From: Pyrobaculum aerophilum str. IM2
GTDB lineage: Archaea > Thermoproteota > Thermoprotei > Thermoproteales > Thermoproteaceae
Assembly (NCBI RefSeq): GCF_000007225.1
Contig: NC_003364.1
Location: forward strand, 1,080,001 to 1,112,000
Reading direction: 5' to 3'
Length of the DNA stretch: 32,000 nt
Shown: piece by piece, positions 1 to 32,000 of the stretch
How the letters are laid out: every line of letters starts with the position of its first letter
How positions within the stretch are numbered: position 1 is the first letter of the stretch
Notes under the pieces: model-generated
Databases searched by the model: none
What the model saw: only the letters and a program-made list of their open reading frames with translations
Told to the model about the DNA's origin: nothing
Translations under genes and position numbers: made by a program

Positions 1-152
1 TACCTCAAGAAGACGCTATTACCAAGACTGAAAGAGGCGCCCAGCCAACAGTAAGTTTTTAAAACTAGGAGTAGTTTTATACAACCGCGACGGGCTGTGG
101 AGAGCCGCGCCCGCGGCGCCGTGAAACAGCCTGACGGTGTCTGGGGACACCC

Positions 153-1019
153 CTATTCTCTTAGTTTTCTGAATAAATGGCCCACGAAGGCCAAATTAAA
201 CCCCCCTCTGCCCTGTGTTGAAAAGTCGTATAAAAAGGCGGAGTCCACGGCTCTTGCCAGATTATATACGGCGAAAAACCACGGAGCGTGTTCCGGCCTC
301 CCCTGGAAGAAGAGATAGCGGGGCGCCCCCTCCTCGCCGTAGATCCATATTTGGGCATCTCCCACGTTTATTTTCGACGCCTTGCCCTCAGGCCTGCAGC
401 CAACTGCGGCGTAAAATCTATCCCTCCCCACGGCGTATTCTAGCCTCAGCTTTCTCCTCGGCGCCTCAAGCCCCATAATTGAGGCATAGGCGTCAACTGC
501 GGCGAAGATCCTCTCCAACGCCCTCATGGGCGCATACAGACAGCCCCCCCAGGCGTCGCGGAAACTGCCGCAAATAGAGTAGTTGCCGCCGACGTAAGGC
601 CTGTACTTCACAGAAAACTCTTTGAAGTTGTTAGTTTTCTCCACGGGGAGGTCTACATCGACGTCTGGCACCGGCAGAGATCTGTACAGAGATAAAGACG
701 CCGAGAGCCAGCCGTCTCCAATTATATAAACAGGCACGTCGCTGTTCAAAACCTCCCTGATCCCCTCCAGGCCGACTACGTCACATGAATCTACTACTAC
801 GTCGTAACTGCCAGCGGGCTGTTCCACAAGCCTCACGGCGAGTACCTCTTTAATAAAGTCCAGAGTAAAGAGGGGGGCGAAGGGCGGGATGTCTAATAGC
901 GGGTCGGAGGGATTAGAAGTCTGTATGTCAACTTCAACGCCGCTTTCCCGCAAGAGATATGCTAAGTAGGCGGAGCCAGCCTCGAGGCCTCTTATTAAAA
1001 CCCTCTTAACCATGGACAA
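153..1019 (-). CDS. hypothetical protein co-transcribed with thyX (degenerate Rossmann-like N-terminus)
   Basis: 288-codon ORF. Its start overlaps the thyX stop by 14 nt (1006-1019). The N-terminus VLIRGLEAGSAYLAYLL resembles a degraded dinucleotide-binding loop. No family recognised by eye. Confidence 0.55.
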   Translation of the reverse strand: MSMVKRVLIRGLEAGSAYLAYLLRESGVEVDIQTSNPSDPLLDIPPFAPLFTLDFIKEVLAVRLVEQPAGSYDVVVDSCDVVGLEGIREVLNSDVPVYIIGDGWLSASLSLYRSLPVPDVDVDLPVEKTNNFKEFSVKYRPYVGGNYSICGSFRDAWGGCLYAPMRALERIFAAVDAYASIMGLEAPRRKLRLEYAVGRDRFYAAVGCRPEGKASKINVGDAQIWIYGEEGAPRYLFFQGRPEHAPWFFAVYNLARAVDSAFLYDFSTQGRGGFNLAFVGHLFRKLRE

Positions 1020-1740
1020 GGGCGGAGAGCCAGGGCGTCTCCGGCAACGGGCCGTGTTTCTCCTCGGCGTCTTTTATGGCGTAGAGGCGGCAGTCCTCCC
1101 CCCTCGGCACTTTAGTGCAGAAATCGCGGTGGAGGCTCGGCAAGTCCTCCCACACCAGTCTGGCGAGGTTGGGCCACAAGCGCCACGCGTGTGCGAACAT
1201 CTGCCAGCAGACGTGTCTGATCTCCGCCTGGGCCGCGTAGGCGCACCTCAAGGGGGCGAAGTTGAGCAACAGCTCCCGGGCGTTCATCTGCACTGCGAAT
1301 AAGACGGCGGTGGCGTTGGGGAGGATCATGCGGGCGTACTCAGGCCTAAACCCCTCCCTCAGCCTCGCGTAGTCCTCGTAGGCCCTCTTCAGCAAATCCG
1401 CGGGGAAGCCCTTGGGCACGACGAATCTTATCTCTCGTTTTGTGTAGTCCACGTAGCGTTGCGACTCTGACCAGTAAGAGGCCATCCTGTGGCGTATGAA
1501 CTGGGTGTGGCAGGCGCGGGAGCACTCCACGAGGAACTGGGCGCCCATGAACTCAAAGACAGACCAGTGCCCCTGTCTGTAAAAGGCCGAAATGCGCTTG
1601 ATAATTACGTCTGGGGCCTGGGCCTTAACCGCCTCTTCCCAGGGCACGCCGCGGTAGAGGGCGTCGGTAAACGCCGAAATAACCGCCTCAGAGCCCCAGC
1701 TGGCGATGAGGAATACGCGGGGGGTTTCGAGAATAACCAT
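1006..1740 (-). CDS. thyX: flavin-dependent thymidylate synthase ThyX
   Basis: 244 aa carrying the ThyX signature RHRMASYWSESQRY (RHRxxSxxxxSQRY). A TATA-like ATTTTAAAGG lies about 20 nt upstream of the ATG on the minus strand. Confidence 0.9.
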   Translation of the reverse strand: MVILETPRVFLIASWGSEAVISAFTDALYRGVPWEEAVKAQAPDVIIKRISAFYRQGHWSVFEFMGAQFLVECSRACHTQFIRHRMASYWSESQRYVDYTKREIRFVVPKGFPADLLKRAYEDYARLREGFRPEYARMILPNATAVLFAVQMNARELLLNFAPLRCAYAAQAEIRHVCWQMFAHAWRLWPNLARLVWEDLPSLHRDFCTKVPRGEDCRLYAIKDAEEKHGPLPETPWLSALVHG

Positions 1741-1845
1741 GTTAAGATTAACGCCCTTTAAAATCTACTGAACAGGTGATATTAGAATAACTTTACGGAA
1801 GCGCGCAGGGCGGCGAGAGATTTTTTATACCTCTTTACATAAGGC

Positions 1846-3360
1846 GTGGTTAATATCACCCCTCTAAATTTGACGCTCCCCCGGGATTTCCTCAACGAGA
1901 CGCTTCAAGTGCTTAATAAAACGCGGGAGGGGCCCTACACTATATCCAACGCTCCGCTGATTCCCCAGTGGCTACAGAGCGTTTTACTAACCGCGTACCT
2001 CGCCCTTTTAGTGCTCTCGCTCCTCCTCATAGCCCACTATATTTACTACGCCAGACACGCCAAGCCGGCAGTCGTCGACCCGCCGGCCGCAACGGCCGGG
2101 GGCTCCCTCTCCATAATAATACCCGTGAAAAACGAGAGGCCTGAGACAGTGGCGGAGGCCGTGAGGAGGCTCGCCTCAATTCCCTGCGGAGGCGCCGAGG
2201 TTATTATTGTCTCAGACGACCCCCCTGAGGCCTTTGAGGAGTTGCGGCGGGCGGTGGAGGCGTTGGGCGTGCCCAACGTCAAGGCGTTGAGGAGGCCGAG
2301 CCCAGTTGGGTATAAAGGCGTGGCGCTGAACTGGGCCGCCGAGAGGGCGAGCGGCGACGTCCTCTTATTCCTAGACGTAGACAGCGTGCCTCCTCCCGAC
2401 ATGTGCCACAGGGCGCTGGCTGTGGGGGAGAGGGAGATATTATTCCTCGGCTGGGACGGCCACGCGCCTCTCAAGACGCCCGTGGCGTCTCTGCAACTTT
2501 TCCTGTACAAATACCTCTTGTACCACGTGGCTATATTGGGCCGTCACAACACCGGCCACCCCGTCTTTGCCCTGGGGTCTGGGATAGCGGTGAGGAAAAG
2601 CTTCTTTAGGGAAATAGGCGGTTTTTGCAACTGCACCGCAGACGACTACGACATCTCTATTAAGGCTTATTTACACGGCGGTCGCGTCGTGTACGCCCCC
2701 GGGCCTCCCGTCCACGTCGAAGTCCCCGCGGGCTACGAGGCGTTTAAAAAACAATACGCAAGGTGGACGTACAACTCGGCGTATCTAATTTCCGTATACG
2801 GCGCCAGGATGTTCAAGTTTAAAATGCCGCTGGCGCATAAACTCAGCGCGTTTTTAAACGTGGCGACCCATCCCCTAATGGTGTTAACGACTTTCGCCAT
2901 GATGCTGGCGGGACTCGCCATGGGCTACGCGGGGATACTGCTCCCGCCGCTCTATATTCTCGTCTTTCAATTGGCCCTCGTCTTCGCCGCGTTTTTACAA
3001 GTGTATTACGTCTATAAACTGGCCAGGAGAGACGGACACGGGTTTTTCGCCGTGGCGGGCAGATTGGCCGCGTCGGCGGCTCTCCTGCTAGCGCTGAGCC
3101 CCTATCTGGCATTTTACGTCCTCCTCGGCCTATTAAAGAGGAGAATTAGGTGGTACGTAACCCCCAAGGGGCTGGCCTCTCTGGCGGGCGGGCTGGGGCT
3201 CTACGAGCTGGGCCTCACTGCGGTTTTAACGGCTTTGTTGCTCTTCGCCGTTTATATAGCCAACTGGGTCCTCGCGTCAAACGCCGCGTTTTTACTCCTG
3301 GCGGCGGCCTACGCCTTGGCCAAAGTGGCTATCCCCTCTTCACAATTGGGTAGGGGATGA
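1846..3360 (+). CDS. membrane-bound family 2 glycosyltransferase
   Basis: 504 aa. N-terminal TM helix, then a GT-A core (SIIIPVKNERPE..., VIIVSDDPPE, FLDVDSVPP DxD-like), then several C-terminal TM helices. GTG start 22 nt after TTTTTTATAC. The 3' end overlaps the convergent lysS by 32 nt. Confidence 0.8.
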   Translation: MVNITPLNLTLPRDFLNETLQVLNKTREGPYTISNAPLIPQWLQSVLLTAYLALLVLSLLLIAHYIYYARHAKPAVVDPPAATAGGSLSIIIPVKNERPETVAEAVRRLASIPCGGAEVIIVSDDPPEAFEELRRAVEALGVPNVKALRRPSPVGYKGVALNWAAERASGDVLLFLDVDSVPPPDMCHRALAVGEREILFLGWDGHAPLKTPVASLQLFLYKYLLYHVAILGRHNTGHPVFALGSGIAVRKSFFREIGGFCNCTADDYDISIKAYLHGGRVVYAPGPPVHVEVPAGYEAFKKQYARWTYNSAYLISVYGARMFKFKMPLAHKLSAFLNVATHPLMVLTTFAMMLAGLAMGYAGILLPPLYILVFQLALVFAAFLQVYYVYKLARRDGHGFFAVAGRLAASAALLLALSPYLAFYVLLGLLKRRIRWYVTPKGLASLAGGLGLYELGLTAVLTALLLFAVYIANWVLASNAAFLLLAAAYALAKVAIPSSQLGRG

Positions 3361-4777
3361 CGTCTTTAATAGACTCGGCGTTAGTGATAATCATCGCCAG
3401 CCTGTCGACGCCAATTCCCACGCCGCCAGTGGGCGGCATGCCGAAGGAAAGCTCTTCGACGAAATCCCAGTCCAGGGGGTGCGCCTCGTCCTTGGGGAAC
3501 AGCTCCTCCTCCCGCACGAAGTACTCATACTGCCTCACCGGGTCGTTCAGCTCTGTATAGGCATTAGCCACTTCGTGGCCTCCCACAAAGGCCTCAAAAC
3601 GCTCCACCAGGCCGGGCCTCTCTCTATGCGGCTTGCACAACGGCGTTGACTCCTCTGGGTAGTCCATGACAAAAGTGGGCTCTACTAGCTTTTTCTCCAC
3701 GAGCTTCTCAAAGAGCTTCACCAAGGCCACCCCCCTGTTGTACACCCTTATGGGTACTTGGAGCTCTCTCAGCCTCTCCTTAATTTGATCGTCAGTGAGC
3801 TTGTCGGGGTCTACCCCCGCGAATTCCCGGAGGGCGTCGTGGAGAGTAATGCGCCTCCACGGCGGGTTGAAGTTAATGTTCCAGTCCCTGTATTTAACAA
3901 CGCCAGTGCCCAACACAGAGCTAACAGCCTCGTAAACCACTTCCTCAGTGAGTCTCATAATGTCTTTATAGTCGGCGTAGGCCTGATAGGCCTCCAGCGA
4001 CCAGAACTCGGGGTTGTGCAATGCGTCGATATCCTCATTGCGGAATTGAGGGCCTATTTCAAAGACCTTGGGAAAGCCCGCTATTATATACCGCTTGAGG
4101 TAAAGCTCGGGGGATATGCGGAGGTACCACTCTTCGTCAATAGCCCAGATCTTTGTAGTGAAGGGCCTCGCCGCGGCGCCGCCGTATATAGGCTGGAGGA
4201 CGGGGGTGGGGATTTCCAAAAAGCCCCTTTTCCACATGGCCTCTCTAAACGCTTGTATGAGCTTGGCCCTAGCCGCTATGCGCCACCTCAACTGGAGGTC
4301 CAGCACCATTGCCACAGAGCGGTACCTCATGTAAAAGGGCGAGTCCCTATCCACCTTGCCCCACTCAGGCAGAGGCTGAACCGCCTTGGCCAAGAGGACA
4401 ATAGAAGCGGCTCTCACCGCGTAGTCCCCCCGCTGGGTTTTCACAAGAGGGCCCTCAACGCCGATAAAATCCCCCCGCCATATGTGCTCCAACAAGGGGA
4501 GCTTGGGATCGGCCATTACTTGAAACCGCGCCCCGTCTTCGTATAAGTCTATAAACACCACGTTTGGATGCCGCCTTATGTCAGACACTCTCCCCGCGGT
4601 CTTTATAGTCATGCCGAGCCACGGGTCGAGGAGGGCCTGCCGCCTGAGCTCATTAAGCGCCCTCACGCTGTGCGTAGGCGAGTAGGAGTGCGGATAGGGC
4701 TCAACCCCCGCCCCCCGCAGCGAGGCAATTAGCATCCGCCACTCCTCAATTTTATCCCGGCTCTGCCTCTCAGACAT
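3329..4777 (-). CDS. lysS: lysyl-tRNA synthetase, class II type
   Basis: 482 aa with class IIb motifs: FLEIPTPVLQPIYGGAAARPFTT, YLRISPELYLKRYIIAGFPKVFEIGPQFRNEDIDALHNPEFWSLEAYQAYADYKD and GMPPTGGVGIGVDRL. Confidence 0.9.
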   Translation of the reverse strand: MSERQSRDKIEEWRMLIASLRGAGVEPYPHSYSPTHSVRALNELRRQALLDPWLGMTIKTAGRVSDIRRHPNVVFIDLYEDGARFQVMADPKLPLLEHIWRGDFIGVEGPLVKTQRGDYAVRAASIVLLAKAVQPLPEWGKVDRDSPFYMRYRSVAMVLDLQLRWRIAARAKLIQAFREAMWKRGFLEIPTPVLQPIYGGAAARPFTTKIWAIDEEWYLRISPELYLKRYIIAGFPKVFEIGPQFRNEDIDALHNPEFWSLEAYQAYADYKDIMRLTEEVVYEAVSSVLGTGVVKYRDWNINFNPPWRRITLHDALREFAGVDPDKLTDDQIKERLRELQVPIRVYNRGVALVKLFEKLVEKKLVEPTFVMDYPEESTPLCKPHRERPGLVERFEAFVGGHEVANAYTELNDPVRQYEYFVREEELFPKDEAHPLDWDFVEELSFGMPPTGGVGIGVDRLAMIITNAESIKDVIPYPIVKRG

Positions 4778-4805
4778 TGCGCCTTTAAAGCTACGTGTTT
4801 AAAAA

Positions 4806-5768
4806 CTACTCCCCCGACAGTGGGCGTATGACGCTCCCTATCCACAAATCATAAAGGCCCTTTAAATGGGCGAGGGGAGTGCCGGCGGTCATTCGGTAAG
4901 TCAGCCACCTCAAAAACCTCTCCCTATCTCCCGCCGCGATCCAGTCGGCGGCGTCTACTTCAAACACGCCAGCGGTTGCCTCTTGCGCCAGGGCGCGGGC
5001 CAGCGTAGAGGCCTGCCACAACGCGCCCCAGCCAATGGGCGGGAGGCCCAGCTTTACGAGAGAGGAGTCCCCTATTAAAAAGACTCGGTCAAACTGAGTC
5101 TCAAAAGTAACTGGGTCCACCTCCAGCTGGGTTGCCAGGGGGTGGGGGCGCAACACGGGGACGGACAAGTGAAGCTCGCCCGGGCGCTTGGGAGGAGGGG
5201 GCTCCTCATTTATCACAATGCCTATTTTAGACGCCTGCTCCCTCCAGGGCTCTAAAAGGAATTTATAATCGTCGCCAATGTAGACAATGTGTATAGAGAC
5301 TTCCTTCTCGGGAAACCTCGCCTTTAGAGAATAGGCAATTTCTTGAAAGCCAGTAACTGGGGTCAGCTCGTTAACCACAAAGCGAATAGCGCCGGCCCGC
5401 CGCGCCTCTTGGAGGAGCTCCTCAGCGCCGCGGACAGTCCAGTACTCAACACTGCCCAGCTTCAAGCCCCCGGGGGCCAGCACTACATAGTCGCCGCACA
5501 GCCTAGGCGGCCCCTCCCTCGTCCTTATACACCTATTCTCAACTGCCGCCGCCGTTGCCTTGACGTAAGTAATTCTCTTAAGCCTCTCAAAGGGGTATAG
5601 CAAGTTGTGAAAATCCACAAGACCTGCGATGGCTATTGGTATTCCAATGGCGAATTCGTGCACCGGCTTCGGGTCCACTAAATATACGGACGCGCTGGGG
5701 ACAAGGCGCAGTAGCTGGCTTGTGAAATAAAGCCCCGCGACGCCTCCCCCCGCTACGACTACGCGCAT
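4806..5768 (-). CDS. FAD/NAD(P)-dependent oxidoreductase (short pyridine nucleotide-disulfide / SQR-like)
   Basis: N-terminal Rossmann motif MRVVVAGGGVAGLY and a C-terminal FLIGDSS motif. I prefer the ATG at 5768 (TATA-like GATATATAC about 22 nt upstream) over the TTG at 5777 in the ORF track. Confidence 0.7.
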   Translation of the reverse strand: MRVVVAGGGVAGLYFTSQLLRLVPSASVYLVDPKPVHEFAIGIPIAIAGLVDFHNLLYPFERLKRITYVKATAAAVENRCIRTREGPPRLCGDYVVLAPGGLKLGSVEYWTVRGAEELLQEARRAGAIRFVVNELTPVTGFQEIAYSLKARFPEKEVSIHIVYIGDDYKFLLEPWREQASKIGIVINEEPPPPKRPGELHLSVPVLRPHPLATQLEVDPVTFETQFDRVFLIGDSSLVKLGLPPIGWGALWQASTLARALAQEATAGVFEVDAADWIAAGDRERFLRWLTYRMTAGTPLAHLKGLYDLWIGSVIRPLSGE

Positions 5769-5795
5769 AATGTACAAAACGCGCGGAGATATATA

Positions 5796-6431
5796 CTAAT
5801 CGAGCAAGACAATCGCCCAGCCCCCGCCCGCGGCCTCCTCGAGCCTCTTCACGGGGATGTCAAGTTTTACTTTTAGAGACGCCGCTGTGGTTAAGGCACG
5901 GCGCGACGGCACGTCCACAACGCGGAGGGAGCAGTTCCCCGCCACCTCCACCAGCCGCGAGAGGGCCACGACGCGGCCTCCCTCAACCACGGCGCCTTGA
6001 AGCGCCACGCGCCACCGGGAGGGGCCCACCTCCGCCAGTTTTTTCAAGGCCAGGGCCCTGGGGTCTTCGCCTAAAACCTCAATTTTAACAAGCCTGGGGA
6101 TTAGGGAGAGGGCCTCGACTACATATGCCAGCGGGGCCGCCTCGAGGGCAGAGGGGCTGTTCCCGTTGACGTAGACGTATTTATTCGTGGCGATATACTG
6201 GGCCGCCGCGTTCTCGGCGTAGGCCACTACGTAGCGGCCTATTTCGCCGCCGGAGACGACGACGCCGAAAGCCCACCTAGAGAGAGGGCCCCGCCCCCTG
6301 CGGCGCACCCACTCCGAGAAGTCGTCTAGGAGAAAGGCCTTTACTTTAACGCCGATGTGGCCAGGCGGGACAACCAAGGCGGGCTCTTCTATTCTCCTCA
6401 CGGCGCCCCCCTCGTATACAAGACGCCACAC
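5796..6431 (-). CDS. hypothetical protein (weak GroES-like/MDR N-terminal resemblance)
   Basis: 211-codon ORF with a GTG start, wedged with 20-nt and 27-nt gaps between the UbiD-family gene and the oxidoreductase gene on the same strand. No clear motifs. Confidence 0.45.
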   Translation of the reverse strand: MWRLVYEGGAVRRIEEPALVVPPGHIGVKVKAFLLDDFSEWVRRRGRGPLSRWAFGVVVSGGEIGRYVVAYAENAAAQYIATNKYVYVNGNSPSALEAAPLAYVVEALSLIPRLVKIEVLGEDPRALALKKLAEVGPSRWRVALQGAVVEGGRVVALSRLVEVAGNCSLRVVDVPSRRALTTAASLKVKLDIPVKRLEEAAGGGWAIVLLD

Positions 6432-6451
6432 GGCTCCCGGGGGGCTGGGGT

Positions 6452-7894
6452 TTATAAAGAGAGGAGCTGCTCCACCACGGCCTTAACTCTAGCCGCCACC
6501 TCCGGGTCCGGGGCCACCTCCTCCGGCCACGGGCGGCCGCCGTACTCCTCGGGGAGCTTCCTAGTGGCGTCAATGCCCAGCTTAGAGCCGTAGCCCGGGA
6601 CTGGAGAGCCCGTGTCCAGCACGTCCACGTGGGCCCCGGGGACTATCACCACGTCCCGCTGGGGGTCAACCCGCTGGGCCACGGCGAATAACACCTCGTT
6701 GAGGTCGTGGACATTTACGTCGTGGTCCACCACAATTACAACTTTAGTAAGAGACATCATGTGGCCCAGGCCCCACAGGGCGAACATGACCTTTTTCCCG
6801 TGGCCGGGAAACCTCTTTTTAATAGAGACAATGGCTATGCCTTGGAACAGGCCGAACTCGGGCAAGTTCAAGTCCGCCACCTCGGGGAGGAGGAAGCGGA
6901 GCACCGGGAGGAAGACCCTCTCCACGGCCTTTCCCATATAGGCGTCTTCCAGCGGAGGCCTCCCCACCACTGTGCCGTAATAAATGGGGTCCTCCCGCCG
7001 CAACAGCGCCTTGGCCTTAAAAACGGGGTAGAGGCCTCCCTGGTCGTAAACTCCGTAGTGGTCGCCGAAGGGCCCCTCCCTCCGCAAGTCTTTAACGTCC
7101 ACGCAGCCCTCAATGACGGCCTCGGCCCTCGCCGGGATGTAGAGGTCAGTGGCCACGCCCTTAGTCACCTCCAGGCCCCCGCCTCTGAGAACCCCGGCGA
7201 AGAGGTATTCGTCGAGGGGGTAGGGAGTGGGCATAATGCCGCTGAGGAGAAAGGCCGGGTCGCCCCCAATGGCAATAGCCGCGTCTACGCAGCCGGGAGA
7301 CGAGGCGAAGAGGTCGGCGGCCCTCTTGTGGATCTGGGCGTGGACCACGGCCTCCCTCTCGTTGAGAATTTGAACCCGGTACACTCCCAAGTTATAAACT
7401 CCCCTGGAGTCCCGCGTGATTAAAACGCCGAATGTTATATACTGCCCGGCGTCTTTAGGCCAAGTCTTAAAGGCCGGGATGGACAAGAGGTTGGGCTCCT
7501 CCACCACCTCCTTAACCGGACCGCCCCTGACCGCCCGGGGAGCGTAGCGGCCCAGCTCGAAGAGCTCTACCGCGGCGCGGAATTTGTCCGCGAGAGTCAA
7601 GGGAGGAGGCGACGCCATCGGCTCTAACAGACGCCGGCCGGCCTCCTCCAGCTCACCAAGCGCCAGGCGGATGCGGTCAAGCGATCCGAAGAGATTCCCC
7701 ACGACCCGCCACTTGGGAAACCCCCGCACGGATTCGAACAAAACGGCGGGCCCCCGGGCGTACATCACTTGGCGCAGTACCTCGGGAATTTCCAGCTCGG
7801 GCGACAGAGGCTCTGAAACCCTCTTAAGCCACCCCCTCTCCTCCAGCGCCTTTAAAAACTCCCGGAGGTCGGAGAACATGCCCGTTAATAACAC
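6452..7894 (-). CDS. ubiD: UbiD-family (prenylated-FMN dependent) decarboxylase
   Basis: 480 aa. The N-terminus (LREFLKALEERGWLKRVSEPLSPELEIPEVLRQV, PAVLFESVRGFP) and overall length are typical of the UbiD/3-octaprenyl-4-hydroxybenzoate carboxy-lyase family. TATA-like ATTTTTTATAG lies upstream. Confidence 0.85.
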   Translation of the reverse strand: MLLTGMFSDLREFLKALEERGWLKRVSEPLSPELEIPEVLRQVMYARGPAVLFESVRGFPKWRVVGNLFGSLDRIRLALGELEEAGRRLLEPMASPPPLTLADKFRAAVELFELGRYAPRAVRGGPVKEVVEEPNLLSIPAFKTWPKDAGQYITFGVLITRDSRGVYNLGVYRVQILNEREAVVHAQIHKRAADLFASSPGCVDAAIAIGGDPAFLLSGIMPTPYPLDEYLFAGVLRGGGLEVTKGVATDLYIPARAEAVIEGCVDVKDLRREGPFGDHYGVYDQGGLYPVFKAKALLRREDPIYYGTVVGRPPLEDAYMGKAVERVFLPVLRFLLPEVADLNLPEFGLFQGIAIVSIKKRFPGHGKKVMFALWGLGHMMSLTKVVIVVDHDVNVHDLNEVLFAVAQRVDPQRDVVIVPGAHVDVLDTGSPVPGYGSKLGIDATRKLPEEYGGRPWPEEVAPDPEVAARVKAVVEQLLSL

Positions 7895-8078
7895 TATAAA
7901 AAATATTCGTAGACGGCCGTCGAAATCCGTGCCGGCCAGCCGCTTGTATCTGCGGCGTAGGAGACTGGCGCGCCTCGCGGGCGACGCAGTAGGGCGGGCG
8001 CGCGGTCCGGCCTATACGCTGCCGTTTCGACTGCGCCCGCCGCGGCAAGGCGCTGGCCGACGCGTCGGGGAGGGCGCG

Positions 8079-8978
8079 TTAGAGTATATTGCGTATGCCG
8101 AAGAGAGACCCCAGCCACTCGCCGAGTAGGTATGTCAAGAAGGCAGTGCCCAGGAGGAGGCCCACTGTCTGCAAGAACTCAAATTTAAAGTCCCTATCTG
8201 CGTACACTGCGGATTGAAACGTGAGGAGGAATGTAAGCATCACTCCGACGGCTATAGAGGCGGCGAAGGCGAGATAGACGTCGTGTATGAGAAAATACGG
8301 CAGGGACATCAGCGCCACGGCCGCAATATAGCCTACGCCGGTCACCAGCGCCGCCACGCTGGGGGACTTGCCCACTTCGTGCTTCGTCTGGAGGTAAGAG
8401 GCGGAGGCCATGGAGATAGCCGCCCCAACTCCCACAATAAGGCCGATGACCCCAGCCGCCACAGTGTTGTTAGTAGTCCCCAAAGTCCCCGCGTGGGCCC
8501 CCGTTATTTCAATAATAGCGTCGGCCAGGCCCAAGACCAGGGCGCCCATATACTTCACAATGGCCTCGTCCAGCTGGGCGATGAGAGCCCTCTCGTGCTC
8601 CTCCTCGTCTTTAATAATACGGCGCAGTGCCTCTCTGTCAGGCCCCGAGAGGAGGGGCTCCGCGGACTTGTAGCGGGCAATGGCCTCCTCCCCCCTCTCC
8701 ATGAGCTTAGCCACGAAGGTAACCCCCAGGATGAGGCGCAGAAAAGCCATAAAATACGCGTACAGCCTAAACCGCCACGCCGGGGGCTTAACCCCGGCGA
8801 ATTTATTCCAAAACTGGAAGTGCTCCCGCTCCTGCTCGGCCAGCCTCTCCAACACGGCGCGCCTGGCCTTGTTGCGCTCCACTCTGGCCAACACGCTGTA
8901 CGTTACATATTCTTTATACTCGTCCAGCGCCGCCTTTCTAGCAACTTCAACCAGTTTCGAGTTAGAAGTTGTTTCCAT
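8079..8978 (-). CDS. ferritin-like domain fused to VIT1/CCC1-family iron/manganese transporter
   Basis: 299 aa. N-terminal four-helix ferritin/rubrerythrin-like region (EYVTYSVLA...EQEREHFQFW...EEEHERAL), followed by a VIT1-like membrane part (MGALVLGLADAIIEITGAHAG plus 3-4 TM helices). Confidence 0.8.
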   Translation of the reverse strand: METTSNSKLVEVARKAALDEYKEYVTYSVLARVERNKARRAVLERLAEQEREHFQFWNKFAGVKPPAWRFRLYAYFMAFLRLILGVTFVAKLMERGEEAIARYKSAEPLLSGPDREALRRIIKDEEEHERALIAQLDEAIVKYMGALVLGLADAIIEITGAHAGTLGTTNNTVAAGVIGLIVGVGAAISMASASYLQTKHEVGKSPSVAALVTGVGYIAAVALMSLPYFLIHDVYLAFAASIAVGVMLTFLLTFQSAVYADRDFKFEFLQTVGLLLGTAFLTYLLGEWLGSLFGIRNIL

Positions 8979-9000
8979 AACGAAACTAGTTTCTATAATT

Positions 9001-9396
9001 TTATAAACTTGACGCCTTCTTCATCTGGTATAAATTCTTCGCAATAGAGAGGAGGGCCAAGGCGATGTCCCTCCTGTCCTCGTTCAACATGTCAATAACC
9101 TCCATAAACGGCGTCTCGCTGGAAACCCCCCGGGACCTGAGGTAGGCCCACAGCTCTTTAAAGAAATCCGCCATTTTCAACGAGTGGAGGTACGCGTCTA
9201 AAGAGTCCCTCAAAACTGCAATGCGCTTCTTCCCGTGAGACACCGTGAACACAACCCCGTCCCGCTCCAGCACGTACAAATGCCACTGAGCCGCTCCGTA
9301 TGAAATCCCCAGGGCCTTGGCGATTTGATAAACAGAGGCCCCCCCAGTCGCCTTGAGGTACTCCACAATACGGCGCCTGACTTCGGCAGGCTCCAC
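9001..9396 (-). CDS. winged-helix (ArsR/TrmB-like) transcriptional regulator, upstream of the VIT1 gene
   Basis: wHTH segment RRRIVEYLKATGGASVYQIAKALGISYGAAQWHLYVLERDGVV. The ORF track starts at a GTG at 9426. I prefer the GTG at 9396 because a TATA-like TTTTTATATGG (plus coords 9411-9421) lies roughly 20 nt upstream of it. There is a 22-nt gap to the VIT1 gene. Confidence 0.65.
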   Translation of the reverse strand: MEPAEVRRRIVEYLKATGGASVYQIAKALGISYGAAQWHLYVLERDGVVFTVSHGKKRIAVLRDSLDAYLHSLKMADFFKELWAYLRSRGVSSETPFMEVIDMLNEDRRDIALALLSIAKNLYQMKKASSL

Positions 9397-9431
9397 GGAG
9401 AAAAAGAAACACCCATATAAAAACACACAGG

Positions 9432-9449
9432 AGAGAAAAACTTTTAAAC
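9432..9449 (+). promoter_or_regulatory. putative rRNA operon promoter (BRE/TATA)
   Basis: A purine-rich AGAAAAA is followed by CTTTTAAA (9441-9448), about 190 nt upstream of the 16S 5' end and upstream of the leader arms of the processing helices. Confidence 0.5.
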
Positions 9450-9569
9450 TACTGTGTTCTAGAAAGGACGCGCTCTTGTGAGGTGAGGCCGGGCAAAAGC
9501 CCGGCTGAAATCACTCTTATGTTCCCCGGACGTCCCCCCCTGGAGTACCCAGGCCGGGGCGCCGGGGAG

Positions 9570-9621
9570 AAAACCCCCACGCCGCCGCCGAGGAGAAGCC
9601 CGGACAAACCCACCCCCCGGG
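9570..9621 (+). other. pre-rRNA 5' leader arms of processing helices
   Basis: 9570-9589 is perfectly complementary to 14957-14976 (20 bp). 9587-9601 pairs with 11874-11888 (15 bp). 9608-9621 pairs with 11853-11865 (13 bp with one bulged C). Confidence 0.75.
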
Positions 9622-9750
9622 CGGCCTTGCGGCCGTCCGAAACCGGTTGATCCTGCCGGACCCGACCGCTATCGGGGTAGGGCTAAGCCATGCGAGTCGC
9701 GCGCCCGGGGGCGCCCGGGAGCGGCGCACGGCTCAGTAACACGTGCCTAA

Positions 9751-10730
<980 letters not shown>

Positions 10731-10873
10731 TGCGGGCAACCGCGACGGGGCTACCCCGAGTGCCGGGCGAAGAGCCCGGCTTTTGCCCGGTCTAAAACGC
10801 CGGGCGAATAAGCGGGGGGCAAGTCTGGTGTCAGCCGCCGCGGTAATACCAGCTCCGCGAGTGGTCGGGGTGT

Positions 10874-10904
<31 letters not shown>

Positions 10905-11048
10905 GGCAAGTCGCTCCTGAAATCCCCGGGCTCAACCCGGGGGCGGGGGGCGATACTGCCGGGCTAGGGGGCGGGAGAGGCCGCCGGTACTCCGGGGGTA
11001 GGGGCGAAATCCGTTAATCCCCGGAGGACCACCAGTGGCGAAAGCGGG

Positions 11049-11088
<40 letters not shown>

Positions 11089-11393
11089 GAGCAAAGGGGA
11101 TTAGATACCCCTGTAGTCCCGGCCGTAAACGATGCGGGCTAGCTGTCGGTCGGGCTTAGGGCCCGGCCGGTGGCGAAGGGAAACCGTTAAGCCCGCCGCC
11201 TGGGGAGTACGGCCGCAAGGCTGAAACTTAAAGGAATTGGCGGGGGGGCACCACAAGGGGTGAAGCTTGCGGCTTAATTGGAGTCAACGCCGGAAACCTC
11301 ACCCGGGGCGACAGCAGGATGAAGGCCAGGCTAACGACCTTGCCGGACGAGCTGAGAGGAGGTGCATGGCCGTCGTCAGCTCGTGCCGTGAGG

Positions 11394-11425
<32 letters not shown>

Positions 11426-11801
11426 CCGCCCCTAGTTGCTACCCCGTCCTTCGGGACGGGGGGCACACTAGGGGGACTGCCGGCGTAAGCCGGAGGAAGG
11501 AGGGGGCCACGGCAGGTCAGTATGCCCCGAAACCCCGGGGCTGCACGCGAGCTGCAATGGCGGGGACAGCGGGATCCGACCCCGAAAGGGGGAGGCAATC
11601 CCGTAAACCCCGCCCCAGTAGGGATCGAGGGTTGCAACTCGCCCTCGTGAACGTGGAATCCCTAGTAACCGCGTGTCACCAACGCGCGGTGAATACGTCC
11701 CTGCCCCTTGCACACACCGCCCGTCGCACCACCCGAGGGAGCCCTCTGCGAGGCCCCTCGCCGAAGAGGTGGGGGGACGAGCAGGGGGCTCCCAAGGGGG
11801 G

Positions 11802-11851
<50 letters not shown>

Positions 11852-11852
11852 A

Positions 11853-11911
11853 CCCGGGGGTGGGTAGTCTAAAGGGCTTCTCCTCGGCCCCGCAAGCCGC
11901 CGCTCCGCACG
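11853..11911 (+). other. 16S-23S spacer carrying the 3' arm of the 16S helix and the 5' arm of the 23S helix (no tRNA)
   Basis: 11853-11888 pairs with leader 9587-9621. 11897-11911 pairs with trailer 14929-14943 (15 bp including one U-G). The spacer is only about 60 nt, too short for a tRNA. Confidence 0.7.
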
Positions 11912-11912
11912 G

Positions 11913-14927
<3,015 letters not shown>

Positions 14928-14928
14928 G

Positions 14929-14976
14929 CGTGCGGGGCGGCGGGCGAAAGGGCCGAGGCGGCGGCGTGGGGGTTTT
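14929..14976 (+). other. pre-rRNA 3' trailer arms (23S helix and outermost leader-trailer helix)
   Basis: 14929-14943 pairs with 11897-11911. 14957-14976 pairs with 9570-9589. Confidence 0.7.
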
Positions 14977-14980
14977 TTCT
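14968..14980 (+). terminator. oligo-T terminator candidate after the rRNA operon
   Basis: GGGGGTTTTTTCT sits directly after the last GC-rich helix arm and is followed by an AT-rich intergenic region. Confidence 0.45.
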
Positions 14981-15289
14981 TAAAGAGTAGGCGTGTCAAA
15001 TTATTGGGAGTTGCGTCCGTCTATCCCAGTAAACGCAGACATTTTTCATAAAAAGCTGATCTTTGTAACTAGCCCTTTTGCCCAGAAGAACGTATATATT
15101 TACCCCTCTTTTGCAAAGGCCTTGCCGGCTGTATTGTTAATAAGGCACGGGCACTACTGTAAACAAGTGTAAATATAGCCTCTAGATGCGCGTGTATTAA
15201 CTAACGCCCACTCTGCGTTGATTAGTACATTCTACAGAGGCGGCTTTTTGTACACTGTTCAACGTATTGTAAATTGTTTTCTTGTAGAT

Positions 15290-18232
15290 ATGCGGGCTTT
15301 GTTGGGCGTTCTCCTCGTCGTGTTCACGGCTTTTGCCTACAACGTCTTCTGGGGCGAGTTTATTCACTGCGATATCGGCACTTGCCCGTATCCTAATCCC
15401 GACGGCAAATTCCTAGAGATCGGCCCTAACTACGCCGTTTTTGACACGCGCGGAGACCCCTCGGCGATGGGGTTTTTCGTATTGGCCGTTGAGTTTAAGA
15501 GACACACGACGGTTACAATCCAGGGCTGGTGGTCTTATGAACTCCCGCGGACTTTGGCTTACGTCGTGTCCGACAAGGGGCTTACGGCTTTTGAGTGCTC
15601 CACAGGCGGGGGGCAGCAGTGTAGCGTCTCCGGCGCGGCGGCCCCCGGCGTTTATTATATCGTATTTGTCGACGCGTGGGCGGCGCAGACAGTTAGAGTG
15701 GAGGCGGACGGCCCGCTCGACCTTATAGACGTCTCGCCTCAGCGCGTTGCTTGCGCCCTCTGGAGGGCCGGCGTCTTGAGGGGACAGCGCATAACATACG
15801 CCTTTAACTGGCCGTCTAGGCCCGGCGCCTCTGTTTCTCAAGATATTGTGGAGGGCTCTTGCGGCCCGCCCGATTTGCAAGAGGCCCTGGCCTTTGCCGC
15901 CGCGGCCGGGCTCAACGCGACGGAGGCCTCCCTCCTCACGCGTCCGCTGGGCTACAACGTGACTGCAGTGGAGAGGAAGTACGGCTCCGCCGTGTTTTAC
16001 CTCCAGCCCGACCTCACTTACGTAGTGCCCCTGGCTCTTGAAGTCCAGTGGCCTAACGCGGGCCGGCTCCTCCTCGTCAACCCGAGCAACGTCTCAGTCA
16101 CGTGGGCCGTGGAGCTACGCCTTTCTAACAAAACGGGGAGCTCCGGCGTTGCCCACGGGTCGAGGCTGTCTTTAACAAACGTCACGCTCCCGCCGCGCTC
16201 TGTCTACGAGCTGTACCTCTACGGCGTTGCCAGAGAGGGGGGCTCTTACGTCTTTTCCTACCGGATTCGGGCGGCGGGTAGTTACAGCTGGAGCAATTAC
16301 GTTTTTTACACAGAGGGCCGGCTTGTGACGCAGAACGGCTCTTTCCTCAACTGGCTTTGGGGTAGGCTGGAGCAGTTCTGGGGCGGCGTGACTGGGGATA
16401 AATGCGCCGAGGCGCGGGGGGCTGGGAGGAGCTGGGCCGCGGAGAGGCTGGGCCTCCAGGGCGTTGTCGCAGAGCTCGACGCGGCCGCGGGCTTTGTGCT
16501 GATGACAACTGGCGTGGGGGAGTTGGCGAAGGCCGCCGGCGGGGCGGCCAAGGCCTCTGAGAAGGCGCTTGAGATTTGGAGGAAGCTCTCCCGCCCCATT
16601 AAGGCCGTCCTCTACCTAGACCTCCTCGCCAACGGCGTGCTCCTGGGCTGGGACGCCTACCAGGAGGCGGCCTCGGGGCAAATCCCCTGGCGGGAGATCG
16701 CAGACGCGGCCCTTATGGCGGGCGGGCCGGTGCTCCAGCGCTCTCGCCTCATGGCCTCCCTCCTGGCCTCTGGCTCCGGCGTCATGCTTTTCCTCGGCGA
16801 GCCTTTCGACGCGGCGCAACAATTCGCCGACGATCTCTACGCCGAGGCTTCTAAATACGGGAATTACTCCCAGTGTTTTATCGACGGGGCCCTCCAAGCC
16901 TTCTCCACTTACGCCCAGGAGGCCACAATAGCGAATTACCTCGGCGTTGTTTCCACTTTCGTCGACTGGTCCAAGCTCGAGCTCAGCCGCCACTGGCTGG
17001 GGTACAGACAAATAGCCGCGCTGTCTGCCTTTGACTATAAAACCCCAGGTCCGATATTTAAATTCGATAAGAGCGGCTATCGGTTTATTGCTGTAAATAA
17101 AGAAAAACTTGGATATGCCTCCAGTGGCAATGTTATTATGTTTGAAATAAGTAGTAAGGACAATAGGCTTTATTCTGTGGCTAGGTGGAATAAGTTTTTA
17201 AGGTGGGTGTCTTGGCTGGCTGTGGAAGAGGGTAAATACGGCGGCGTTGATTATGAACTCAGACTCGCCAGATTTGAATACCAAGAGAGTAGCGGGGCGA
17301 CAAAAACGGCGTTGGCAGCTGTTGTAGTAGATAAAAAGACGGGGGTTCCGCTGTTATTGTCTTATAATGACTATTTCATGTCGCTGGTTGTGGGCAAGGC
17401 TTTACAAGGCGGCGTTATGGGCCGCGTCTATGAGGTAACGCTGGCTGGAGTTAAGGGGCAGGCCAGGGCGTTTACCTTTGACTTTCCTGGGAATATGGAG
17501 AAAGTGGCGTGCGTCAATGCCGCTGGCTGTAGGTGGGAGACCCTTATTAAGTACTTAACAGGCGTCTTAGCGCCTGAGTTGTACAACGCAAGGCCCGAGG
17601 CAGTTGGCATGGAGGTTTTTCTTATAAAAGAGGCGAGAGAGGTGGTAAGCGCTAAGTCTCTGGCAATAGACTGGCTTGAGCCTGGTAGTAAAGGCCTTTT
17701 TCTAGTGCAACAGCCAGGCACGGCTTTTGACGTGCTTGCAATAGATAGAGAGGGGCGTCTTGTAATTGTGGAAGTTAAAAGAAAAGAATATTTGAAAAGA
17801 GAGGAGGATCTCCGCCAGTTGGCAGATAAGATCAGTTACTTACGGCAGCTTGATAGAATAAAGGGCGTTAGTGTGGGCGATGCGCTTTCATATCTAATCG
17901 CGGCTTACAACGGGGCAGGCCCCAGCGGAATAGGGAGCCACGGGGCTTCTAGTACTTTTGTATATGAGCCCGTTCTGCAAGTCTTAAATTGGAAGGGGGA
18001 TAAAACACGGGTTATTTTTTCATTTGTTGTTGTAGATATAGATAATCATAAAGCAGTTGTTTATACGGTGGAGAGGAGGCTGGAGGAGCTGACGTATGAT
18101 TTTATAAAAAACGTTGCAAAAGACGCGTATGACTTATTTGATTATGTTAAAACTGAAGGCGGCGTTGATATACGGGATGTGGTACGCGCTACGGTTGCGC
18201 AATACTCAGGCACTCCGCCGTTTTTAAAATGA
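15290..18232 (+). CDS. large secreted/glycosylated-looking protein with compositionally distinct C-terminal region carrying a NucS/PD-(D/E)xK-like nuclease motif
   Basis: The ORF is open from 15218 (TTG). I prefer the ATG at 15290, which gives a signal-peptide-like MRALLGVLLVVFTAFAYN. Many N-X-S/T sequons are present (NAT, NVT, NVS, NKT, NVT, NGS, NYS). The motif FDVLAIDREGRLVIVEVKRK lies at 17726-17785. The stop overlaps the next start (ATGA). Confidence 0.75.
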   Translation: MRALLGVLLVVFTAFAYNVFWGEFIHCDIGTCPYPNPDGKFLEIGPNYAVFDTRGDPSAMGFFVLAVEFKRHTTVTIQGWWSYELPRTLAYVVSDKGLTAFECSTGGGQQCSVSGAAAPGVYYIVFVDAWAAQTVRVEADGPLDLIDVSPQRVACALWRAGVLRGQRITYAFNWPSRPGASVSQDIVEGSCGPPDLQEALAFAAAAGLNATEASLLTRPLGYNVTAVERKYGSAVFYLQPDLTYVVPLALEVQWPNAGRLLLVNPSNVSVTWAVELRLSNKTGSSGVAHGSRLSLTNVTLPPRSVYELYLYGVAREGGSYVFSYRIRAAGSYSWSNYVFYTEGRLVTQNGSFLNWLWGRLEQFWGGVTGDKCAEARGAGRSWAAERLGLQGVVAELDAAAGFVLMTTGVGELAKAAGGAAKASEKALEIWRKLSRPIKAVLYLDLLANGVLLGWDAYQEAASGQIPWREIADAALMAGGPVLQRSRLMASLLASGSGVMLFLGEPFDAAQQFADDLYAEASKYGNYSQCFIDGALQAFSTYAQEATIANYLGVVSTFVDWSKLELSRHWLGYRQIAALSAFDYKTPGPIFKFDKSGYRFIAVNKEKLGYASSGNVIMFEISSKDNRLYSVARWNKFLRWVSWLAVEEGKYGGVDYELRLARFEYQESSGATKTALAAVVVDKKTGVPLLLSYNDYFMSLVVGKALQGGVMGRVYEVTLAGVKGQARAFTFDFPGNMEKVACVNAAGCRWETLIKYLTGVLAPELYNARPEAVGMEVFLIKEAREVVSAKSLAIDWLEPGSKGLFLVQQPGTAFDVLAIDREGRLVIVEVKRKEYLKREEDLRQLADKISYLRQLDRIKGVSVGDALSYLIAAYNGAGPSGIGSHGASSTFVYEPVLQVLNWKGDKTRVIFSFVVVDIDNHKAVVYTVERRLEELTYDFIKNVAKDAYDLFDYVKTEGGVDIRDVVRATVAQYSGTPPFLK

Positions 18233-19263
18233 TTCCAGACGTCGTTATATGCGTTAGCTTTGAAGAAGAGGGCGGCCGCGTGTCTCTACAGCCCGTAGCT
18301 GGCGTGAGGAGAACTGGCTTTAGATTTGAGCCGAGGGCCGCGGCAAGCGGCGCCTTCATTAAGAGAATAGATGCCGAGGGAGTTGTCTTATTTACAGGCG
18401 GCGATAGTAATCACAGCGTTGTATTTCCACTGCCAGACGGCACTTATTTATTATACGACGAGGCCGGCCCCCCGCCGCTGGTTGACTACCCGTCGCCCCC
18501 CTTGCCGGCTTTAGACGATTTTGGAAACGTGCACTGGACCCGTTTTATCGGCGATATAAGTGCAGAATACAACGATAGGTACTACGCCATATTGCCCGGG
18601 GGCAACACGGCGTTTGTATACGAATGGACAGGCCCTCCCACAGGCTTAAGCATTAGCGAGGGCATAGACTTCTACGCGGCCGTTCTGCTCTCAATTAGAT
18701 ACAAAGACGAGTGTTTACGCGAATATTTAAAGCAACGCACTCTACAATTGACAAATAAAGAGTGCAATCCACGTATACGACAAGTATTATCTGGGCTTGA
18801 CCCCCGCTTCCCCGGCTCCGGCCGCCTCGTTGGCGAGGAGTTCCGCATTGTAGAACCCGACAACGACTATTTGAGGCTTGTGGGGAGAGGCGGCGATGAA
18901 TACATCGCCTGGGATTTCGTGTTGGGAACGCTTGACTCGGGCGAGTGGATTATTATGGCCGACGACGGCCTTTACACTGCCGTGAGAGAGGGCAGTCGCG
19001 TTGTTGTAAAAGAGCCTTACCGCGGCTCTTTAATAGACGTCAGGGGGCCTCCCACGGCTTATAAATACCCCGTCGTCCCAACCCGTACTTTTAAACACGC
19101 AGAGTTGTATGGGGCTAATGTGACTTACGACGCCACGTTGTTAAAATGGCCTTTGAGTGGGTTATTAAAAGAGGTTGCGTTGAGGTTTAATTTTAAAGGC
19201 GTGGTTCACACCAGCGGCTCTTCTGTTATAACATGTGATCTCGGATATGCTGATAGTTTGTGA
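18229..19263 (+). CDS. uncharacterised paralog family member 1 (P1)
   Basis: 344 codons with an ATGA overlap onto the upstream ORF. The C-terminal half (DPRFPGSG...EPDNDYLRL...IAWDFVLGTLDSGEWIIMADDGLY...GSLIDVRGPPTAYKYPVVPTRTFKHAELYGANVTYDATLLKWPL) is shared with the next gene. Confidence 0.75.
   Translation: MIPDVVICVSFEEEGGRVSLQPVAGVRRTGFRFEPRAAASGAFIKRIDAEGVVLFTGGDSNHSVVFPLPDGTYLLYDEAGPPPLVDYPSPPLPALDDFGNVHWTRFIGDISAEYNDRYYAILPGGNTAFVYEWTGPPTGLSISEGIDFYAAVLLSIRYKDECLREYLKQRTLQLTNKECNPRIRQVLSGLDPRFPGSGRLVGEEFRIVEPDNDYLRLVGRGGDEYIAWDFVLGTLDSGEWIIMADDGLYTAVREGSRVVVKEPYRGSLIDVRGPPTAYKYPVVPTRTFKHAELYGANVTYDATLLKWPLSGLLKEVALRFNFKGVVHTSGSSVITCDLGYADSL
18907..19151 (+). repeat. conversion-tract-like repeat, copy in P1
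   Basis: 18907-18975 is identical to 19901-19969 (69/69). 19024-19151 matches 20018-20145 at 127/128. The two tracts are separated by a 48-nt strongly diverged patch. The offset is constant at 994 nt. Confidence 0.85.
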
Positions 19264-20269
19264 AGATATATGTCAGTTTAACGCGGCTGGACTGTTAATA
19301 ACCGGCGTTAGAAGACGGGAAATTGGTTATTTATACGTGACACACTCGGAGATTTTTCCCCCTTTGGCAGTTTTTGAAGTATATTCAGGGGAGAAAAACG
19401 CAGTAGTTGCGGTGATTAAAAGCGGCGGCAATATCTATTTAGCGCAGAGAGCGCCTCCCGGGCCACTCCGTGGGGAGAAGGAATGGAGGGGCTACATACT
19501 ATATGAGTGCAGAAAAGGATGTGAAATAGATGATTATCCAGCCCCGCCTTTACCAATACGCAGATTTGATAAGGTCTTTTTCACAAGGTTTATATCTATT
19601 AGACGCCGCATGAGCATTCAGGGAGGCGAAATTATATGGATCCCCCATGGGGCCGATGTCATGAACTTTGCCTATTACAGAAACCCGGTAGCCACTTTTC
19701 TCGCGATTAGGTACAGGCCTGAATGTAGGCCTAAGGGGCAATATCTGCCTAGTTGTGTTTTCGATCTACCTTTTCGTGATATTCAAAATGACGACCCCCG
19801 CTTCCCCGGTTCCGGCAAACTGACGGGGGAGGAGTTCCGCGTGGTGGAGCCCGACGCAGATTACCTCCGCCTCATCGACCGCGGAGGGGATGAGCATCTT
19901 GCCTGGGATTTCGTGTTGGGAACGCTTGACTCGGGCGAGTGGATTATTATGGCCGACGACGGCCTTTACGTCGCAAAGAGGGATGGGGATAGAGTGGTGG
20001 TGGCCAGTCCCTATTACGGCTCTTTAATAGACGTCAGGGGGCCTCCCACGGCTTATAAATACCCCGTCGTCCCAACCCGTACTTTTAAACACGCAGAGTT
20101 GTATGGGGCTAATGTGACGTACGACGCCACGTTGTTAAAATGGCCGCTAAACGCGCAGAGAGGCGGGGAGTTTAAGCCAGAGCTGGGGGCGCCGATGTAT
20201 TTAAATCTTGATTACTGTCTCTGTCTGAAGTGTAAGACCTACAGGCTGGCGAGATATTTTAATAGTTAA
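19247..20269 (+). CDS. uncharacterised paralog family member 2 (P2), tandem duplicate of P1
   Basis: The ORF is open from the GTG at 19235. The ATG at 19247 (MLIVCEDIC) aligns with the P1 N-terminus (MIPDVVICV). It overlaps the P1 3' end by 17 nt. The C-terminal half is near-identical to P1. Confidence 0.75.
   Translation: MLIVCEDICQFNAAGLLITGVRRREIGYLYVTHSEIFPPLAVFEVYSGEKNAVVAVIKSGGNIYLAQRAPPGPLRGEKEWRGYILYECRKGCEIDDYPAPPLPIRRFDKVFFTRFISIRRRMSIQGGEIIWIPHGADVMNFAYYRNPVATFLAIRYRPECRPKGQYLPSCVFDLPFRDIQNDDPRFPGSGKLTGEEFRVVEPDADYLRLIDRGGDEHLAWDFVLGTLDSGEWIIMADDGLYVAKRDGDRVVVASPYYGSLIDVRGPPTAYKYPVVPTRTFKHAELYGANVTYDATLLKWPLNAQRGGEFKPELGAPMYLNLDYCLCLKCKTYRLARYFNS
19901..20145 (+). repeat. conversion-tract-like repeat, copy in P2
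   Basis: Partner of 18907-19151 (see that entry). Confidence 0.85.
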
Positions 20270-20614
20270 GTAGCCATTAAAGGAGTTGTGATTTACGCTG
20301 GGCCTTCGCGTTTTGTGGGGTAAACTTTAGTTGCAAGTCTAAAAGGCGTAGATGCGGTGTATTATTGCTTTAAAGACGCCGAAGTTAACAGCTTTTTGTA
20401 CAGCGCTGGTGTCAATGAAGCGGTTGCGCGTAATAGCAATTACAGTTATCCGATTGGAGAGCGGCTTTCGCCGATTTAATAAGCGTCTTAAACAGTACCA
20501 CTTCACCGTTAAAGAGGCTGTAGATGCTCAAAGCGGCGTTTTTGGAGAGCTCTTGAGGAAAAGGCCAGGGGCTGGCCGCGGGCTCGCCTTATCGCGGCGA
20601 GTTGGAGATTTTCA

Positions 20615-21385
20615 TCAACATGTTGGAATAGTTGGCAACTCTCCGTATTTATCGGGAACTGGCCTTGCGCCGCGTTTTAACAACGCCTCAGCCGCCAGCC
20701 CGTCCTCTGCGTAGTGCAGAGGAGTTCTCCCCATATTATCCACGGCGTTTAGATCAGCCCCATATCTAAGGAGTAGCTTTATGCAATCTACATCGTCGGC
20801 GTAGTGTAGCGGAGTTCTGCCGGCCCCGTCTTTGACGTTGACGTCAGGGCCGCGTTTAAGCAATAGCTCTACGCACTGGGCGCAGTTGTGCTCAGAGGCC
20901 ATATGCAATGGGGTCTTGCCGTGGGCATCTCTCGCGTTAGGGTCGACGCCGTATTCGAGGAGGAGTTTTACGAGGCCTGCGTCTCCGGCAACTAAGTGTA
21001 ATAAGCTCTCGCCATGGCTTGCCCCCGGCCTAACTCCGCGGGCGAGCATATACCTCACCGCCTTGTGGCACCCGTTGCGCGCGGCGGTGTACAACGCCTC
21101 TTCTACGCCAACGGCAGACGCAGAGAGGAGTGGAATTACTCCAAATTTGCGCGATTGAGTTGCAATAATAATTGGCGTCTTCCCCTCTCTATCTCTGGCG
21201 TTTGGATCGGCCCCTGCCTTTATTAACAAATCTACAGTTCCCACATCTCCCCTCTCCGCGGCGTAGTAGAGGGGAGTTCTGCCGTAGTCGTCTTGCACGT
21301 CTGGGCTACACCCCTCGTTAAGTAGCCGTGTTAATAACTCCGCCTCCCCTCTCCGCGCCGCATTTAACAAATTGTTGCAATCCAC
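20615..21385 (-). CDS. ankyrin-repeat protein (about 7 repeats)
   Basis: 256 aa with repeated ANK consensus units: GRTPLYYAAERGDVGTVDLLIKAGADPNARD, GKTPLHMASEHNCAQCVELLLKRGPDVNVKD, GRTPLHYADDVDCIKLLLRYGADLNAVD and others. Confidence 0.85.
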   Translation of the reverse strand: MDCNNLLNAARRGEAELLTRLLNEGCSPDVQDDYGRTPLYYAAERGDVGTVDLLIKAGADPNARDREGKTPIIIATQSRKFGVIPLLSASAVGVEEALYTAARNGCHKAVRYMLARGVRPGASHGESLLHLVAGDAGLVKLLLEYGVDPNARDAHGKTPLHMASEHNCAQCVELLLKRGPDVNVKDGAGRTPLHYADDVDCIKLLLRYGADLNAVDNMGRTPLHYAEDGLAAEALLKRGARPVPDKYGELPTIPTC

Positions 21386-21536
21386 GAATTTTACTCGTTA
21401 ATTCTCTTTAACGCCCAACCTAAAGCCAAGAGGCCGCGGCGGCGTGGGGAAGGGGCGGGGGTTCTTCAAAATGATCTATTGATTTAATAGATGGCGTGAT
21501 GGGCGATGTTTTTTATAGCTGTCTTAAATAATTGTT

Positions 21537-22640
21537 GTGAGCAGGCCGGGATTTTTCTGGCGTAAGTGGCTCGAGGGGAGCTCGCGGTGGATTTACGTCG
21601 GCATGTGCCCCGTGGAGATGTTAGAGGGAAGTGAAAGCGCCGTGGTGGGGAGAGCCGGGGACAAGTTTGTGTTATATATATCTGCGCCTTCCCGGCGTTG
21701 GGACGGTGAAGGCGATTTATTTAAAGGCGCCGGCCCCCGGGTACAGGGCTTATTTTCAGCCAAGCCCGTTTTAATAAAGGGGAGTCTTGGGATGTTGGTA
21801 GAGGGCCCTCACAGCGGCGCGTTCAAGCCCCTCTGTATCCCCCCACTGGGCGGATCTAGGTGGTGGGTGTTTTCAACAATGGACTGGTCGTTTTTTGAAG
21901 AACACGGCCTAAACTACCCCCCTGGAGATCACGCATTGTATGTACTCACTGAAAGCGGAATTTCGCAATACTGCAGTCCCTGCCACGAGTTTAATTCAAC
22001 TGCGCACAGCCTCTGTAAATTCGCCTTTGGCGGGAAGTGGCTGTACCACTCCCCCGTCGGTCCTCCGGTGAGCGCGCCTGGCGCCGGGGCGTTGAATGAC
22101 GCAGAGCTGCCTGTGATTAAGTTTAGGGACAGATATCTGCGAGTTGGCGAGTGGATTGCTTGGCACAGAGTCCTCGGCATTCTTGACGACGGCAAGTGGG
22201 TTATTATAGGCGACGACGGGCTGTATGAGGCGGTCTTTAAGCCCACCGCCAAAAACCCCCTCGGGGAATTCGGAGAGGTTGGCTACGTCAAAATCCTCGG
22301 CCCCTACGCTGGAGATGTTGACGATGTGCAGTCCCCATGCGGAGCGCCGAGACTTGTGGCTTGTACAGAGGAGGGGCTTAGGGCGGCGGAGGCTTTGCTT
22401 AAATACATAGAGGGGCTTCTGAAAAGTAGTGGGGTGTATGACGTTATTAAGTTTTTGCCCAGGGCTTGGACGTGCGAAAAGCCGTTTGTAATTCCAGAGC
22501 TAGTCGAGATAAATGTGCCTAACGAGGTAGTGGCGGACTGGCCTCTGGGAAATCCCTGTCCGCACGTGCTGAGGGCGGCAGATGGAGATCCCCTGGGGCT
22601 GTTAACTACGCGTACGTGGTACTTCTGCTGGACGCCTTAA
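21537..22640 (+). CDS. uncharacterised paralog family member 3 (P3), diverged
   Basis: 367 codons with a GTG start about 22 nt after TTTTTTATAG. It shares the family core RDRYLRVGEWIAWHRVLGILDDGKWVIIGDDGLYEA with P1/P2 (YLRL...IAWDFVLGTLDSGEWIIMADDGLY) and an N-terminal resemblance (IYVGMCPVEMLEGSESAVVG versus VVICVSFEEEGGRVSLQPVAG). Confidence 0.7.
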   Translation: MSRPGFFWRKWLEGSSRWIYVGMCPVEMLEGSESAVVGRAGDKFVLYISAPSRRWDGEGDLFKGAGPRVQGLFSAKPVLIKGSLGMLVEGPHSGAFKPLCIPPLGGSRWWVFSTMDWSFFEEHGLNYPPGDHALYVLTESGISQYCSPCHEFNSTAHSLCKFAFGGKWLYHSPVGPPVSAPGAGALNDAELPVIKFRDRYLRVGEWIAWHRVLGILDDGKWVIIGDDGLYEAVFKPTAKNPLGEFGEVGYVKILGPYAGDVDDVQSPCGAPRLVACTEEGLRAAEALLKYIEGLLKSSGVYDVIKFLPRAWTCEKPFVIPELVEINVPNEVVADWPLGNPCPHVLRAADGDPLGLLTTRTWYFCWTP

Positions 22641-22701
22641 ACGCCCTCTAACGGTGCTTGTACACAGAATTAAAAATTTAATAATAGTATTATTTTACTT
22701 T

Positions 22702-23301
22702 ATGGAGAAAAGAACTGCTATGATTTTAATGATTGCTGGTGGGGCTTTTTATATAGCTGGAGGAGTGGTCGGAGCGTACGTCATCGCCGTCCTCAAGGGG
22801 GTGGAGATGGGCTTAGTAGGAGGTAGCGAGGAGGAAGTCTGGGCTGCTATTACGCCTGTGATTGCAACAGGTCTTGTGACTGGTTTGTTAATTGTACTAG
22901 GAGGAGTTCTGGTTAATTCTGAGAGTAGGAAAAATAGAGTTATCGGTAGCATTTTGGGTATTGTAATGGCTTTACTTGGCGCAATTAACACTTTTGGAGG
23001 CTTAATTATTGGGATAGTGCTTGCTTTTATTGGGAGCGTTGCCGGGTTGACTTATAAGCAATCTATGAGGGCATCGTTGTCTGCGCCTAGCCATGTCCAG
23101 GACGTTGTCCGCTGGGAAGTTAGGGATGCGCAGAGCAGTCCGGCCCCGCCTCAGTCGCGCCGCCCAGCGTCTAATGAACAGAGCGCCCCCGAGCCGGGTT
23201 GGTACTTATTTCAACACGAGGGGGATCAGCACTATTGGTGTTATTACGACGGAGAGAAGTGGCTTACATGTAGGTGGGCCTCTTCTCAACCATCTGAATA
23301 G
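22702..23301 (+). CDS. small multi-pass membrane protein with cytoplasmic/extracellular tail carrying a GWY...YWxxYDGxxW motif
   Basis: I prefer the ATG at 22702 (MEKRTAMILMIAGGAFYIAGG), preceded by an AT-rich TATA-like stretch at 22668-22684, over the GTG at 22654. There are four hydrophobic helices. The C-terminal PGWYLFQHEGDQHYWCYYDGEKWLT resembles the DUF2510-type GWY/YWDG/W motif by eye. Confidence 0.65.
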   Translation: MEKRTAMILMIAGGAFYIAGGVVGAYVIAVLKGVEMGLVGGSEEEVWAAITPVIATGLVTGLLIVLGGVLVNSESRKNRVIGSILGIVMALLGAINTFGGLIIGIVLAFIGSVAGLTYKQSMRASLSAPSHVQDVVRWEVRDAQSSPAPPQSRRPASNEQSAPEPGWYLFQHEGDQHYWCYYDGEKWLTCRWASSQPSE

Positions 23302-23674
23302 ACTCAAGCGGTTGGCCGGCATTAAAGCGGAGTCAGGTTGCCTATGGCGGCGGAGTCTAGAAGACGGGACGGCCAGTCGGCAGAACAGCGGCAGGGCTGT
23401 TTGGGTGAAAACTGCCAGGCGAGAGGTAACTTTTAACCGCCTCTGCGCGCCGGATTATAACAACGTTTTCTACTGTAGCGGCTGTGTTGAAAAGGGCGTC
23501 GATGTAATTAGACGTGTAACCACTTGTTGCATGAGGGGCAGGGGACATAGTTAAGGGCCCGGGATTTGTGGCGCAGTTGAACAGCCGTTGCTGAGGTGCG
23601 TTACCAGAGCACTGGAGGGAGTTGACAGGGGGCTTGCCTCTGCGCGTCAGTTTTTTAAATTTGTCTTGTATTAC

Positions 23675-24314
23675 GTGGTCCTCTCTCCCGAGGAGAAGAG
23701 GCGTTTTTTAAAAGCGCTGGAGGAGGATCAAGAGTTCAGATACGCGGTGGCGGGGTTGCTGGGCCTCGGCGAGGTGTTGAACGAGTTGAGGCGGTTGAGG
23801 GAGGACTTTAATAACTTCGTACAGAGGAGTGAAAAAAGCCGACGAGAGGCGCTGGAGGCAGAACGAAAGACGCTGGAAACAGAACGAGAAGAAGTGGAAA
23901 GAGAACGAGAAGCGATGGGAAGAGGCCTATAAGCGTTTTGACAACATCGAGAGGAGGCTCTCCAACGTGGAGAGTACGCTGGGGGCTATGGCCGAGAGCC
24001 AGCACTCCCGCTACGTCTGGGAGGACTTACAGGCTGAGATAAGGGCGAGGGGGGAGGCGTTAATGCGCCGTGTTAGAAGTGCAAGGTCTATTTTCGGCCT
24101 AATTTTCACCTCGACGACGTAAACGCGACGGTCTGTCTCGATGAGCAAGTCAATGTCGACGTTGTCAACGGACGTGGGAGCGCTTTTAGCCAAGGCGGAG
24201 GTGGTAAAAAGCGCGTTGCAAAAAGAGGCAGTCCCCGTACTGACGGGGGCTTGGATAGGAGACGACGTGGAGAAATACGCCAGGGGCAAGGGTGTGTTGG
24301 TGTACAGCTACTAA
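23675..24314 (+). pseudogene. coiled-coil + PD-(D/E)xK nuclease-like gene (multi-copy Pyrobaculum-type family), disrupted by an A-run frameshift and an 83-bp internal inversion
   Basis: GTG at 23675, about 20 nt after TTTTTTAAAT. The N-terminus is VVLSPEEKRRFLKALEEDQEFRYAVAGLLGLGE. The frame changes at A6 (23832-23837) into ...ERRWRQNERRWKQNEKKWKENEKRWEE.... The catalytic core VDNVDIDLLIETDRRVYVVEVKIRPKI is encoded on the opposite strand (24087-24169). The C-terminus DVGALLAKAEVV...GVLVYSY* is back on the plus strand and in frame. Confidence 0.75.
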
Positions 24315-24839
24315 GCCGCCGTAGGGCCTCCGCGGCCTCTACCCTGGGCGTGTGCGCCTCGTAGGCGGAGCGCCGGAGGCCCCCTCCATTTACGCACAGG
24401 GGGCGGCCGCCGCGAACTAGTCGTCGCTTCCGTCTTTGTCGACTTGTCCAATAGTAAACAACGGACTGGGGCACAGACAGCTGGCGGCCTTTGAATACAA
24501 AAGCCCCAGGGCCTATTTTTACGTCGAAGGAGCGCGGGCTTCACACGGCATGTAAATTACGAATTGACTAAATATATTGGGCCAAAAGTGGTTGATTTTT
24601 GCGTTAAAAGCCCCAGCCAGAGTCTGGCTTCTGGCTGTGTCGGCTGTAAGTGTCTTGTGGGCTGGCGGACGCGGCCTGCCTGGCCCACTGTAGTTTGGCT
24701 CGGAAGGCTGTGGAAAAGATTAGCCGCAAAACGCCTAAAAAAGAGGACAGAGAAGCCATATGTCCAATCCCGGGGGAGAATACGGGCATTAGATGTAGTT
24801 GTGTGATTTGCTCCTGTTTGGAGCAACGCCTAGGCAAGT

Positions 24840-25259
24840 CTAAGGGTCTAGTAGGCCTCTGGCGTCTAGCTCTTTGTGTAGCTTCATAATTATTTCTGAC
24901 ACATAGGCGTATCTTCTCTCTTCTAACACTTGGCGTATTTTCTCCACGTTGATTTCTCCATATTCGTGGACGATAATGTTTCTAAATCCCACTAGCCTTC
25001 TTAAAGCCTCTCTCTCCTCGCCGCTTAGCAAACCGGCTGAGGCTAGGCTGGCTATACATTTCAGTGGAGTTTCTCCTCTAATGCCCACTACGGCGCATGT
25101 GTGTAATAAGTAGTCTATAATTGACTGGGAGTGTATCTGCAGGGCGTGTAGAACTGCGTAGAGTTCAAACACGTCGTCCCAGTTTACTCCGCGTCTTCTT
25201 ATTTTTTCTAGGAATTCTAAATGCCGTAACACTTCTTCTATTAGCTTATTGTGTAACAC
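24840..25259 (-). CDS. hepT: HepT (DUF86/HEPN) toxin of a HepT-MNT toxin-antitoxin pair
   Basis: 139 aa carrying the Rx4HxY HEPN motif in LVGFRNIIVHEYGEI. It overlaps the upstream MNT gene by 14 nt. Confidence 0.85.
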   Translation of the reverse strand: MLHNKLIEEVLRHLEFLEKIRRRGVNWDDVFELYAVLHALQIHSQSIIDYLLHTCAVVGIRGETPLKCIASLASAGLLSGEEREALRRLVGFRNIIVHEYGEINVEKIRQVLEERRYAYVSEIIMKLHKELDARGLLDP

Positions 25260-25647
25260 GTCTCAGCACGCCATTGACAAACTTTTTTGTAAACTCCACT
25301 TTTTCTCTCATAATTATGTAGTCGTTACACACGTTGATAGCCCTTATCAACACTTCTCTGCCCTTGAGGTCGTTGTAGATTAAAACTCCATTTGCCACCG
25401 CCTGGAGAAAGAGGACGCAGTTAATTTCGTTGACGTCTCCGAAAGCATAGACGTCGGCGGGGAGCCCGGCGACGTTTTCCACGGCCTCCATGGCGTTTAG
25501 CATTACCTCTTCCACGTCTCGGTCTGTGTAAATAACCAAGTCTATATCTCTTGGACTTGCCTTCCACAGCGCGGAGCCGTGTAGAATTACAAGTCTGGCG
25601 CCGACAGCCCCCCAGTCTACTTGTCTCAACTTCTCCACAAGAGACAC
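25246..25647 (-). CDS. mntA: MNT minimal nucleotidyltransferase antitoxin
   Basis: 133 aa carrying the GS...DxD nucleotidyltransferase motif LHGSALWKASPRDIDLVIY. GTG start about 22 nt after a TATA-like GTTTTTTAACC on the minus strand. Confidence 0.85.
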   Translation of the reverse strand: MSLVEKLRQVDWGAVGARLVILHGSALWKASPRDIDLVIYTDRDVEEVMLNAMEAVENVAGLPADVYAFGDVNEINCVLFLQAVANGVLIYNDLKGREVLIRAINVCNDYIIMREKVEFTKKFVNGVLRRVTQ

Positions 25648-25698
25648 AGCTCCACATACAAAATGGTTAAAAAACTAATACACACACTTTCTACTCTC

Positions 25699-25860
25699 TG
25701 GGCGCCCTAAGGGGCGCGGGGCGCGTGCGGGACGCATGGCGGGGGCGTCCGTAGGGCTGGCAACCCCCTTGGCCTGGCGCCGACGGCGGCGTTTCCCCGC
25801 CTTCGGCCCGTTTGTAGGGGCCGCCCCGCCCTGCCCGAGGCTGGCGGGGGCCTCAAACAC
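25699..25860. ncRNA. candidate structured RNA of unknown family (strand undetermined)
   Basis: About 160 nt of very GC-rich sequence, bracketed by AT-rich TATA-like/oligo-T stretches on both sides (25664-25680 and 25886-25903). It has several perfect GC hairpins (GGACGC/GCGTCC, GCGCCC-CTTA-GGGCGC on the minus strand, GAGGC/GCCTC). Only implausible Arg/Pro-rich ORFs cover it. Confidence 0.35.
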
Positions 25861-26808
25861 TCCATGTGATTACTTTGACCAGCGCTTAAATTTTTGATTA
25901 AAGGGGCACGGAATGTTGTGCGATTTTGAATTAAGTTGCGTTGTCCTGAGACGCCGCTCTGACTACTAAAAGACCGTCGGTCAGGACCTGAATTCGGGAA
26001 CTCGAAGGCAACCCTGACTGGTGTTTTTAACGCGCCAAGAAAGGCCTGCGGAAAAACGGAATTAAGGTGAGGGCTGAGGTGGGCATAGGGGCTGGCGCCC
26101 GCTATACCCCGGCGGTAGGCCACAGAGTCCCGGAGTCCAGGCCGGGAGTGGCGGTTGAGTATTCCATCGGCGGCGAGGAGAGGGCTCGGTACACCGCCTT
26201 CTGCTGGGTAGCGCACCTCTTAAGGCGTCTACATTTCCCAAGTTGCGACGGCCAAAGTGGCCAACGTCTGTCGCCTCATAAGAGATGCGATAATTTTCTC
26301 TAAAAATCGTTGCAGTGTTAGAGACTTTTTGGAAACGCTACGCGGCCGCCTGAGTCAGCACAGGTAGGCTACGAGTTGCATGGAATCACAGCCTGCCTCT
26401 AGCGGATATCTTGCTCAACTCTTCATGCGCCTCCCTGATACGAAAATCATGTTGGACTTCTCCCCAGGCCTAGTACGTCGTTGCGGCCTCAGACGGCGTC
26501 TCGGCCACTAAGGTATATCTGTGGTTAGTACGCGCTTTATAAGTCGCGCGACGGCCGTCTTGTCTTGACGTGGCGGAGACAGATTCTGTCAGTATTTATT
26601 TTAAGGCTTTGGGAAGACTTGAGAAAGGAGTTGAGGGCAGTGCGTATGGTACACAGATACAAAAATCGTGTTATTCTGTGCCTCTACTAAATAGCCGAGA
26701 TTTAACACTATTTATAATTACATATAATTATCTTTATTTTTTACTTACTTACATAACTACATTACTTATCAACAGGAAATTATTTATTTTCCATTTCCCA
26801 AGTACGGC

Positions 26809-27858
26809 ATGGAAAAACTTATAGGCAGACTAGATCTATATGAGAGAGTTTTAAAGAATCCGGGGGCTGAGTTTAGGCGCTTATTAAAGACTGAACCATA
26901 TATTTTCACTACTGGCGTATATACGCCGTTGCAAGCTAAGTTAGCTCAGATAGCCGGCTTAAAAGCTGTATATATAAGCGGATACTCGTGTTCCGTGGGC
27001 TATCTCGGGGCGGCTGATTTAAACATCCTAACGCTTGAGGAGTATATTTGGATTGCCAGGCACATAGCAAATGCTGTTACAATCCCCGTCGTAGCTGATG
27101 CGGAGAGCGGATTTGGCAGTCTTTTTAACGCAATGCGCGCAGTAAAGGAGTTCTGGAGAGCCGGAGTCGCCGCAATTCACGTTGAAGATCAAGTATTTCC
27201 AAAGAGGTGCGGCCACTTGGCGGGGAAGCAAGTGATGCCTCTAGATGACGCAGTGGCCATGTTTAAGGCTATTGACAGAGTTAGGCGCAATATAGATCCT
27301 GACTTTTTCATTATTGCGAGAACTGACGCCATAGGCGCCTCCAATGTAGAGCCTGAGAAACAGATAGATGAGGCTATTAAAAGGGCTAAAGCCTATATTA
27401 ACGCAGGGGCCGATATGGTGTGGGCGGAGTTCACGCGACCCGACGATATTGATGCCATTACGAAATTCGCTGAGGGAGTTAGGAAGGAGTTCCCCGACGT
27501 GCCCCTAGCGTTCAACTACTCCTCTTCTTTCAGATGGCACAAGGCGAAGATCCCAGTTAGGTTTAAGTGGCTCGCAGAGCTTGGATATAAATACATCTTC
27601 ATAACTCTGGGCGCGCTACACGCAGAAACATATGCTGTATATAACTTTGTAAAAGACTTAGCGACAAGACAGGAAGAGGCTTTGTGGGAGTTGCAGAAAT
27701 TAAAGGAGGGCCACCCGACAGAGAGCCACCACAAACTCGGAGATTTCGACTACTTTAAGGAGCTGGAGGTGACGTTTTATCCATGGGCCAAGATCAAATA
27801 CGAGCGCGGCGCAGGCTACGGCTCAGAGAGGGATAAGGCGGATGAAAGGGTGATATGA
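26809..27858 (+). CDS. isocitrate lyase / PEP mutase superfamily enzyme (methylisocitrate-lyase-like)
   Basis: 349 aa carrying the superfamily signature FPKRCGHLAGKQV (K[KR]CGH), plus VVADAESGFG, IHVEDQ and IIARTDA. Confidence 0.85.
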   Translation: MEKLIGRLDLYERVLKNPGAEFRRLLKTEPYIFTTGVYTPLQAKLAQIAGLKAVYISGYSCSVGYLGAADLNILTLEEYIWIARHIANAVTIPVVADAESGFGSLFNAMRAVKEFWRAGVAAIHVEDQVFPKRCGHLAGKQVMPLDDAVAMFKAIDRVRRNIDPDFFIIARTDAIGASNVEPEKQIDEAIKRAKAYINAGADMVWAEFTRPDDIDAITKFAEGVRKEFPDVPLAFNYSSSFRWHKAKIPVRFKWLAELGYKYIFITLGALHAETYAVYNFVKDLATRQEEALWELQKLKEGHPTESHHKLGDFDYFKELEVTFYPWAKIKYERGAGYGSERDKADERVI

Positions 27859-28283
27859 ACGCCGGGGCTATAGCGTCAAAAAACGTGATATGTATAAAGC
27901 CCGGCGCCTCCATCCTGGACGCCGCCAAGCTCATGGCCCAGCGGAACATAGGATTTTTAATTGTGTCGTCTGATTGCAAAAGAGATTTGGCTGGCGTCAT
28001 ATCGGAAAGAGATATAATACGAGCCATAGCAAGCGGCATTCAGCCCTCTGAACCTGTTGATAACATCATGACGCGTAAGGTTGTTTACGTCTATAAAGAT
28101 ACCCCTGTTTGGGAGATAGCCCGTCTTATGCGGAAATACAACATCAGACATATTTTGGTAATGGACAACGGCCAGATTTTCGGCGTAATTTCAATAAGGG
28201 ATTTACTGAAAGAGTCTGACGTCATAGAAAGGCTTGTGGAATATGCAGAGGAGAGAATTGACGAGATATCAGCCCACGACTAA
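27855..28283 (+). CDS. stand-alone CBS-domain pair protein
   Basis: 142 aa with two CBS repeats (IGFLIVSS...LAGVISERDIIRAI and IRHILVMDNGQIFGVISIRDLLK). The start overlaps the upstream stop (ATGA). Confidence 0.85.
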   Translation: MNAGAIASKNVICIKPGASILDAAKLMAQRNIGFLIVSSDCKRDLAGVISERDIIRAIASGIQPSEPVDNIMTRKVVYVYKDTPVWEIARLMRKYNIRHILVMDNGQIFGVISIRDLLKESDVIERLVEYAEERIDEISAHD

Positions 28284-28369
28284 ATAATATACTTTTGTAT
28301 ATCTGGGGTTCTGCTATTAAGTGCCTTTTTCCTATTCACAGTGTACACTATATTAAGATTTATCCCGGC

Positions 28370-28735
28370 GAGAGGCGCTGGAGGCAGAACGAAAAACGCT
28401 GGGCTGAGGCAAATAGGCGGCTTTCTCGCATTGAGGAGGCGTTGGGAGTAACGGCGGAGGGCTTGTGCTCCCGCTACGTCTGGGAGGACTTGAGGGAGGA
28501 GATTTATACAAAAGGCGAGGCCGTGGTTAAGAGGGCTAGGAGTGCCAAGGTGGATAATGTGGATCTCTTGGTGGAGACAAACCGCCACGTTGACGCCGTC
28601 GAGGTGAAGATTAGGCCTAGGGTTAAGGACGTCGGCGCCCTTCTGGCGAAAGCCGACGTCGTGAGGCACGTCTTTGGCAAAGGCGCTGTCCCGGTTTTAG
28701 CGGGGGCGTGGGTTGGAGACGACGTGGGGGAATAG
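28370..28735 (+). pseudogene. 5'-truncated, 3'-frameshifted second copy of the coiled-coil + PD-(D/E)xK gene
   Basis: Homology to the 23.7-kb copy begins abruptly at GAGAGGCGCTGGAGGCAGAACGAAA (28370, matching 23843). The nuclease core VDNVDLLVETNRHVDAVEVKIRPRV is in the normal orientation. The C-terminal end is 5 nt shorter than in the other copy, which gives a premature TAG at 28733-28735. Confidence 0.55.
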
Positions 28736-28867
28736 GGGGAAGGGAGTGTTGGTGTACAGCTATTAGCGCCCGCGCGGAGTTGTCCATACGGCGCTGGCTG
28801 GCGTTGGGCTCCGAGGGCGGCCTGTTAAAAAGAGGTCGCTGAGAAGCTCGGCGCGGCGCCTTGGGAA

Positions 28868-29605
28868 ATGCGCAGTAGAGATTTAGAGAAGAGGCTCGTC
28901 CAGTACCTCTTTTATAAACACCACGACTTAAACACAACGCTTCGTAAAATCTCTAGGGAGTTGCAAATGCCGTACAGCACTGTGAGGGATGTCGTGCAGA
29001 GGCTTGAGGCTGAGGGCGTTGTGTATGTGCTCAGGCTGGAGAGAGAGCACGTGGTGAGGCTTAAGGACGTCTCAAAGGCGCTGGAGAGGGGCTATTTAAC
29101 GCCTGAAATGTTGTTCAGAGAGTTCGGCTACACTACGCCCTTAGCGGCTAGGAAAAACGGCGTTTATATAGGCGACGAGCTGTTCCTCACCTTGCCCTTT
29201 AAAATAAGGCGGCACGAGGCCTTTGATAAATTAATAGAGCTGGAGCTTAAGTCCCGCCAATTTGCAGATCCCTACTTGGCGGGGCTTGGGGAGTGGCCCC
29301 GGCTGAGCCTCTTGTTTTACAGAGCTGTCCTCACGCCGGACGACAACTTGAGGCGGAGGTGGCTCGCGGAGAGGGGGCTGGAGAGCTTGGGGTACTACGA
29401 GCCGGCTTACGGGTTTTTCGCATTTCTCTTATACGCTCTTAGAAAAACCCTCGGAGTAGACTGGGAGGAGGCCTACTGCAAGGCACTGGGGCTTGTGGGG
29501 GAGTATATAAAAGAGACGAGGGCGGGCGAGAGCCCCGTTGAAGGGCTAGTCGACGAAGTTCTCAGAAATATGAGAAAAATATGTGAAAGCGTAGGAAGGC
29601 CATAG
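28868..29605 (+). CDS. hypothetical protein with N-terminal winged-helix DNA-binding domain
   Basis: 245 aa. HTH-like LRKISRELQMPYSTVRDVVQRLEAEGVVYVL. The remainder is unrecognised. Confidence 0.6.
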   Translation: MRSRDLEKRLVQYLFYKHHDLNTTLRKISRELQMPYSTVRDVVQRLEAEGVVYVLRLEREHVVRLKDVSKALERGYLTPEMLFREFGYTTPLAARKNGVYIGDELFLTLPFKIRRHEAFDKLIELELKSRQFADPYLAGLGEWPRLSLLFYRAVLTPDDNLRRRWLAERGLESLGYYEPAYGFFAFLLYALRKTLGVDWEEAYCKALGLVGEYIKETRAGESPVEGLVDEVLRNMRKICESVGRP

Positions 29606-29680
29606 AGCCATACACCTTGTGCGTGTAGGTACAATTTTTTGTACAGGACATAATTTTCAAGCTTATTTTGTGTAAAAGGC

Positions 29681-31270
29681 GTGGCGGCGCCTCGTGTTGC
29701 TAATGGGCGCAGGGGCGCCGGGGCTTTCAGCGGCGTGTTAAGGCGTTATTTTAAAAAGCATTTTGGGATCTCGCGCTGCTTTTAGCTCTTTGGGGGTTGA
29801 TGATTTGGCTGGGAGTTGAGCTGGCGCTTCTTGTCCAATACGTAGTGGACAGGATCGTCGCTGGGATAGTGCCGTGGGGCGGGCTTTTGGCAGTTGTGGG
29901 CATTGCCTCGGCGATTCCCCTAATTAATTTCCTCTCTGAATACAAGGCAAATGTGCTTTTGGGCGAGGTAACGCTCGACCTTTCCCACAGGATGGTCGTA
30001 TCTGCAATTAAAAGCGGCGGGGGTAGGGGCGAGGTTTTGTCTAGAATAAGCGGCGACGTTCTCAACGCCGCTATTTACTTGTTTTTTCCTGTGGACGTGG
30101 CGGTGGTTCTCGCCAGGCTTGCGGCGCAACTGGCGGCTTCTTTTTACATTTCCCCCGTGCTCACCCTAACGGCCTTGCCGCTAATAGCGCTTTACTTTTA
30201 CGTAGTCAGAAGAGTGGGGCCTGCCTTTCTCGCCTACGCCCAAAGGGAGAGGCTTCTCTACTCCGCGTGGTTTAAGAGGGCAAAGGAGGTGGTGGACGGG
30301 GCCCACAGCCTTTATAGAATGGGCGTGAGGGAGTTGCCTGGGGTATTGCTCAAGGCCACAGCTGAGTGGCTGTCTAGCTACAAAAAGCTCCAGCTCTACT
30401 CCAAGTCTCTAAACTTCGGCGCAAGCGCCATTGCCTTCGCCGCGCCGCACTTCGCACGGCTCTGGTGCTTTTCCTAACCCCCCCCCCTGGGGCTGTCCAC
30501 AGTGGGCTCTGCGGTGGCTGTGAGACACCTCTTAGCCGGGGTTTTTGAACCAGCGTCTCAGCTAATGGCTAAACTGAGCTCCTTTTACCAGTTCAAGGCG
30601 TCTTTTCAGAGAGTGGCCGAGCTAGTAGAGGGCTGGGCGGAGCCCCCCGCCGTAAAGCAAGGGACCAGCGTCGTCGTTAAAAACGCCGTGTTGGGCCACG
30701 GCGGTAGGGCGGTGTTACACGTCGAATCCCTCGTGCTTGAGCCTGGGGATTTCCTATGGATCAGGGGGCCCACCGGCGCCGGGAAGTCCACTCTGGGCAA
30801 GGCCATCGCAGGCCTTATAAAGCCCCTGGAGGGCTCCGTGGAGGCGCCGGAGGGCGCAATCTATATCGGCAATGACGATTATATCTCGACGGGACTGTGT
30901 ATGAAAACATCACGCTTTGGGAGGAATACCCGCGGGAGGAAGTGGAAAGGGCCGCGCGGCTCGCCCGCATAGAACTTCCCCCTGGATAAGCCGTGCGGCG
31001 AGGGGGGGATCAAGCCTCTCAGAGGGGCAGAGGCAGCGGGTAATAATGGCAAGGGCCCTCTTGAGGAGGCCCAGGTCGCTTGTCATGGGCGAAATTACGT
31101 CGGGGCTAAACGCAGAGGTGGAAGAGGAAGTGCTGGAGGCAGTTAAGAGGGAAGTGCCCATTGTCGTGGTGATATCCCACAGAGACACCGCTGGGAAATA
31201 CGCCAATAAAATCGTAGAGGTGAACAACGGCATTGTGCGCGTGGTGAAATGTGCAACGCCTCGGCCGTAA
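29681..31270 (+). pseudogene. ABC exporter (fused TMD-NBD) pseudogene with at least five reading-frame lesions
   Basis: The N-terminus GVLRRYFKKHF is read from GTG 29681 and is out of frame with FWDLALLLALWGLMIW at a T4 run (29761-29764). An in-frame TAA (30475-30477) abuts a C10 run (30478-30487). Walker A GPTGAGKST is present. The frame changes near 30889 (into GTVYENITLWEEYPREEVERAARLARIELPP), at C5 (30978-30982) and at G7 (31002-31008). The signature LSEGQRQRV is present. Walker B is degenerate (LVMGEITSGLN). Confidence 0.75.
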
Positions 31271-31314
31271 AAATTACTGGCCCTGTGACGTGAGGATCTT
31301 CGGCGGGGCTTTGG

Positions 31315-31393
31315 GGTGCTTGTGCCCCTTTCGGGGCCGCATCTCCCCTGCATTTCGTTCGGGCGGTGCTTGTGCCCCTTTCGGGGCCGCATC
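31315..31393 (+). repeat. two tandem copies (period 50 nt) of a 29-nt GC hairpin element
   Basis: GGTGCTTGTGCCCCTTTCGGGGCCGCATC occurs at 31315-31343 and again identically at 31365-31393. Each contains a GCCCC-TTTC-GGGGC stem-loop, which reads as a GAAA tetraloop on the minus strand. Confidence 0.8.
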
Positions 31394-31446
31394 CCCGCCT
31401 ACATACAATTAGGCAGATGCAGTAATTTATAAGCTTTTTTCACGTT

Positions 31447-31914
31447 GTGAAGCGAGTTGCCTTTGTGGACGAGTCTGGCCTCAAGTCGCCGTGTAGTTGC
31501 ATAGCCGTGGCTGTAGTGGTGGCTGAGGTGAGGGGTAGCTACCTATACTGGGGCCTTGACATCCTCTCCCAGCTGAAGGCGTCTGCGGGCGTTAAAGGGG
31601 AAATTAAGTGGAGGTTTGTGAAAAGGCGGGGTCTGGCGAGCCGGGCCTTGGCTCTTATAGGCAGTTTAGAGACGCATAGGGACGTCCACCATTATGTAGA
31701 CAGAGAGAGTTTTGAGGCGTGGCTGTGGCGGCTCTTGACTGGGATTAAAGCTGACTTGTACGTACTTGACGAGGGGCTGGCGGATCCGCGTAAATTTCCC
31801 CGTGCTGTTTCAAAGCCGTCGCATAAAGTGCCGGGAATTCAGCTTGCCGACCTTTTAGCAGGCTATACCGCGGAGTTATTTTGTAAACGTAGCCGGGGCT
31901 TTTCTCAGCCGTGA
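31447..31914 (+). CDS. DUF3800-like protein
   Basis: 155 codons with a GTG start about 20 nt after TAATTTATAAGC. An N-terminal VAFVDESG and a C-terminal GIQLADLLAGY resemble the DUF3800 motifs by eye. Confidence 0.6.
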   Translation: MKRVAFVDESGLKSPCSCIAVAVVVAEVRGSYLYWGLDILSQLKASAGVKGEIKWRFVKRRGLASRALALIGSLETHRDVHHYVDRESFEAWLWRLLTGIKADLYVLDEGLADPRKFPRAVSKPSHKVPGIQLADLLAGYTAELFCKRSRGFSQP

Positions 31915-32000
31915 AAGCCGGCGTGAGAGGGATGGCTGTTAGACGTTTTCAGCCTCCTCCGGCTTGACCACCCTTATCCCCATTTTCTCCGCCACTGCGA

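Follow-up and report, generated by a model that had tools for sequence, protein, structure and literature searches.

A putative polymorphic-toxin-like island downstream of the rRNA operon of Pyrobaculum aerophilum

Organization of the locus

The window analysed here is a stretch of 32,000 nucleotides from the hyperthermophilic archaeon Pyrobaculum aerophilum IM2, to which positions refer unless another locus is named, and it was compared with 48 related loci. Many of these derive from MAGs or short metagenome contigs, which makes their taxonomic labels, and some of the joins, uncertain. Downstream of the rRNA operon (3' end at 14939) lies a large gene on the + strand, of which the longest frame runs from a TTG at 15218 to 18232 (1004 codons). 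Its homologues begin at the ATG at 15290 (MRALLG..., alignment A1), which is therefore the likely start of the ‘Big’ protein PAE1856, an ORF of 980 aa (15290..18232, +; identity with AAL63775/Q8ZWC7). It is followed on the same strand by P1 (AAL63776, 344 aa, 18229..19263) and P2 (AAL63777/WP_128621480, 344 or 340 aa, 19235..20269). The stop of PAE1856 and the start of P1 share an ATGA overlap (...AAAATGATTCC), while the start of P2 overlaps the 3' end of P1 by 29 nt, or by 17 nt when P2 starts at ATG 19247, in line with the predicted translational coupling of the three ORFs. Further downstream are an ankyrin-repeat protein of 256 aa (20615..21385, -; Pfam Ank E 8e-47) and P3 (AAL63779, 367 aa, 21537..22640, +), a divergent P-family member (P-core HMM E 2e-27). 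The neighborhood also includes a HEPN/MNT-like pair, recognized by eye, and further island-like genes.

The sequence that separates the 23S rRNA 3' end from the large gene (14951..15289, +) is conserved at the DNA level in two other loci. Positions 15065-15190 are 100% identical to L001 1-126 (reverse) and 14951-15061 are 95% identical to L001 5929-6038, while 14901-15318 shows 97% identity to L006 3928-4352. A TATA-like element, TTGTAAAT, was noted by eye ~25 nt upstream of the PAE1856 ATG, and judging from the sequence this region probably holds the promoter of a leaderless PAE1856 mRNA. The position adjoining an rRNA operon recurs in five loci.

A conserved carrier with export signals

Only seven homologues of PAE1856 were found, every one from Pyrobaculum or Thermoproteus. 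The protein starts with a signal-peptide-like segment, MRALLGVLLVVFTAFA (aa 1-16, 15290..15337, +), with a possible AFA|Y cleavage site and equivalents in P0004, WP30 and L001. Strongly hydrophobic (KD 2.05), aa 3-21 is the sole PAE1856 segment above 1.5 in a Kyte-Doolittle 19-mer scan. A conserved, GC-rich and putatively extracellular domain follows (aa 17-380, 15338..16429, +). Six of the seven N-X-S/T sequons of PAE1856 are packed into 141 aa of this domain (aa 209-349), a clustering matched by none of 5000 shuffles, which contained a mean of 3.1 sequons in total. Sequons invariant among the homologues include N223-V-T, N280-K-T/S and N349-G-S (alignment A1). The export signals originally noted in this product are thus present.

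Next comes a conserved Ala/Gly-rich region (aa 381-522, 16430..16855, +; A 16.8% and G 9.4% over aa 400-590). It contains three stretches of moderate hydrophobicity, aa ~389-405, 437-453 and 487-503 (17-mer hydropathy). Each of these contains or adjoins charged residues, and no stretch except the N-terminus passes the standard TM threshold. The region may act in membrane interaction or translocation. Homology to Rhs/YD, filamentous haemagglutinin, PAAR, LXG, MafB or other known toxin-trafficking domains was not detected; the locus contains no secretion or injection machinery, and no delivery route across the archaeal S-layer and membrane can be named. Read from its sequence, PAE1856 is probably an exported carrier whose nuclease-like C-terminal module varies.

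Composition break and conserved junction

Base composition breaks sharply at PAE1856 codons ~540-590, from a GC of 0.626 (GC3 0.76) over 15290-16918 to 0.46 (GC3 0.455) over 17060-18232. Since the GC of the flanking genome is 0.52-0.58, both gene halves are compositionally deviant. The predicted abrupt switch is thus real, but the C-terminal part is not the only odd one: the deviation of the 5' part is no smaller than that of the 3' part, and the N-part is the more GC-rich outlier. The break falls within a conserved junction, or putative recombination arm (aa 523-590, YGNYSQCFIDGALQAFSTYAQE ... WLGYRQIAALSAFDYKTPGPI, 16856..17059, +), downstream of which the alleles diverge. DNA identity to L003 (96.4%) ends at 17032, and GC3 breaks in the same place. 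Two orphan copies of the C-terminal module, P0042 in L007 and L010 3708-4985, also begin within this segment.

A C-terminal module with a nuclease-like core

The C-terminal ~390 aa of PAE1856 (hereafter CT) comprise two parts, modeled by AF2 with a pLDDT of 84 and a pTM of 0.87. The first, a basic (pI 9.5) and variable β-rich subdomain (aa ~591-740, 17060..17509, +), forms long β-hairpins in the model and shares 24-37% identity between alleles; speculatively, it might serve to enter or recognize the target. The second is a PD-(D/E)xK nuclease-like core with C-terminal helices (aa 749-980, 17534..18229, +). The D...ExK-type motif expected here was found at aa 813-832 (FDVLAIDREGRLVIVEVKRK). The putative catalytic residues, all on the + strand, are E775 (17612-17614), D814 (17729-17731), E829 (17774-17776) and K831 (17780-17782). 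In the model, a helix is followed by strands that carry D814 and E829-x-K831 on adjacent hairpin strands, and then by a further helix. The E, D and E-x-K residues are invariant in alignments A4 and A5 and in all intact CTs, although these share just ~20-35% identity, and the tetrad is disrupted (D to G, deletions, K to E) in orphan fragments only. This pattern of invariance, with decay confined to orphan copies, points to selection on enzymatic activity.

The assignment to NucS/DUF91-type nucleases holds in part. Weak sequence and structure matches all point to PD-(D/E)xK nucleases, but every one is sub-threshold: NucS_C (E 9.5e-4, 19.6 bits against a cutoff of 24), NCBIfam NucS (E 0.0026), EndoMS 5gke (E 0.03), VRR-NUC 4qbn (E 0.058) and NucS 2vld (E 0.44). 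The Foldseek top lists are rich in Exo5, AdnAB, Cas4, exonuclease VIII and PD-(D/E)XK proteins, the best with an E of 0.03, so neither profile nor structure searches of the CT returned a significant match. PADLOC gave a weak match to PDC-S11 (E 0.002) that covers only the generic D..ExK motif of 20 aa. A PD-(D/E)xK nuclease fold of the CT core is probable, though not proven.

The P family

P1 and P2 are the tandem paralogs that had been predicted. Their identity is 25-35% in the first 200 aa, rises to 78-82% for aa 201-320 and drops to 8% in the tail, and nucleotides 18799-19151 are an 82% match to 19793-20145. The variable N-half of P1 is followed by a conserved acidic core at aa 191-285 (18799-19083, pI 4.6), which corresponds to aa 187-281 in P2 (19793-20077, pI 4.4) and aa 179-276 in P3 (22071-22364). 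The family is tiny, with 45 representatives among 1.84 billion, and hydrophobic segments are absent from P1-P3, as they are from the ankyrin protein. The proposed resemblance of the P core to SUKH/SMI1-KNR4 immunity proteins was rejected: 35 + 10 members gave no SUKH or other Pfam match at E ≤ 1, and the AF2 model of P2 (pLDDT 61.5 overall, 66-91 in the core) is mostly β. A Foldseek search of this model against the PDB found nothing.

All three cassettes with this CT type (the window, L007 and L010 6809-8337) have a P1-type N-half (MIPxVVxC...) downstream of the CT, and P1 is a candidate cognate immunity-like partner of this CT type on sequence grounds. The order of a P1-like and an overlapping P2-like gene recurs in L001 (262-1266 and 1250-2266). 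Apparent in-frame CT-P1 fusions in three MAG proteins hint at a functional link between CT and P. P3-like gene pairs follow a second large protein, Big2, in six loci (L006, L022, L037, L041, L043 and L044). In the window, where no remnant of Big2 or of a CT was found, P3 is an orphan of this Big2-linked cassette type.

For immunity proteins the P family is unusual: its members are ~340 aa long and often paired, and conservation is far stronger in the core than in the flanks. They could equally be adaptors, chaperones or regulators.

Mosaic alleles, orphan cassettes and the ankyrin component

Comparison of the loci supports the suspected swapping of the C-terminal module and the downstream genes as a cassette behind a conserved N-part. 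The N-part of PAE1856 is 57-100% identical between loci, as opposed to 21-37% for the CT. The P. calidifontis copy is 96-100% identical to PAE1856 over aa 64-400 and 24-33% over aa 591-980, and the Pyrobaculum MAG locus L003 is 100% identical to aa ~540 and 21-28% thereafter, with a different CT and downstream gene. For other homologues the values are 51-80% in the N-part and 21-44% in the CT. Arrays of orphan CTs with P genes occur in L010, L001, L007, L014 and L020. In L010, the main CT and a double-core P protein are followed by an orphan CT of 425 aa and its two P genes; next come a CT fragment of 159 aa, accompanied by a P1-like gene, and a degenerate CT of 248 aa. In L001 a P gene accompanies an orphan CT of 241 aa, and in L007 the orphan CT that starts inside the conserved junction precedes a P1-like gene.

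CT type co-varies with the type of the downstream P gene (Mantel r 0.85, p 1e-4) across 11 cassettes of four CT types; several of the cassettes are closely related, and the co-variation may reflect physical linkage alone. One exception, the L001 orphan, joins a type-B CT to another P type. All ten CT-to-P junctions have an (A/G)TGA overlap, and all five CT-to-ankyrin junctions a TAGTG overlap.

The ankyrin gene had been noted as a neighbor of the locus, and this link proved stronger than supposed. Large ankyrin proteins recur as a third component and directly follow one CT type in six of six loci; about 19 of the 27 related loci of at least 4.9 kb contain ankyrin genes. The window ankyrin gene shares 90-96% DNA identity with the one at the end of L001, and its product probably belongs to the same island as a stand-alone or orphan partner. 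Its weak PADLOC matches (PDC-M72A and the Ankyrin model) cover the ankyrin repeats only.

Interpretation and alternatives

We propose, with a probability of roughly 0.6, that PAE1856, P1 and P2, together with the ankyrin gene and P3, form a polymorphic-toxin-like conflict island. The architecture suspected earlier is corroborated by mosaic identity, the L003 cassette, orphan arrays, co-variation and the conserved tetrad. Just as in bacterial polymorphic toxin/immunity systems, the tail and the following small genes are exchanged together from strain to strain. Both REase-fold toxins and ankyrin immunity proteins belong to the established classes of polymorphic toxin systems (PMC3482391). The view that archaeal systems have only been predicted is dated, as haloarchaeal T6SS toxin/immunity pairs were tested experimentally (PMC11566945). 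The present island is so far known only from Pyrobaculum, Thermoproteus and related hot-spring contigs; its parts all belong to uncharacterized protein families, and no description of it was found in the searchable literature.

Because of the signal-like segment and the conserved sequon cluster, PAE1856 would be exported by Sec and its N-domain N-glycosylated. Its last ~390 residues would act as a swappable module of a variable β-rich subdomain and a presumed PD-(D/E)xK-type nuclease. We speculate that the Ala/Gly-rich region and the β-rich subdomain mediate entry and that the nuclease degrades nucleic acid in a recipient cell. The producer would be protected by cytoplasmic, translationally coupled downstream proteins that bind and neutralize the toxin: P1 and P2 here, and a giant ankyrin protein for another CT type. 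In a plausible design, the variable P N-half recognizes its own CT and the conserved acidic β-core blocks the active site or DNA-binding face. New specificities could arise by homologous recombination, with the conserved junction (aa ~523-590) as left arm, possibly the conserved P core as right arm, and orphan CT+P cassettes or other strains as donors. Judging from their partners in other loci, the window ankyrin gene and P3 may give orphan protection against toxin types that this strain does not make.

An anti-virus or abortive infection system is unlikely. Here a glycosylated surface sensor with an Ala/Gly-rich anchor would carry a cytoplasmic nuclease, which P or ankyrin proteins restrain until the sensor detects a virus. 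The stretches within aa ~389-503 could cross or insert into the membrane and the P and ankyrin proteins look cytoplasmic, yet only the N-terminus reaches the TM threshold and charged residues lie in or around the candidate stretches. The PADLOC matches, limited to generic motifs or repeats, and the nearby HEPN/MNT-like pair and island-like genes would fit such a system; orphan CT+partner arrays and allele swapping at the junction are a signature of inter-strain conflict and superfluous for a self-contained sensor/effector.

Polymorphic surface recognition or adhesion without toxicity, with the CT as recognition surface and P proteins as partners in self/non-self discrimination, seems slightly less probable still. 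VARTIG of the Thermococcales has the same organization, with a large exported protein, a hypervariable C-terminus and variable downstream genes, and was proposed to serve self/non-self discrimination (PMC8416519). The lack of delivery machinery in the locus would also agree with this role. However, four putative catalytic residues stay invariant in otherwise divergent CTs, Ig-like or other E-set domains were not detected, and the P and ankyrin proteins, which have no export signals, could not come into contact with a recognition domain outside the cell.

We regard a selfish recombining cassette, whose nuclease cuts DNA of its own cell for gene conversion or homing with P proteins as cofactors and the carrier as incidental, as highly improbable. 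It would account for the strong mosaicism, the 96-100% identical DNA over parts of the locus across species or bins and the rRNA-adjacent location. By contrast, intact genes always fuse the nuclease behind a signal-bearing, sequon-rich carrier, which fits an intracellular DNA target poorly; the island contains no integrase, transposase or terminal repeat, and no relatives were found on viral contigs in IMG/VR. Least likely is an ordinary secreted nuclease that scavenges extracellular DNA beside unrelated paralogous genes, which matches the signal-like N-terminus and nuclease-like C-terminus but leaves unexplained the allele swapping, the orphan cassettes, the translational coupling and the co-variation with cytoplasmic partners.

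Gene organization of the locus

The 16S and 23S rRNA genes of the window (9640-14939, rRNA model match) are followed on the forward strand by the large ORF PAE1856, hereafter Big. This ORF spans 15218-18232 when read from a TTG start; the ATG at 15290, which gives a protein of 980 aa, corresponds to the start in its homologues. Downstream lie the ORFs of two small P-family genes, P1 (18229-19263) and P2 (19235-20269), both on the forward strand, then an ankyrin-repeat gene on the reverse strand (20615-21385, Pfam Ank E 8e-47) and the ORF of a third P-family gene, P3, again on the forward strand (21537-22640). The P2 product matches a P. aerophilum protein at 100% identity, and exact database entries exist (AAL63775 for PAE1856, AAL63776, AAL63777 and AAL63779) under the labels 'hypothetical' or 'conserved within P. 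aerophilum'. Big, P1 and P2 are translationally coupled, as the original prediction had it: the Big stop and the P1 start overlap as ATGA, and P1 overlaps P2. The literature searched contains no paper on PAE1856-1861, or on Pyrobaculum or Thermoproteales in connection with polymorphic or ankyrin toxins; a 2019 survey of archaeal polymorphic toxin systems (PTS) lay outside that search, and an earlier listing is possible.

The island adjoins the 23S 3' end in five loci. Between the 23S 3' end and Big, the non-coding sequence 14951-15190 is 95-100% identical to two separate places (1-126 and 5929-6038) in the related locus L001, and 97% identical to a stretch of the Pyrobaculum MAG locus L006 (3928-4352), where it lies 5' of a second large gene, Big2, and not of PAE1856. 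It may be a common promoter or 5' region that acts as a recombination substrate. Within the rRNA operon, the SSU rRNA match at 9640-11852 covers 2213 nt against a model of 1478 positions; the extra ~700 nt point to an insertion, presumably the known 16S rRNA intron of P. aerophilum.

Mosaicism of Big and exchange of its C-terminal cassette

Homologues of Big are rare: a search of 5.8 billion proteins yielded seven, each of which belongs to Pyrobaculum or Thermoproteus. A search with CT, the variable C-terminal ~390 aa, added two more. Related loci came from encoding-contig look-ups and from two scans, one of genomes and one of metagenomes; the genome scan yielded five loci, and P. aerophilum and P. 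calidifontis themselves were not among them. The resulting 49 loci (48 related loci and the window) were annotated with HMMs built in this analysis, and the taxonomic labels of the MAG loci are to be treated with care.

Across these loci the N-terminal part of Big is conserved, and CT is exchanged together with the downstream gene, the cassette swap that had been anticipated; this is seen in identity profiles, in one directly comparable locus and in orphan CTs. Big of P. calidifontis is 96-100% identical to window Big over aa 64-400, 38-54% over aa 401-590 and 24-33% over aa 591-980. The remaining homologues share 51-80% identity in the N-terminal part and 21-44% in the last 390 residues. The sharpest case is L003, a Pyrobaculum MAG contig, where the protein is 100% identical to window Big up to aa ~540 and 21-28% identical after that. 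Its DNA matches the window at 96.4% identity up to 17032 and is unalignable past that point, which coincides with the break in GC3. L003 continues with an alternative CT, a different downstream gene and then housekeeping genes, so one carrier has been joined to different cassettes of CT plus downstream gene. The composition switch noted earlier at the start of the C-terminal part is likewise real, with a GC content of 0.626 (GC3 0.76) in 15290-16918 against 0.46 (GC3 0.455) in 17060-18232 and 0.52-0.58 in the flanks. The C-terminal part is not the sole anomaly, though, as the GC-rich 5' part deviates at least as much.

The point past which alleles diverge is a conserved junction at Big aa ~523-590, YGNYSQCFIDGALQAFSTYAQE ... 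WLGYRQIAALSAFDYKTPGPI, and orphan CTs begin at or inside it. Orphan cassettes of CT and partner gene occur in six related loci (L001, L007, L010, L014, L020 and L048). The most extended array is that of L010, in which the main CT and a 561-aa double-core P are followed by a 425-aa orphan CT that starts inside the junction and two P genes; further 3', a P1-like gene accompanies a CT fragment of 159 aa, and a degenerate CT of 248 aa closes the array. L001 has a 241-aa orphan CT that overlaps a P gene, together with additional P genes and two ankyrin genes, and in L007 the orphan CT (P0042) has its start shortly ahead of the junction motif, with a P1-like gene next to it on the downstream side. 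Remnants of CT or Big2 were searched for in the intergenic regions of the window and not found; the orphans of the window are of the partner type (ankyrin, P3).

L001 comes from a MAG binned as Thermofilaceae, and stretches of its protein and DNA sequence are identical or nearly so to P. aerophilum, which means either a very recent transfer between families or a mis-binned contig. As annotated earlier (P0081, 1045 aa), the P. calidifontis homologue has an N-terminus that looks like the signal and N-region read out of frame, and the newer model (P0003) starts at aa ~64; the gene may be a frameshifted, recently acquired copy that is already decaying. A viral or proviral origin was rejected, with zero relatives on IMG/VR viral contigs.

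Co-variation of CT types with their downstream partners

CT type and downstream gene are inherited together. Over 11 cassettes with four CT types, CT similarity correlates strongly with how alike the downstream P proteins are over their first 170 residues (Mantel r = 0.85, p = 1e-4). This is evidence of co-inheritance and not of interaction, and some of the cassettes compared are closely related. The window CT type is followed by a P1 of the MIPxVVxC type in 3/3 cases and the CT type of the homologue WP30 by the identical two P types in 2/2, while a ~550-aa double-core P stands behind the CT type with 'RPDLLGVLPxGRLLWVEVKNLDRL' in three of four cases. Behind the CT type 'SRADILGVGSGGVILLGEVKSIN', the P gene is replaced by one for an ankyrin-repeat protein of 800-1140 aa (6/6 loci). 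Start and stop codons overlap in all 15 CT-partner junctions checked, as (A/G)TGA in the ten cassettes with P and as TAGTG in the five with ankyrin. P units are frequently doubled, with two overlapping genes in some cassettes and a single fused double-core protein in others.

Ankyrin genes are present in about 19 of the 27 related loci that reach 4.9 kb or more. This frequency and the linkage to 'SRADILGVGSGGVILLGEVKSIN' indicate that the earlier remark on the neighboring ankyrin gene had picked out a real third component, one that recurs in related loci and takes the direct partner position behind one CT type. The repeats of the window ankyrin gene itself were confirmed; it is encoded on the reverse strand, with P1 and P2 between it and CT.

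In three MAG proteins (P0050, P0052 and P0053), the CT (...DYVKTEGG) reads straight into P1 (GRTGFRFEPRAAASG...), corresponding to window ~18160-18310, and the last ~22 CT residues and first ~27 P1 residues are missing. They could reflect a naturally fused or deleted CT-P1 allele, or else an error of assembly; as in-frame fusions, they would hint weakly, in the Rosetta-stone sense, at a functional link.

CT as a probable PD-(D/E)xK nuclease

The motif reported in the original prediction is present as FDVLAIDREGRLVIVEVKRK at Big aa 813-832. An AF2 model of Big aa 590-980 (pLDDT 84, pTM 0.87) consists of a beta-rich subdomain of ~150 aa (aa ~600-740) and a helix (749-765), followed by strands 767-776, 779-787, 801-807, 813-819 and 824-831 and helices 838-856 and 862-874. 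D814 opens the hairpin strand 813-819, E829-x-K831 lies on the next strand (824-831) and E775 is located upstream. The modeled D and ExK are thus on adjacent strands flanked by helices, with an acidic residue upstream, as in the alpha-beta-beta-beta-alpha-beta core of PD-(D/E)xK nucleases.

E775, D814, E829 and K831 are invariant in alignments of eight and 14 CTs that share ~20-35% identity. Among 24 distinct CT sequences, every intact CT has the E..D..ExK tetrad, and a comparison of 14-22 diverse CTs shows no change in it. Losses of the pattern (D to G, a missing D, K to E, truncations) are confined to orphan fragments, which points to selection for catalysis where the gene is expressed and to decay of the reserve copies.

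Matches to known nucleases point the same way at sub-threshold scores. Pfam NucS_C, the best Pfam match, has E 0.007 for full Big and 9.5e-4 for the core (19.6 bits against a cutoff of 24), the NCBIfam NucS match to CT has E 0.0026 and is sub-threshold, and the match to EndoMS 5gke has E 0.03. The CT profile compared with the PDB gave VRR-NUC 4qbn (E 0.058) and NucS 2vld (E 0.44), both aligned on the catalytic D/ExK. The top Foldseek lists of the CT model contain Exo5, AdnAB, exonuclease VIII, Cas4 and 'PD-(D/E)XK' proteins, none below E 0.03. The CT alignments A4 and A5 had no significant match in the PDB, and no significant similarity in sequence or structure to a known PD-(D/E)xK member was found. 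A restriction-endonuclease fold is compatible with the topology of the model, and every profile and structure match stays below threshold. Overall, a PD-(D/E)xK nuclease fold is probable. The assignment to NucS/DUF91-type nucleases draws on a partial, sub-threshold C-domain match; the N-terminal domain of NucS has no match, and the architecture differs. CT is thus no NucS orthologue, and it belongs to none of the described toxin families.

P proteins form a small family without a SUKH match

The description of P1 and P2 as tandem paralogs is borne out by an identity of 25-35% in the first 200 residues and 78-82% over aa 201-320, with unrelated tails. Their proposed assignment to the SUKH/SMI1-KNR4 immunity proteins is not supported: no SUKH match was obtained at E <= 1 for P1-P3 or 35 family members, nor at E <= 0.1 for ten distant members. 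Other meaningful Pfam matches were also absent for P1-P3, the 35 aligned and the ten distant members, and the P-family alignment (A3) profile gave nothing significant against PDB sequences. An exhaustive profile search retrieved 45 proteins among 1.84 billion representatives; with so few matches, the P family counts as small and stays separate from known superfamilies.

The conserved core of ~95 residues is acidic (pI 4.4-4.8), and P proteins have no hydrophobic segments. The AF2 model of P2, compared here with the alpha+beta SUKH fold, is of low confidence overall (pLDDT 61.5) and mostly beta, with a small barrel-like core at pLDDT 66-91. Foldseek found no significant neighbor of this model in the PDB, and there are weak hints that the core may be an OB/SH3-like barrel. 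The P proteins would be cytoplasmic cognate protectors, that is, immunity proteins, in which the acidic core may block the conserved active site and the variable half may give specificity.

Big as a putative exported carrier

The signal-like N-terminus was recovered as aa 3-21, the sole strongly hydrophobic segment of Big, and it is conserved in the homologues. Seven sequons are present, as had been counted, of which six fall within aa 209-349, a clustering that occurred in 0/5000 shuffles; several are invariant across homologues. These features suggest that Big may be exported as a glycosylated carrier. Inspection by eye spoke against a class III (pilin-type) signal because the R-A-L-L-G start varies among homologues, and a transmembrane topology of the Ala/Gly-rich region was rejected as no segment reaches the usual threshold.

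The first 800 aa of Big had zero matches in the Pfam scan, Ig-type Pfam matches were absent from Big, and the Big alignment (A1) profile gave nothing significant against PDB sequences. FHA, YD/Rhs, PAAR, LXG, VENN and pre-toxin motifs and partner secretion genes are absent from the Pfam, NCBIfam and PADLOC matches; NCBIfam, PHROGs and PADLOC returned matches only at motif or repeat level. The recurrent neighboring ORFs of the related loci likewise include no secretion-partner or FHA/YD/PAAR/VENN-type genes.

A polymorphic-toxin-like reading and its alternatives

The polymorphic-toxin architecture first proposed for this locus has held up in its variable module, junction, co-varying downstream gene and orphan cassettes, but without support for a SUKH-type identity of the candidate immunity proteins. 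With a probability of roughly 0.6, we read the locus as a polymorphic-toxin-like system, so far known only from Pyrobaculum-type archaea, in which a carrier is combined with a variable nuclease module, cognate protectors and recombination. Big, as a putatively exported and glycosylated protein, would be the carrier part, and its junction-delimited variable module would join the beta-rich subdomain to the PD-(D/E)xK nuclease. Protection would come from cytoplasmic cognate proteins, either P pairs or giant ankyrin proteins, and diversification from recombination with the orphan cassettes. For CT, we infer nuclease activity, toxicity and a route of entry.

The resemblance to bacterial PTS (CDI CdiA-CT/CdiI, Rhs-CT/RhsI, MafB) extends over a large protein whose conserved body is followed, past a conserved junction, by a hypervariable CT; a translationally coupled gene immediately downstream; putative export of the carrier; orphan CT and partner arrays that retain a piece of the junction; and signs of recombination or horizontal exchange. 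Restriction-endonuclease-fold CTs and ankyrin-repeat partners are both known PTS classes (PMC3482391). The PAE1856 system differs from its bacterial counterparts in that it has no homology to known trafficking, repeat, pre-toxin or immunity families and no secretion apparatus alongside. Its partner P family is new, ~340 aa long, with a strongly conserved acidic core and often two genes or a double-core fusion, and the system occurs in a hyperthermophilic crenarchaeon, whose envelope has an S-layer but neither outer membrane nor murein. At the level of the module, CT shares with Tox-REase 1-10 the E / D / ExK signature at the C-terminus of a putatively secreted multidomain protein. No Tox-REase family appeared in Pfam scans at E <= 1, assuming that the Pfam-A copy used contains those models; unlike those toxins, CT has weak sequence matches only to archaeal NucS/EndoMS and VRR-NUC, and an extra beta-rich subdomain. 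With the mismatch endonuclease NucS/EndoMS (DUF91) it shares the strand-hairpin motif hD-hLGhD..G.hhhhEhK, aligned with NucS D160, E174 and K176. In contrast to NucS, a cytoplasmic repair enzyme of ~250 aa, CT scores below the gathering threshold, lacks the N-terminal DNA-binding domain and is part of a polymorphic, putatively exported carrier.

Among the alternatives, Big could be a surface sensor whose nuclease serves abortive infection; this explains fewer features than the toxin-like reading. The locus could also be a non-toxic recognition system comparable to VARTIG of the Thermococcales, which has been noted as PTS-like and whose function is not established (PMC8416519, Makarova et al. 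2021). Both are archaeal, lineage-specific loci with a large protein (exported in VARTIG, putatively so here), a recombination-driven hypervariable C-terminus and variable downstream genes. VARTIG has Ig/CARDB domains in the large protein and in downstream genes and no recognizable enzymatic toxin, whereas the present locus has a catalytic tetrad, other downstream families and another host lineage; in terms of homology, only the probable, generic nuclease fold and the ankyrin repeats, both known PTS classes, link the PAE1856 system to the families of bacterial PTS and VARTIG. Here too, fewer features are explained. A selfish homing cassette again covers fewer of the features, and the same is true of a scavenging nuclease.

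Within the polymorphic-toxin-like reading, a more specific version is tentative and, in our estimate, rather unlikely. It would make the locus an archaeon-specific polymorphic nuclease-toxin system with an evolutionary origin separate from that of its bacterial counterparts, with a Sec-exported glycoprotein carrier and machinery-free entry into neighbors. The P proteins would form a new, modular immunity class, in which the variable N-terminal half sets allele specificity and the acidic beta-core blocks the active site and perhaps doubles as downstream homology arm, and the giant ankyrin proteins would provide alternative immunity. If true, it would provide an initial foothold for the study of killing by contact or diffusion in hyperthermophilic Crenarchaeota.

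Little is known about antagonism between archaeal cells. The experimentally supported case in the literature searched is haloarchaeal and depends on contractile injection (PMC11566945). Those T6SS/CIS pairs resemble the present locus in being archaeal and in the order of toxin gene and immunity gene, both of which are candidates here; their toxins were experimentally tested and ride a contractile injection system (PMC11566945), whereas no CIS genes occur in the PAE1856 locus or the related loci examined. PTS have been reported in few archaeal genomes, where they are held to be bacterial imports (PMC3482391). The PAE1856 locus displays the full evolutionary signature of a PTS in hyperthermophilic Thermoproteales, built from families without known relatives. 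If confirmed, it would offer a testable model of strain competition in hot springs, a new family of heat-stable nuclease/inhibitor pairs and a new delivery problem, namely that of a protein toxin crossing an S-layer and an archaeal membrane; it would also account for the unusually many ankyrin-repeat genes in Pyrobaculum-type genomes.

Big2, P3 and other features of the window

P3 belongs to a divergent P subgroup that is elsewhere paired downstream of Big2, the second large signal-bearing protein (800-1050 aa). Big2 is distantly related to PAE1856 over an N-terminal stretch of ~100-150 aa, and its C-terminus is different and has no Pfam match. The first ~10 codons (MRALLGV...) are common to Big and Big2. 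Big2 genes are found in L006 (4873-7317), L022 (377-3208), L037 (2-2839), L041 (789-3923), L043 (1-2679) and L044 (1339-4491), with an ankyrin gene and/or two P3-like genes downstream, and orphan Big2-CT fragments occur 5' of P3-like pairs. The close relatives L006 and L022 have the order Big2, two P3-like genes, PAE1856 orthologue, and in L006 Big2 comes shortly after the 23S 3' end. Strain IM2 lacks Big2 and retains a single P3, so that the window ankyrin gene and P3 look like orphan partner genes.

A further family of ~370 aa (MVEVVVGAVKSGGRY...) is encoded in ten related loci on the strand opposite the Big genes and is absent from the window. It occurs in L002 (8650-9759, reverse strand), where it lies just upstream of a Big gene, in L041 (16854-17969, reverse), in L042 (13880-14995, reverse) and in seven other loci.

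Directly 3' of P3, 22654-23301 encodes a 215-aa protein with about four hydrophobic helices and a weak, sub-cutoff DUF6114 match (E 0.0013); it is not among the ORF families common to at least three related loci. Three short repeats (38-92 nt, 77-95% identity, one inverted) link 23839-24313 with 28365-28765 in intergenic or small-ORF regions and may represent a small repeat element. At 24840-25647, two overlapping small ORFs on the reverse strand have, by eye, the look of a toxin-antitoxin pair, with HEPN (DUF86, ...RNIIVHEY...) and minimal nucleotidyltransferase (...GS...DIDLVIY...) motifs. At the other end of the window, positions 81-140 match the Rfam sRNA Pyrobac-1 with 72.8 bits.

Follow-up and report, generated by a model that had tools for sequence, protein, structure and literature searches.

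An exact 83-bp inversion without flanking repeats in a decaying PaREP7 gene copy of Pyrobaculum aerophilum

The PaREP7 locus and its surroundings

The locus described here lies in a window of 32,000 nucleotides of the Pyrobaculum aerophilum str. IM2 genome (contig NC_003364.1, positions 1,080,001 to 1,112,000), and all coordinates refer to this window unless another sequence is named. Its subject is a gene copy assigned, on full-length similarity, to the repeat family PaREP7, which carries two disabling lesions. The relevant features are the following:

23650-23659, plus strand: A/T-rich box GTTTTTTAAA, about 20 nt 5' of the GTG start, seen in the sequence
23675-24314, plus strand: whole PaREP7 pseudogene from GTG start to TAA stop, delimited by full-length similarity after repair of two disabling lesions
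23675-23839, plus strand: conserved N-terminal domain (VLSPEEKRRFLKALEEDQEFRYAVAGLLGLGEVLNELRRLREDFNNFVQRSEKS) in frame A, from frame translation and homologue alignment
23840-23843, strand not applicable: +1 frameshift with CGAC between the frames, from alignment with the P. oguniense copies
23844-24086, plus strand: in frame B, Trp-rich coiled-coil repeats (RWxxNEK) leading into the nuclease-like domain, up to ...RRVRSAR
24087-24169, minus strand: inversion, exact and in place, whose minus strand encodes VDNVDIDLLIETDRRVYVVEVKIRPKI; boundaries from homologue alignment and tblastn
24170-24314, plus strand: C-terminal alpha-beta-alpha-beta part (DVGALLAKAEVV...GVLVYSY) in frame B, with the stop at 24312-24314
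28358-28768, plus strand: another PaREP7 copy, also degraded, whose core is in normal orientation, from tblastn and alignment

In the alignment, the pseudogene and the P. oguniense copies have their GTG start codons in the same column. The box GTTTTTTAAA may represent a putative archaeal TATA-like promoter of a leaderless transcript. From the GTG at 23675, the N-terminal domain (VLSPEEKRRFLKALEEDQEFRYAVAG...DFNNFVQRSEKS) is read in another frame than the rest of the gene. Frame A ends in ...AGC and frame B begins with GAG AGG CGC TGG (ERRW). The CGAC in between belongs to 13 nucleotides that the P. oguniense copies lack. The position of the extra base itself is ambiguous within approximately 23831-23850. 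This frameshift at about 23840-23843 is a lesion that the original prediction, made from the sequence of the window, did not include.

Frame B currently runs through ...EALMRRVRSAR into SIFGLIFTSTT and ends at a premature stop (24120-24122), to resume past the inverted segment as DVGALLAKAEVV...GVLVYSY up to the stop codon at 24312-24314. Both the premature stop and an ATG at 24141 on the plus strand are created by the flip of the 83 nt. The locus thus holds no intact PaREP7 open reading frame, as it is interrupted by the stop at 24120-24122 and by the frameshift near 23840. Turning the 83 nt back in silico yields a single open frame (23829-24314) without further stops apart from the two lesions. 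Nonetheless, this re-flip would not rebuild a full-length PaREP7 protein, because the upstream +1 frameshift leaves the N-terminal domain out of frame. Given the lack of further stops and a flipped peptide that is identical to intact homologues at 24 of its 27 residues, the inactivation is evolutionarily recent, with little decay so far. To judge from its reading frames, the locus at 23675-24314 is a dead, non-functional PaREP7 pseudogene.

Several neighbouring features deserve mention in their own right. Between the pseudogene and the ICL gene, the minus strand (24840-25647) carries HepT-like (HEPN) and nucleotidyltransferase (Polbeta) genes that overlap by 14 nt. The syntenic P. oguniense interval offers no room for this pair, which looks like a toxin-antitoxin-type insertion. 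Positions 25700-26800 comprise approximately 1.1 kb without a convincing gene and without an Rfam match. This stretch is hypervariable in strain L006 at 25723-25832, and its part at 26064-26231 is 71% conserved in P. oguniense (L014 3970-4136), where it has the opposite orientation and flanks the PaREP7 gene on its other side.

Further away, the ORF at 21537-22640 (367 aa) is a chimera of two tandem paralogues of 337 and 312 aa, mutually 42% identical, that are separate genes in most related contigs (cf. L001 12619-14567). The 845-nt deletion that fuses them is found in the window and in L010, and accounts for a cluster of apparent variants at 22158-22372. For the tandem 344-aa paralogues (ORFs 18229-19263 and 19235-20269), a variant cluster of L001 and L002 at one paralogue equals the window sequence at the other (positions 18976-19030 and 19970-20030), which points to gene conversion or exchange among strains. 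The 16S rRNA gene (9640-11852) exceeds the Rfam model by about 735 nt; within the insert, an ORF (9838-10698, 286 aa) encodes a LAGLIDADG_3 domain, suggestive of an rRNA intron that carries a homing endonuclease. An ABC transporter at 29797-30972 is apparently divided between two ORFs, one for the membrane part (226 aa) and one for the ATPase (156 aa). The latter fragment ranges from 119 to 156 aa among strains, so that this may be another decaying gene. A Pyrobac-1 sRNA is located at 81-140 (72.8 bits). Finally, a gene with DUF3782 and PDDEXK_10 domains (234 aa; L001 2622-3326) begins at the right end of the window, at about 31934, and has an architecture analogous to that of PaREP7.

Family membership and predicted fold

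The restored protein counts 211 residues. In a set of 5.8 billion proteins, its homologues align over 100% of its length with E-values around 1e-103 and 76-77% identity, the level at which it resembles the PaREP7 proteins P0005 and P0006 (P. oguniense TE7, P. arsenaticum). For P0005 (paREP7, P. oguniense), the match has an E-value of 4.5e-102 at 76% identity and 100% coverage, and the alignment with intact PaREP7 proteins is gap-free across both junctions of the inverted segment. By this full-length similarity, the gene is a member of the Pyrobaculum repeat family PaREP7, which has been plotted on the P. oguniense genome map (PMC3558965). As in the other members, a conserved helix at the N-terminus is followed by coiled-coil repeats (RWxxNEK) and, at the C-terminus, a D...ExK domain; the gene differs from intact ones by the 83-bp in-place inversion and the +1 frameshift.

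PaREP7 occurs in multiple copies that frequently decay, as seen in the second fragment of the window and in the broken copies P0125 and P0127; copy decay is normal for this family. The second fragment (28358-28768) lacks the N-terminal domain and has a two-codon deletion in its core as well as a C-terminal frameshift. It is located downstream of the ICL-CBS genes, a position at which P. oguniense has no copy. The original prediction had described a residue-for-residue match between the inverted segment and this copy at 28.5 kb. The alignment does exist, albeit with a gap of two residues.

Sequence profiles are of little help in classifying the family. Pfam returned no match at E<=0.1 except coiled-coil noise, and a profile search of the PDB yielded coiled-coil noise but nothing significant. 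The best NCBIfam hit (PRK14689, E=0.0056) remained far under its cut-off and equally reflects coiled-coil noise, and an hhalign comparison with a PDDEXK_10 protein was not significant (E=0.031). Structure prediction was carried out on the intact homologue P0005, not on the pseudogene, with an alignment of 47 sequences as input to AlphaFold2 (pLDDT 90). In the model, residues 19-138 form one very long helix that leads into a beta-beta-beta-alpha-beta-alpha-beta region, and the alpha-beta-beta-beta-alpha-beta core that the PD-(D/E)xK fold requires is present. When this model was compared with the PDB using Foldseek, the matches were PD-(D/E)xK nucleases only, with EndoMS/NucS as the best one (E=3.7e-5) and SfsA, Cdn1/Card1/Can2, AF1548, Bax1 and restriction enzymes among the further ones.

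The candidate catalytic residues are strongly conserved. Across 13 aligned sequences (window numbering), D143, E156 and V157 never vary, and conservation of K158 is 90% or higher. With 47 sequences (P0005 numbering), E171 and V172 show no substitution, and conservation of D158 and K173 again reaches at least 90%. D143, E156, V157 and K158 correspond to D158, E171, V172 and K173 of P0005, and are situated on strands 2 and 3, within the inverted 83 nt. The prediction of a PD-(D/E)xK-family gene is therefore borne out for both the fold of P0005 and the motif, and so is the placement of the D...ExK motif in the inverted piece. PaREP7 resembles PD-(D/E)xK nucleases such as EndoMS/NucS (5gke, 2vld) in core fold and D...ExK arrangement, and Thermoproteales proteins with DUF3782 and PDDEXK_10 domains in the succession of a helical N-terminus and a nuclease domain. 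PaREP7 differs in that no significant sequence-profile match to them is obtained. Intact PaREP7 is predicted to carry its nuclease-like domain, of the PD-(D/E)xK fold, at the C-terminal end of a long coiled-coil stalk. The P0005 model lends modest support to such a coiled-coil-tethered protein.

Extent, polarity and fixation of the inversion

The inverted segment (24087-24169) covers the end of beta-1 together with beta-2 and beta-3, with the motif D143...E156-V-K158 inside. In a tblastn comparison, residues 151-179 of the intact PaREP7 protein P0005 match the minus strand at 24172-24086 (79% identity, E=7e-12), and this match is flanked on both sides by plus-strand matches. Together with the homology of the restored protein, it places the inverted segment far beyond chance. 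To define the boundaries, the re-flipped DNA was aligned with five homologues, four of them from P. oguniense and one the second copy of the window. The columns just outside the segment, 24086 (AAG|GTG) and 24170 (GAG|GAC), are G in all five, and the first and last columns of the re-flipped segment are G and A, respectively, in all five. An inversion of 85 nt or of 81 nt would each cost two extra mismatches at bases common to the five homologues, which makes 83 nt the most parsimonious extent. The inversion is length-neutral, with zero bases gained or lost. These results agree with the original prediction, which had placed an exact 83-bp inversion at 24087-24169 and given the translation of its reverse complement as VDNVDIDLLIETDRRVYVVEVKIRPKI. 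This translation was reproduced exactly, as was the stop at 24120-24122 after ...RRVRSAR, and the flip restores a continuous frame to the stop at 24312-24314 as anticipated.

The polarity of the event follows from the closest outgroup. P. oguniense TE7 carries a syntenic PaREP7 gene (L014 5001-5576, P0021, 194 aa) upstream of its own PEP-mutase/ICL and CBS genes, whose DNA is 78.6% identical to that of their counterparts in the window. As this copy is intact and un-inverted, the inversion is derived in the lineage of the window. A scan of GTDB genomes with the restored protein retrieved P. oguniense copies and distant MAGs only, with no genome of the window's own species among them, which leaves P. 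oguniense as the closest outgroup obtained. Other candidates for an un-inverted allele were rejected. P0008 and P0019, the closest intact proteins, are paralogues at different loci; P0125 and P0127, longer members from the cluster of the 57-aa ORF, differ in sequence and represent other copies.

Within the lineage of the window, one orientation is observed. An exact-sequence look-up of the HepT-like (HEPN) protein encoded next to the pseudogene gave ten contigs with conserved synteny, which stem from different samples and were built by different assemblers. Over 10-16 kb, their divergence from the window is 0.1-1.1%. Nine of them match the 781-bp pseudogene region at 100% identity, and the tenth at 99.6%. 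An ORF of 97 aa across the left junction occurs in 39 blocks of the collection, and also on a contig of 2,222,430 bp. In assembled consensus sequences (SPAdes, MEGAHIT, Logan), 19 out of 19 syntenic loci show the inverted junction. Conversely, the hypothetical un-inverted junctions (…GTGCAAGG joined to GTTGACAACG… and …AAAATAGA joined to GGACGTGG…) were found in none of 29 loci, again in assembled consensus sequences. The restored sequence has no match above 79% identity in the set of 5.8 billion proteins. An un-inverted allele would give a near-100% match, hence none is represented in that set. A query of JGI metagenomes with two 14-nt flanks spaced by 83 N, in either orientation, gave zero matches and is uninformative for this lineage. 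The inversion is fixed in the sampled lineage, that is, among closely related strains with up to approximately 1% divergence.

Short, odd rearrangements can be artefacts, and an assembly error had been listed among the possible causes. Beyond this prior suspicion nothing speaks for an assembly or sequencing artefact, the probability of which is negligible. The identical junction was recovered from at least 15 samples, in SPAdes (NODE_) and MEGAHIT (k127_) contigs, Logan assemblies and NCBI MAGs, with all 19 independent contigs in agreement, and it is found on a complete chromosome of 2.22 Mb. These independent assemblies exclude an artefact. Moreover, as the junctions are free of repeats, a de Bruijn graph cannot mis-join them.

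Junctions, origin and meaning of the inversion

A repeat search revealed no pair of inverted repeats straddling the junctions, in agreement with the first reading of the sequence. The longest complementary stretch between the neighbourhoods of both junctions (25 nt to either side) measures 4 nt, a value equalled or exceeded in 1999 of 2000 shuffles. Junction microhomology amounts to 0 nt, and the flanking bases G24086 and G24170 are non-complementary. One 13-nt repeat with 92% complementarity (I1, 23938-23950 and 24156-24168) was considered and rejected: one of its arms lies about 150 nt 5' of the left junction, and it would invert 23951-24155 instead of 24087-24169. A hairpin or cruciform origin was likewise discarded, since the predicted DNA fold of 24057-24199 is no better than that of shuffled sequences (z = +1.4), and so was an explanation by a non-coding RNA, as Rfam has no match at E<=1 across 23300-26810. 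No recombinase or integrase domain was detected in the sizeable ORFs of the window or in the 10-kb flanks on either side in the syntenic contigs. Among the strain differences within the window, no other microinversions were seen.

The most probable account of these observations, in our view, is one exact microinversion that used no repeats and became fixed in a PaREP7 paralogue that is decaying, and we assign a probability of roughly 0.87 to such a one-off mutation. On this account, one mutational event reversed exactly 83 bp in place, length-neutrally and without inverted repeats. It happened once, before the sampled P. aerophilum-type strains (up to approximately 1% divergence) diverged, and is fixed. 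Flipping the strands with the D...ExK motif introduced the premature stop, and the +1 frameshift separates the N-terminal domain, so that the locus is not switched. The sequences themselves show the inversion with its boundaries and fixation, the second lesion, the lack of inverted repeats and the intact P. oguniense orthologue, whereas the mutational origin is inferred.

The most attractive alternative, raised in the original prediction, is a programmed, reversible intragenic inverton that toggles the PaREP7 nuclease ON and OFF. Its appeal is evident: the flip is exact and in place, takes out precisely the catalytic strands and leaves the reading frame otherwise undecayed, and intragenic invertons have been reported in bacteria and in one archaeal case (bioRxiv 10.1101/2023.03.11.532203). 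Like these, the inversion lies wholly within a coding sequence and produces a premature stop. However, the definition of an inverton (Chanin et al., bioRxiv 10.1101/2023.03.11.532203) calls for inverted repeats on both flanks, an invertase and coexisting orientations, and neither repeats, nor both orientations, nor a recombinase, nor a functional alternative state was found here. The segment has no flanking inverted repeats, a single orientation is present in 19 of 19 independent contigs, no un-inverted product figures in the protein catalogue and the window encodes no recombinase. Even the presumed ON state would still be devoid of the conserved N-terminal domain as a result of the upstream +1 frameshift. 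It had also been proposed to look for the same flip in other family copies, and among the PaREP7 members examined none has it. An ON/OFF switch is thus very unlikely. Rather, the assemblies contain the inverted orientation only and the junctions have no repeats, the combination that had been named in advance as the mark of a simple dead pseudogene. A variant of the switch, in which low-frequency flipping proceeds without inverted repeats, e.g., in dependence on a PaREP7-type nuclease, and the locus is an archaeal intragenic switch or its relic, is extremely improbable. If it were true, a low-frequency flip would silence a potentially toxic nuclease, and the minority orientation would be invisible in consensus assemblies. 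As it stands, the inversion locus reveals no new regulatory system.

For a one-off mutation, two routes come into consideration. The classical inverted-repeat route is not supported, as the junctions have no repeat. In human-chimp comparisons, all 59 of 59 microinversions are flanked by inverted repeats of 3-75 nt that lie at most a few bases from their boundaries, and inverted repeats stand beside each member of a set of 17-33-nt microinversions (PMC8755829). The segment studied here resembles those described by Potapova, Kondrashov and Mirkin in 2022 (PMC8755829) in being a short exact reverse complement, but differs in having no inverted repeat above chance. Short-range replication template switches of the type '1-3-2-4' in the four-point model, in contrast, invert a fragment without creating a repeat, and make up 45% of the high-confidence human-chimp events (PMC5453318). 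The inversion shares their hallmark (Loytynoja and Goldman 2017, PMC5453318), as the fragment equals its own reverse complement in place and no new repeat has arisen. It departs from that catalogue in its length (83 nt versus a typical 'few tens of bp'), and in being perfectly in place without junction loss or microhomology, archaeal and a single event. Within the one-off reading, we put the odds of such a template switch at somewhat better than even. The possibility of a template switch, already voiced in the original prediction, hence remains viable by the 1-3-2-4 definition, and is weakened by the 0 nt of microhomology, a usual though not obligatory feature of these switches.

The other route would start from two double-strand breaks and put the excised 83-bp fragment back in reverse by blunt end-joining; it has somewhat less than an even chance within the one-off reading. 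An exact, length-neutral and microhomology-free flip is its expected product, whereas a double template switch needs both switch points to be exact without guidance by repeats. The perfectly conserved length and zero microhomology slightly favour blunt re-ligation. On the other hand, the free 83-bp fragment would have to be recaptured, and inverting template switches without repeats are well documented elsewhere (PMC5453318). The frequency with which such switches are documented tips the scales towards a template switch, and so does the absence of any Ku-type end-joining pathway known from Thermoproteales. Canonical Ku/LigD end-joining is not known in this order. Neither mechanism leaves a diagnostic scar at the junctions.

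Regardless of the route, the lesion is a repeat-less short inversion, longer than most catalogued ones and archaeal: an uncommon kind of lesion in an ordinary pseudogene. In terms of annotation, the three short ORFs that appear here as 'hypothetical proteins' (114, 97 and 57 aa) are pieces of one PaREP7 pseudogene, and their reannotation is due. More broadly, the locus documents, for a hyperthermophilic crenarchaeon, a microinversion that is clean, dated, exact and free of flanking repeats. It could serve as the starting point of a genome-wide survey that may tell if Thermoproteales use short template switching or blunt end-joining.
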